A stretch of DNA of 64,000 bases, from positions 9,548,001 through 9,612,000 of the forward strand of contig OU015568.1 of NCBI GenBank assembly GCA_907165135.1, read 5' to 3'. The first letter of the stretch is position 1. Every line of letters starts with the position of its first letter. Shown in pieces: positions 1 through 64,000 of this stretch. The notes beneath the pieces are model-generated. The model searched no databases and was not told the origin of the DNA. It saw only the letters and a list, made by a program, of their open reading frames with translations. This stretch comes from Oikopleura dioica. Its lineage: Eukaryota; Animalia; Chordata. The translations under genes and the position numbers were made by a program.

Positions 1-3000
1 TCCAGACGTACACTTCTCCGCGCTCGCATTTTAGTTTAGGCATGCGTTCTGAATATTACGTTTTGTCAAATAACTAATGTGTGGGTTTGGGTAGGGTTAA
101 GTCGGTTGAAGTTCTTTTTTACCTTTCTTTCGTTGTTTCTCGGCGTCCCGTTCCTCCTGGTCGTCTTCTGTCTTGACCAAAATCTCTTGAATATTTTGCG
201 CAGTTGCTAAACTGTGCTGCTGTAAATTGTTGCTCATTTTTGTGTTATTCGGATCGTGGGAGAGTTGCCTCTGGAGAGAGACTTGCATAGGTTGTGGTTG
301 GTGCGGATGAGGGTCCACTTGCATCATATGGGCATTGTTCGGGTTCACTTGCATATGATGCGCGTTCATCATGTGCATGGTGGACTGAAAAAAGAGTTGA
401 AATTTTCAACTTGAAAAGTGGGTACGAAGAGGGTGTTCTTACGTTTGGATGGGCAGGCTGAACTTGAGGAGAATGAAGAATTTGAGGTATTCGTTGTTGG
501 TTCGGTTGTCTATCACCTGCCTTAGGCAGCCTAGAAAGTATAAGTTAATCTAAGTTTAACATAAATTGTTTAGCTTACGGTCGCGCCATAAAAGATTGAT
601 GTTGTTGCTGCTGCGGTTGGTGATGATGATTTTGGCGATTTTGGTCTGGGTTGTTGAGCGAAAGGTTCGGTTCAAAGTGTTGCGGCAGCGCGATATCGAA
701 GTCACCGAAACTCGTGTCGATATCGAGATTGAGGCTGTGCTCGGCATTAATCGTGAAATTGAAAGCAGGATCCGCCTTGACCGAGTTCAACGACGAGCTA
801 TCATGATGCGATGAAACGTCCATCATCGCCACAGCTTGGCGCGATGTTCCCGGTTGATTCGTGCGGATCGGTGTGGTTCGGATAGCTTGTTGTGTGCTTT
901 GGGGGCTTTGGGAAGGTAAACACTGTGACTGAGATTGGAGTGGGCTTCGGAGGAACGAGGGCTCCTCCGTTTTGATTTCTTGCTTCATGCTGGCCGGACT
1001 TGGCAGCGAGGTCGACTGCGAACGCTGTGGTGGAGGAAATGAGTTGGATATAATCTAAAGTCCCTGATATATTGTTTTTAGGTGAGTTTTACCTGAATTG
1101 TGTCCATTTTTGAGGAGTGCTGTAAGTTGTTTTGATTTTGATGTTGATGATGGTGCGTTTGATGATGTTGCTGTGGTTGTTGTTGTTGATGATGGTGATG
1201 GTGTTGATGATGCATTTGATTGCTCGAAGAAGCTTGCTGCAGACGAATAGGAATCTGATGAGGCACCACCGACATTGGATCACCAGGACCAGGCGATGGT
1301 GGTTCCAATTTAATCTGAGCAGGAGCAGAGTGTTGTCGATGAATCCCTTGCTGCTGCTGGATGCCCATGCTTGTCGGTTGCCTTTGCTGCTGGACTTTCG
1401 GTGGTGGTGGCGACATCTGCATCGGAGAGACATTTGGTAACTGGCTGGAGGAAGAAACGCGGGGAGATGAAGCGTGCGAGGGCAGTTGTGTAGTAGAGGA
1501 GGAGGAAGTGGAAGTTGGGGGAGGAACGTGCTTGAGAGGAACTTGAGGGCTTTTCTGCGGCGAGGGAGACGATTTTGCCGCCGAGTGTGAGTTTTTGTCC
1601 GTGCTATGGTGAGACGTCCGTTTTCTGCGCGACTGTGAAGCTTCTTTCTTTTCCCAAGCGGAGACAAATTTTATTTCCTCGCCTTTATGCTCCAATTCTT
1701 CATGCTCCTGAAATCGTCTAAATCTGAGACGTAAAAATAACTCTACCTGGCGTTGGTCGAGTGTAAAAAATAAGCTTGAGAAATCGGGCAAGCCGAGGCC
1801 ACTTTCTTTCGCCTCCTTCGCCTTGTCGATTCCAATATGATAGCATTTCAAGCAAAGGACGAGATTTTTCGAATGCTCAATTTCATTCTCTTTTTTGTGA
1901 ACTTCCGTAATGTGCCGCCGCCAGTAATCGGCGCGGATAAAGTTGATACCGCTCTTGGACGGATCTTCGGAGCGAATGCAGAAGGGACACACAACTTTAC
2001 TGAAAAGAAACGAGAGTTATTTGCAAACGGATTTGGAAGAGTGTTTACTTGAATGATTGCTTGCTCATTGACCACCGATAAGCACCACCTAAAGTTTTTA
2101 TAAGAATTTTTACCCTCTAAAATTCTCTGTAGATTTTTTTCTTCATGCATTTTCAAAAAGATTCTCTCCACCATCCGACCTCTTTTTGGGGATCAAAGAA
2201 AGGCCAGAAAGTAGAGAAAATGTTCTAGCTAGAGTAACTTACCCTGGCCGCACTTGAGCTTCTGTAACTCAGGATCAATACGTCTCTCTGCTCTGGTGGG
2301 TTTGTTTTCTGGCGTTGGAGCTTTTACTGTTGTGGGAGATGCCCTGATTTCCATTTTCGGCGTTTCTGTTGGTATTGGAAGACATGTTGTTTCCACATGA
2401 ATTTTGATGTGTTCATCTTGTTCTTGTAGTTGACAGTTTTCACTCTAAATAAAGCATGAAAAAGAGGGCACCGTATTACTGTACTTGTAATATTGTACAG
2501 TGGAAAATTGTATCACTGTACTTGTATTAGTGTACAGTATTGTATCACTGTACTTTTCCCTGTGAACTCAAAAGTACAAACTTACAATGTACAGTGATAC
2601 AATACTGTACACTAATACAAGTACAGTGATACAACGGCAAAAATTTAAAATCGCGAATTTACGGGGCTAGGATTTTTTTTTTTTAAATTATTATTTAATA
2701 TTCAAATTTTCAATATATTTTTTCATACAATTTTTATTTAATGCGCGCGGCGCGCGCAAATCCCTATTTTTTAATAATATTAATGAACTAAATTAAAAAA
2801 ATACAATAAATTATATATATAATTTCTTATACAATTTTTATTTAATGCGCGCGGCGCGCGCAAATCCCTACAATTTATATTCCAAAATCTAACAAAATAT
2901 GGGGGGGACTATATTTTGGTAGCTAGGGGCGGGGCGGGGGTAGATTCCACAAGGGCTATTTAATGACGGCCTATATAGCGTTTTTCACGTTTTTTCCCAA

Positions 3001-6000
3001 AAGTGTGTTTTATTGTACTGCGAAAAAAATCTAGAATCTATGCCCAAAATCTAACAAAATAGGGGGGACTATATTTTGGTAGCTAGGGGCGGGGCGGGGG
3101 TAGATTACACAAGGGCTATTTAATGACGGCCTATATAGCGTTTTTTACGTTTTTTTCCAAAAGTGTGTTTTATTGTACTGCAAAAAAAGTATCTTGACTT
3201 CCAACCGCAAAATACTAGCGGAAGCTAGGAGTAGGATGGGGGTAGATAATGACGGCCCTTATTCTAGGTACTTACGACGTTTGTCAGATAGTTTACATCT
3301 ATGGCAGTAGCTGTGAATTATATGTCATGCTGTGTATCTACTTGCATGAGTAATCTTTTTCATTTCTAACTCATTTCAAACCGTCCGCGCGTTTGCTGAA
3401 GAGGGTTAACACGGGCGCAAGAAGAATGAACATGAAATTGGTTTTGTCGCTGAGAGAGATGGACAAGGAATATAAGAAAGAGTACATTCAGAATGTAACA
3501 TTCTACTCAAGCGGCGACCGGAGCCTGAAAATGGCGGGAATGGTCAAAATTAAGGAAAAACTCAGAGGCAATTCAAGCAACAGTGGCGAGGGAGAAATCG
3601 AGTTGATTTTGAATGCGACGATCACGATCAAAACTGGAAAACTGGAATGCTATCCATTCTTGGAAAGTTGTCCTTGCCAAAAGCGAGACAGCAAGTTAAA
3701 CAGAAGATGTCCAACCAGAAGAGGATGAAAATCGACTGAAGAGGCAAACAACAAAACGATCGAGTTTCGACAGACTCTTTTCTCGGCTTCATTGCTCGGT
3801 AAATTCTGACAGGGAGAAATCCATACGCTTCTTCTGCTGTTTTGCTCAAAGCTCCGATAACTTCTGCAAGGGAGTTTTCAGAAGCACCGATGTTGAGTCT
3901 AGCTTGATTCGCAAACAGAAATTTGACAGGCTTAGTTTTGGAAGCATCCGGATTAGGCACACCAGTTTCGACGTCTTGGGAGGCCTCCCAGGTGGAAACT
4001 CAAAGAAACTCGATCACTTTGCGCTCGAAAGCGAGCGAAAGCGAAATTCGGCGGTGAATTCGACTGACTCTAGCGTTACAACTTTTTTTCTTCCTGCATT
4101 GGACGTCGATTTGAACTACATGTCGCATGGAAGCGGGGAAACTCATCGCCGCGCGAAGCTTTACCCAAACGTCGTAATCGGCTCCATGCCCAAAGAGATG
4201 AGCATTTCATCCTTGTTCCTCGAATATCTCAGTCAAAGTTTTGACATTCTGGACAAGAACGAAGTCAACACTAGCAAGGAGCCGGAAGACACGGATCAAA
4301 TTGATCTACGAAGCGGCGCCGATCACAATTTCGAGCAAAGTTCAGTCCAGTCTTTCCCCGTCGACGTCGTCGTCCACGCCAAAGTAAAGCCCTCGACCGT
4401 GCTGTTCTCTTGTCAACCTAAAGGAAAGGTCGAATGCACGCTCCGAGTACTGCTGACAAACATGGTCTTCTCGTCACCGCCGTCGACCTGACGCGAAAAA
4501 GTCCGGATTGAATTTGGCGATTCAACTGTCTGATTTCGCTCTCCGTGTGAATCATCTTTACGAAAACTCGTCAAAAGGATGTTTCCACTTGAATTTCGAA
4601 GGCATTTTAATCAACATTTTGAGACTGCACGTCTCTGAAAAGCTCCTCACAATTTCTGTTATCTCCGACATTGGCCAGGCAAATATCAACTACGACATGA
4701 GATGTTTGTCGGAAATCCTCGGCTTTCCAAAAGCTTGGTACAATAGATCCATCGCAAGACGCCTTTTCCTCATTGAAAGTAGCCGCGCGAAGCCGACAAA
4801 CGAAGCTGCTCCTGTCCAGCCGAATCATAATAACGAAAAAAAGGAAACTGCTGTTAGAGTTTCCACAGTTCTCCGAGAGTTGCGAGTCGATATGAACATC
4901 GGAAACGTTCTCGGAAAGACGGTTTGGGTGACAGAGCAACTCGCATATCATGGCGCTTTTGACATGAGAAGCAGTAGAAAAAATGACATCAAGACTTTGG
5001 TTTCTCTTGCGAAGACGAAGATCGAGTCGCGATCAGGACTCCTAGGAGGAGTGATTTCGATAAGTGGTTTCAATGGCGCTTGTTTTTGGCGAGAACGAAG
5101 CACTCAAGATTCAGCTCACGAAATGAAGGTAAATCTTTGTCAACTCTTTAGGATTTTGGTTAGGGTTGGAAGAAAGTCAGATTTTACTGATAGGCCCCTT
5201 GATAAGCTTCGAAAAATAACCGTATTCTCTTTAGGTCTCCCTGGATGAAGTTAGCCTGCGATTGGAATACCACTCGACAGTAATTCTACTTTCGAAGCTG
5301 AGCGATGCACAACTGTTCGTCATCGACGAGAGCTTGTTGGACGAGAGTCCTCCACGGGCAAAGGCGAACATCGACATGCGCTGGGGCGAGTCGATCTTCT
5401 TCTTTGCAAGTCGAATTCGAAGAATCTCGTCCAAGGCGGGCGCAAAGTCAAGGACTTCGTCAAGCAACAGATCAACACGGGCAGCGAGGCCTTCCGCAGC
5501 ATGTTCGCTCACAGCTCGAATTACGAAGAGAAACGCCGCGGCCCTGTAGAAAAATCGAACGACGACAAGTACCAGCGCCACTGGCCTCCGATCTTTAATC
5601 GCCACCCAGTTACTTCGTATCATCTCGGCGGCGAGTCTCGCCTCCGCGGTCAGGAACTGTCAATTGTCTGCTTCGACGGGGATTTCCGATCGGACGATCA
5701 CTGGGTCTTCATTTCCGTTCATTTGCTAGATATTTCTCTCTCCAGCGATGTTTACTCCGCGCCAGAAGATGATGCCCAAGATCGTCTCAATATCTTCCTT
5801 TTCCAGGTAATTTTCAATTGCCTGTCTCTTTATTTCATAATTGCCATTTTCATTTTTAGACGTTCATCTTCAACCTTGGTCTTTACATGCCTAGTCTAAA
5901 ACGAAAAATAAATTTTCAGCAGTACACAATATCGCATTTTCACAGTTGAATTGAATGAAAAATAAAATAGCTATTAGAAAGTTAGAAGTGGGGCCTATTA

Positions 6001-7233
6001 TTTTGTCTGCAGTACAGAAGAACACACTTTTGGGAAAAACGTGAAAAACGCTATATAGGCCGTCATTAAATAGCCCATGTGGAATCTACCCCCGCCCCGC
6101 CCCTAGCTTCCAAAATATAGTCCCCCATATTTTGTTAGATTTTGGGGCATAAATTCTAGATTTTTTTGCAGTACAATAAAACACACTTTTGGGAAAAAAC
6201 GTAAAAACGCTATATAGGCCGTCATTAAATAGCCCTTGTGGAATCTACCCCCGCCCCGCCCTAGCTACCAAAATATAGTCCCCCCATATTTTGTTAGATT
6301 TTGGAATATAAATTGTAGGGATTTGCGCGCGCCGCGCGCATTAAATAAAAATTGTATAAGAAATTATATATATAATTTATTGTATTTTTTTAATTTAGTT
6401 CATTAATATTATTAAAAAATAGGGATTTGCGCGCGCCGCGCTCAATAAATAAAAATTGTATAAGAAATTATATATATAATTTATTGTATTTTTTTAATTT
6501 TGTTCATTAAAATTATAAGAAAATAGGGATCGCGCGCGCCGCGCGCATTATATAAAAATTGTATGAAAAATAAATTATAATTTAAAAAAATAGAAATAAA
6601 ATTTATTCTAGCCCTATTAAATCTGGATTTAAAATTTCGCCGTTGTATCACTGTACTTGTATTAGTGTACAGTATTGTATCACTGTACTTGTATTAGTGA
6701 AGACAAAAAAATTGTGTTCACTATTACAAGTACAGTAAAACAGAAGTACAGTGATACAATAATGTCGAAAGTACACTAATACAAGTACAGTGATACAATT
6801 TTCCACTGTACACAAATGCAAGTACAGTAATACGGGGTACTCATGAAAAATGCATAAATAAATACGATTAATTAATTGATTAATGGATTACCCTCAGCCA
6901 AAGTTGCGCATGTTTCTTGTATTGTTCTTCCTGTTCCTTGTATGTTGGCAGCGCTTTTTCAATTTGCTCCAGCTCAGTTTCCGAAAAGGTGCCGATCTCC
7001 AACAAAAGCCCTGAAATAAAAATATAACCACCCGCATAAATAATCAATTTTCAAACCTTTATAACCTTCAGGGCCGCTGAGACAGCCGATTAGATTCTGC
7101 CCTTCAGTCTGTTTTATCAGCTTCTGGAAGTCGACAGGCGGAGTCGACCAGGCCTTCGGCATGCTACTGTAGTAACTTCCGCCTGTACTGCTTTTCAGCT
7201 TCTGGAAGTCTGTGCTGTGGATAGTCCGAACCC
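1..7233 (-). CDS. Multi-exon Gln/His-rich protein with C2H2-like zinc-finger motifs (probable transcription factor). It runs off the window start, and its true 5' start is not identified.
   Basis: ORFs 97-378, 575-988 and 1078-1992 (CPFC...WRRHITEVH; polyQ/H tracts) are joined by short GT-AG introns. The exon ending at 2447 (SENCQLQEQDEHIKIH) joins in phase 0 to an exon ending at 6892 (...HAQLWLR|gtaatcc). A further exon lies at about 7055-7233. Confidence 0.7.
2471..3182. repeat. Left arm: palindromic GTATCACTGTAC module, about 110-bp AT-rich/GCGCGCGGCGCGCG units and 2 units of about 137 bp
   Basis: Direct reading. The unit ccaaaatctaacaaaata...gggctatttaatgacggcctatatagcg...gtgtgttttattgtactgc occurs twice. 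Confidence 0.9.
3372..5885 (+). pseudogene. BLTP1: Internal fragment of BLTP1/KIAA1109 (tweek) from the C-terminal region, intron-containing, truncated at both ends
   Basis: The motifs FPVDVVVHAKVKPSTVLFSCQP..VEC, DIGQANINYDMRCLSEILGFPKAWYNRSIARRLFL and QRHWP..GGESRLRGQELSIVCF match recalled KIAA1109 sequence. GT-AG introns are retained at about 5129-5232 and 5807-5859. Frameshifts occur near 4490 and 5385. The fragment ends about 120 bp before the right arm. Confidence 0.8.
6008..6835. repeat. Right arm: inverted copy of the left arm with one extra unit of about 110 bp
   Basis: Reverse complement of 2471-3182. It has three GCGCGCGCCGCGC units versus two on the left. Confidence 0.9.
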
Positions 7234-7862
7234 TGAGAAAAGGGCTCAATTTATTTGTAATTTCTCGAAAATGGTATCAATAAAGAAAAGAGTGGTAATA
7301 GTATGTTTTCATCTCATACGGGTTTTATCACAAAATATCTCAAAACTTTTTCATCGATAAACATCACACTTGTGAATCGCGAAAATATCATGTTCTGACT
7401 GGATATTTTGCTGCTAAAAACTGACAATTATAGAGCCCTAGATATCGATTGCTTCCTGTTCGTCGACCCTGGCATCTGTCGACATAAATATTACTTTTTC
7501 AATATAATTTCTAAACAAAACAACATCAATAATTATTTATTTTTCTGACGAGACGAGACATTGACAAGTTTTCTTTTCGAATATATTTTATTCGTAAAAT
7601 CTTTTCGGCCAAACAAACTGGGGCTCAAACTGATTGGGAAACTGGTTTTAAAATTTGAAATCAAACAAAACACAAAACATGTTTTCAAAAACGGAAACAT
7701 AGACTAGTTAACACAGAAGATTGGATTTGGATTGTTGAACTGGCTGGAAGTGAATGTGACATGTTCTTTTTGGTTTGAGAAGGTCCCTTCGATTTTTGTG
7801 AAATAACGAACTAGCGAAAGGAACAAATTTCTCGATGGTTGTATAAATAATTAGAATTGAAC

Positions 7863-9447
<1,585 letters not shown>

Positions 9448-9604
9448 TCAATTTTTTTAGTTATTGCACCAATCTTTTTGGCAAAAAAAAGAAGAAGCTA
9501 GAGTTACAGAAAGTGGTGATTGTAGTTCAACTTGGCAATAGAAAATATTAAATAAATAGATAAAAGCTAGAAGTGTGAAAGTGTAATTTCAATTCATATT
9601 CGGA

Positions 9605-12031
9605 TTATTCTTTCTGGAGGACGATGCAAGCGCGGGAAGGAAGGTAAATGTTGAGCGATTGGGCACAATTATCAGATTCATCGGGAGATGTGAAGAATTC
9701 TTGATCTTTTGCTAGTCGAGCGTGGCCGTGGAAACGCTCCTCGTCTGAATCAAGAACGAGTTGGTATTTCCCTGGCTCCCGGACGCCGAATTGATAGTCG
9801 GAATACGACTGAAAAGGGTAAAATGAGATAGGAGAAGGAAAGTACCTTGGAAGCGTGGAAGTTGAATACAAAGATGCAATTCGCACGATCGAAGATGATC
9901 ACTTTGTCACCCTCCGATTTCCTCGTCGAATAACCAGGCGGAGCAGAAAGCCAACATGTTTTCTTTTCCAGGTCATTTATTGCCGAGTCAAAATTCTCCA
10001 AAAATTGATAACGAAGCAGAGAATCTTCAGCAAGCGAAAACTGTCGTCGACAGTGCTAAAACAATCGATTAAAACTTGGCCTTGAATATTTTTAAAAGCA
10101 AATCATTATTGATTCTAAAAAATCGATGATTACCTGATAAGATTCGCCATTTCCCTTTCTCGGAAAATCTAGCCACTCTGGATGGCCAAATTCGTTTCCG
10201 ATAAAATTCAAATATCCTTCTCCGCCAAGCGCGTGGACCAGCAGTCTTATCATCTTATGCAGGGCCATGCCACGGTCGATAACGTCTGTTCTTTCGCTAA
10301 GAACGCTCATGTTCGTGTACATCTGCGCGTCCATCATCCAGAAGGCTAGCGTCTTGTCTCCAACGAGCGCTTGGTCGTGTGATTCTGCGTACGCAATGAC
10401 TTTCTCGCCATATCTTCGATTCTCCAGCGTGTGGCAAATGTGTCCAATGTTCCAATCTTCGTCTTTTTGTTCTTTGAGTAGCTTGATCCACATGTCCGGT
10501 ACGGCCATTCCCAGGCGGAAATCAAAGCCGATTCCTCCTTCTTCAACTGGTCGGCACATTCCTGGCATGCCAGAAACATCTAGCAAGAAAATACGAATCA
10601 AATCATTTGAAAATTGCTTACCTTCGGAAATGGTCGTAAGAAATGGATAAGTTTTATGTAGAAAATCATTAGCCAATTGAAGATAAAGGATCGATTCTTC
10701 ATCAACTTGCAATCCAAAGTATTCCGAGTAATTTCCAGTGAAGCCAGTTCCGATTCCATGATGATGGTAAAGCATTGACGTGACTCCATCAAATCTGAAT
10801 CCATCGAATCCAAACTCTTCGACCCAGTATCGACAGTTCGAGAGCAAAAATCGCCTGACTTCCCAGTCATTGTAATTGAAGATTCTAGAGCCCCACTGAG
10901 CATGATGTCCTCTTGCTCCTCCATGGAAAAAGCAGCTGTCAGTTCCGTCAAATTCGTTTAACCCGTCCGCGACGTTGGAGCTCGCATGAGAATGGACAAT
11001 GTCGAGAAGAACTTGAATTCCCAAACCATGAGCGCAGTCGATCAGTTCTTTGAGTTCATCAGGAGTGCCAAAGCGCGAACTGGGTGCGAAAAACGAAGTC
11101 ACTTGGTAACCAAAACTTGCGTAATAGGCATGCTCTTGGATGGCCATCAGTTGGATTACGTTGTAACCGTTTTTAGCAATTCGCGGGAGGACGTTGTTTG
11201 TGAAGTCTGCGTAAGAGCTGATTCCTTTCTGAATTTCAGGGTCACGATTTGCCCAAGAAATTAATAAAAAGCCGCTTTGAATTTCGGAAAGATGTCTCTG
11301 TTTTCAAGTTTTCATGTCCCTTTCCTTATCAGAAGCAATACCAACATGAGCTTCGTAGATTTTCGGCGCTTTGGGCTTCTCCGGCCTGTCAAACTTCGCT
11401 TCATACTTTTCTCTTTCTCCAGGGTTGTAGAAATGCCAATCGTAGACGACTTCTTTGGGTTCTTGAAAAACGTATTTTGCCCAGGGGAAATGCGGTCGAT
11501 CAGTTGACCAGTAGATTTGACCAAGATAGTGAGCTTGATCTTCGAATTGTGCGGAATTCGGCATGAACCATCTTCGTTTGGTGGAATTCGAATACTCCAT
11601 TTTCCGAAATCTTCGGCTGAAAACGCGTATTCCGTGCGTTTCCAATCGTTAAAATCGCCTCTGAGCCAGACTGCCTCGGCTCCTGGAATCCATTCTTTTC
11701 AAATCAGGTCTTCAAACTTTTCAACTAAAAAGAATCAAAATCAAATGTTGAAGGCATAAATTTTTGAGACCTGTTTCCCAAGCCAACGATTTCTTTATCC
11801 GGAGTCACATGGAGCCCAAATTTTTCGTAAGAACGGGTGTACGATTCTAGCGTCTCGGCAGCTTCGATTTCAGACTTGGTCGAGAGGAATTTTCGGTAGC
11901 GACGATCGATGTCAGATTTGAAGGGTTGAAGATATTCGTCATTCTTTTTTTAGCGATGAAAATTGATAAAATTCAATCATTTTTAACCATCTACTTTTGA
12001 GTTGAATTACTAGAATTACCATAGGTAGCAT
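9605..12031 (-). CDS. GBE1: 1,4-alpha-glucan branching enzyme, multi-exon; start codon approximate
   Basis: [72 protein letters not shown]. Confidence 0.95.
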
Positions 12032-12313
12032 TTCTCATCACTTTCCTTATATAATCCAAGCTCTAGAATCTCTTCTTTCTCTGTCATTTTTCACGGTTTT
12101 TTTCTGAAAAATGAAAATTGCTCAAATCTTTGGCGATGTAAATATACGGCGAAAATCACGTTTCCAGGGATCCTCTCTTACGTAACAGTCATCAAATTGC
12201 CTTCAAATTATCTAATTCTGTTCTTGCGATCTCTGACTGGCCTTTTTCGACGAAAGTGGACTCTTTTCTCGGACAGTTGATAGAACTGATTCGGCTCGGC
12301 GCCGAGCTCTTGT

Positions 12314-12325
12314 CCAATCAGCGCC
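12314..12325. promoter_or_regulatory. CCAAT (NF-Y-type) box, CCAATCAGCGCC, upstream of GBE1
   Basis: The identical 12-mer recurs at 44972-44983, about 45 bp upstream of the DNLZ ATG. Confidence 0.4.
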
Positions 12326-12780
12326 CGAGGGAAAATTTATAGAAAAACGGGAAAGTTACGTTTGTCGCCCAACCGAGAGCGATTACGTTTTTCGTGAAAA
12401 CAAGAAATTAAAAGGGGCGTTGCCGAATGAGGAGGACTCGAACAATAATTTTCATCAATTCTCTCTTCCTTGATTTCCTCCCTCTCGGAATTTAGCAGAA
12501 ACTCAAATTCATTTTCTGATTTATTCTCACAATCTTTGCATAAAAACGGGTAATTGTTACAGGATGGAGGGAGGTGAAGAAAGGTACAGTGTAGATGATG
12601 ACGAGAAGCGGAAAACAGGCTTTTCTAGCAAGCCAAGATAAAAAGGAATGAGTGACTTTCGATGCGCTTGTTCAATTTGTCTGTAAAGTCTACAGTATAG
12701 ACTGGAACACTGGTGTTCGAGCTCTTCTAAGGTGGCGGTGTGTCGAGGTAAAAAGGATTTTGACGAGAGTAGTAAAGATT

Positions 12781-12870
12781 AAAAATTGGTGAAAGCTGTG
12801 AGTTCTTACCATTATCTTGCATCTCAAGAGCTTCGTTGATTCCAGTAGAACCACCAGAAGCAACAGCTTT
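12781..12870 (-). pseudogene. Degenerate partial duplicate of enolase exon 1 plus the start of intron 1
   Basis: Encodes AVASGGSTGINEALEMQDNG|gtaagaa versus [20 protein letters not shown]|gtaagaa in the enolase gene (about 9226-9315). Confidence 0.75.
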
Positions 12871-14047
12871 GTCAGCAGCTTTGAAAGCAGGTTGAAGAAG
12901 GGAGGGGGGAAAGGACGAGAAAAAGGACAGTGAGATTGGAGCATCAGGTGAGTCAGAGAAGAGATCCAAGGACGTCAACTGTGTTCAGCAGAGTTGTACA
13001 TTTGCGCAGCGGAGATAGCGGAGCTGACGGCTGAGCCGTCACGGCTCCGCTCTGCTTCGACAAAAAAAAATTCTTGAATTTCTTCGAACTCGCTTCGCTT
13101 CGCACTAAAGCGAACTCGCACTGCGAATTTAGACCCCTGTTTGAGTCGTTGAAAATATCTGGAAGCCGTGGAAGAACCCACTAGGGTTCTAGGAACGCCA
13201 GACCTCAATCTTCGACATTTTCAACGATGTTCCATGTGGTCTTAACTTGTAAGTAAGGCAATAACTATGCATTTACTGTAGAAAATATTGTAGAAATTTC
13301 AGTAGAAACTGAGATTTTATCATTCGCAGTTTCCGAGATACGAGTATGTAATAAATTTTATTAATTTACTATTCATCTACTCCTTTAATTGTTCTATTGT
13401 CCAGATAAACTGCAAAATTTTTCAGTAAGTACTGCATCTAATGAAATGCGGTTCTTCCTTTATCTGAAAGAAGGGAATCGCCCACGACGTCCAGCGCGCC
13501 CCGTGATTGGACTCCCGCTCTCTCAGAAAAGGAAAAGTCGCCCTTCTTCCATCGCGTAGTAAAATTTCATAAACCCCGTAAAGACTTTCCGAAACTTTAT
13601 CATCTGTATGTTCAGAGAATTAATATTTGCCAGTCCTACTAGCAGAGTTCATTTTTAGAGAGTGAGAGATGCGATCCTAGCGCAAAGAAAAGAAGAGCCT
13701 TTTTGTCGAAAGAAAGAGAAGAAAAACAGCCAAAATGAGGTAGATTTTCAAAAGAATTATCCAAATTATTTGCGAATAATCATGATTATTCAAAAACAAT
13801 ATAAACCAACTAGATTTATACGTTTTATTTTTATCGAAAATGGGAAAAAACGGATTACTTGAATTTATTGATAGAAATTTCTTTCTCAACGGAGCTTTCT
13901 CTCACAGGAAAATTTTCAATAAGGGCTTTTCCATATAACTTTTTTGATGAACATTACTTATGAAATTCTAGTGGCCGTCCTGCTCAACGAATGTTCGGCA
14001 TCACTTCTGCGTTGTCCGTGGAAGGGCCAACAGAAAAGGACAAAGTA

Positions 14048-16431
<2,384 letters not shown>

Positions 16432-17229
16432 CACACAACACAAATCTACCTTCTTCTACCTAAAAAACTTACAAAACTTTAAACTGCCTAAAACCAACTC
16501 TATCCCGAATCGGGATTCCCGATGCTCTCTTTTACAAACCATCGAAAAGTGCAACTACGCCGGGGACTAAAACAGAGCATCGAGGGTGGCAAAACCAACT
16601 TCAAGTCTTTTTGAAAATAAAAAAACTCATACTGTAGCAGAGTTGAAAAGAATTGCCAAAAATATTATTTATTACTATTGTCTTTTACTGTCAGAATCTG
16701 ATGTCAACTTTTCCTTTCTTCATTTTTTAAATCTTAGTAAAGAATTCATCCATAGTTCCAGTTCATTCCCAACTAAAAAAAGAATATGAATAAAACCAAA
16801 AAACAAAGAAAACTACCTACAGTTGATCATTCAATTCTTATCAGTATTTAAATATTTGTGCCTTTGAGCTCGAGTAAATAGAGATTTGACGAGTAAAGGG
16901 GCTCTCATGTCGCAATTGAGCTTCTTTTGACTTCTGAATTGCTGCGACGAGACGCCCTAAATAAATTTTACTGTATTTTGAGAATTCTTATTAAATGATT
17001 CTTTAAAGAACCGCAAACGAGCTCTCGACGATGGAGACAATGACATATTTCGTGAAAAGAAGGTATAGAGAGCACTTGGGAAAGAAACAGAAAAGTTCAT
17101 CTTTTATTATAGAGAATGTCTGAAGGAGCCGACCCTAACATGATTTCGAAGACAATCCAACTCAAGTAAGTCGCTCAGAATGCCCAAAACGTCAAATTAT
17201 CGAGAAGAAATTCTGCGAAACTACAGAAA

Positions 17230-17805
17230 GATGAATTACCATAAGAATTTTTTGGCCGAAAAAATTTTTTTTGAGATAATGGCATATTCTGAAAGCCCAT
17301 GTAAAAATACGTCGATCCCTAAATTTCTAGGGCTCTATGACGTCATTATGACGTCATTTATGATTAATAATTGTCCGAAAAGGCTCCGAATTCATGAGAC
17401 TTTGGAACGCTTTTTGAGGCGGTTATCGTTGGAAATATATTTTTCTGCTTGTAGCATGTTTTTAGGCAGAAGAAATTACGTGGGGACCCGAGGTTAATTT
17501 TTCGAACCGACCGGTTTCGAAAATTACCGGACACTAGAACCGGTTGGTAATGATGGTTTGAGCCCGGGTCCCCACGTATTTTTTCACGAGGAATCCGAAT
17601 CCGCTGAGAAAATAAGGATTCAAAAATGTTTTTGGCTCTAAAAAGCGTTCCAAAGATAAAATTTTGAAATGAGCCGGATGACGTCATAATGACGTCACAT
17701 GGCCCTAGAATTTGGTCATTCTGTCTAATTTTTTATGGGCTTTCAGAATATGCCATTATCTCAAAAATAATTTTTTCGGCCGAAAAATTCTTATGGTAAT
17801 TCATC
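17230..17805. mobile_element. MITE of about 576 bp with long TIRs and a nested internal inverted repeat
   Basis: Ends are GATGAATTACCATAAGAATTTT and AAAATTCTTATGGTAATTCATC, with about 130 bp of arm complementarity. GAAA flanks both sides (possible 4-bp TSD). An inner pair TACGTGGGGACCCG/CGGGTCCCCACGTA is present. Confidence 0.8.
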
Positions 17806-18744
17806 GAAAATGCTCTTTCTTACGATCCAATTTTTAGATTCGCCCAGTAACAGAAACTCTCCAGTAGCACCCTAGCCACGCTCAACTGCCATCACTATCA
17901 CTTATCGAAAAAAGAAAGAAAACGGAGAAGTCAACAATTCAAGTTCAGAAGAGGAGAAATTCAGTTATTCAAACATTTAAACTCGAAAACAGCCGAACAT
18001 GTTTTTCTGTAAATAGAATCTATTTCAAAAGGACTGAAAAAATCTAAAATTTCTTTTCGATTTACTGTTTTTCTTCGGGATCAGTCTAATAGACACCACA
18101 ATTTCAAGACCTTTTTTCAAATTCTTCAAAAGCATATTTTTAGATTGAAACTTCCCGTTTTTGGAATTGAATATTTCAATTCAAAGTTCCGGCTAGTCTC
18201 CTATTTCCGGTAGGTGCCAATTCGGCTTATTCAAATTCAAGAGCCGCTATTTTGCTCCATACATAGTTTGGCTGCATATGCAAGCCAGTAGGCCTTTTTT
18301 CTCACGGCGGAGAGGCAGCTTTTTGATCCGAAGCGGAAGCCGCGCGCAGCCAGCGTTTGAACTCGCGCCATGCGCTAAACAGCTCGCGGGCGCCGCACTT
18401 TTCGCCCACGCGCTTTTCGCAAATTTCACAACGATTTGATTCATCCGCCAAAGCGTACAAAAAATTTGAAAATAAAAAAATCGAACACTTTCTTTTATCA
18501 GAGATTAAGAACTGAAAAGAAATAAGAGATATTTTGCAAAGAAGATAGAATTAAAATTTTTAGTAAAGAAGGTAAACATCAAGAATTTTATTACGGCCAA
18601 TTACTTCTCGTAAACCTTTAGTTCCCAAAAACAGTCATAAAATCTACCAACAAGGCGTTTTTGAGTTAATTTTTAAGAGACACTTTTAGGAGCGCATCAA
18701 TGAGCACACTTGGACACTAATTCAATTCCGTTTTCCAACATAAA

Positions 18745-21115
18745 ATGGAGCAACTTACGAGTACTCCACAGCGCGTTCCAGAGACCAATGCAGAATACGA
18801 AAAACTAATTGGCGATAATTGTTCTGTCTACTCCGATGTTTCCAGGTTAGCTTCACCTTTTCCCATACTCGTCGTTGATGTCAATTTTGAAATGCTTCAA
18901 AAGCGGGGCGTAATAAATATTTACCTTTACGAATTCTATAACTAGAGCGCGGTAAACCCGCCGCTTGCAGGGGGATTATTAGGGCTAACCATCAATCATC
19001 AATCTTTCTTTTTTAATTGAGCTGGTTTTAGGGCAACTTCACGCGCGTCCCGCCGCTCTCGTCGGCCCCACAGTTCAAAGGACAAGTCAGTGTCGATCAA
19101 GGCGCCCCAAAGGTCACGCCAGAGTGACTCTCGCAGAAAAAAGGAGAACGCCAGTGGGGACGAAGAAGGCGGAGCTCTTGTAGAAAATGACGATTCCCGC
19201 CGCTGGCCAGGCGAGACGGATACATTTGCCACGTCCGAATGCACCCGCATCTCAAACGAAGACCTCGGCAAGTTCCACGCCGATCTTGGGGCGAGACTCA
19301 ACGTTTCCAAATATCTCAACCCGGCGCGTTTATCCATCGTCTTAACGCAACTATTCGCCTATGTGACGCCTATCTTCTTCCTCGTCCTGCCCAAAGCGCT
19401 GTCGGATCCGCAGCCGGGCGCGAAATCCCCTCAATGCGATATCGGCTGTGAGGGTCAAATTATCGCAATCGCAGTTCGACTACTCGTCCTTTCCCTCGCC
19501 AGTCTTTATCTTTTCTGGAGGACGCCCAAGGCGAAAATGCCGCAGATCAACCTCTACCGTACCGGGGTCAACTTTCTCACATTCCTCGTCGCTGCCGTTT
19601 ACTGGATCTTCTACAGCTACAAGGTCATCCACTGGGAAAACTACGACTACCCACCGATTGTCAAATACTCCTCGAATTTCGTCGATATTTTGCTCTTCGT
19701 ACACTACCTGGCGATTGTCCTTTTGTACCTGAGAAAAGATCAGGAAATCTATCTTCTTGAGGTACGTAAATTCATTCAATAGTAGGCTGAAGAGACAGCC
19801 TAAACTTCAATTGTGAATCGATTAAGAAAAATTTTGGGACAGTAATTCGATCATCTGTTAGGATAATTGCAAAATCGATATCAAATACTGTATTTTTATC
19901 TTCTGTAATTAATTCGCTACTCGAAATCTTACTCCTCTCAGGTGGTGAGAACGACAGACGGCGCTCAACGATTTTATAACATTGGCGCGGTCTCCATTCA
20001 AGAGGCTGCCTCCTGGGTCCTTGAGAAATATTACGTCGACTTCCATCTTTACAATCCAGCCTTGTTGAAATCGTCAAAAACCTCGAAGCTCAAGAACGTC
20101 ACTAACTTCCAGGTGCGACTTAATTTACAATTTCCTCTCGCCAGAGCATTTGAAATTCATTTTTGATAACGGTCACGTGTAGGTACTCAATGTTGATGGT
20201 GGTGGCGAAGAATCGAAAAATGATCGAACAAGGGCCATTCTCACCGCAGCTGCGAGAAGAAGGGACGCTGGACACAATGAGAAATACTACGAGGAGGTAA
20301 GACTTGACATCCAGCAATCAATCTTCGAATGAACAACTTTTCAGGTTGAACGAGAAAGACGAGTTCGCAAACGAAAAGCTCGACTGACCGAGGCGGCGGA
20401 AGACGCGTTCTCTCACGTCCGTCGCCAATTGATTCCTGATGCCAGCTTGGCCGGAAACGACTCAATGGATCCACGACAAACGGCGGAGATTATTTTCCCC
20501 TCGATCGCGCGTTCCATGCAAAAATATCTTCGAACGACCAGGTAATCGCCTCAAGCTCGATTCCTTTTCTAAACCATTTATCAACAGACAAAACCAGCAC
20601 TACACAATCGAAGATATCATCGACCACCTTGCCTTTTGCATCCGCTACGATATGGGCGCCAACGCCTTTCTGAACAGATACACGGAAAAGAGGCCCCCTA
20701 CCGCGTATCCCGGACAGGTGTGACATTCAAACACATTTCGTTCTCTTTCTTTACGCGATTTTTAGATTATGCGATCGGTTGACTGGTCAGTGACATGTGA
20801 CTACCCCATGATTTCAAGCTTGAGGCCGGGTGTTGTTTTCAGCATAAAACAGGCAGACTACAGGTAAATCAGAAAAACTCGTAGATTGTAAATAAATCGT
20901 CAGAAAGAGAACCCTAAATTGTTAGTTTCGAGAATTTGAGTAAGATTGTAAAAATAAAACCTACTCTTCTTTCAAGAGCTGCAATTAACCCTTTTCGCTC
21001 TAGTTTGGTGGTCACATGTCGAACTGCGCCGAAACTCGCCCTCCGCGAAGAATTCGTAGATCCAGCTTCTCACCGCTTCGTCCTCAGAATGGATTCTTCT
21101 GAGACATCTGTATAA
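18745..21115 (+). CDS. VANGL: Vang-like/strabismus planar cell polarity protein
   Basis: Four hydrophobic TM segments, FYNIGAVSIQEAASWVLEKYY, ERRVRKRKARL, and a C-terminal PDZ-binding ETSV*. Confidence 0.93.
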
Positions 21116-23152
21116 AAAATTAACATATTCTTATCCCAAAGCTCTTCTCCCAAGTTCTTGTACAATTCTGTATCTTGACAAAAACAACCTGTATAAACAA
21201 AACAAAACTCCTCGTTCATCTATGACTGCCCAAAACGATTAAACTTTTTACATTCTCTCTCTTCCTTGATTTCATTTTTTCATAGTTTTTTATAGCAATA
21301 TAGAAAATTGAGAATATTCTAAATATATTTTCAAAGAAATAACTTTCAGATTACCTTCCATTTTCTAATATTACGATATTTCAGGTCATATTACTGTAAA
21401 TAACGGTTGCGGAGAATTCCGAACTTTTCCGTTAAAAAATTAATAGTGCCTTACACACTTTTTTCTTTCCAAAAACTCAAGTTATGCCATTATTCAAATC
21501 ATTGTTAATTCTCAAAAATTGTTAATATTTTCTGTACCAAAAAACGTGCGCTTGTATTCCCCAAAATAAAAGATGGAATAAGGTTAACGCATTAACCTGA
21601 AAGTGGATCTACTTGCGAAATGCATAATATCCATGTTATCCCGTTTCTTTTCGATGCAATTAATCAAGCAAAGATGTCATGAACAGGGTGCTTTTTATTT
21701 ACAGTTGTCATTTTTGTTGAATTTTGTTCTTCTGGGCAGCAAAAAGCAGGACTTGAATCGTCAAGCATCTCTTTTTTGAGTCTTCGGAGTTTTAGAACTC
21801 GAAGCTAAAGAACAGTTAGCGGATCCGGACGCAAATGAGGGTTTTAGGAAAGGCGGTGATAATATGTGTCAGGCAGTTGAGATATTCTCTTATCACTCTC
21901 TTATTATTAGAGAGCAAAAGATAGTTTTCCCGTTCGTTTATGGTTACATTCAATTATTACTTAATCCTAAGCGAACCCTTATAAATAATAAGCTAAAATT
22001 GAATTTTTGTCGTTAATTTATACGAAATTCTCGCTGCTCTGACAGCAAGAAACGAATTCGCAATAAAAATTTGTAATCTTGAAGAAATTCCCGCCCCGGT
22101 CATGGGTGTTTCGTCGTGAGTCTTCCGACCACAGAAATTTATTTAATTTCCAAAGTTGCCCTTGTGGGAAAGCGATGACTTGCGTTACAAATGTAAAAAT
22201 TTATCTCTCGTAACCGCATTTGCCGAAGAAAACGTTTCACCACTTACCATTTTTTCTTGTTGTAGCTCAGGAGCATTTTGTGCGCTGGCTAGCTTTAAGT
22301 TTTATTTATAAAAAAAAATTAGAGGCGATTTCATATTTTCAAAAAAATCTAAAAAGGTTAGAGCCTGTTTTTGTGGATAAAAGTGGTCTTTAGTGGGAGA
22401 CGCATTCGAGTAATCGGGCTTTCAAAGGTTCAATTTTTTATCTGGCCAATTGTCAATCGATTCGTTTTTTCTAAGAAGCCTCTGCAGAAGATCAGATTGT
22501 TTCGTTTTGAACCTTATTCTTTACAGCTTCGTTGGAGATAACAACTCTTCACCGATCTGTTGGGATTCTCCATCTTCGCACAATTACTGTAATCAAACCA
22601 CAGCTTCCTCGCATGTCCCTTGTCTTTTCTACGGTTGAATTTATGGCAGGAACAAGTTTACTTTAGTAGGTAATTTTGTTGAATGTTTTTTCAGCAGAAA
22701 AGAGCGCCCGTCCGTGAAAATTGACTTTGCGATTCTTTTCGAAAAGTAGCAGCCTGCCAATTTCGCGATTATGCGAGCTGTCTTTCTTTCTTTGCTAGTA
22801 CCAATTTCTGGGCGCGTAAAAACGTATCTTTTTCTCAAGATACTAGCGTTTTAGAGCGCCCGAGAATTCGAAAAACTCAATTCCTACGAAAATGGCCACT
22901 CCAACAATAATTAATCAAGCTTCTTTCTTTCAAGCTACAAATTATTAGTTGTCGTTTTTAATCAATCTAATTAGCCTTTTTGTCTATTTAATGAACTCTA
23001 CCAAAATTCCTCCTTGAGTGGATTTGTCTATCAATAAATAATTGTCAAGAGTTGTTGGCGTGTTGCACTCACGTAAAAAGTAGTTTACGAAATTAACAGA
23101 GGCCCGGACCGTGTATTTTGGTGGTGCATTTGGAGCGTAACGATTGGTGCAC

Positions 23153-23500
23153 CTACTCGTTGATTATAGTGTCGAGTAAGCTAATGCGAAAATTCATGTC
23201 TTCGCGGAACTCCAGAAGGAACTCCTTGGAAATAGATTTTAAGCACTTCGAGTAAATAGAAATCACGTCATGGAACTTGAAAAAATTGAAGAAAAAAGAT
23301 CGAAAAGCATTTTTGATTTCAACCATAGCTTGAGTAATAAGATTAAAACTGTGAATTCCACATGGCTTTGCCGAGCAGTGTCTGATGAATTTTGACATGG
23401 TTATTCCACGCTCACGTGTTTCGGGAGTGAAGATCTTGACATCATCCTCGTCGCTGAAAATGCCGAACTGATTCGTTTTCGCAACGAACATCAATCCCAA
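23153..23500 (-). CDS. Orphan ORF, probably an exon of an unidentified gene
   Basis: 115-aa open frame only; no motif recognised. Confidence 0.3.
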   Translation of the reverse strand: MGLMFVAKTNQFGIFSDEDDVKIFTPETRERGITMSKFIRHCSAKPCGIHSFNLITQAMVEIKNAFRSFFFNFFKFHDVISIYSKCLKSISKEFLLEFREDMNFRISLLDTIINE

Positions 23501-26500
23501 AAGTGTCTTTCACAGCGAGTTCATTTTAATGAAAGTCAAAAGTGGACACTTTAGAAAGGAAAATATTTGAGCAGGGCTTTAATTTTCTAAAAATGCGAGC
23601 TTCATTTCGAAATTCTAGGATAAAGTATTCCAAATTCAATTTAAAAAATATTAATGATAAAGAAAATAATGCCCATATAAGATTATAATGACCAGAGTTT
23701 TTTTATCGTTCACGTATCTTAATTTTTATAAGAACTCTTCCTTGAACTGCATTTTCTCTTATTTTTCCTTCGTCTATTCTTAGATCTCTCAGTTTTCAAG
23801 GTCAACTTCTTTTTGGCAGACTTTTTTCAGCTCCCTAGCAAGGTGAAATCCTCAAAATTCAGACAGGTCAAGATTTTCCTCCCTTCTACGCATTACCGGG
23901 GTGATGGATCGCAGATGCTCTCGCGCGCCGCCCGAGCGCTCTAGAAAAACTGCACCGCACAGCGCGAAGTTAGACACGCTTTCTTTATTTATCGTGAGTT
24001 GGCCTCCGCCTTATCCAGACGTAGATTGATGCAGATTTATACCCGCATATTGTATAAGCGCCCTTATCATCACACGCGCGGATATAACACAATCATCACG
24101 CCGAAAAATTCTTTCACAGAGAATTTTTGCCTACATTTCCTACATATATCTTAAAATTCTTATAGCTGCGTAAATCCTTTGTATTTTCCTATCCTTTTTA
24201 CATCTGAGTTTTATTAATCCTACAAAACTTCATTTAAACTGGTCTTTTTCGTTCGTGTTAGGATACTTTCTTCCAAAAATAACCAAGAAAATATTTCTGA
24301 ATGAATTCTTTCAAAGAAAAAGCCGAGAAGGACTTCCTCGATGATCAAACTCGATCAATTTTTTGCGACGTCGCGCAAGAGGGAATCGACTCTAATGTAG
24401 GTAACTGTCAAATGAAATTTGAATATAAATAATGAGATTAAAAATAAGAGAGCTTCGGCTGCGATGTTCTTGAAAGCGATGAGTTCTGGACTATCTTCGA
24501 ATACAATGATAGTCAATTCGATGGAATACAAGAAATTGTTTAAATATCATCAAAAATTTGAATATATTTAATGATTTCTCGGAAGATATTAGTTGAGTAA
24601 ATACAAGGAAACAGAGATATTTAAATCATCGACTAGATTTCCTCAATTTTACGGCGCAAGAAACCGGATGTTCCGTTGAGGCATGTGGCTACACTGCCGG
24701 AGCTGATGGACTTTCAGTTATTGCCCCCTTTTTATTGGCTTTCTTTCTTTGGCTTTTTAAATAAATTTAACCAACTCGACTTATTTGTAAAATAATGACG
24801 TAGGGTAAAAATGTATCGACTGAAAACAGTTTTCATCAACGTCGTGGAAAATATTTCTCGGCCACTTGTGGCCATCAACCGCTCCATGCTTCGCTACTTA
24901 CTCGATCCTCCAAGATCTGACTCAAGCTGCTTCCTCTAAAAACTCTCCAAAAATTAACCCCAGATTTATTCCAAACCAAAGAGGCTCGATGAATGTTAAG
25001 AGGTTTATATTTTAAATTATATTTCTCAAGCAAAAAAAAGGGTTGAACATCGTCAACAATATATAGGAAGGAGGAAAAGCAGTCGTTTAGTGACAGTAAG
25101 AAACGTTTTCTTTAATCGAATCGTTGTCTCCATACAGTAAGTCTTCAAACTTGGCATTTACCCATTCTGCATAATTGTCCGTGCCGCGTAAAGTTTTGCT
25201 AAAAATGGTCTGAGTTTCAGACTTTTGAAATGCGACTTGGAGCAAGTATAATATTCCGCCGGTAATTGCGTCGATTTGAGTGGAAAGTGAGCTTTTCAAG
25301 AAAACGCCACTCAACCAAATGCATGCAATCAGCCAAGTGGGAGGCGCTGAGAGGTGCCTATTTGTTACCGGATTTTCGGAGTTTCTGGACTGAAGCTTTC
25401 CTCGAACTGACTGCCAAGAGACATCTATGACGGGATCACTTGAGTTGTGGATGCACTGACACGTACACTCTTATTAATTTCTCAGCGATTTTTCAATCAA
25501 CCGCTGATTATTTTTATATAGTAATAAATCAGAAACCCAAGTAAAGATTTCCCGTTCCTGAGATCCAAATCTTTGCACCCGATCGTCATGATTTCTTTCT
25601 TTCAAATGTCTGTACTTTGTCATTGGGCGGTTCTAAATGATTCAAATTAAATCAGTAAAACAGACGCTGAAAAGGGACTCTGATTGTTGACAAAGCACGA
25701 TTTTAAATTAATCATTCAAATGAAATTAAGAGCGGTTATTCACATCAAAAGCAATTTACCCCTGCACCAGATCGGTGTGTTTTTGGTGGCTTAAATTTTC
25801 AAGTCAGGATAATACTCTTTTCATCACTGATGATGATCAAAAATCAACATTTGTCAAATGCGATATTTACCGGTTTCTTGCCATCGCCAGTCCATTTTGA
25901 GCGCTTGTCCATTGCAGATCGGAATTTCTTTGCCAAGAATACTCATTTTTAAAATCATAAAAAGGAGTTTGAAATTCAGAAATTCCTTTGGTAACTGAAT
26001 TTCGCCCTTTGAGGAATGTATTCGAGCCCGTGGCCGTGAGCGTTCCACTTTGTACAACCCATCGTTTTTCACTTCGTCCATAATTTCGACCGTGTCCATC
26101 ACATAGATCGAAATACCGACGCCTTCCAGTCGCTGCATCGCTAAAACAAAAAATGATGATTATGAACCAGTGCTTTGATTTCATTCAAGTGGGTAATTGA
26201 AGGCCTTTTACACGCTACTCTGACCATGATAACGAGATTAGAGGGGGCCAGCTCTTCCCCAATCCCTTTTTTGATGCCAAAAAAAAACTACTCGTGCTGG
26301 TCAACCGCACAGAAAGATACCGAAAGTAGCTACAAAAGGTGCTCATTATTAGAGCTTTTTTCAAGATAGTAAGCTAGAAATAATCACTGTTGCCCGTGAT
26401 TCTCACCTCCAATAAGTGCCGCTTTGGCCTCGTAGTTGTGAACATCCCAGGAGGATGGATGAGCAAATCGCATAGTCACGTTTATGCTGCCTTGGAATCC

Positions 26501-27274
26501 TTTGTATTCCAAATACCTCTGCTGGAGCTCAACGTAGCTGTAGAGCGTGATGCAGGTTCGCATAAGCGGCGCGTGGCTCATAACTAAAAGGAAACAGTTC
26601 AAAATAAATACTCTACGCACGTTTCGCCACTGCTAGAATTTGCAAAATTAGGAAGCACTTACCAATGTCAAAGTTGATCTCGCTATTTCCGCTCTCGAGC
26701 GCTGCGTCTTCCCAACCCGACTTCATTATGTCAAACAAGAACATGTTTCCTGGCTGATTACGGAGGATACAAAGAAAATCGAACACTACCATCAAGACTT
26801 TGATTGGCTCAAAACTGCAAAATTGTAACTCAGCCAATCAAAAATCTGGATTCAGAGTATCTCTTGTTCGACAATTTTATGAAGGTTTCTCCAAACATGA
26901 CTTGAAGTTTCCGATAAACAACCGTAATAAAGTCTGAGATAGACTTATCGGTTGAACGATAAGGGCTACCCACGTGGATGATCAACGGATACAAAGTACA
27001 CGCTGATCCCTTCCGATCCCGTACTCGATCAGCCTCTCCCCCGTTCCTTATCTGTTTTGCCGCCGATGTACTTTCCCCTAAAGATCGAAAAGACCTCCTC
27101 GCTGAAAAAGTTTCGGCTCCAAATCTCCACCTAAAGTTTGAGCGTTTTTAGAACTCTGCCGTGAAAACCCCGCGGATTAAAATCAGAGCGAGGGAAAAAC
27201 CACAAAGCAGTGGATCAAAACGTAGAGAAGGGATGAAGGGTGGCTTGGTGAATTGAGCTTCCAAAAGTTGAATT

Positions 27275-27667
27275 TCAAGGAGGACAAAACTTACTCTCGT
27301 GGCGCTTATGCTTTTCTTGGTTCAAGAAATCGGAAAATTCGAATGTTTCCAAAAGGAAACCTCTTTTTAAACCAATCCTTGCATTTCGCCCTTCTGGGTC
27401 CAAAAAGAGCTTGTAAAAAACAGGCTCAGGCCAGGGCATCCAGTACTCTTTCTGCTGCTCAAACCATTCGACGTAAGAAGTGTTGTTCAAATTCATGATG
27501 CTGTTGTAGTTGATTTCGCCGTTTTTATCCGACGCGGGTGAGGTCTCTCTGATCTCGATCGGCTGAGGTTTAAATTTAGCGCTTTCGTTTCCCATTTCTT
27601 TTAATTTGAAATTATAAAAAATCTTCGATAGTTTTACAATTGAAATGTGATTTCGTCCTTGAGCCAA
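27275..27667 (-). CDS. Orphan ORF (MGNESAKF...WFEQQKEYWMPWPEP)
   Basis: 130-aa open frame with protein-like composition; no family recognised. Confidence 0.35.
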   Translation of the reverse strand: MAQGRNHISIVKLSKIFYNFKLKEMGNESAKFKPQPIEIRETSPASDKNGEINYNSIMNLNNTSYVEWFEQQKEYWMPWPEPVFYKLFLDPEGRNARIGLKRGFLLETFEFSDFLNQEKHKRHESKFCPP

Positions 27668-28178
27668 AGCGCTGCTTTTAAATCAAAATTCCAGAGGTAG
27701 TTTATTATTCATCGGATGGAGCATTCAGACTTGAGAAAAGTGCTAAAATATGCATGACAAGTTTCGAATAGAACTCTCAAGTGAGGGGACAAAACCGAAT
27801 GTCAACAAAGTTTTAGGACTCGAAGTGCTCTTCGCCGGACTTTAGCTATTGAGATGAATTCATTTATAAAAATCTTTGTCGATGAAAGAAGGACGCGAAC
27901 TGCAGTAAATCCCCATAAGCTTAAATATCTTCTGCTTCTCGTGGTCAGCGATAATTCCTGAGTCAGAAGTACACACCCCTAAATCTTTTCACTTATAAAG
28001 AGAGAAACTCCTAATGGGTAGATAAAAAATTTTTGCACTACGATTATGATCATTATTATTGTTTGCGCTGCAACTGGTAGTTAAAATTTGAAAAGCAAAA
28101 TCGCATTGTTTTAGCACGACTAATCTAAGGAAGGCGATTCTCTCCGAAACTGGCTTAGATCCGGAACTGGATTCACAT

Positions 28179-29201
28179 TTGCTATACGAGTTCGTATGCA
28201 TCGACTGTGCGTCCCCTGATAACAAAAATAAGACGATCAAAGAAACTGCGATCTATCGTTGCCCTGCTAATGGATGTGAAAGTAAGTTGACAGAAGAACT
28301 CTTTTTAACGAACGCTTGCTGCACAGAAGCAACGAAGAAGCACATCTTAGGTAAAACAGGATTTAAACTGGCGTTAAAAATGAAATTGAGACAATATTCT
28401 CGCACGAAAGGAGAGTGCAAAAAGAGAGTTTGATGATGCGCTCGAAGTAGCTAGGGCGAAAAAGAGAAAGTACGATGACTTCGTTGCCGCAGAGAAGAAA
28501 TGCATCGAGTCTTTCAAAAAACCGGTGAACTTAGAGCTGAACGATGATGCGATTGACCAACGAATGATCTGCTGTGTGTGTAGAGAACGTTACAATGATG
28601 TCACGAGAGTAATGGCCGGAAAAAATATAAATTTTCAATTTTGACAAAAATTTCAACTTGGGGATAAATCATTATCTTGACCGTTTTTGTCATCGTCTAA
28701 ACTCTAGAAAACACCTGGAAAAAACTTTTTTTCATAGCCTGGGGCGATTCTGAGGCCATTTTTATGAATTTTCTACGAACTGCCATATCTCACGTGACAG
28801 ATGAGGAAATCACGTGATTGATATATTTTTAGAAAGCTCAGCTTCTGAGGATTGGGGGAAAGAAAAGAAATTTGAAAAAAATCGATTCTGAATGACGAAA
28901 ATTAATATTTCAATTTCTTGGCCAATCAGCAAAAACCGATTTTTCGGAAAAATTTTTGCTTTCCCCCAATCCTCAGAATCTGAGCTTTCCATTGATACTT
29001 GGATCATCTGGTTTCAAAGAGTATCACGTGAGTTATGGCTGTTCGAAGGCCGAAAATTTATATTTTTTCCGGCCAATGAGCATCCTATCATGCAGACACA
29101 CTTTTTGTTCTCGCTGCTTGGATGCAGTGGTACCAAAAACTTGTCCAACTTGCAGAACTCCTTTTACTTCGGAGCAAATGATCAAACCTATTTTTAGTTA
29201 A
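28179..29201 (+). CDS. Small protein with an N-terminal Cys-rich region and a C-terminal RING-HC finger, interrupted by a MITE; 5' start uncertain
   Basis: CCVCRERYNDVTR (ending 28608) plus MSILSCRHTFCSRCLDAVVPKTCPTCRTPF gives a C3HC4 pattern. Confidence 0.75.
28614..29074. mobile_element. PIF/Harbinger-like MITE (461 bp) with a 3-bp TSD, inserted in RING coding sequence
   Basis: TIR is GGCCGGAAAAAATATAAATTTTC at both ends. AAT is duplicated at 28611-13 and 29075-77. An inner inverted repeat AGCTCAG.TTCTGAGGATTGGGGGAAAG is present. Confidence 0.85.
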
Positions 29202-31060
29202 AGTCCATTAAAACTACAATAAATTTATTCATACAACAGTTGCTAGTCTTCATTGAACGCGGTGAAATAAGCTGTCATAATACTGAATTCGATTTTTAGG
29301 AAAGAGGAAATTTGAAATTGCCGCCTGTCAGAAAAAATGAACGGGCTCCATTCCGAGCCCTCAGCTCGTAACTTGAATTCTTTCTTACGGAAACCTCAAA
29401 TTAGCTTTGAGCAGCGGATTGATTGAGTATGAGAGGCCGGAGGCGTTCGGGTCATCTTTTTCTTATCTGAAACACTTAGAGTACTTATCGTGCTCCATTT
29501 GCGTGGTTTAGATGAACAGTATCTGCCTGCCTTAATATTCAAGACACGAGAGCACGTGAGCATAATAAATCTTGAATCGATGCGAAACAGGCGTTTTTGG
29601 AAGGAGGGAAGAAAAGTTGGCGTTTCAAGCGTACGAAATCGGAAAATCGTGAAGCGATTACCCATCAAATAAAATAAACGTTCCTAAAATCGGGGCTCAA
29701 CGCAGTAATTCAATTTTTACAACGCAAATTTACTTCCCCGGCTATTTTTTTTTCTCGCTAATTCTAACGAATTATTTGCTTCTACGGATAATCATCACTT
29801 GTTATTCATTGATAGAACGAAGGCAGAGATAATTTACAAATCGCATGCATCATCTAAGATTTAAAAGCTCCTGCTACTATGATATTCACGTGTTCGCAAC
29901 GTGGAGTAATCATGTTCACAAGTTGAGTTGATCATGTTGATTTTCAGTCCTTTTGAATGTTTTACTCGTCCTCAATTTTTGATACCGAGCGCTTGATAAT
30001 TTAGAAGTTCGTTTCAACTTGATTTTTCTGCTTGAACTCATGACTAGGGACTATCACGGGAGCGCGAGAGCCCAATTTTCGCTTTCCCAACTACCCGAAA
30101 TACTCATCCATTTTTCTTCTTTTTTTCAGGCAATTATGTTTTTTTACCTGCCGATTCCAAATATAATTGAAAAATTGACAAAAAAATTTTGAATATTATG
30201 AAAAACACAAAATTTATCTTTCAAAGAGTTGAATTATATAGAGCATGCCTTGCCAGGTCATCCTTCTTTAGATATGTTCTTTATCAGACGTTTCTCTTCA
30301 ATCTCTAAAAAAATCTTTTTACGTCGGCTTACGGGTCGCTTAAAATCATCAGATAAGTGAGTAAAAGTGACAGCGGGCTAGTGCTTCGCGCGCTGCGCGG
30401 GAAGCCTAAAAAGCATTAGCGCGCGCCATAATCTCAGTGGGTGCTTACTGTGACCCAGTACTTGGAATCAGATGCAAATAACACCGGGTGATTAACAGGA
30501 AAAGGTTCCCGGAAGTAGAAGGCTCATGTTTGCTAAGTTATTTTGAGAAGAAAATTAGCAGGTGGCCTGGAAAACTTGGGTGAAAAATCGCTCCACTTTA
30601 AATTTGTGTTCCATTTTTGTAAATTTGCAGCGCTCTCAAGCGCCACCAAGTGCAGTTATGTAAAAAGTAAATACATATTTGGAATCAGCGAAAAAAACTG
30701 TATCAGATGATAAATTTTCACAGTGATCGAAGCACCTTGATTTTTCCGTGAAAGTCCCTCCATGAGTCATGACTTTCTTTTATTCATTTGAATATTGAAA
30801 ATCGACGCTTCTTTAATTCTCGATAATTAATCGCAATTGGAGAAACACTTATTATTCAGAAGAGCTTTATGCTCTGATTTCACTGTAATTTCTTCTTATC
30901 TGCAAAACTATTGCTTTATCGACTGAAGAAAGAGTAAATATTCAACGAATAATTCCTCCACGCAGCGGATTTATGTTTTGAATCTTTTATTTTCAATTTT
31001 GTGAGGCTTGTAGAAATAGCAGTGCTGTAGAAATATTCATTTTTATTTACAGTCAGAAAA

Positions 31061-31580
31061 TTATTTTGACTCCTTGACTCGCACATTCAAGGCTCTCAAT
31101 CCCGTCTTGCCCAATTCACAGACGTCAAATGTCACTTCTAGTGCTTCTTCATGAGCTCTAACAGCCTCTGTCAAACCGATCGGGCATTTCTTAGGCTACA
31201 TAGAAGTTTTAAGACCTTCTCTTCTGTTGATAAAAGTACCTGAAAATAGTATTCTTTCTGCTCTCCGTCTTTGATAAATCCGTGCGGGGCCGATTTTCCA
31301 CCCGGATTGGCGTTCATGCTCAAAATCTTTCCTACGAGATTCTCATTTTGCATTTGCGCGACTCCGTCGAGTTTGATCAATGATCTAGTTTCATTCAGCT
31401 CAACTACAATATTAAGTCTTCCTTGATTTCAATGCCTGAAAAACCTTCTGCAAAATATGGAGTCATCCAGGTCAAATCTCGATTAAGAGCTTTGATGTCG
31501 GCAATTTTCAAGCTTCCATCAGGAGCGCGCTTCGCAAGCACAAAATCGGATTTACAGCGCCGCAAAATCTGGCGAAACAT
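31061..31580 (-). CDS. Cold-shock/OB-fold protein with a basic N-terminal leader (paralogue B)
   Basis: Spliced product is MFRQILRRCKSDFVLAKR...GKILSM...HGFIKDGEQKEYYFQ...VTFDVCELGKTGLRALNV. Two GT-AG introns. The ATG is preceded by aaatag|a. Confidence 0.65.
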
Positions 31581-31696
31581 TCTATTTTTTTAAAAATGAG
31601 GAAGGATTGAGGATATGAACAAGTTTGAGCTTTTGGCAGCTGTGAGGAAGAATGGATTCGTCAGAAATTTGGTTTGCTCTTTTTTGAAGAATAAGA

Positions 31697-32239
31697 TCAG
31701 GCATCGAGCTCGTCTTCGTCAACGTTGATATTGACAGCTTTCTGGGATTTTGTCTGACCCACACGAGCAACGACATCGTATGTGATCGCTTTTCCTTTGA
31801 CTTGATATGCAGCAACATCGCTGAAAAAAACTTAATTCTGATATTGAGAATCGAGCAAACCTGTCAGCAGCATTGAAAGCGATAGAATCCTCCATCATAT
31901 TTAGAGGCTGAATGTAGCCCCAATCTGGTTTTGACTTTTCTTGTCGCCAGTACTTGACCGTTCCTTTCTGATTCGTCTTTACAACCGTAGAAAATCCACC
32001 AAGGCGTGCTAGAGCTTTTTCTCCATTCATCAAAACTAAAACGAACTCAACACTGGTCGTAATCGAGAAGTGAAAATACCATCAGCAGTCAGGCCAGAGT
32101 TGTAAGCAAGTTGCTTGAGTTTTTCAGCATCGTCTTCTGAGAATTTCACTTCTACCAATTCATCACCGACTCTTCTTGCGAGAACGAACTCGGTCCCAGC
32201 AGCTCTTCGAACAACTCGAGAGACGATCCTCGTCAACAT
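31697..32239 (-). CDS. Cold-shock/OB-fold protein with a basic N-terminal leader (paralogue A)
   Basis: MLTRIVSRVVRRAAGTEFVLARR...KGTVKYW...WGYIQP...IAF...ITYDVV...SQKAVNI..ELDA*. Confidence 0.65.
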
Positions 32240-32273
32240 ATCTAAATAAGAAAAAAAGTTAATATCGTCATTT

Positions 32274-32752
32274 TTATTCAAATGGCTTTAATAACTTTTG
32301 CATCATTTTAAAGTATTTCAAATTATTTTCGTCTACGGTTTTCGCGTTTTGGCTGCGATATGTCAAGATTTGTTCGTAAATTAATTGCTTATGAAGGGGA
32401 TTCCTATCATCCTTGAACAAGTGTTGCTCTAGATTTCGAGCAATCGTGATTTGATAATCCCTGGCTTGTTTAAAACTTCCAATTTGAACAACATCAAAAG
32501 CCACTACAATCGTCGAAAGCTGCAAAATCGGCAGTTGCAATAGTTCCTCATCCATTTCATACTAGATATATCACTTTCAGAAGCTCAAACTCAAGTTCTT
32601 ACGTAAGGAAATTCTTTCTTCTTTCCATCTACCGTCGCTTGAATAGTCCCAGAACTCAGTCCATCAACGATATCTTTTAAATTCTCAGGAATGGTGATCT
32701 TTCCGGCGATATTTTTGTGAACAATTTTTCGAAATCCTTGAATACGCGCCAT
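32274..32752 (-). CDS. Two-exon unknown protein, first gene of a three-gene minus-strand run
   Basis: MARIQGFRK...EFPY|gtaaga...tag|YEMDEELLQLP...KPFE*. Its stop is 34 bp before the next ATG. Confidence 0.55.
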
Positions 32753-33079
32753 TTTCGTTCCTTGATTTGTTTCTACTACAATTTAGTAAAGTAAAATTTC
32801 ATCTTCCATTCTTACATTGAGTGAAAATTCCAAAGGACTCTCCATCAAGATTTTTAATATTCGCTGGTTTCAGTTGTCCCTGAGAATTTCTCTCCGCCAA
32901 AACGTACTGTACAGCGCTTCTTACAGGGTTCATCCGGTTCAATTTGCAACTAACTCGAAGCATTCTAAAAAAGGATGATGATTCTCTAGAACAGAGGTTG
33001 TTGTCGGTCGAAAATTGGGAAAAATCGTCAGTTTTAATTTTTCCGTCGAGAGGCAGGCCACAAAAAGTCCCATTTTTTA

Positions 33080-34669
33080 ATGGAAAGGCTAAGAAAGGTA
33101 TGTTTGAAAACTGTCTCTTTGATGTTAAAATTGGCTGTAGAAGCGTACTCCACGGAGTAAGACGCCAGTGTACGGCTTAAATGGCATCGTGCGCGAGGAA
33201 ACGAAGAAGCCACTCAAGACTCCTAAAGTAGTGAGACATGTGGAAGGATCGAAATGTCTCTCGAAGACGAACTTCACCGCTGCACGAAAGGTCAACATCT
33301 TCGTCAATGGCGACTGTCACAGCCCGGCGAAGCAGTTCATCATTCCCAAGAACGCGAAAAAGGCGAGCGAACCTGCGGGCATCAACGGATTTATGAGCTA
33401 CTTGACTGACTGTAAGTGAATTTATATAACTGTTACTAATTTGCATTTAGCATTGCGCGAAAAGTTCCAATTCCGAGAGAGCATTTACCACCTGCTTACA
33501 CCTTATGGAGGCACTCGAATAAACGCACTTTCAGAATTAAAGGATGGCGGCGAATACGTAGCCTGCCATCGAAATCGAGTAAGTTCTGCTAGAAATTCGC
33601 AGAAAAATAAGATTATTTCATAGCTTATCAAAATTGATTACGATTCCATCGGGCGGAAAGACTCAATAAAGGCACGCCAGCGTGGAATCCACACAACCTG
33701 GTCCAAGCTGCGCAAGGACTCGCAAATGTTCACCGAGCCGGCGAGACACTGGCAAAAGTTCTCCAAATATTACAACAAGCAAGCTTCCGTAAGTTTAACT
33801 AGAATCGCTTTCTGAAAAAAAAACAAATCTTTTTATTCTGATCTTTTGATAGAAAACTACCTATCAGATCTCGCATGAAATAATTTTGTTATCAATAGAA
33901 GGCTCAGAAGTCTTTTTTATCGAATTTTCTTCAGGACCTAAAGTCACATTATATTGATGATAAAAAAGTCAAAACGATCACAATTTTTTGCAACGGGAAT
34001 ACGGTCGATTCGACAAAAATTTTACTCAAAGGTAAGCCCTCCCTTAATTTTGATCTTACTGTAACTTTTCATTCAGGAAAGCTTGCAGAAGCTGGCGAGG
34101 AGTCATTCCGTTTAATCTTAAACTACATCTCGGAGAAGGTTGGCCAGAAGCTCGCAAGTACCAGGTCTTCGTGAGTACTTCCGTTCGATGATATTAAACA
34201 TAGTCTAATAGGAGCGCCATGGCTGCGCGACGACTCTACTCCCTTAAGGGCCGACGCATCAAGAACGCCGGAAACATCAAGAATAACGGATGCTACATTG
34301 TCTGCGGCGACCAAAAGCTCAAGCCCGGACAGTATGGCAAGGACATTGACCTCCAAGCCCCCTGGCAGGTAAAGAGCTTTTACTCATTTTAACCGGTACA
34401 CCCTCAGAAATTTTTTCGTTATCAAAATGACACTAAAATTAAGAATTCTTTAGCAAATTTAAGGACCAAGAAAGACTCTTATCAACTATTTTTAGCGAGC
34501 TATCAAACCGGTGCGAACAACCAGCGGCGCCATCAAGGAAATGAACGAGCAGGACTTTGACCGACCAGTGAAAAAACGCATGAGCGTCCATCTGCCCAAG
34601 ATCCAGCAGAAGAAGGTGCTCTACTCCGACAAGTACATGTCCCACCACCCATCGAAACAAAGCTATTAA
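33080..34669 (+). CDS. Tandem doublecortin (DCX) domain protein, DCDC2-like
   Basis: KVNIFVNGD...IYHLLTPYGGTRINALSELKDGGEYVA, and a second domain HIYVFCNGN...ARRLYSLKGRRIKNAGNIKNNGCYIVCG. Confidence 0.8.
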
Positions 34670-34774
34670 ATAACGGAAGGAACTTCTGCTTGAGGCTTGA
34701 GCGAACTGTATATAAAAATACTTGTGTGATTGATAAGTGACATCGTAAAGATAAATGTGAGTTTATTGCAGTTT

Positions 34775-34810
34775 GCTGAACGTTTTCGGTCGGTTGACCA
34801 TCATCAGAGC
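34775..34810 (-). ncRNA. Minimal type I hammerhead ribozyme (copy in the inverted pLTR)
   Basis: Exact reverse complement of 35136-35171. Confidence 0.75.
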
Positions 34811-35135
34811 TTGTTCCTTGATAAACTTGAAAATTCTTAAAGGAAAGCGTACCTTCTTTTGTAAGACTGCAGAACTGATTTAAAAACCAAAAATAACTTG
34901 TCCCAGACTAGTGTTCTAGAAAAATAAATGATAACTTTTTACGGTAATCGATCTTTTTATCAGAGGCTCCTTACCAGGTTCGAAATTAAAAAGATCGATT
35001 ACCGTAAAAAGTTATCATTTATTTTTCTAGAACACTAGTCTGGGACAAGTTATTTTTGGTTTTTAAATCAGTTCTGCAGTCTTACAAAAGAAGGTACGCT
35101 TTCCTTTAAGAATTTTCAAGTTTATCAAGGAACAA

Positions 35136-35171
35136 GCTCTGATGATGGTCAACCGACCGAAAACGTTCAGC
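35136..35171 (+). ncRNA. Minimal type I hammerhead ribozyme
   Basis: GCT-CTGATGA-T-GGTC(AACC)GACC-GAAA-ACGTT-C-AGC. This gives the conserved core, a 4-bp stem II, a palindromic AACGTT stem III, a UC cleavage site at 35168 and stem I GCT/AGC. Confidence 0.8.
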
Positions 35172-35202
35172 AAACTGCAATAAACTCACATTTATCTTTA
35201 CG

Positions 35203-37700
35203 ATGTCACTTATCAATCACGCAATTTATGGAACACGACGTCAACTTTTGAAAAACTTGGAAAACCATGCAAGTCGATTGCATCGGGCCAGGAAAGCACT
35301 AGAATTCGTTAACGACTGTGCGGAAAATGATTTAAAGCCTAATTTTACTAGAGTTCCAGCAACGGTGGTAAAATTTTGTAATTGGGGAAAAACTAGAATT
35401 AATAGGGAAAGACAAAAAATACTTTTAAGGGAATTGGATAAATGTTCTAAGAAGGTAGAGGAGAAGCGCATTATTTTTAATGAAAATCTTTCAAAATTTT
35501 TCGAAAATCAAGATATTACATGTGAGAAAGAGCGAATGAAAATTATTATTGAATTAGAAAATCGAGCTAGAGTAAATGATGAAGATAGAGATTTTAAACG
35601 GAAACTAAAACTAGAAAAATTAAAGAAATTTAACTCATCAAAAGGACCCCTTAAATTTAGCATTAAAAATTTTTCAAAGAAAAACATACCTCAAAACATC
35701 ATTTCGATTCTAGAAAGAGGTTGGCGTGCACCCTCAGGTGGACGGCCTCATGCATTAAATATTCTTAGTGAATTTGATTCTTTATTGCAACATTTAGAAA
35801 AAAATGATGATTTTAAAGCTCTAACACCATTATCTCGATTTCATTTAAAATCGAAAATATCTGTATTTCATGAAAAACTCTCTTGCTGTTTTGGCCAAGA
35901 TTGTTCAAATAAGGAAATTAAAAATTTTCTTAAAAACAATCCAGACATAGTTTTCGTACTTGGAGATAAGGATTCGGCCATTGTTATTCTGGACCGAGAA
36001 AAATATGAGGAATCACTTTTAAGAGAATTTTCTGACAAGAAAAAATTTATTCTTGTAGATAATGATCCGACGGAAGAGGATTCAGCGGAGATGAGGAGAA
36101 ATTTACGTAGTTTAGAAAATTACACAGACAAAAATTTTTACAATAGAAATAAACCAATAATGAATATAAAAGTAGCATATGGCTTGGCAAAAGTTCATAA
36201 ATCTTCTTTTGACGAAGAGAAAAACATGCGGCCTATCATCAGTGCTCGAAATTCGATCACAGAAAATTTTCATCGAAATTTTTTATCCAAATTATTAAAA
36301 AATGTAAATACTAGATTTTCTCTCCGAAGCTCTAAAGAATTTTCGAGTTGGATTCAATCACAAAAATTTGATTTTAAAGAAATTGATTATTGTTCATTTG
36401 ATGTCTCAAAACTATATCCCAACGTCTGTACAGATGATCTCATTGAATTTTTGATCAAATATATTTATATTGAAAATTCACCGACAAAAATTTTACCTAG
36501 ATATAGAGACTCAAATAATAAGCTTTTACGACCAATTCCTAAAACAATTTTGAAGCCAATTCTGAAATCAGTCTTACAAAGATTGACATCATTTAGATGT
36601 TTTGATCGAACATACAAACAAGTTAGTGGTCTAGCGATGGGAGATTCGAGTTCACCTATTCTGGCTGATTTCTTTCTTTATATTTTAGAGCGGGAAAAAA
36701 TCCAAAAATTAATTGATCAGAAAATAATTTTAGGATACAGGCGATTTCAAGACGATACAATTGTTTTTTTCAAACGTAATTCATTCGAACAAGTCAATCA
36801 TATTTTCCAAAATCTTCATCCTCAGATTAAAGTTACTGTCGAAAAATCATGCCCGGAAGGTATTAAATTTTTAGACTTTAATGTGTACGTTAACGACAAA
36901 AACATGATTGGAATACGAAATAATAGAAAACACACTATCCCAATGAATTTTGAAATTGATGTTGCTCCGACATCCATGAAAAAAGGGGTCTTGATTTCTG
37001 AACTGAAAAGATCAATTTTCAAACACTCGGATCCGAAAACTCTGGAGGAAGAGCGAAAAGAAATTGAGGAGAAATATCATGCCCAAGGTTACCCTTTAGA
37101 AATTATCCGTGAGGCAACTAGAGTGATTAAAGAAGGTAAAATTGAGAAGAAAGATTGGAAACTCGAAAAAGCGAGTTTCCTGAAAGAAATTTTACTATAT
37201 GCATTCCATTCACTTCTCAACGAGTCAGTAAAATAACAAGTGAATTGCGAAAAACAATTTCAACCTTTCTCCCTTCTTACAATCTGCACACGGCATTGAG
37301 GACAGTATCTATTCGTAATTCAATTGTTGCCAATCTGTTACCTAAGATTGATTATAAAATGGCTGTTAATACTGTTTACCGATTTGAATGTCACTGCGGC
37401 GCAGTTTACATCGGTGAGAGTGAATGCCTTAAATCTAGAATTATTGACCACCAACAAAGGTCCAAACAAACAGCAGTTTTCTCTCATACTGAGAACTGTG
37501 AAATTTTCCAAACTCGATTCAATGATGAATATGAGCAGAACAATTTTAAATCTAGATTCGACTATCTTAGTAAAATGTTTTCAGTCTTACACCGAAACTT
37601 AGCATACAAAAAGAGAGTACAAATGGAAGCATTAGAGATTCGTCTTCATAATCCTCCGTTGAATAAACAAATTCAACATCAACAAGTTTATATAATCTAA
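35203..37700 (+). CDS. Penelope RT-GIY-YIG polyprotein, split by a 1-nt frameshift at about 37166-70
   Basis: RT motifs YGLAKVHK, MRPIIS, SFDVSKLYPNV, GLAMGDSSSP, YRRFQDD and FLD. Endonuclease motifs VYRFECHCGAVYIGES...RIIDH...EALEI...LNKQ. Confidence 0.92.
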
Positions 37701-37952
37701 ATTAAATGCACAGTCCTTAAAGGACTGGTTGATTAAAAGATTAAAATATATTCAATTGTTTTACCGATCAGAGGCATTTTCGAACCTGGTAAGGAGCCTC
37801 TGATAAAAAGATCGATTACCGTAAAAAGTTATCATTTATTTTTCTAGAACACTAGTCTGGGACAAGTTATTTTTGGTTTTTAAATCAGTTCTGCAGTCTT
37901 ACAAAAGAAGGTACGCTTTCCTTTAAGAATTTTCAAGTTTATCAAGGAACAA

Positions 37953-37988
37953 GCTCTGATGATGGTCAACCGACCGAAAACGTTCAGC
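37953..37988 (+). ncRNA. Minimal type I hammerhead ribozyme (3' pLTR copy)
   Basis: Identical to 35136-35171. Confidence 0.8.
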
Positions 37989-38705
37989 AAACTGCAATAA
38001 ACTCACAAAAATACTTGTATATAATCGAAAGAATAAAGAATGAAAAAAATACAGAAAGATTGTTTGAATTTGTTGTTTATTCCAATTTATGCGGAATGAA
38101 TCAGTATTGTTTAGATATTAAATAATAGATAATTATAACTTATAAGCTGATAGAAGTTTGATACTGAACGAAGGTTAGAAGGATTTTGATAGGCGGAAAA
38201 TGTGGTGGTCGAAATTATTGGAGGTGGGCTTTGATTCATAAAGACTTTTCAATGAAAAGTTTTCATAAGACCAATAATGGCTTTTGATTGGTTTGACAAT
38301 CAATAAGCGCTTCTGATTGTCCAAAAAAGCCCATCTTCAATCATTTAGGCCCCTAAGGACATAATTTAAAAAATCTCTCAAAGATACAATTTTGAAAAAT
38401 ATACAAAAGTACGATTGAAATTGCAGTTTTTTTGCAGAAATAGAAATTTGCAGGTCAATTGATGATAAGGCAGCGAGGAGGAAAAAGGCACGTTTATATA
38501 AAAAAGGATTGATAAGATTCGGAAAATGACGCATTGAAGAAGCTTATGGCTTGATAGTTCGGTTAGAATTTAAAAAAACTAAATAGATGGATTGAGAAAG
38601 AATTTCACAGAATTAAACTAAAAATAGAGCCAAAACAGAGCTACTGGAACTGAATATGGTGAGAAACGGGGCGATTAAATGTTAGCAGAAATTAAAAAAA
38701 AAGTT

Positions 38706-41700
38706 TTAATCGAGAACTGCGACGTCATTGCCGCGTTTTTGGAATGATGCAGATTGGTCTATCGAAGCTTCGCGGGTTAGACTCGACGATTTCTTCTCGA
38801 CTGTGATTGGAATTCGGTTTTGAACGGCTACCTTTTGGACATTGAGCTTGTATCGCAAAACAGCTGTTAATTCCACAGGGTTTCCGGAGTCGAAAGCCAT
38901 TACCAAGTCGTTTCGGCCATCGCAATGAAGAACGACTAAAAAGATAGATAAAACATCAGTTATTCTGCAGAAGCTCTGTAGGGAAAGATATTTACCTGAT
39001 TTACTGGCTGGATCGGTGAAAACAGAAATCCCCGTGATTGTTTCTTTCACAGGCTTCTTGTCCATCACTTTATATTTCTTTGTCGAATCCATTTTCAACA
39101 CGAATTTGTCTGTTATCAGCAGGGCGCGAGGAGTTCCCTTTGCTTTTGAAGACAGTTTCAGGCCTGAAAAGATCAGTAAATTGAGAGAGACTTAAACAAA
39201 ATTACCTTCAGCGGCGAATTGCAGCCTTCCAAGTCCCTCTTTTTCTTTTGTTCTCAATGTACTAACGGCCATATTGAATTCTGGATTGTCGATGTAATCT
39301 GTCTTCCACTGTCCGTGTTGCCAGCCCTGGCGGCCCGTGGCAAGATATTCTTCCAGAATCGATGCTCTCATTTTCACCCCTTCATGTTCTTCCTTCGGCA
39401 ATCTGCTGATAACGAAATGAGCGCACCAGCGGCGATAAACCAATTTGAAGTAATCGACAGTGCTTACGATCGCTTTTGGAGGGGCCCCCCAACTGAAGAA
39501 ATTGGTAGAAAATGGAATGAAAAGGAGAGACCTACGCGATGGATTTTCCCTTGTCCGGCAATTGTCGAACATTTCTGAACTTTTTCTCCAGATCGGAAAT
39601 GTAGCGCCTCAGCTTGAATTTTCGGTAATATTCGATGATTGTCATGAGCGCTCGCATTTTCTTGTAGCGGATTTGCGCCAGAGTTCGTCGCCAATGCTTC
39701 TGCAGGAAAATAATGACGTCGACAATTTTGACCTCTCGGCGCGCTTCCAACAGATTTAGTGTCTTTGCTGAGCGAATAAACACTAGAAAAGCGGGTCAAA
39801 AAGATTCGGAAAAGATTCCCTTACGTTTCGAATTTCCATAGGCGACGTCTTCATCCTTTTTGATCTTCAACGAATTGCATAAGACTTCTACCGCTTTCTT
39901 ATCACTGCCCAGCCTGTGGTTCGGCCAGGTATCTTTACAGATAAGTTTATAACGCTACAAATCGTTGGTGATAAGAAAAAAAACTAACCATTACCTGTAG
40001 GAATCTATGGTAAGGTTGACGAACAGCGAAACCAGCTTTTCTGACTCTAATGTTTTCAACCAGACCGAGATATGCGACTTGATGCTTCACTCTATTGGTG
40101 TCGAATCGTTGGGCGGATTTGATTTCGTTTGGCTTGATGCATCGAATGTAGAAAGGCTGAAAAAGAATAATCATAAAGTTCCCCTATTCATTTTGAAGCT
40201 CACCTCTTTGGATGAAAGATTCTTGATCAACTCCTGCATGGATTGTTTAAAAAGCGTTCCGGCAGCAGGCGGCCTTTTGGTGACGATACTTTTCGCCTGT
40301 GCGCCGTCTTTCCACATTGAAGAAATAGCAGGTTGCTTGGAGCTGAAGAGCAGTCGCTTGAAATCCTGAAACACTAAATCTTTCGACTTGTCGATGAAGC
40401 CATTGATTGAATAAGTCACGTCTCCGGCATAGTGACGGATTCGGAACTGGTGGCCGTGCTCCAGCGTTTTGTCTTGGGGATCGTTTCGTCGAGAAGTGTA
40501 GAATTTATTCGACTTGAATTGAGAATCGAGAGTTTCCAAGAGACCATCATCAGTGGCTTTTCCCAGTCCACCGCCAGCAGCATCTTCCAAAAGAGCGAGC
40601 ATTCCTCTGCGACCCTCGACCAACTGGCAAATTGGCTCGTTGTTGTGGTATTGAACATCAACCCAGCTGATGTTTTCCTAAAAGAATCAACAAATGCATC
40701 AAGGAAAAAGCCCTACTCTGATGTATTCTTCTTGTTGTTGCTTGAGAACAAGTTGGATAAACAACTGCTGGAGCATTTCGTTAGCATAGTTGATACAAAG
40801 CTGCTCGAAGGAATTGATGCCCAGAACTTCGAAACCGTAAATATCCAACACGCCGATAACGCATTGCGTATGTCGTTTGTCAACCTAGAAAAATAAAGAG
40901 TAAATAAAAAGATCTCAGAACTCTAAACTAGTCAATCGTTTATTCAGTTCACTACCTGGATTTTCGAGTTGATTTTTCCAACAATAAAACTAAACAATCG
41001 TTCATAAATTGCCTTGGCAAAACCATCTCTTCCATGCTCAGCTTTCTCAGCACTGTGTTTTGCGCTGATAATATCTCCTCCAGCAGAAACAGTTCTGGAA
41101 GTGAGCGCATCTTTCAGAGCTTGAACATCAACGTCCAGCAGTTTGGCGACTCGGGCTAGATCGCCTTCGTTGGAAACCGCAGCGCTGTCCCCATCGTCGT
41201 GAAAATTCACGTTTCCCATGTGAAGAATCGCAGACATCAATCGCCAAACACTCTTGATCTCGTGCTCCTGGAAGCCGACGTTTTTCATCGCCATTTCCAC
41301 ATCTTTAAACAATTTGCGATCATCAGTGCCAGGGCCGCTGCCGACCTTCATTGCCTGAGAATCGTCCCCTTTTGTGTAGCGATAACCAGCGATGCTCCTG
41401 TTGAGCGATAACGACGTCAACAGCTGGTCGTTTGCCCCGGCAAGAAGTTGATAAAATGAGTGAAAGTTTCGTTCTCCAGCGGATCGTTGAACAACTCGCG
41501 ATTTTTCGAGAAGATATGAGTGGATGTTCCCGCCGTTTGGCGTCCCCTTGAAGTCGAAAGAAATATCCATGTATTTGCCAAATCGAGAAGAGTTGTCATT
41601 TCGCCCGGTTCGCGCATTTCCAAAGCTCTCGAGAATCACGTTTGTTCGGAGAAGAATGTCACGGACGCGCTCAATTTCTGCTTTATCGTTTTGGGAAGAA

Positions 41701-42112
41701 ACTGCAGCCAGGTATTTCATCACGATTTTGGAAGCTTCGGTTTTCCCAGAGCCCGATTCGCCGGTAATGATTACGCAGGCATTCTTTCCTTGTCGCTAGA
41801 ATTGTATTGTTGAGAGAAAACAAGGGAAAAGTCCAGTATTACCTTAATAGTTTGATGAACAGATTCAGCGAGCGCGAAAATGTGCGGCTGCTTTTCCCAC
41901 ATTTCTCTGCCTCTGTAATCGTTGATAACATCGTTTCCGTAAATATTCAGCTGGCGGTAGGGATTGATCGAAACAACGACTTCGCCAATGTAAGTGTAAG
42001 GACTGGCAGTTTGGAATCGCTTGTCGAGAATGTCAACGACCGAGTCGGAGTCGATATTGTCCAGAAGAGTCAAATCATTTGACAGGCCTGACGGGCTCAC
42101 CAGACCTGCCAT
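38706..42112 (-). CDS. MYO1D: Class I myosin, ID/IG-like
   Basis: [55 protein letters not shown], an IQ motif and a basic TH1-type tail. Confidence 0.9.
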
Positions 42113-43383
42113 CGCTACTTACAGTCTGAATTAAATGAACTGTTAGAATTCAATTCTTGGTGTCGTTAACAAATATTGAACAATAGTTATTACTAAAGAA
42201 TATTTTACTTATTGAGATAGTTAACTTCATGATAAAAGTGCTTTGATGATTCTGAGATCTTATTCGCTGAAAGTTATATTCGAGCATTTTTACTAGCAGA
42301 AAAATATCAAAAACAAACCTTTATTATTAATTTTCTAAACTTGGTTAAATTTTTTCTCTCAACTTATTTCTCTTTTCCTCCAAAAAGAGTCCTACAGGGC
42401 GAATTCACAGTTCTAGCCCGGCGAGCTTTGATATTTTCGAATTGAAAGGTCTGCTCCATATTTAACTTTTTCTCTTCCACTGAAATTCGAAATTCCGCTG
42501 TTTGAAAAAAGTACCAGAATAAATATTGAGCCAGTCCTAAAATTAATGCCACGATAGCAATTTTCAAAGTTCTCTGTGCTCCGCTTTTTCAAATAAGAAG
42601 CGGCCGGGACCGCAGAAATTCAATTTTAGATGAACGGGCCGTCACTACTTGCTGAATTCGCGCGGCATGAAGTGATTCAGCGAAATTCAAGCGCACAATA
42701 TTTGCGATGCCGCCAGTCATCCACGGGGATTTATTACCAACCAGGACTAGTGATTCATGACGTACCCTTCCCAAAGGGGAAACAATCGATCAAACATAAA
42801 TTTCAGATGGACAATCGTAAATAAACATTTTGATTATTTACACAAATTCAACAAAAATAAACAACAATATTTCAATAATCAACTCCAACGGATTAGCTTA
42901 AATCATCAACGTCAATTCTTATTGGACGCTAGGATTTTTTCCTACTCCTTATTGTCTCTAGAGCCGAAGTTTTGGTGAACGAAAGTTGTCTATCATCATT
43001 TCTGTACAAAATAATGCTCTCTAGTGATGTCTCTCGAACTGTATTTTCGTTAGTAATTGTCAAGAGCGCATTGTAGGAGCGTTGATCTGCCGAATCTCTC
43101 TTCAAACACAACGTCAAAAAATCCACTCATTCAGCAGCAGCGTTATTTGAAGATTGACGAGGCCAATTTTCGAGCAATTGCCAATTGAGCCCGTTTTATT
43201 ACGGCCGAGCGCCCTCTCGCATTTTATCAAAAATAAAAAAATTGACTAGTAAAAAGTCAACTTGAAAGTTGATTGAAGACAAATATGAATATTGGTATAA
43301 AACTCGTGAAAACGAGCCGCTCTGAAACTCAAATATTTGAAGTAATAAAAAGATGTTTTTACAAGGAGCACCTGGGCGGACCA

Positions 43384-44305
43384 CAGGGTGCTCGATTCGT
43401 CTCGTCAAATTCGTCCGATCCGAGGACGAGACGAAACGAGAAAATTCGTCGTCAATTCGTCGTCCCGGTACCCGAAAAATCCTCGTCCAAACTCGTCCTG
43501 ACGAATTTTTTTTCATTTTCGTCCGACGAAAATTTCTCGTCCGCTCGTCTCACCGAAAATTTTTTCCGCCCTGGTTATTTTTCGTCAGCTCGTCCAACCG
43601 AGATTTCTGTATTAAACTGAGTAAAATGGGGCCCCTGAATCGCAAAAATTACATTACAATAACTTTCGTTTCCGTTAATATATTGTTAAAATTTAACCTG
43701 CATGCTTCACTCATCTTGATTAGTGAAACATCCTCAATTTTCGCTTTGAAAAAATCGAATTTCTGATAAAACGCGTTCTTCTTCAATAAATTAACATATT
43801 TTTTGGTTTTGGGTTCGCCGAAATTTCCGGGCAAAAGTCGGCGCCCGGGCAAAAAGTCGGGCGGCCATCGGGCGGCGCCGACAAAAAAAAATTAATCGGG
43901 CGGCCAAATTCAATATTTTTGCCCGAACGTTCCACCCTGGGGAGTATAGAGCTGAAAATAACATTATCTTGAACTATCAGATTGACTGACCACCCGACTA
44001 ATTTCATTTTTCAAATAGCTGGTCAGAGTATTGTATCCAAACGAGACAAACCGACAGCCCGACCTGGTCGGAATGGTCAGTGCCGACCCTTGGTTGGATA
44101 ATAGCTTAAAGCTGGACAAGTTTTTTTTTCGGTTTTCGGCAGGACGAACTAGACGAGTTTTTTTCGGTTTTCGGTTCGACGAGCTTGACGAGTTTTTTTT
44201 TCGTCCTCGTTTTCGTCCGTTTTTCGTCCGTCCGGGGAGGATTTTTCGTCCTCGTCCGTCATTCGTCCGGGAAAATTAAAAATTTTGGACGAATCGAGCA
44301 CCCTG
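43384..44305. mobile_element. Non-autonomous TIR element (922 bp) with many TCGTC/GACGA subterminal motifs and a 7-bp TSD
   Basis: TIR is CAGGGTGCTCGATTCGTC / GACGAATCGAGCACCCTG. CGGACCA lies at 43377-83 and 44306-12. Confidence 0.85.
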
Positions 44306-44440
44306 CGGACCAGATCTGGCGTAAACAAAACAAAAGGGGCTTTATTATTCGTAAATTACGAATCATTCACCCGAAAGAAGAAACATATCCAAAAAGCAAA
44401 ATGGACGAATTCGACCCTGCTAATTTAAATTTCTAATTAA

Positions 44441-44686
44441 CGCCGGAACGCATATCGACCCATTTTTGGGTAAGGCGCTGAAATATCGCTTCAGAAATCT
44501 TCATTTTCTAGTGTTCAAACAACACATGAGAGACATGGTATGTATCGATTCTTGTAGTTTATAGTCTGAAGATCATATTTATGATAAAATTTGGGTTGGT
44601 GTGTGGCAAAAAACCGGTCTACGGGCTCTCACCCAAAAATCGGTCGATATGCGTTCCGGGGAAAATCTATTTCATGCGTTCCAGCG
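44441..44686. mobile_element. Small MITE flanked by TTAA
   Basis: TTAA|CGCCGGAACGCAT ... ATGCGTTCCAGCG|TTAA. A second, longer inverted copy of the left end lies at about 44630-44659. Confidence 0.7.
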
Positions 44687-45027
44687 TTAATAAAAATTAC
44701 AATAAATGATTGTTTTTATTTGTGACGTATTGGTCCACTGACTGAAAATAATTCTCAACAATATTTTTTAATTATTTCATTTTGATAATTTATTAAACAA
44801 AATAATAGAATGAATTCAGAATAAGTGATAAATCATTTCTTCGAAATTTCTCTTCGCACTAAAAATTTCTTTTGGATCTAGACAGGTTCTTGATATCATT
44901 TTATAAAAATCCTCATTTTCAGTCTTTTTTTTAGTATTCTTTGACCCAGGGGCACTTTCCAAGCAGCGCGGCCAATCAGCGCCGCGGAAAATTGGAAGAA
45001 TACTAAAATCCAGTCGAAACCGAAAGA

Positions 45028-45649
45028 ATGAACCAAATTGTAAGAAATGAAACGAGATGTTATGTTTTGGTAACGGTGAATTGTAGAGAAGGACTTTGAG
45101 CAGGAGTTTGTGCTCGAGAATCGCGGGAAGAAAGAATTTCGGAGTTTTGTCAACAAATTGGAATTTCGGACCGAAAAGAGATTTTTGGAGGAATGCGAGT
45201 GTCAAAATTGAGCCGAGGTAAAAATTGTTCGAGGATTTTTTTTGACTCAAAAAAGTGATTTCTCGACCGCGAAAATCTCCGACTTTGTGTAAACCTCTTG
45301 TAGATACAACCTTGTTTTCACCTGTACCGCGAAAATCGAAGGGGAAAACGGAGAAATTCGTGAGTGTGGCCACCGAAGCAACCATGAAATCTCCAAAAAA
45401 GCGTATCACGAAACAGTAGTTATTGTCAGATGCCCAGAATGCAAGAATAATCATATAATCGCCGATAATCTCGGCTGGTTCAGGTACTTTTCCTGCAACT
45501 CTTTCACATCATAAAACCACTTTTCTAGCGATTTGGAAGGAGCAACGAACATCGAAGAAATTTTGGAAAAGAAAGGAGAAGAAGTGATAAAGCTGCAAAT
45601 CGGCGATGAAATTTTATCAACTGAAGATGTGAAAAAACTCATAAGCTGA
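45028..45649 (+). CDS. DNLZ: DNL-type zinc finger, mitochondrial Hsp70 escort protein (Hep1/Zim17)
   Basis: Spliced product includes YNLVFTC...[52 protein letters not shown], with an Arg-rich leader. Confidence 0.92.
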
Positions 45650-45690
45650 TTAGTCTGATTCTTGAGAACTCATCTCTTCATCTTTTCAGA

Positions 45691-46592
45691 ATGAGCAACA
45701 AAAACAAAGACATCCGAAGCTTTTTCAAAAAGAAAACGTCTCCACCCGAGGGCTCCCAAGAACCGGCTTCTGCAGCCCCGAAACCAAAGAAAAAAGTCTT
45801 GAAACAGGCGACGATTGAGAGTTTAGGGCGGGTGGTGGTTTTGAAGGAGATTGACAGATGCAAGAAAATTCTCGAAGACGAAACTTCTGATGTGGAGAGG
45901 ATTAAAGAAGCGATAGTTACGCTCGGAGCGAAAAATCCTTCAAGATTAGGGCTTCGAATGCTATTATTAGTAATCAAATAAGAAAATTCCGTTTTACAAG
46001 TTTGAGCCTTGCTAGAGAAATCATCAGAAAAACCGGTCTTGGCCATATTCTCAACGACTTCAGAAACCACCCCGATTCGGATGTTGCGGAAAAGGCCACA
46101 TTCGTTTACAAAAAGTGGAAGAACTTTTTGAAAGAGCGCGAAAGCAAACCCCTGATGAGAGTAAAAGGAGATCGGGCGACGGAAAAATACAGAAGCAGCG
46201 GCATCGACATCGTTTTCAATATTTTCAACGAATTGACCAAAGAATCCGATGAAGAAGAAATGCAGGAGCAAGAGGAAATTGAAGCAATGAAAGAGTTTAG
46301 AAGAGATTTGGCGGATAAAATTGAAGCAGCAGGTAAATACCCGTTTTTGATTTGCTGCTGGGAAAAATAATTATTTCTGATTGGTTAAAAAATTTTAGTG
46401 TATCGAAAAAATAAAAGTCTGGTTAATAAAAAATACCGCCGCCAGATGCGTAAACTCGCTGTGAAATTAAAAAATGAGCCCGACTACGCTGTCAAAATTC
46501 TCTCCGAAGAAATCTCTCCAGAAGATGTCGCCCAAGACTGCGTCGACATAGAAAACGGTGCAGGCAAAAGACAGGCACTTATTGAAATTTAA
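45691..46592 (+). CDS. TCEANC2: TFIIS N-terminal domain protein
   Basis: QATIESLGRVVVLKEI, KNPSREIIRKTGLGHILNDFRNHPDSDVAEKATFVYKKWK. Confidence 0.85.
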
Positions 46593-46699
46593 GTCTGCAT
46601 TCAAACATTTTCTGTACCTTCATTTTCAGAAACTTCATTTACAATTCTTTCAACAGCCAATTTTCATAGATCGTCAAAGCTTATTCTGCGACATTCAGA

Positions 46700-49495
46700 A
46701 TGCTAGACTTTCCACCTCGGAATGCGAACGTCAGCGAAATGAACGAGACTTTGAAAAGTTTCCGTAACTTTCTGGGCAAACCTGGAGAACTGAGTTTTGA
46801 CCGCGCGATCTTTGTTAAATTCCTCAACCACCTTATGGACAATGAGCTGTCGATGGGCCTGATTGGACAGGTTTGGCACTACACTTTGAGAGACGAGAAT
46901 GTTCGGCGAAAATGCAAATTTACCGATCACACGAGAGAGCATTTACGAAAAGTCGCGCAAAGATGCTTGAGAAAGAGGGACAAAAACAGCAAGAAGATGC
47001 TGTTTATGCTGAAGGAAAAGACTTCTTGCGAGGCATTTGGAAAAGAGTTCATGGTGATAAATGTCAAAGCGTACATTCGGGAGGCCAATGCGAAGGAGAA
47101 TATGGAGGAGCTTTGCGAATATGTGAAAGGAATTGGTGAAAAAAAAACTTGTTTTCGGCAGCTTTTCGAACATTTTTTGACCATCGCAAAGACCTGAAAA
47201 CCGCAGTCTATGTAGAAACTCTTGAGCAATTTATCGATTCGCCAGCGACTCACCTTTTTCTTCAATCTGCTCGAACGCCAAAGCTGGAAACGCTGCTAGA
47301 AAAGTTTGAGAAGATTTCACTCGACTTTCTCGACAGCGACAAAAATGTCTTTCGAGCGATTGCACATTTGGTGGCGAAAGAATTGTCCATCGGCGAGAAA
47401 AAGGAGTCTGCATTTGAGCTTGTCCAGAAGTACTTCATTGCGACAGATCGAAAATCAACACTCTATCTTCTCACGCTCGCTCTAAGAATCGCACTGAACG
47501 AAAACAGCATCGTCAAGCTTCTTCTATCCGCGAACAAAGTCGTTTCCTCGGACACAAGAAAAGCGAACATGGCTCCATTCTGCATCGTGCTAGAAAACGT
47601 CCTCTCCAAAGAAGCCTTGGAATTCATCATTGAAAAAGCAGAGGGCCGATTTTGGCGAAAACATTTCAAGTCTTCCGACAATTCTGACTTTCAAGGATTC
47701 ATTTCCATGGCCAGTTCTCTTACCGTAAGTCTTCTTTTTTCGCCTCCATAGACTATGGACCATAGTTAGGGGGTCCACCGTGGGAAAATCGATTTTTTTA
47801 TCATCCTCGTATGGGGATGATTGACCCATATATATGACCCCCCCCTTCCCTGGCTTTTTATTAAAATTGGGCTTGACGGCCCGAAGGGCCGTCTCCCCCC
47901 CTTCCCTGGCTTTTTATTAAAATTGGGCTTGACGGCCCGAAGGGCCGTCTCCCCCCCTTCCCTGGCTTTTTATTAAAATTGGGCTTGACGGCCCGAAGGG
48001 CCGTCTCCCCCCCTTCCCTGGCTTTTTATTAAAATTGGGCTTGACGGCCCGAAGGGCCGTCTCCCCCCCTTCCCTGGCTTTTTATTAAAATTGGGCTTGA
48101 CGGCCCGAAGGGCCGTCTCCCCTTCCCTGGCTTTTATTAAAATTGGGCTTGACGGCCCGAAGGGCCGTCTCCCCCCCTTCCCTGGCTTTTTATTAAAATT
48201 GGGCTTGACGGCCCGAAGGGCCCGTCCCCCCCCTCCCCTGGCTTTTTATTAAAATTGGGCTTGCCGGCCCGAAGGGCCGTCTCCCCCCCTTCCCTGGCTT
48301 TTTATTAAAATTGGGCTTGACGGCCCGAAGGGCCGTCTCCCCCCTTCCCTGGCTTTTTATTAAAATTGGGCTTGACGGCCCGAAGGGCCGTCTCCCCCCC
48401 TTCCCTGGCTTTTTATTAAAATTGGGCTTGACAATGGCAGTGAATTCTTACCTTTCAAGTTTCGAAGTTGACTGAGTTGTCAGTTCCCCAACCCCGCCCT
48501 CACCCATTTTCTATTTAATTCGTATTGTTTTTTCTCGAACAATAATTATGGTTCCTTTTTATTTCTATTTTGTGTTTTTTTGACGAATTAAAAGTCAAAA
48601 TATCGGATGAAAAAAAAGTGTCATCGTCAGGAATCGAACATCTCGATTTTCAAAATTTAGCGATTTTAGAGAAAGAATTGGCTCTAGAATTTTTTGCCCC
48701 GGAGTGCCCCATCTGATTAACACACCAAAATGTAGCATTTTTTCTGTAGATTAAAATGATAAGGGTTTCCGCTTGGAGTCTTCTGGAGGATTTTTTTAAA
48801 ATACAAATTAGTGTTATCTCGAGCCTTCATTTGTTATTTTAGGGATGAAAAAGGGATTTTCGGATTTGGTCATAATGAAAAAGAATGATCCTCAGTATCG
48901 GTTGAATTCATTCCATCAATTTTTTTCAATGTTTTTAAAGGTTCAATTTTATCGAATTTTCCCACGGTGGACCCCCTAACCATAGTGGTCGTTGTTGATT
49001 TAAATTATGTTTTTTAGGTTTCGGAAGAGTTGAAATTCAGTGGTGACAGTGACGTCTTACTGAAAAATATCAAGAGATACAGTAACATGCACATTTGGCA
49101 TCGAGTATTTCTGATGACTGTAGCAAAATTGGATGTGGAAATCGCATCGCCTATTCGAAGAGTTGAAGACACAGAGCGTTTCCTCAGGTAGTTTTCCCTC
49201 TTTTGTTAACATCTCAATTTGTAAACTAAGAGACGCACAACGAGAATGGACACTGCCAATCCTTCCGAGCAGCACTCAAACTCTTCACTCTCAGCCTCTT
49301 CCAACAACAAGTTCGAATTTGAAGAAGCTCACTGACCGTCAACCCTCGCCTGCCCTTCCTCCATGCCATCTCTCTCGTCCATTCCGGCAAGCGATGTGTC
49401 AGATTGAAGGATACCTCAGGAACACTGCCCACAAAGAGAACAAAGAAGATATGCTCAGAAAACTCAAGGAGCTCATCGCAAAGTTCGAAGAGTAA
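46700..49495 (+). CDS. Unidentified helical protein, multi-exon, with a 1-nt frameshift at the A9 run (47139-47) and an intron carrying a hAT element; 5' start uncertain
   Basis: Long ORFs 46700-47197 and 47149-47724, a donor gtaagt at 47725, and later exons at about 49018-49495. Confidence 0.6.
47767..48978. mobile_element. hAT-like non-autonomous element (1212 bp) with an 8-bp TSD, intronic
   Basis: TIR is TAGGGGGTCCACCGTGGGAAAAT. ACCATAGT lies at 47759-66 and 48979-86. Confidence 0.88.
47838..48432. repeat. Minisatellite of about 55 bp, about 10.7 copies, with one hairpin per unit
   Basis: Unit is C(n)TTCCCTGGCTTTTTATTAAAATTGGGCTTGACGGCCCGAAGGGCCGTCT. Confidence 0.97.
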
Positions 49496-49611
49496 ACTCT
49501 TGTCTAACTGTATAGAATATTTTAATTTTACACTTCAATAAAACTCCACGCCAACAGAAAACGGACATTTACGAGTTATAATTTCAGAAACATCTCGAAT
49601 TCGGACTTCAA

Positions 49612-52567
49612 ATGTCTAAAAAACGCCGAAGTCATTCCATTATGCAAAATGTTTCTAGCACCTCGACGCCATCCAGGCCTCGTCGCTCCAAAAAGCAAAA
49701 GGTCGCCCCTTCTTCTCTTCAAAAAGAAGCATCTGAGGAACGTCTTCCCTCGCCTATTCCAAAGCCAGAAGAATTGATAGTAAAGGAGCTCAAGAGCGAT
49801 GACTTTGACGATGATTTCTTCGACGATGATGACTTTGACACTTCGATTTTTGAAACGACAATTGAGAAAGTGAGCACGCAGATAAATTCATCATCTTTTA
49901 TCGACCCATGGGTCACTCCTCCTTCATCACAAGAGCCAGAAGAAGTTAACAAGCGCGATTTTCCACTTCTTCCAGCTCAGATGGATCAGTTTATGAAGAT
50001 CAAAGGCTTGAAGAGTCTGTATAAATGGCAAGATGATTGTTTGAGGATAAAAAAAGTGATAAAGGGAGCGAATCTTATATTTTCTTTACCAACTTCTGCC
50101 GGTAAATCTTTGGTGGCAGAGGTGTATCTTTTGCGACATTTGTTGGAAGGAAAGAATGGACTGCTTGTTTTGCCCTTTGTTTCAATCGTTCAGGAATGGG
50201 TATAAAACGGTTCTTTTATTCAACGAAAATCCTTAAAAATCATTTCAACCCGGAAATAGGAAAAAGTTGCGATGCTGAGTGCTTTGGCAACTGAAACAGG
50301 CCAAAAGTTCGTTGTGGAAGAATACGCTGCTGGAAATGGACGAATCCCGCCGATCAAGCGGCGTCAAACGCCCGCTTTATTCATCGCAACGATCGAGAAA
50401 GCTTCACAAATCATCAACTGCGCGATCAACGGAGAGGGCCCATGGATATCCTGCTGCGTTGTTGACGAATTACATATGATTGGCGAGGGAATTCGGGGGC
50501 TCGACTAGAAGCTGCTCTTGCTAAAATTCTTTTTGCAACGAACCAAGGAAAGGGGAAATGTCAGTTGATTGGGATGTCGGCTACTTTGCCAAATTTGCAA
50601 GACATTGTCGACTTCACCCGGGCCGAATTATTCACTTCCGACTTTCGACCGATCCCACTTACGCAGTACTTGAAACTCTCTCATTTCGTCTATCGAGTGG
50701 AGGATGATGGAAAGCAGATAATGACCAAATTCGATCGTCAAATCAAGCCACATGACCAAAAACTCGACCCTGATGGACTTTTGCCACTCGTTCTTGAAGT
50801 TATACCAAAACATTCTGTTCTGATCTTTTGCTCATCCAGGAGGAATTGTCAGAGCGTGATGAAGCTTCTTTCTGGGCAGTTGAAAATGGAAATGGTCCCG
50901 GATGACTTGGCGGAAAAGCGGGAGAAGCTCATAAACGATCTTGTCGAAGAACTTGATACTGTTGGTGGCGTTGATCCAGATTTCATCAATTCCCTGCGGT
51001 TCGGAATCGCTTTTCATCACGCAGGCCTTAGTGGACCAGAGAGAACAACGATCGAGGAAGGCTTTCGTGATGGTACGTTATGTGTTCTATGTTGTACTTC
51101 AACACTGGCGGCGGGGGTGAACTTGCCTGCGAGAAGGGTGATAATCCGCGCGTTGACGCAAGGGAGATCGATGCTTCCGATTTCTACGTATCGGCAAATG
51201 GCGGGCCGTGCTGGTCGAGCTGGTTTTGATACCATAGGCGAAGCATTCATCATCGCGCCGCCGAAGGATCGAAAACGATGCCTGGAACTTGTCGGTGGAG
51301 TAATGAACCCAGCAGAAAGCAAACTGGACATCCTTGTGTACGAAGTGATTCTTTCCGTTTTGCAGCTTGGTCTTGCCTTGACACGAACAGAATTACTCGA
51401 TTTCTTCACCAAGTTCACCCTCGTCGGCCTCCAGCGAGGAGAAAATTCGGACTTTGCGACACTCATTGAAAAAACACTCGTTCATCTTCAAGAACTCCAA
51501 GTGATTGTCGCCCGCGATGCAGAAAAGGATGGAGTGGTTATCGAAGACGAAATTGATTATTTGGTGACGCCGATTGGCAGGGCCAGTGTGGGCTCTGGAA
51601 TTGAGCTAAAGTATTGTAGGAATATTTGGAAACGGTTGGACACGGCGATGATGAATTTGAACGTAAAGAATACGCTGCAGTTGATAAGCTTGACGATCTC
51701 AGATGATGTTCTAGAGCAGTACAAGTACATGAGAATAGATTGGGATAGATACTATGAGGAGATGGAAGAAGTGTTATCTTCGCACGAAAAGTCTGCTATG
51801 ACTCTTATTTGCGGTAATACAAGGACCCTTTAACTCGTGATTGAAGTCTTTCAGGATCAAAGGGAGCAGAAAAGAAGGATTTAACAAAACGGATCAACAC
51901 AACACGATTGATTCAAATGCAAGCGAATATCGGGAAGATGGACGAAGACGAAAAAGAGACTTATTTCATCGGATACTTAACGCTTATTCTCCGCTATATT
52001 GGAGAAGGAGAGCACCCTGCAAAAGTCGCCCAAAAATTTGGAATCGATCGCGGGGAGATACAGTCGCTTTTCACGGCTGTTGTTTCCGAGTGCGCCCGAA
52101 TGTCGACATATTGTGCCCATATTGGTGAGAGTTGAGATTTGGCGACATTCTCATCGTTGATTTCAGACAAGAAAATGCAATTCTTCTCAGCACTTTTCGA
52201 CAAACTAATTATTCAACTTTCGTATTCTTCAACGCCAGAATTAATTGATCTTCTTAATATTCCTGGAGTGAAAATAGGCCGGGCACGACAACTGTTTTCG
52301 GCGGGCTACTGTAGGGTCGTAGATGTCGCCCAAGCTTCGGAACAAGAAATGAAGAGCAAAATCGATAAAATTAACGCTAGGCAGACGAAGAGCTTGATTT
52401 CCGCGGCGAAGAATTTGTTACAGGAAACAGGCCGATCAATTCGATATTAGATATTTTTATGACAAAAGGATTTGATCTGAAAACGCAGAAACTAGACGAA
52501 GCTAGACGCCATCAAAGAGATGGAGATGAATCTTCTTGATCCTCAGATTGCCTTGAATCCGCCTTAG
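49612..52567 (+). CDS. HELQ: HELQ/Hel308 Ski2-like DNA helicase, with an apparent 1-nt frameshift at the G5 run (50495-99)
   Basis: LPTSAGKSLVAE, VVDELHMIGEG, IGMSATL, TSTLAAGVNLPARRVII, YRQMAGRAGRAG and a C-terminal HhH. Confidence 0.93.
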
Positions 52568-52652
52568 ATCCATTCCACCATCCTAATATACTGCCTCAAT
52601 TTTCAAACACTTCAACTCAGAACTTTTTATAAATATCTTCTGTCATTTTAGA

Positions 52653-53144
52653 ATGGAAGAGGCGTTCCACACATTCGGCTTCTATGTTCCGATTCTCGCC
52701 TTCAAAATTCTCATCATGTCTCCTCTGACTTCACGAGCTCGATACCGAGAAGGTTCTCTCCGATCGCCCGAAGACGCGAAATTCCGTCTTGGAACAACTG
52801 AAGCTGCCAAAGTCAAGCTTGCGCTAGAAGATAATCCAGAAGTGGAAAGAATCAGAAGAGCGCACAGAAATGACTTGGAAGCCGTTGTAAACTTTTTGCT
52901 CGCGATGGTCTTTTTCATCGTCAGTGGGGCGGAAGCCGGAACTGTTCGGAATACGATGTTGTTGTATACAGGCAAGTGGCCATTTTCCCATTTTTTATTC
53001 GAAATTCTAGTCGCTCGCTGCCTTCACACTGTTTTCTACATCAGAGCGACTCCTCAACCTTCCAGAGCACTATGTAACATGTTTTGCTCGCTCACTCATT
53101 ACGTTGTTTTGTTTATTTCACTGAAAAGATTCCTTTTCCACTAG
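52653..53144 (+). CDS. MGST1: MAPEG family microsomal glutathione S-transferase
   Basis: SPEDAK...PEVERIRRAHRNDLE, ARCLHTVFY, QPSRAL. Confidence 0.85.
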   Translation: MEEAFHTFGFYVPILAFKILIMSPLTSRARYREGSLRSPEDAKFRLGTTEAAKVKLALEDNPEVERIRRAHRNDLEAVVNFLLAMVFFIVSGAEAGTVRNTMLLYTGKWPFSHFLFEILVARCLHTVFYIRATPQPSRALCNMFCSLTHYVVLFISLKRFLFH

Positions 53145-53258
53145 TCCAATCATTGCTCAAAGAAGTGCAACCGATTATTTTCGAATGATTGCAAAATCAT
53201 AACCTTCTTCAAATATAATGATTTAAAAGTAATTCCTCACATGTTAATTTTCTATAGA

Positions 53259-54583
53259 ATGAGCGCTCCGATCGGCCCAAACCCGATGAAAAGGGGTAAT
53301 TGGACGATTGACTCAAACAGCTCGAGCATCATGGGCCAGGCTGATCTGGAAACATTAGAACAAGACATCGGTCTCATGTCAACGCCGGACATGGTCTACG
53401 ATAAAAACTTCCTTGAGTTTGCATATGGCGATAAGTTCAAGCTACTGTTTACTGTCAAAGAAGCACTGAAGACTGTTGAAAAGGATAAATGCCCCGATGT
53501 CGAGGTTGCTGCTGCTGCTAATTGGGTAAATTTGACATTTTAGACTTCAAAAAATGAAAATTCATGGCGCCATTTAGAAAGACATTCAAAAAGAACGACC
53601 TACGAAGCGAGTGTATGACTGGACGTACAAAACTCGCTATCTTGGAACCAGGGTGGCTATTTTGGATTTGGGGGTCAGTTGGAATTGGATTGGATCCAAT
53701 CCAATAAGGTTTGGATGGAATTTGGATGGCCAGGGTACCGGCTTTTGTTGGGCAAAATTGGGCAATTGGGGGAAATTGGGGAATTGGATCCAATAAAAAA
53801 TATCTCGCTAAACTATGCAAAGCAGGGTCATTTTCATGATAAAATTGAACAATTTCGGATAAAAAATCATTGTTTTGGCTATGTTGATCCTCTTTTCGGA
53901 TAAAAACTTACTGTTTCGCTTCTTTTCAAAGTACTAAAAGCCTTGGAAAAATTGGAAATCCAATTGGATCTAATTGGAATTGGGGATTTTTGGGTAATTG
54001 GGTAATAATTGGATTGGGTTGGATTTTGGATGGATAGTTACGACTCAAAATTTATTGGATGGAAATTGGATGGCCAGACCCCAAAATTTTGTCCAAAATA
54101 GCCACCCTGCTTGGAACACCAGAGGGCAACTTCAAACTCGAACCTGATCCAGCTGCAAAAATAGACACGGACATGCTCCAGAAAAGGGAGCCGATCGAGT
54201 ACTACCGCGACATTCGTCTTTTCGACGATGAACTGGATGACAATGGCATGGCAACGCTGCATGTAAAGACGAGAGTCATGCCTTCTTGTTTTCTAGTGCT
54301 GATGAGATATTACCTCAGAGTCGATAGAGGTGCAGTAAAATCATAAACTTCTCGATCTGTAATGGATTTTTTCGTAGTGAAAGTGAAACTAAATGACTGT
54401 CGAGTTTTCCACAAGTTCGGTTCGAATGAGATCATCCGGGAATACACAGAAAAATCCGGCGAATGGGGCTACCTAACAACTACCTGTCGAGTCCCAATGA
54501 ATCACCTGACAACTCCAGAAGCTGTTGATAAGTTTTTAGACCTTGAATACAAATATTCCGACAGGATTCTCTTAGAGCAATAA
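53259..54583 (+). CDS. TIPRL: TIP41-like PP2A regulator, with a coding exon interrupted by a MITE
   Basis: PDMVYDKNFL, YDWTYKTRYLGT, IEYYRDIRLFDDELDDNG, RVMPSCFLVLMRYYLRVD. Confidence 0.92.
53649..54109. mobile_element. hAT-like MITE (461 bp) with an 8-bp TSD inside a TIPRL exon
   Basis: TIR is CAGGGTGGCTATTTTGGA / TCCAAAATAGCCACCCTG. CTTGGAAC lies at 53641-48 and 54110-17. Repeated ATTGG/CCAAT subterminal motifs are present. Confidence 0.92.
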
Positions 54584-54637
54584 ACAACTTTCTTCTTCAC
54601 CCAGTTTCTTCCTTTTCTCTTAATATCTGCGAGCTTG

Positions 54638-57207
54638 ATGAGAAAATTCAATCCTGCAAAAAAATACGCTTCAGTATTTTCTGATTCCAGAATGCTTCGG
54701 TCAAATGCACCTTCTGTTTTGAATCGAAAACGAAATGATGAACCGCCGAGTGAAAGTTCTGTCTCCAACAGGACGAAGAAAAGACGAGTTGACTACCGCG
54801 AAATGGACGAAAACGAGGAAAACGAAGGGCTAGATGATGTCGTCAAGGATTATAACGAAGAGTTGAAAAGCGCTGGCGTCTCGGGATTCCACGAAATCAA
54901 GACGAACAAAAGCATCAGGGACGTGCACGAAGAATTCATCAAAAGTTGCCTTTCTCGTCCTTTCAAAATGGTGATCGCCGGCTACTACTTCAGTGGGAAA
55001 CCGTTGGGCGCACGAGCTGGCGGCATTCGAAGGCCACTTTACGACCCTGAAGACCCGCATGCGCTCATTTTCTACGCACCGCCGACTTTGACTGAAACAG
55101 AGAAGCTCAAGGTCGACCTGAGCAAATATCCCGTTCATGTGCTCCTTGACCCATTATTATCACGCGTTCTCAGACCTCATCAACGCGCGGGAGTCAAGTT
55201 TTTGTACGATTGCGTCACTGGAAAAGCCATTGAGGGATTTAATGGGTGCATAATGGCCGATGATATGGGACTTGGAAAGACTCTTCAGGTATGTTTTATT
55301 CAATAATTTTAAATGGACTCCTCTTATTGTGACGGTTATGAGATCTAATCCCAACAAAAACATCGATTGTTTTTCTAGTGCGTCTCATTAATTTGGACTT
55401 TGGTGCGGCAAGGGCCCGACTGCAAACCAATTGCTCCTCTCGCAATCGTTGTTTCCCCCAGTTCGCTTGTCAAAAATTGGCAAAATGAGTTCAAGAAATG
55501 GCTTGGCGAACGCGTCAATACAGTCGCCATCGACGGTGGCGGGAAAAAGGATATCGACAAAAAACTCGAAGCTTTCTGTTCTCAGCAAGTTCTCGGCCGA
55601 GTTCATACGCCAGTCATGTTCATTTCCTACGAGACATTTCGTCTCCACGCCAAAGTGATCAACAAGCGCCCAATCGGGCTGTTAATTTGCGACGAAGGGC
55701 ATCGCCTAAAGAATCCAGAGAGTCAAACTTACCTCGCCCTCGATCAGTTGGACTGCCAGCGTCGCGTTCTTCTCTCCGGAACGCCGATTCAAAATGATTT
55801 GCTCGAGTACTACTCTCTTGTTCACTTTGTGAATAGAAATCTTCTTGGGACTTCTGCTGAGTTTAGAAAACAATACGAAAATCCAATTTTAAAGTCTCGA
55901 GATGCCGATTGCACCGACAAGGAGAAGGAAAAAGGTCAACAGAAGATCAAACAGCTGCTAGAAGTGGTGAATAGATGCATGATAAGAAGAACGAATGATA
56001 TATTGTCGAAATATCTCCCGCCGAAAGTGGAGATGGTCATTACGATTCCTCTCATTGGGGGCCAAAAAGAAAGTTACATCAAATTTGTCAAGGAGAAAAA
56101 GAGGCTTTTAGATACTGAAGGAATAGGGTGGATTTTTTTAGTTTTTTCTATTGGCTGCGACACAGCCGCAAGAGTCATTTTTCCGCACCCTAGACACAGG
56201 AATGCAAGGCCCATCATCGTTACAGGCAATTACTGCGTTGAAAAAGCTCTGTAATCATCCTGCTCTCGTTTACCCACTCATCAATAATCCAGAATACAAA
56301 TTCTTGCAGCCATACTACAAAGATTATGATCCAGCTAAATTCGATCCAACTCTTTCCGGAAAGTTTCTTCTCCTCGATTTGATTTTGGCGGTGACCAAAA
56401 TGCACACTGATGATAAATTCGTCCTCGTTTCGAATTATACCCAGACTTTGGATACTTGTCAAGAGCTTTGTAAGCTGCGAGGATATGGTTATGTAAGGCT
56501 GGATGGAACCATGGCAATAAAAAAGCGTTCCAAGCTAGTTGCTGAGTTTAATTCTCCCGAGAGCAGCGACTACGTGTTCATGCTAAGTTCAAAAGCAGGC
56601 GGTTGCGGGTTGAATCTCATCGGCGCCAATAGATTGATTATGTTTGATCCTGACTGGAACCCGGCAAACGACGATCAAGCGATGGCCCGTGTCTGGCGAG
56701 ATGGTCAGAAAAAGAGATGTTTTATTTATCGACTTGTTGCGGCGGGAACGATTGAAGAGAAAATGCTACAACGACAATTGCATAAAAAGGCTCTATCGGG
56801 AGTCGTTGTTGATGCACAGGTGAGAGATTACTAAGTCGAAGTGACTCCTCTATGTCTTCAGGAAGCGGACGATGCGAGGCGATTCTCTTCGACGGATATG
56901 AAGGAAATCTTCAGCTATAAAGAGACCACATCTTCGATTCACGAGTCTCTCAAATGTAAAAGATGCCAGGGCGGAACAGAACGAAAGCCGCCACCGAAAA
57001 AGGGATCTGGTGATAGTTCCGATTTGGGCACTTGGAGTCATGCAACTCAGCGTAAGAGAAATATTCTTAGACAATGTAAATGACTTTCATTTTCTAATAG
57101 CACGATTCTGTCCAGACTTAGTGCTGAAGAAATCTTGGGAGCGTCAGAAAGAAATCGTTTCTTTTCTATTTCACCAACAGAGCCACGAACAAGTTGTTCA
57201 AAAATAA
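54638..57207 (+). CDS. RAD54L: RAD54 SNF2-family DNA translocase
   Basis: [81 protein letters not shown]. Confidence 0.95.
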
Positions 57208-57380
57208 TATTTTGAAAACCTCTTTTTCTTTTCACTTACATTTTTCTGACTTCACATCATTCCTGCAGAAATAAATTAAAACTTGCCTCAGAATTTCAGA
57301 CCTGAATAATCTTCAAACTATTTTTAGATCCAAGCTAGAATTAGGGGGTTTAAATGGTTACGGCTGTTCCGAAAAGCTAA

Positions 57381-58958
57381 ATGTGGAACTGGACATGGTG
57401 GCCGCTCATTTTCACGATTCTAGGATGCTTTCTTCTCAACATTTTAATTGACAAACAGCATAAATTAGTCACCTCGCTCACACATCTTCAAGAGGCCCTT
57501 TCTCATGTCCATTATGAACAGGCAAAAGTACAATTATACCCCCTCTTTCTTTGCTTCACTTTCTTTTAAGACCTCTTTGGTGCACTTTCACGTGGAAAAG
57601 TCCAACCGCGATCTACGCCGAGCAATGACCCAACAATTCGAGTACATGCGCGATTTGACCATGTCCTCCCGCAGCCGTTTCATTCGTCTCAAAGGTCTTG
57701 CCGAAGAGGTGAACGAAACGAATATCGTCCTCGAGGAGCGGTTGATTGAACTCTTTCAATACCTCGGCGAGGATCTGATCAAAGGAGATATTGAAAGAGT
57801 CAATCGAATTGGCAAGAAAAAGGACGGATTCAATCGGGTTGTTATGGCGGAGCTGCATTCGCATGCGACAAAGCAACGACTTTTACGAAGAGCTGTCAAG
57901 TTGAGAAACACGCAGTACGCCATTCAAGGTAAAACCATAACCAAACCTTTTTTTTCATTCAATTTTCTCTTGTAGATGATCTGACGAATGTGAAGCTCCA
58001 CAACGTGATTGAGCCCCCGCACGACCACGAGGATCATCCACACGAGTGCGGGCTCTTAAATTTCGTCTCGGCTCCTGAGGACTTCGGAAAGTCACTGAAA
58101 CACTACGGCGCATGGTTCGGCGATCCACTTTCTGAGGAAGAGACTGTCTGGACGATGCCCAATTTTTACAAAACGAAAGAGTTTCAAGAGTACGCCTCGT
58201 TATCCGATTTGATTGCTCACCGCAGTTCACGGGCTTACAAGCTCAAATATCCGTGGGCAGGGACCGGACACATCGCTTACAACAACTCCATTTATTTCAA
58301 CAAATTCAACTCTTCCACCATGGTCAAGTACGATCTCAAAACAGACGATTATTTGGAAGCAGATTTGCCAGATGCGCTTTTTGCTAATTTTGGGCCGTAT
58401 CAAGTCAGTGCTTATACTGATTTTGACTTCGCTGCTGATGAAGAGGGATTGTGGGTGATCCATTCGACGCACCAAAATACCCTTGGTAAGTGCGCGGATG
58501 AGCCACGTCTTGAAACTACTACTAGTAGATTCTAAGACAGCCGAAAAATTTGAAATTATCCTTGTTGTCTCCCAATCATGACTGTTTTTCTAGACATTGT
58601 TGTTACCAAGCTTACTCATGACCTGCACATCGTTCAATCTTTCCGAACGAACTGGCGAAAGCAGTGGTCGGGCAACGCGTTTATGGCATGTGGCGTCCTC
58701 TACGTCCTGAAAAAGTACGATCAAAAGAACACGATCATAAACTTCGCGTACGACACCCATTCAAAACAGTATCGCCATTTGCAAATACCCTTCGAAATTC
58801 GTTACGGCGCCATGACTAGTTTGAGCTACAATCACAAAGAGAAACGACTCTACGGCTGGGACAATCAGCACTTGGTTGCCTATGATCTCGAGTTTTTCTC
58901 TTCTACTGCTGTTGATACCTGGATGCACCTCAATCAGCCGGGTGCACTGGACTTGTAG
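57381..58958 (+). CDS. Four-exon protein: N-terminal hydrophobic anchor/signal, helical stalk, LINE-ORF1p-like RRM, olfactomedin domain
   Basis: Exons 57381-57521 (GC donor), 57571-57928, 57976-58485 and 58594-58958 join in frame. OLF motifs are WAGTGHIAYN, DFDFAADEEGLWVI, NAFMACGVLY and LSYNHKEKRLYGWDN. Confidence 0.85.
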
Positions 58959-59295
58959 ATTCTTTAATATTTTCTTGCTTCTTGAATTGTATAGAACTCG
59001 TTTTGTCTTCCTCTTCCATTTTCGATCATTGTATTTATGAAACATTTTCTATATAATCCAAGCTCCAATTTTAGTATATTCAATCCACTTTTACCTGCTC
59101 CATTCGTATATAACTTCTATTTTCTGTTTCGCTCAGTATAAAATTTCTGTAACTAATTCTATAATACGAAGCCCTACGCGCTCCTTGTGGCGATGAGCGC
59201 TAGAAGTCGGCTATCGATATCATTTTTTTCTGTAAAGGATTTCTTATTTAGTAAAATTAAAATTGCAAAAGTATGAGTAATTTTTTTCAGAAATA

Positions 59296-62200
59296 ATGCC
59301 GAGAGCAGGTGCGTCTCGGCCGCATCTCTCGAGCCAGTCTGATGAAGAGGCAAACGGACCGGAGGTTGTTGTCCGTCCATCTCCTGCTAGACCAAGGCGA
59401 TCGAAGAATGATACGCTAAAAATCAGGCCAAGGTCTTTCATGGACGTCGACGAAGGTACAAATAAGCTTTTGAAAAGGCCGTGTTTTCATCCTTTTTAGA
59501 CCCTCTTCCTCGTTTTATTTGGGAGGCTTTCAAAAAGATAGAAGATCCTAATACCCAGAGCGATACTCAGCGAGACATTCTTGTAAATAAATACAAAAGG
59601 TGAGCAATTTTCGAAATCAAGGAAGAGAGCCTCAATTTTCCCTCAATTTTAGCATCAGCCTCGCGAATCGCCAGAAGTTCATCGAATGCGTGCTGCACAA
59701 TCTCAAAATCGTCCTCGCGTTTTTGAGCGAGAACGAAAAAGGAAATAAAAAGGAATCGGATTATTACACAAACTAGCTCTGTCTGTGTCATGAGCTTGGC
59801 CAAATATTTGATTGAAAAAAACCCTATTGTTGTAAAAGGCCACTCGAGCCCAGGGCCGTAGCCCCTACTTTCTGCAAATATTATTCTTAACTTTTGCGAA
59901 TAACAAGAGAAATGGAAAATTATACGAAGGAGCAAATTGTTGGAAGAGGCGCCTATGGAACTGTTTTTCTTTGCAGGCGAAAAGATGGTGGTCCAAACGC
60001 TCAGACATGCATTCTCAAAGAAATTCCAATGGAAACGATGAGCCAGGAAGAACGCGAATCAGCTAGAAATGAAGTAGAAATTCTAAAAGTTCTCAATCAT
60101 CCGAATATCGTGCGCTACATCGATTCGGAGTTCCAGTCCCGCGCCATCGTCATTGTCATGGAATACGTCACTGGCGGAACCTTGTTCGACTTTATTCAAC
60201 GAAGAAAAGACGACTATATCCCAGAAGAAAAAATAATCAGCCTCTTCGTGCAAATCACCGTCGCATTGAGCCACATTCATTCAAAAAATATTCTTCACAG
60301 AGATCTGAAAACGCAAAATTTACTTATTGATAGACACCACCAAGTCGTCAAGATTTCTGACTTTGGCATTTCGAAAGTTTTGAATTCAAAGGTGAACTCT
60401 TTCTTCCCACTTCTTTTATCTAGCTAATACTGTAGTCGAAAGCGCTCACTGTCGTTGGAACACCATGTTACATCTCCCCAGAGGTCTGCGACAAGAGTCC
60501 CTATAATCAAAAGTCCGATATTTGGGCGCTTGGATGCATTTTATACGAGCTGTGCATGCTGAAAAGGGCGTTCGAAGCTGCCTCTCTTCCTGCGCTTGTG
60601 ATGAAGATCATGAGAGCAAACTACGATCCCCGCCACCGATTTACTCAGAAAACCTCCGACGAATCATTTCAAAGTGCCTCTCCTTGGAACCTCATCGTCG
60701 GCCAACGACAAGTCAGCTTCTTTGCGAACCGATTCTTTTCTCATCCATGCTTCCGCTTTACGCGAGCATTGGTGCGTACGTTCCATCTTCCAACAAGCGA
60801 AAAGTAAAGAACAGCAGCGCCCAGTCAAATCCAATCAAATCTCATCTACGTTCGAGTAAGGTGTTTCTCTGGGGCGATGGGCACCTGACCCCAAGAGAGT
60901 TACCAGTGCCGAATGATGTTGGAGTTGTGAACAATGTTCTGATCAGTGGTGGTGTTAGGGTTGGAACGACAGATCAGGTTCTTTGTCAGATTATAATGTT
61001 GAAGTTATTTTCAAAATAAGGACATCGTTCTCGCCTGGGATGCTTCAGTCTCGGCTAACGGCCTGGCTCAATACGAGCCAAGGCGAATCGGCAAGTCCAA
61101 ATTTCGAGATGTGGCAGCGGGTCAAGGGTTTCTCGCCGCCATTACTGATCGAGGAGTTCTCGTCGTAGCAAAGGCACCTGATTTTGACCCTCAAATTGTC
61201 GAGTCATTCCTGGGTATGGACTGTACTCAAGTTGCTGCCGGTCCAAGACATGTTATCGCTCTCACTGCGGAGGGCGAAGTATGGTGTGTTTTCAATGATA
61301 AGCTGACGGACATAACAACAGGTGAGAACAACCGAAAGTGCTTCTTTTGTTAAAGTCGTATAGTCAAGCGATTAAAGCCCGAGCTTTGCCCGCTAAACAA
61401 AAACCAAAATACCCCCGCTCAGAAAATTTTTTGTGGCCCTGGTGCATCCGCCGCTATCACTGAAACGGGCCGATTGTATGTCCGAGGACGGAATGTCGAA
61501 AACCGGCTCATGCTTGACAGGCCTTCTTCGATGGTCAATTCTGCTGACTCTTTTACAGAAGTGAAGCTTGATTTCCCTGTCAAATCGATCACCATTGGCG
61601 AAAATCATTCGGCAGTGATTTCGAATTTCGGAAATCTTTACCTTGTCGGAAGTAACAAGCATGGAGCATTAGGAGATTCGTTTTCCAGTTCCCGTTCAGT
61701 CGTGCTGAGAGAACTAGCTTGCCCGGTTAGCCAAGTTGCCGTGGGAATAGGTACATCACGATCCGTTTTCAAAAATTAGCTTCCAATATAGCGTATACTT
61801 GTGCGCTGTGCCAAGACGGGACAATTTGGACATGGGGTCGGGCGATTCGCGGACAACTCGGGCGCAACCCAGAGCCAGCTGACTCTCCCCGCCGCGTGGA
61901 TATTGACAATGCGATTTCTGTCTCTTCGAGTGACGGAATCACTCTTGTTGCTGTTAAATCATAGTTTTTATCAACTTTCAATAAATGCAATGACCTTCCA
62001 TTTTTTATTGATTTTTTTTATAATCCGACGAGAAGACAAAAAATGAGCACGATCATATTTTGAAATTCTTTGTTCGCCTTTGCATCGAAATCACAGAAGT
62101 TGACATGGATGCGCGAAATGATCTTGAGGACCAAGAGAACGACCCTGAATTGAATGGAGACTCGTACGCCATTGAGATTGTCTTGGAGACGCTTGCTTCA

Positions 62201-64000
62201 ATGATGGTCGTCAGATCCGCTGTTATCAGATCCCGCTCTTGTGAGCTTACTGGTCTGCTTCTCACTGAGATCCCACAAGAATACGAGCTCACTCTTCCTG
62301 TAAGTAAAGTAGCAGTCTTCCTCGTTTTCAATCGTTTCGCTGATTCGCTGATTCATTTTTAGCTGATTACAAATTTGACTGAATCGCTGATAGTCCGTGC
62401 TAACGATACGAGTTCTCATGTCCGTCTTCTCGCCCTGGACGCCATGACCAGACTTCAAAATTTCAGAGATCGCGACTGTAAAGTAATGGCGCAGTACTTG
62501 AAATCCATGCGATCAGAGCCAGTTGCGGAGAATCGCGCAATGGCTGTCAAGCGATGCTCGTTGAATAAAGAGACGTTGTTGGATACAATTGATAGATGTC
62601 TCGATGTAGACGTGAATGTTCGAGCGGAAGCGTTGAAAAGATCGCTGGAAAAGTGAAACACCATGTATTGACCCCCGCACAAGTTCTTTCGCTCCTCAAG
62701 CACGGACTTGAAGATGAAGAACAAGTTCGCCAAATTGTTGTATCTAGCCTTCTCCCTTCCTGGCTGGCACACATCAGAAAGAACGGCACTAAAAATGAAA
62801 AAGGCAATTTAATCGACCTCGTCATCACCCTCGACCCATCATCGACTGACGCGAACTCATTGGAAACCGCTCGAGAGACGATTGAAGTAGTTTTCGATCA
62901 ATGGTCGAATCTAGAGGACTTGATTCAACATTATTGCAAGGCGTCGGAGAGGTTGGTTACTTCTTCCATGCTGCCGAATGTCGACGGTGAGGGAGTTTTG
63001 GGCACAGCTGTAGCATTTACTTGGTATCATCTTATCCAGAGAGCAGTAAAATTAGGCGATGCCGAACAATACATGCCACAGGTATAGTTAGCAGCTCTGT
63101 CCGTTGTTACATAATATCTTAGTTTCCTGAGTATTGCGATCTAATTGAAGAACGCGCCGGAAAGATCATTTACATACGCGAGCAGCTAGAAGCTTTGATG
63201 TCCGAGAGTTCACAAGATTACACCGAAAATCCAGATTACTCTGACTTGCATGTCCAGCTAGAAGATCATCTGTTTGAGCTTAAATGGCTTATCAAAGCTG
63301 TGTCTTTTTTCGAAATCAGTCTTGATCCTATGAATCGTGAGAAGCTCAAAAGCCTGGTAACTTACATCGTCCTTCAGATGTCACCAGATGATCTGCAGGT
63401 ATGCAAAAGCTTATTTACTGTAACAGTTATTAAACTGTTTTTTCAGGCATTTTCTGAGAGTTTGGCGATTCTCGTGACAGAAGTAGCAAAAGCCGAGAAA
63501 CGGAAACGAAATGATATCGTGAAAGAGCTCGTCGAAGAGCTCCGAGAGCAGGGATCTGCACAGACCCAAGCAGCAACCAACGATGAAAGTCAGCCTTCGA
63601 GCACGCAAATAACTGAGGAACAGCTAGAAGAATTGAGAAACGAAATCGCAGATGTACAAATGAAGATCCACCAACTGCAGAGCGCACAACAAGATGCAAT
63701 TGAAGAGAAAAACTTTGCAGAAGCAAGTCGATTGGAGGAAGAAATGAAGCCATTCAAGGCGGACTTAGATGAGCTCAAAATTAGAAAGAATCAGACTAAA
63801 CGGCTTCCATCGACCATCAATGAGACAGCGGAAAATGAGGAGCATCGATTTACATACAGTTCTGCTACAAAGGTTATTATTTTGTTCTTTTACGCATTCC
63901 GTTAGGATTATTTAGGCTCTCATCGTACTAAACGGGCATATGTCGCGTTTGAAAAAGCTCGAACTTGGGCTTGATCAGTTCGTTAAAATTCTTGTCGTTC
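59296..64000 (+). CDS. NCAPG: Condensin I subunit G; runs off the window, hosts NEK8 in an intron, and has an apparent 1-nt frameshift at 62636-39
   Basis: 5' exons IWEAFKKIE...[14 protein letters not shown] (59500-59740) continue at about 62033 with [11 protein letters not shown]...[14 protein letters not shown]...[11 protein letters not shown]...LKHGLED..SWL, matching recalled NCAPG HEAT repeats. Confidence 0.8.
59912..61964 (+). CDS. NEK8: NIMA-related kinase 8 (kinase + RCC1-like repeats)
   Basis: [63 protein letters not shown], followed by RCC1-type repeats. Confidence 0.93.

Follow-up and report, generated by a model that had tools for sequence, protein, structure and literature searches.

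A probable foldback-type DNA transposon carrying a mosaic of BLTP1 and other host-gene fragments in Oikopleura dioica

Introduction

For plants, there are ample records of DNA transposons that capture genes; for animals the records are sparse, and the pieces taken up are usually around 200 bp. Plant Pack-MULEs are Mutator members with target-site duplications of about 9–11 bp, and the foldback element Galileo makes duplications of 7 bp. The chordate Oikopleura dioica is known for extreme scrambling of its gene order. Classical end joining has been lost in this species, and MMEJ is used (PMC11067885).

The Ssk-FB4 element of Drosophila melanogaster (Tan et al. 2021, PMC8277862) is, like the element described here, transposase-less, of foldback type with TIRs and flanked by a duplication; it likewise holds a partial host-gene copy made at the DNA level, and template switching was proposed for its capture. 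Animal Pack-TIRs have a median capture of 224 bp, compared with 2.15 kb in the present element, and the long duplications of FB4 (at least 9 bp; 9–10 bp) compare with 8 bp here; the species set of the animal survey excludes Oikopleura (PMC8277862).

The window analyzed here is a 64,000-nt stretch of the O. dioica genome (assembly GCA_907165135.1, contig OU015568.1, positions 9,548,001 to 9,612,000) and matches O. dioica OKI2018_I69. Window positions 2464–6842 (4,379 bp) are the span of a non-autonomous foldback-type DNA transposon, probably a cut-and-paste element whose middle was filled from unlinked host genes. Gene capture itself is already known from plants and some animals; the element adds a good further example of it and does not represent a new kind.

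Results

Architecture and boundaries

The inverted arms, each approximately 0.8 kb long, pair between 2464–3262 and 5999–6842 in several blocks that are 75–98% complementary, the best-paired blocks including one of 203 nt at 96% and one of 119 nt at 93%. Both are built modularly from 37-, 104- and 160-nt repeats, which follow one another inward as terminal 37-nt subrepeats, 104-nt units (2 in the left arm, 2.6 in the right) and units of ~160 nt (about two per arm). Folded alone as DNA, the terminal domain of 37-nt subrepeats yields a hairpin (z = -13.8). The left and right arms diverge by 4–8% and are unequal in unit number. A perfect 8-bp target-site duplication, ATGAAAAA, was found at 2456–2463 and 6843–6850 and fits the pattern nTnnnnAn. 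An earlier note on this DNA had described a foldback element with modular inverted arms ending at 2471 and 6835; the description holds, but the true ends lie 7 nt farther out on each side. Long modular TIRs, an outer duplication and copies at unrelated sites, as in the foldback class, were all observed.

The insertion site lies between a His/Gln-rich gene and an enolase gene, both on the minus strand (enolase stop at 7863), and the BLTP1 piece is on the plus strand. The features are listed below, with identities to the C4 sister copy, to the BLTP1 parent on C2 or to the donor loci.

2456–2463, no strand: left target-site duplication ATGAAAAA, identical in sequence to 6843–6850
2464–3262, plus strand: left inverted arm, terminus beginning GAGGGCACCG; 94% identity to the C4 sister's left arm
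2464–2650: terminal 37-nt subrepeat and hairpin domain of the left arm
2704–2877: two 104-nt units of the left arm
2882–3188: the approximately two 160-nt units of the left arm, which also has a partial third
3263–3397, plus strand: left inner (middle-domain) segment, outside the inverted repeat; 88–90% to the inner part of the C4 sister's right arm
3395–3447, minus strand: TMEM26-like exon piece, 53 bp; donor C4:6052179-6052231, 92% identity
3448–3659, plus strand: BLTP1 part a; 88% identity to the C2 parent
3660–3966, minus strand: Kidins220-like exon piece, 307 bp; donor C1:10167409-10167715, 98.4% identity
3968–5890, plus strand: BLTP1 part b, exon and two introns; 93.4% to C2 over 1,925 bp; match to Pfam BLTP1_C
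5876–5998, minus strand: right inner (middle-domain) segment; 89–92% to the inner part of the C4 sister's left arm
5999–6842, minus strand: right inverted arm, reverse-complemented terminus beginning GAGTACCCCG; outer part 95% to the C4 sister's right arm
6000–6318: approximately two ~159-nt units of the right arm
6316–6584: 2.6 104-nt units of the right arm
6643–6842: terminal 37-nt subrepeat domain of the right arm
6843–6850, no strand: right target-site duplication ATGAAAAA

Captured pieces and their junctions

The cargo is a mosaic of a 53-bp TMEM26-like exon piece, 2.15 kb of BLTP1 in total and a 307-bp Kidins220-like exon piece. The BLTP1 fragment reported in the earlier note is thus present but is not the whole cargo, since three genes contribute. 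Two ORFs of the core match Pfam BLTP1_C (PF25040; E = 4.6e-15 and 3.2e-28), and in whole-genome profile matches the window copy covers positions 866–1426 of the 1938 in that profile. The piece is 93% identical to, and across two introns colinear with, a full-length gene on C2 that has BLTP1_N, _M and _C regions; the BLTP1 exons were searched separately. The Pfam matches and the C2 alignment bear out the earlier claim of a fragment truncated at both ends with its introns retained, and the full-length parent expected elsewhere is the C2 gene. Both parental introns are kept in part b (5127–5236 and 5808–5858, each with a 19-bp deletion), so the BLTP1 piece was copied as DNA, and a retrocopy origin is ruled out.

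The TMEM26-like donor ORF matches Pfam Tmem26 (E = 3e-16), and the Kidins220-like donor ORF, with ankyrin and KAP NTPase regions, matches KAP_NTPase at E = 3e-30 in addition to Ank repeats. The donors of both non-BLTP1 pieces are single loci, and each cargo is single-copy. No part of the core is left unmatched, each corresponding to a donor locus or to inner arm sequence of the C4 sister. These matches account for the whole core and rule out a transposase within it, in agreement with the earlier note. The unit therefore has the Pack-type composition of host-gene fragments inside, parental copies elsewhere and no transposase.

Microhomology of 0–5 bp was found at the cargo junctions. The Kidins220-like piece splits BLTP1, whose template was left and re-entered at the same base, and its junctions have CCA/CCAGT in common. 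The microhomology at the junctions suggests that templates were switched while a break or gap was being repaired. Divergence from the donor is 1.6% for the Kidins220-like piece and ~5% for the BLTP1 exons, and this inequality suggests that the cargo may have been added stepwise.

Decay of the BLTP1 copy

A complete BLTP1 reading frame (N, M and C) is absent from the window copy, which is interrupted by a single stop codon together with four indels that break the frame. Part a has gained 14 bp in one insertion, lost 2 bp in a deletion and acquired the in-frame stop at 3551, and the frame of part b is broken by a +1 indel at ~4487 and a -1 indel at ~5391. The dN/dS between copy and parent was ~0.2 with an excess of third-position changes, which is below the expectation for simple neutral decay. 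Constraint on the copy at the protein level was nevertheless rejected as the reason for this value, which is countered by the stop, the indels, the polarity of the replacements (of those that could be polarized, ~10 of 10 arose in the copy, and they affect conserved residues) and the bias in base changes (60 GC-to-AT versus 22 AT-to-GC). A protein search with the copy's ORF returned only BLTP1 fragments from marine metagenomes (54–68% identical), and these served only as outgroups for polarizing replacements. The BLTP1 copy is a decaying passenger with no sign of a new gene, and the cargo is most likely without function.

Sister copies

Searches with both arm kinds and the 26-nt terminal motif yielded three full copies plus fragments, and no family members beyond these loci. 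Perfect 8-bp duplications of their own were observed at the exact arm ends of all three full copies (ATGAAAAA, TTAAAAAC and GTAAACAG), each fitting nTnnnnAn. The C1 sister (5.1 kb) contains a different mosaic, which includes a TOP3-like fragment that splits three colinear pieces of another gene. The C4 sister spans 26.2 kb between its perfect 8-bp duplications and has a single-copy interior, at least 17 kb of which is without a match elsewhere in the genome; no Pfam domains were detected in its 20 largest interior ORFs. Additionally, a related element on C2 holds Tra1-like and dynein-like fragments. The orientation of the middle segment is flipped between the window element and the C4 sister.

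Two expectations of the earlier note were thereby confirmed: copies with different cargo exist, as two sisters with their own duplications and other contents, and the arms belong to one Pack-type unit instead of being solo insertions, since one duplication flanks the whole. The same cargo was not found at two or more sites, the BLTP1_C family matches being the parent and the window copy only; recurrence at two or more sites defines only the multicopy Pack-TIR subclass.

Superfamily and transposase source

The duplications look hAT-like (8 bp, nTnnnnAn), whereas the termini, which start GAG, look Mu-like; typical hAT ends are CAG/TAG. At least seven near-identical genomic loci contain a hAT dimerization domain, and no termini common to these loci and the element were found within 1.5 kb on either side. 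A MULE-domain search gave 13 weak matches, one of them above the cut-off, and the element's duplication is 8 bp in all three copies. For the P superfamily, with its Galileo-like foldbacks, duplications are 7–8 bp long; the RNase H-like domain of the P-type transposase (PF21787) had no match in the genome, and control genomes were likewise without a match, which makes this negative a weak one. An autonomous partner was not found through the termini of the hAT loci or the P-type and MULE domain searches of the genome. Most foldbacks have been assigned to Mutator/Phantom (PMC4079207), for which duplications are usually 9–10 bp, compared with 8 bp here. A transposase acting in trans may well be of the hAT type, with the Mutator/Phantom type as a somewhat less probable candidate.

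Discussion

On the preferred reading, a foldback element whose transposase would act in trans inserted between the enolase gene and its His/Gln-rich neighbor, and the 8-bp duplication arose from that insertion. An excision gap, or a break at the center of the long palindrome, may have been the trigger, and repair synthesis would most likely have proceeded by switching templates at short microhomologies, which would have filled the middle domain with DNA copied from the TMEM26-like, BLTP1 and Kidins220-like genes. Exact-ORF look-ups and metagenome scans (terminal motif and predicted empty-site junction), directed at the empty site, other individuals and transcripts, came back blank and carry no weight.

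The same element could have been loaded by a different route, FoSTeST, and then have arrived here as a Pack element with its cargo already in place. This is consistent with the duplication that flanks the loaded element, and the foldback FB4-Ssk case has been explained by a FoSTeST proposal (PMC8277862). On the other hand, a second copy with the same cargo was not found in the genome, the unequal donor divergence suggests stepwise additions, and single-copy Pack-TIRs of animals are mostly attributed to transposition-independent gap filling (PMC8277862); arrival in a loaded state is accordingly possible but rather unlikely. Much less probable is a function for the cargo, in which read-through from enolase or transcripts of the arm hairpins would supply antisense or dsRNA regulating the parental BLTP1. 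The plus-strand BLTP1 piece does lie between two minus-strand genes, and copy and parent have 36 exact runs of at least 21 nt in common (the longest 77 nt), but the copy decays as a pseudogene would and the sisters hold unrelated fragments, as expected of passengers.

Two further explanations deny that the unit is mobile or real. Given the very small family and its unique cargoes, the structure might be a scar, either an inverted duplication around a segmental BLTP1 copy or two independent solo arm insertions. A single perfect 8-bp direct repeat surrounds the whole unit, however, both here and in two copies at unrelated sites, and the inner arm segments adjoining the cargo are common to the C4 copy, which makes a scar highly improbable. 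Assembling long palindromes is difficult, and Nanopore reads underlie this assembly (PMC8008620), which would favor a palindromic long-read chimera. That the locus is not such an artefact follows from the 4–8% difference between the arms and their unequal number of 104-nt units (2 versus 2.6); with the same architecture in the sisters and a clean duplication, an assembly error is the least credible of the explanations. A foldback transposon with a middle filled by repair synthesis is retained as the probable origin.

In this very compact chordate genome, each small-sized member of the small family holds a different host-gene mosaic in pieces of up to 2 kb with readable junctions, and template-switch repair in an animal that has lost classical end joining is thereby cleanly recorded by nature. 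A concrete lead on how transposons might move or reshuffle segments of chromosomes comes from the 26-kb sister. It is conceivable, though we consider it doubtful, that this sister is a macrotransposon and that the foldback family moves large single-copy chromosome blocks, a view judged jointly with a contribution to gene-order scrambling. If true, macrotransposition and template-switch repair without classical end joining would feed the scrambling of gene order in O. dioica.

Relative to animal Pack-TIRs and Ssk-FB4, the window element is distinguished by its three-gene mosaic, its single-copy cargo and the loss of all protein-coding potential. Plant Pack-MULEs likewise have long TIRs, no transposase, chimeric cargo from several genes and retained introns, whereas the window element has an 8-bp duplication, a hAT-like target pattern and a tiny copy number. 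Non-autonomous, Ds-like hAT elements make the same 8-bp nTnnnnAn duplications, hAT dimerization domains are present in the genome, and the 26-kb duplication-flanked sister recalls the macrotransposition of hAT macrotransposons; the window element differs from hAT in its GAG termini and very long TIRs. With the foldbacks Drosophila FB, Galileo (P superfamily), Tetris and sea-urchin TU (PMC4079207, PMC3573991), the likeness is structural only and no sequence similarity is claimed. These elements likewise have long, repetitive, modular arms and variable middles and are mostly non-autonomous, their arms recombine (PMC4079207, PMC3573991), as the flipped middle segment recalls here, and the Tetris duplication of 8–10 bp (PMC4079207) includes the 8 bp of the window element. 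In contrast to these foldbacks, the middle domain of the window element is filled with pieces of host genes.

Arms and boundaries

In a repeat search of the window, 2464-3262 and 5999-6842 were recognised as inverted repeats, in agreement with an earlier note that described modular foldback arms. Several blocks pair, among them one of 203 nt (96%), one of 119 nt (93%) and, at the extreme ends, one of 72 nt (90%). The following components were identified from the ends inward.

Terminal arm domain: 37-nt subrepeats; self-folds to a hairpin (-56.5 kcal/mol, z = -13.8)
104-nt units: inward of the 37-nt domain; GC-rich palindromic core; left arm 2, right arm 2.6
~160-nt units: inward of the 104-nt units; ~2 per side

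The 4-8% divergence between the left and right arms and their unequal number of units speak against a palindromic assembly artefact. The terminal sequences are GAGGGCACCG on the left and, as reverse complement, GAGTACCCCG on the right. Because the 8 bases ATGAAAAA lie immediately outside both ends (2456-2463 and 6843-6850), the element, henceforth referred to as the window element, spans 2464-6842, 7 nt further on each side than first proposed.

Origin of the cargo

The core had been read as a BLTP1 fragment. BLTP1 sequence is indeed present but is not the sole cargo, being accompanied by Kidins220-like and TMEM26-like pieces.

3263-3397 and 5876-5998: inner stretches matching inner arm parts of a second family copy, the C4 sister
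3395-3447: TMEM26-like exon piece, 92% identical to C4:6052179-6052231
3448-3659: BLTP1, 88% identical to the parental stretch on C2 immediately upstream of that matching 3968-5872
3660-3966: Kidins220-like piece, opposite coding sense, 98.4% identical to C1:10167409-10167715
3968-5872: BLTP1, 93.4% identical to the C2 parent over 1,925 bp

The Kidins220-like donor lies within an exon of an ankyrin and KAP-NTPase (Kidins220-like) gene. Donor matches and C4 inner-arm matches together account for all of the core, leaving no room in it for a transposase, as the earlier description held.

Pfam BLTP1_C matched two open reading frames, 3904-4491 (E = 4.6e-15) and 4508-5248 (E = 3.2e-28); exons were searched separately. 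Across the genome searched (19 contigs totalling 64,281,565 bp, of which the longest has 17,092,476 bp), this family was found only in the window copy and in one C2 gene. With an open exon of 2,760 aa and matches to BLTP1_N, BLTP1_M and BLTP1_C, the latter is the full-length parent that had been sought outside the window. Two parental introns fall inside the alignment (5127-5236 and 5808-5858) and each carries a deletion of 19 bp, so the claim of intron retention stands. Since the alignment is continuous through both introns, the BLTP1 piece was copied at the DNA level; a retrocopy origin was rejected on the same grounds.

Junctions

Ungapped three-way comparison showed 0-5 bp of shared bases at five of five joints. 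The 307-bp Kidins220-like piece interrupts the BLTP1 template at a single, exact position: the C2 parent is unbroken across 5633|5632 of L037, a stretch of the parent gene, and CCA/CCAGT is found on both sides of the Kidins220-like joint. Such a single-base interruption with CCA/CCAGT on both sides is the trace expected of a template switch and return, in which a polymerase would leave the BLTP1 template, copy Kidins220-like DNA and return via microhomology. In O. dioica, according to Deng et al. (2018) as cited in PMC11067885, classical end joining is lost and induced breaks are repaired by microhomology-mediated joining. The Kidins220-like piece is far less diverged from its donor (5/307) than the BLTP1 exons (65/1,158 and 26/571), which hints that cargo may have been added stepwise.

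Family members and mobility

Searching the genome with the window arm, as had been suggested for finding copies with other contents, returned two further full copies, each with its own 8-bp duplication. The C4 sister (C4:12988844-13015069) has the same termini as the window element and a perfect duplication, TTAAAAAC; the C1 sister (C1:11017553-11022616) has arms ~75-79% identical and the duplication GTAAACAG. That each of the three copies has a perfect 8-bp duplication of its own, at sites unrelated to one another, demonstrates real transposition. The family is tiny: genome-wide, the 26-nt terminal subrepeat is confined to the window and C4 copies and one internal fragment, and a genome-wide search with the diverged C1-type arm gave no new loci. 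A short right-arm-end remnant of the family, lacking a partner arm, lies at C1:5380359-5380583.

Between the window element and the C4 sister, outer arm parts correspond left to left (94%) and right to right (95%), and inner parts pair crosswise, so that the middle segment is inverted between copies. This is the expected outcome of recombination between long inverted arms.

The C1 sister carries three colinear pieces of the gene at C2:9456621-9458778 (89-98%), a TOP3-like 1.2-kb fragment between two of them (from C1:9707931-9709173, 92%; Topoisom_bac E = 3.7e-25), and pieces of C2:6891268-6891842. A more distant, 8.7-kb foldback-like element at C2:997256-1005919 has 1.4-kb modular arms and weakly shares the 160-nt module of the family. 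A 7-bp repeat, GTCTTGC, flanks it, and its reading frames include Tra1/TRRAP-like (Tra1-ring) and dynein heavy-chain-like (stalk) ones. That each member carries its own set of host fragments is the signature of Pack-type capture.

The C4 sister measures 26.2 kb. At least 17.2 kb of its interior has no second genomic copy, and no Pfam domain was found in its 20 largest reading frames; either macrotransposition of a block or a giant element with orphan content could account for it. Small arm-derived fragments are also present in its interior. A ~190-bp SINE- or MITE-like repeat in the C1 sister cargo (~5053-5262 of L038, the stretch containing that copy) has dozens of copies, at 72-77%, on all large contigs.

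Superfamily assignment

All three duplications fit nTnnnnAn, the hAT target pattern, and these 8-bp duplications favour hAT. The hAT dimerisation domain was found at no fewer than seven loci, 91-98% mutually identical (C1:636914, 641782, 732634 and 737494; C5:13847453; C4:380299 and 393172), which probably represent a young hAT family; ~30-bp tandem repeats adjoin the domain. No terminal motif common to the window element and these loci was found within 1.5 kb on either side. The GAG termini of the window element look rather Mu-like, and weak MULE-domain matches are present in the genome. Mutator is the superfamily to which most foldbacks have been assigned, although some, such as Galileo of the P superfamily, belong elsewhere (PMC4079207); the genome search for a P-type domain gave no match, with an uninformative control. 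On balance, hAT is given an even chance, Mutator/Phantom is a tentative alternative, and any other superfamily is unlikely.

Decay of the BLTP1 copy

In the reading frame of the parent, the copy contains one stop (3551). Four indels within BLTP1 sequence break the frame (an insertion of 14 bp, a deletion of 2 bp, +1 and -1), and the Kidins220-like piece is an additional 310-bp insertion in the alignment to the parent. The dN/dS comparison proposed in the earlier note gave ~0.2 (Nei-Gojobori; codon-position differences 25:13:61), below the value of at least 0.5 expected under constraint on the parent alone. Protein-level constraint on the copy, to which this ratio would point, was nonetheless rejected after polarisation against marine-metagenome BLTP1 fragments (54-68% identical). 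Across 206 residues, the copy has the derived state in approximately 10 of 10 polarisable replacements, at otherwise conserved residues, and GC-to-AT changes outnumber AT-to-GC changes 60 to 22, indicating a copy that is decaying without such constraint. Possible causes of the third-position excess are divergence of the donor allele or a raised mutation rate at G/C sites. The outgroup fragments (P0001-P0008), from marine metagenome assemblies, probably belong to other larvaceans.

The BLTP1 piece might also be a source of antisense RNA to the parental gene. The geometry permits this, as the piece lies antisense to both neighbour genes, and copy and C2 parent have 36 exact runs of at least 21 nt in common; that the piece is a passenger is far more likely. 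The surrounding genes are as follows.

575-1992 (-): left neighbour, His/Gln-rich, no Pfam match
7863-9432 (-): enolase gene, Enolase_C E = 1e-57, ~1 kb right of the window element
10092-11147 (-): next after enolase, gene with an alpha-amylase catalytic domain

Comparison with known Pack-type elements

Among 100 animal genomes, Tan et al. (2021) found 370 Pack-TIRs, most of them of hAT or Tc/mariner type, and the median length captured was 224 bp; a foldback case, Ssk-FB4, was among these elements, and gap filling or FoSTeST were the proposed routes (PMC8277862). Oikopleura is absent from that survey, and no paper in the literature searched combined 'Oikopleura' and 'foldback'. The window element fits the animal Pack-TIR class, within which it is set apart by the size of its capture, its three-gene mosaic and its readable template-switch joints.

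Follow-up and report, generated by a model that had tools for sequence, protein, structure and literature searches.

The gene at positions 57381-58958 of the window (the whole stretch of Oikopleura dioica DNA that was analysed, 64,000 nucleotides) encodes an olfactomedin (OLF) protein whose propeller is preceded by a helix and an RRM-like segment. LINE-1 type ORF1p consists of a coiled coil, an RRM and a CTD, and the original prediction had traced the segment to such a protein. This raises the question whether the stalk of an OLF protein is of retrotransposon origin, how old such an acquisition would be and what the acquired module does in its new surroundings.

Gene model and secretory features

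A gene of four exons on the + strand was read from the sequence, with canonical GT-AG introns of matching phases (Table 1). The junction 57928/57976 restores ...YAIQ/DDLT in frame (the slash marks the joint), and the β4 motif joined in this way agrees with the family consensus I.(E/D)D.(S/T). SRSRF begins at 57667, and DDLT extends to 57986.

Table 1. Features of the OLF gene, in positions of the window
Feature	Position	Strand	Description
exon 1	57381..57527	+	49 codons; start codon, hydrophobic segment (residues 5-23; putative signal anchor or signal peptide), beginning of the stalk helix; by translation
intron 1	57528..57570	+	GT 57528 to AG 57570, phase 0; frame runs on into exon 2
exon 2	57571..57928	+	119 codons plus 1 base
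exon 2, first part	57571..57672	+	long helix, exon 2 residues 1-34; helix 2-34 in the AF2 model
exon 2, second part	57673..57928	+	ORF1p-type RRM, β1-α1-β2-β3-α2 and start of β4; by AF2, Foldseek, VIA-align and A3 profile
intron 2	57929..57975	+	GT 57929 to AG 57975, phase 1; interrupts strand β4 (AIQ/DDLT)
exon 3	57976..58485	+	phase 1; Pfam OLF positions 4-142; first conserved Cys and two N-x-S sequons
intron 3	58486..58593	+	GT 58486 to AG 58593, phase 1; OLF profile resumes 142 to 146 across the intron
exon 4	58594..58958	+	C-terminal half of the OLF propeller; Pfam OLF 146-246; stop TAG 58956-58958

The gene is flanked by a RAD54-like gene and another gene. A tblastn search of the window with LINE ORF2 gave no match at E<=1, and none of the 150 scored genome places listed for RVT_1 falls inside C1:9548001-9612000. 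Judged from its introns, the absence of RT from the window and its position between the two neighbours, the locus is a host gene and not a transposon. An active or decaying LINE at the locus was also considered; it is rejected in view of the lack of RT in the window, the introns and the conservation between tunicate classes. The gene model thus reproduces all four parts of the spliced layout that had been proposed (hydrophobic N-terminus, helix, RRM-like domain, OLF). The proposed limits of the RRM segment (57661-57987) are correct within a few bases, intron 2 does split DDLT with the frame restored at the junction, and the claims of a host gene with no RT nearby hold as well.

In four RNA runs labelled as the same species, compared with positions 57300-59100 at >=88% likeness, no exon joint (57928/57976 included) was seen at an almost absent coverage of 2-28 reads per run, so that the missing joint is not evidence against the 57928/57976 splice. 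A pile of reads at 58647-58696 shows fixed differences and has flanks unlike the gene, and thus stems from a paralog.

The OLF domain is complete. Exon 3 matches positions 4-142 of the Pfam OLF model (PF02191, cut-off 23.9 bits) with 1.4e-38 (133.3 bits), and the remainder, positions 146-246, is matched by exon 4 with 9.8e-31 (107.6 bits). The nearest solved OLF domain is that of noelin (1e-28). The two Cys of the OLF exons lie near the start of the domain (exon 3) and within the ..ACGVLY motif (exon 4); both occupy the same motifs in the Clavelina protein P0008. An N-S-S sequon is common to the window gene and its homologs.

The N-terminus is hydrophobic, with a Kyte-Doolittle mean of 1.92 over residues 5-23 (19 residues), and a hydrophobic start is also present in the paralogs and homologs. 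This segment would route the protein into the secretory pathway, and the remainder of the protein is therefore predicted to be extracellular or lumenal. Direct reading of exons 1-3 revealed no collagen G-X-Y runs, and the Pfam Noelin-1 N-terminal domain was not found in the window gene or the relatives searched. A stalk of the collagen or noelin type is rejected in view of the lack of G-X-Y repeats and of the profile of the OLF-linked family (A2, see below), which matches no noelin chain.

Relationship of the stalk to LINE ORF1p

Comparison of exon 2 with 1.84 billion representative sequences (phmmer) yielded 33 matches at E<=1e-3. These are OLF-linked proteins and free-standing coiled-coil proteins, the latter with the signature SRRNN-LxIxG...IERAHRIG...RPIIVKF...I.ED.S. 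One of the matches, P0020, falls into the same 90% cluster as P0040, which is followed after 93 nt by an ORF2 of 909 aa carrying Exo_endo_phos and RVT_1.

With exon 2 alone, phmmer searches of Pfam and PDB gave no ORF1p match; single-sequence methods are too weak here, and profiles were required. Two were used: A2, which represents the OLF-linked family, and A3, built from 15 free-standing ORF1p-like proteins. The four best PDB matches of A2 were all human LINE-1 ORF1p (2ykp, 4.5e-5; 2yko, 9.9e-5; 2w7a, 3.2e-4; 2ldy, 1.3e-3), and A2 positions 6-114 align to residues 23-138 of the 2ykp chain, coiled coil included. A3 matched human L1 ORF1p 2ykp with 2.1e-16. A direct comparison of A2 with A3 by hhalign gave a probability of 99.5% (E 2.8e-23), and in the window's own genome the best match of A3 was exon 2 (1.3e-23); both scores are partly circular, because the members of A3 were chosen for their resemblance to exon 2. 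The PDB and fold matches are free of this circularity.

The Pfam model Transposase_22 (PF02994, gathering score 22.4 bits) did not match exon 2 of the window even at E<=10. No OLF-linked member reaches the cut-off; L002 scored 14.4 bits and P0011 14.6 bits. On the LINE side, P0026 obtained only 21.3 bits and P0020, the cluster-mate of P0040, no match, which indicates that this model is narrow. As it misses the domain, the proteins are named only 'olfactomedin-like' or 'noelin-3-like' in the databases. A feature search in the ESM Atlas gave scores of at most 0.88 and mixed leads, namely Baculo_FP_2nd and Transposase_22 clusters, and is given no weight here.

The AF2 model of exon 2 (pLDDT 87.4) consists of a helix followed by a β-α-β-β-α-β arrangement, with the elements E37-41, H51-64, E74-80, E90-95 and H98-113. 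When Foldseek was run with this model, 11 of the 11 best matches were L1 ORF1p. With VIA-align the ORF1p entries reached Z scores of 10.5-11.4, against <=7.3 for all other RRMs; the best was 2w7a (Z 11.4; rmsd 2.9 Å over 87 residues). Model residues 1-119 were paired with residues 121-250 of 2yko, including the preceding helix. In the predicted model, the helix at the start of exon 2, which runs directly into the RRM, is the counterpart of the final heptads in the coiled coil of ORF1p. A three-copy complex prediction of exon 2 scored 0.02, which is no verdict either way, and no RhxxhE motif was found by eye in the stalk. The ORF1p identity put forward in the original prediction is thus borne out by profile and by structure, including the Foldseek comparison it had proposed, whereas the Pfam Transposase_22 model fails to recognise the window segment.

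Fusion to OLF and its distribution in tunicates

The same architecture, for which a search in other tunicates had been suggested, was found in Clavelina lepadiformis (XP_076821899.1, "noelin-3-like") and Ciona savignyi (H2YGC1). Exons 2, 3 and 4 of the window gene align colinearly to residues 56-153, 179-337 and 339-439 of Clavelina P0008, with an identity of 36% for exon 2 and 47-50% for the OLF exons. Four further paralogs in this genome repeat the arrangement, so that five of its seven OLF loci carry the ORF1p-type module. In the paralog L004, the RRM-like domain and OLF lie within one open frame. With this paralog and the database proteins from Clavelina and Ciona, the link to OLF does not depend on the splice predicted in the window, and the domain order of these proteins contradicts, indirectly, a model in which exon 2 is unlinked to OLF.

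Searched with the ORF1p profile, the genome contains only seven places at E<=1e-3. A hydrophobic N-terminal ORF lies upstream of each, and five of them then lead into OLF exons. No RT ORF was seen beside these seven places, and 0 of the 150 RVT_1 places listed adjoins them. Thus the module derives from ORF1p and is not the ORF1p of an element. It is present in this Oikopleura-like genome, in Clavelina and in Ciona savignyi; among the phmmer matches, the OLF fusion was found only in tunicates or marine samples.

The domain tree places 10 of the 11 OLF-linked rows on one side, with a weak bootstrap support of 62/99; the paralog L009 stands among the LINE proteins on a long branch. Constraining the OLF-linked rows to one clade was not rejected (AU p 0.30). 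With weak branch support and L009 apart, the tree is no more than compatible with a single origin. Taken together, the module is homologous to ORF1p, fused to OLF and conserved across tunicate classes, and it is by profile, fold and this conservation that the idea of a retroelement module co-opted into an OLF protein is supported.

Could exon 2 nevertheless be a separate small gene, or a decayed fragment of a LINE ORF1, upstream of the OLF gene? An unspliced ORF (57505-57975) does exist in the window, a 103-aa stand-alone product is on record (P0001, from prokaryote-style gene calls on ENA contigs), and no joint was seen in RNA, at almost no coverage. Yet the GT-AG sites are canonical, the phases match, and the junction restores a conserved β4 motif. 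In L004 a single open frame spans the two domains, exons 2-4 have colinear counterparts in full-length Clavelina and metagenomic proteins, the arrangement recurs in four paralogs, and the segment, unlike a decaying insertion, is conserved across tunicate classes. An artefact of this kind is very unlikely. It is barely credible that the ORF1p likeness reflects a general RRM similarity or convergence, or that LINEs acquired the module from a host gene. RRM folds are indeed very common, many generic RRMs reach a Z of about 7 against the model, and the Pfam ORF1p model stays below its threshold. However, among all RRMs of the PDB the profiles select L1 ORF1p only, about 4 Z units separate ORF1p from every other RRM, and the preceding helix aligns too. 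As to a transfer from host to LINE, ORF1p of this type spans human L1 to the varied sources of A3, whereas the OLF fusion was seen only in tunicates or marine samples; this makes the direction from transposable element to host the simpler one.

The remaining alternative concerns function. RRM and CTD must cooperate in nucleic-acid binding by ORF1p (PMC5940361). No ORF1p CTD follows the RRM in the OLF protein, where OLF starts within about 25 residues of β4, and the A2 match to 2ykp stops at chain residue 138, short of the CTD. At three positions the OLF-linked group has N78, E94 and L95 where the LINE proteins have H78, K/R94 and F95; the K/R position of β3 is E in 10 OLF-linked rows with a residue in this column. 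The loss of the CTD and this exchange of K/R for E suggest that the OLF-linked module has probably given up RNA binding. That an ORF1p coiled-coil/RRM unit taken up at the root of the tunicates, and since then the usual stalk of an extracellular OLF family, would still be a trimer that binds nucleic acids or polyanions is unlikely, though not to the degree of the two explanations above. The tethered or secreted OLF protein would then carry a trimeric ORF1p-like head, with extracellular RNA or polyanion as its ligand. Such a function would fit the RRM fold, which is intact and confidently predicted, the residues R79, G81, R89, E45 and E49, which are invariant or nearly so in both the OLF-linked and the LINE groups, and the net charge of +5 over the 85 residues of the RRM part of exon 2. 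On the other hand, these conserved residues are possibly structural, and the β3 exchange in the 10 rows speaks against binding. If true, a retrotransposon RNA-chaperone module would for the first time be seen active in an extracellular or cell-surface protein.

Proposed history and comparison with known systems

Hence we favour, with considerable confidence, a history in which a fragment of a LINE ORF1p, captured before the ascidian/appendicularian split, was domesticated as the stalk of the OLF protein and would now oligomerise, probably without binding RNA. This fragment would comprise the ORF1p-type RRM and the C-terminal end of the coiled coil that precedes it, and the OLF propeller would have taken the place of the ORF1p CTD. 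Most likely there was one capture before ascidians and appendicularians split, after which the gene would have multiplied, so that this genome now has five or more copies linked to OLF. The module could act as an oligomerising stalk or spacer that presents several OLF propellers, and the stalk would be trimeric if it behaves like ORF1p. By analogy, such a design may parallel the collagen stalk of gliomedin/colmedin or the coiled coil of noelin/myocilin.

With LINE-1 ORF1p, its best profile and fold match, the module shares a long helix passing directly into a non-canonical RRM, and the motifs (S)R..-hRhxG-hPE, IER..RhG, R.hhh.., KL+.T and h.(D/E)D.(S/T). In contrast to ORF1p, the window gene has neither CTD nor ORF2 partner, is not repeated as a transposon would be and contains introns, and its module sits between a membrane or secretory signal and the OLF propeller. 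Further differences are H to N at 78 and K/R-F to E-L at 94-95, and a score below the Pfam cut-off.

Domestication of LINE ORF1p is rare. For a long time L1TD1, a domesticated ORF1p gene, was regarded as the sole example (PMC4161310, PMC11014241). A screen of 2025, restricted to vertebrates, added four ORF1p fusion isoforms, Lyosin/MYL4, L1-RFX5, NUP42-L1 and USP4-L1 (PMC12129022). As in these cases, coding sequence of the ORF1p coiled coil and RRM has been retained in a host gene in frame with host exons. The cases of the L1TD1/Lyosin type, however, are all from vertebrates, their host partners are known intracellular proteins, and mostly alternative first or last exons are involved. In the tunicates the module forms a constitutive, internal part of an OLF protein for which secretion or membrane anchoring is predicted; it is common to ascidians and appendicularians and has expanded into a gene family. 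The tunicate case thus lies outside the vertebrates and is much older. It appears to be an old ORF1p domestication common to sea squirts and larvaceans and apparently unreported; our literature search found no paper linking olfactomedin with ORF1p or Transposase_22. It suggests that the self-assembling coiled-coil/RRM unit of a transposon can take on a second role as a structural stalk, and it allows one to ask, by simple experiments, what an RNA chaperone keeps or loses once it has been moved into the secretory pathway.

Among the OLF proteins, the noelins (OLFM1-3) provide the closest solved OLF domain, and the Clavelina homolog bears the NCBI name 'noelin-3-like'. The stalks differ: A2 matches no noelin PDB chain, although 5amo contains the noelin coiled coil, and the stalk described here is ORF1p-derived. 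Gliomedin and the colmedins combine a type II membrane anchor with a trimeric collagen stalk and OLF. A similar layout is suggested for the window protein, with a predicted N-terminal anchor, an oligomerising stalk and an extracellular C-terminal OLF domain. Yet its stalk has no G-X-Y repeats and is of other origin, so that the likeness to gliomedin and the colmedins would be one of design only, a putative trimer assembled from a piece of a retrotransposon protein in place of collagen.

Structure and surroundings of the olfactomedin gene

Boundaries were read by eye on the sequence and each exon was translated, which gave a four-exon gene on the plus strand (57381-58958) with mutually compatible exon phases (see table). 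In this reading, splicing across the originally predicted junction 57928/57976 restores ...YAIQ followed by DDLT. Searches with the spliced model were run one exon at a time. The predicted hydrophobic N-terminus was found in exon 1 (Kyte-Doolittle mean 1.92, residues 5-23), and the predicted olfactomedin (OLF) propeller corresponds to one complete Pfam OLF domain, divided between exon 3 (profile positions 4-142, 1.4e-38) and exon 4 (positions 146-246, 9.8e-31). Among solved structures the domain is nearest to noelin (1e-28), then to latrophilin, myocilin and gliomedin.

The 19 contigs of the genome add up to 64.3 Mb; the window is C1:9548001-9612000. A RAD54-like gene, an SNF2 helicase gene with its C-terminal exons at 56151-57207, ends a very compact 174 bp upstream of the OLF start codon. 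More host genes follow downstream: one begins at 59296, and at 59894 there is an ORF for a NEK-type kinase. The claim that no reverse transcriptase lies nearby held: a LINE ORF2 query had no match in the window, and the genome's 150 scored RVT_1 places all fall outside it.

Positions of the gene parts, of the predicted elements of exon 2 and of related loci
Feature	Position	Strand	Remarks
Exon 1	57381-57527	+	49 codons
Intron 1	57528-57570	+	GT..AG
Exon 2	57571-57928	+	119 codons plus 1 base
Intron 2	57929-57975	+	GT..AG
Exon 3	57976-58485	+	phase 1
Intron 3	58486-58593	+	GT..AG
Exon 4	58594-58958	+	stop TAG
Elements of exon 2 (exon 2 residues)	helix 2-34; β37-41; α51-64; β74-80; β90-95; α98-113; start of last strand		AF2 model
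L007	G000:C2:1164316-1167741; gene 1306-2016	minus	hydrophobic ORF and coiled coil 1741-2016; RRM 1306-1731
L018	G000:C5:14399000-14407000; about 4020-5024	minus	hydrophobic N-terminus, coiled coil, RRM-like exon ('LFFGLAEE...')
L016	G000:C5:788000-796000		OLF locus without module
L017	G000:C4:1548000-1556000		OLF locus without module

Relation of exon 2 to LINE ORF1 proteins

Single-sequence tests of exon 2 are uninformative on ORF1p identity: Pfam gave no Transposase_22 match even at E<=10, and phmmer against the PDB found nothing relevant. An exhaustive phmmer search against 1.84 billion representatives yielded 33 matches at E<=1e-3, which in alignment are of two kinds. In the first, the same segment is followed by an OLF domain. 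The second kind, LINE ORF1 proteins of 180-350 residues, stand free and share a coiled coil and a motif series (SRRNN-L.I.G..E, IERAHRIGK, RPIIVKF, KLK.T, I.ED.S). Fifteen of them were made into a profile (A3), which matched human LINE-1 ORF1p in the PDB (2ykp 2.1e-16, 2ldy 2.3e-10, 2w7a 3.3e-7). One match, P0020, shares a 90% cluster with P0040, which lies 93 nt upstream of an ORF2 of 909 residues with Exo_endo_phos and RVT_1 domains.

The RRM likeness to ORF1p claimed for exon 2 gains independent support from a second profile, made of OLF-linked segments only (A2, 13 rows). Its top four PDB matches were all L1 ORF1p (2ykp 4.5e-5, 2yko 9.9e-5, 2w7a 3.2e-4, 2ldy 1.3e-3), the alignment covering the final coiled-coil heptads and then the RRM. 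Aligned with each other by hhalign, A2 and A3 gave a probability of 99.5% (E 2.8e-23), and the best place for A3 in the window's own genome was exon 2 (1.3e-23). Of the anticipated match to Transposase_22 or the L1 ORF1p RRM, the ORF1p part was thus obtained with both profiles, but the Pfam part was not. Transposase_22 has a cut-off of 22.4 bits, against scores of 14.4 and 14.6 for two OLF-linked relatives. As the LINE-side relative P0026 (21.3 bits) and P0020, the cluster-mate of P0040 (no match), also miss it, the Pfam model is narrow, and hence public annotation shows the OLF domain only.

An AF2 model of exon 2 made with A2 (pLDDT 87.4) predicts that, together with the DDLT of exon 3, the segment forms a complete β-α-β-β-α-β RRM. 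When the model was compared with the PDB by Foldseek, a check proposed beforehand, eleven L1 ORF1p chains led (3.5e-6 to 7e-4) and generic RRMs came after. In VIA-align the model matched 2w7a with Z 11.4 (rmsd 2.9 Å, 87 residues, 21% identity) and 2ykq, 2yko, 2ykp and 2ldy with Z 10.5-11.2, whereas every other RRM reached 7.3 or less; in ORF1p trimer entries the helix was aligned also (model 1-119 to chain 121-250). The Foldseek order, the gap in Z and the aligned helix indicate that the modelled likeness is specifically to ORF1p and not to RRMs generally.

In a feature search of the ESM Atlas with 57571-57927, the nearest named clusters included arthropod Baculo_FP_2nd (PF25298) proteins beside Transposase_22 clusters. 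With scores of 0.88 or less, this is no more than a lead towards a possible kinship between the ORF1p RRM and the second domain of baculovirus FP25K-like proteins.

Evidence for the fusion and its distribution

Four RNA runs labelled as the same species had 2-28 reads each on 57300-59100, none with joints. In three runs reads pile only at 58647-58696, where they differ from the window at three fixed bases (58658 A>C, 58661 G>A, 58688 A>C) and have dissimilar sequence to either side. They are cross-mapped from the conserved NWRKQWSGNAF..CGVLY motif of a paralog and do not show expression of the window gene. Four reads of run X6 match from the start codon on (57380); upstream of it their 30-base sequence is related yet different, which suggests a divergent 5' UTR allele or lineage more than a spliced leader.

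The fusion is instead carried, at the level of sequence, by an open frame in a paralog and by full-length homologs. One open frame of 271 codons in paralog L004 (C1:2730942) encodes both an RRM-like segment and an OLF domain. Exons 2, 3 and 4 align colinearly to residues 56-153, 179-337 and 339-439 of Clavelina lepadiformis P0008 (XP_076821899.1, 'noelin-3-like', 444 aa), and a metagenomic protein of 530 aa aligns with them in the same order. The family also includes H2YGC1 of Ciona savignyi. The architecture, which had been proposed for search in other tunicates, occurs in both these species.

The Pfam OLF model found seven loci in the whole genome, five of which carry the module of coiled coil and RRM (window, L002, L003, L004, L009). 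One of the remaining two, L016 and L017, is latrophilin-like (Gal-lectin-like exon, OLF, and a long ORF containing membrane segments); in the other, the OLF domain comes with a stalk that is long, Thr-rich and mucin-like. Conversely, two loci, L007 and L018, combine an ORF1p-like RRM with a coiled coil and a hydrophobic N-terminus: downstream of L007 no OLF domain was detected, and the genome-wide Pfam search has no OLF match at L018 (ORF1p profile 1.1e-4). L007 may represent an independent capture, or a family member whose C-terminal domain is of another kind or absent; its RRM has 'QRNVHVTGIPE' at β1 and a LINE-like 'VKF' on β3. The loci with ORF1p-profile matches showed no RT ORF, and 0 of the 150 listed RVT_1 places adjoin them.

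Changes after capture and known domestications

In ORF1p the coiled coil continues directly into the RRM (PMC5940361). The window gene has no C-terminal domain (CTD), and its OLF domain begins about 25 residues after β4. Column counts (exon 2 numbering) set the OLF-linked group apart from the LINE proteins at four fixed positions: K at 41 (13 rows; LINE variable), N at 78 (13; LINE H in 14), E at 94 (10; LINE K or R in 13) and L at 95 (10; LINE F in 11); the window protein has N78, E94 and L95. Since the charge on β3 is reversed and the CTD has gone, we infer that RNA binding was probably given up. The shared derived residues speak for one origin of most copies. In the domain tree a branch supported at 62/99 groups 10 of 11 OLF-linked rows, with L009 on the LINE side on a long branch; an AU test does not reject one OLF-linked clade (p 0.30).

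The hydrophobic N-terminal segment has basic N-flanks in several paralogs, the window OLF domain has two cysteines, and the position of an N-S-S/N-T-S/N-T-T sequon is shared by the window protein and the four relatives read (P0008, P0004, P0036, paralog L009). These features would direct all of the protein beyond the anchor into the secretory pathway. In OLF proteins generally, an oligomerising stalk carries the propeller; it is a coiled coil in noelin and myocilin, and collagen in gliomedin and the colmedins. Hence the ORF1p coiled coil and RRM would act as the oligomerising stalk and spacer of an OLF protein, with the stalk of the window protein probably a trimer.

Among the papers searched, none relevantly links olfactomedin with ORF1p, and none links it with Transposase_22; the sole one joining olfactomedin and Oikopleura concerns Ciona notochord genes. 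L1TD1 is a known ORF1p domestication (PMC4161310, PMC11014241), and a screen of vertebrate RefSeq proteins gave the fusion isoforms Lyosin/MYL4, L1-RFX5, NUP42-L1 and USP4-L1 (PMC12129022). Like the known cases, the window gene is an ORF1p domestication; it differs from them in its tunicate host, its ancient age, its expansion as a family and its setting in a predicted extracellular protein.
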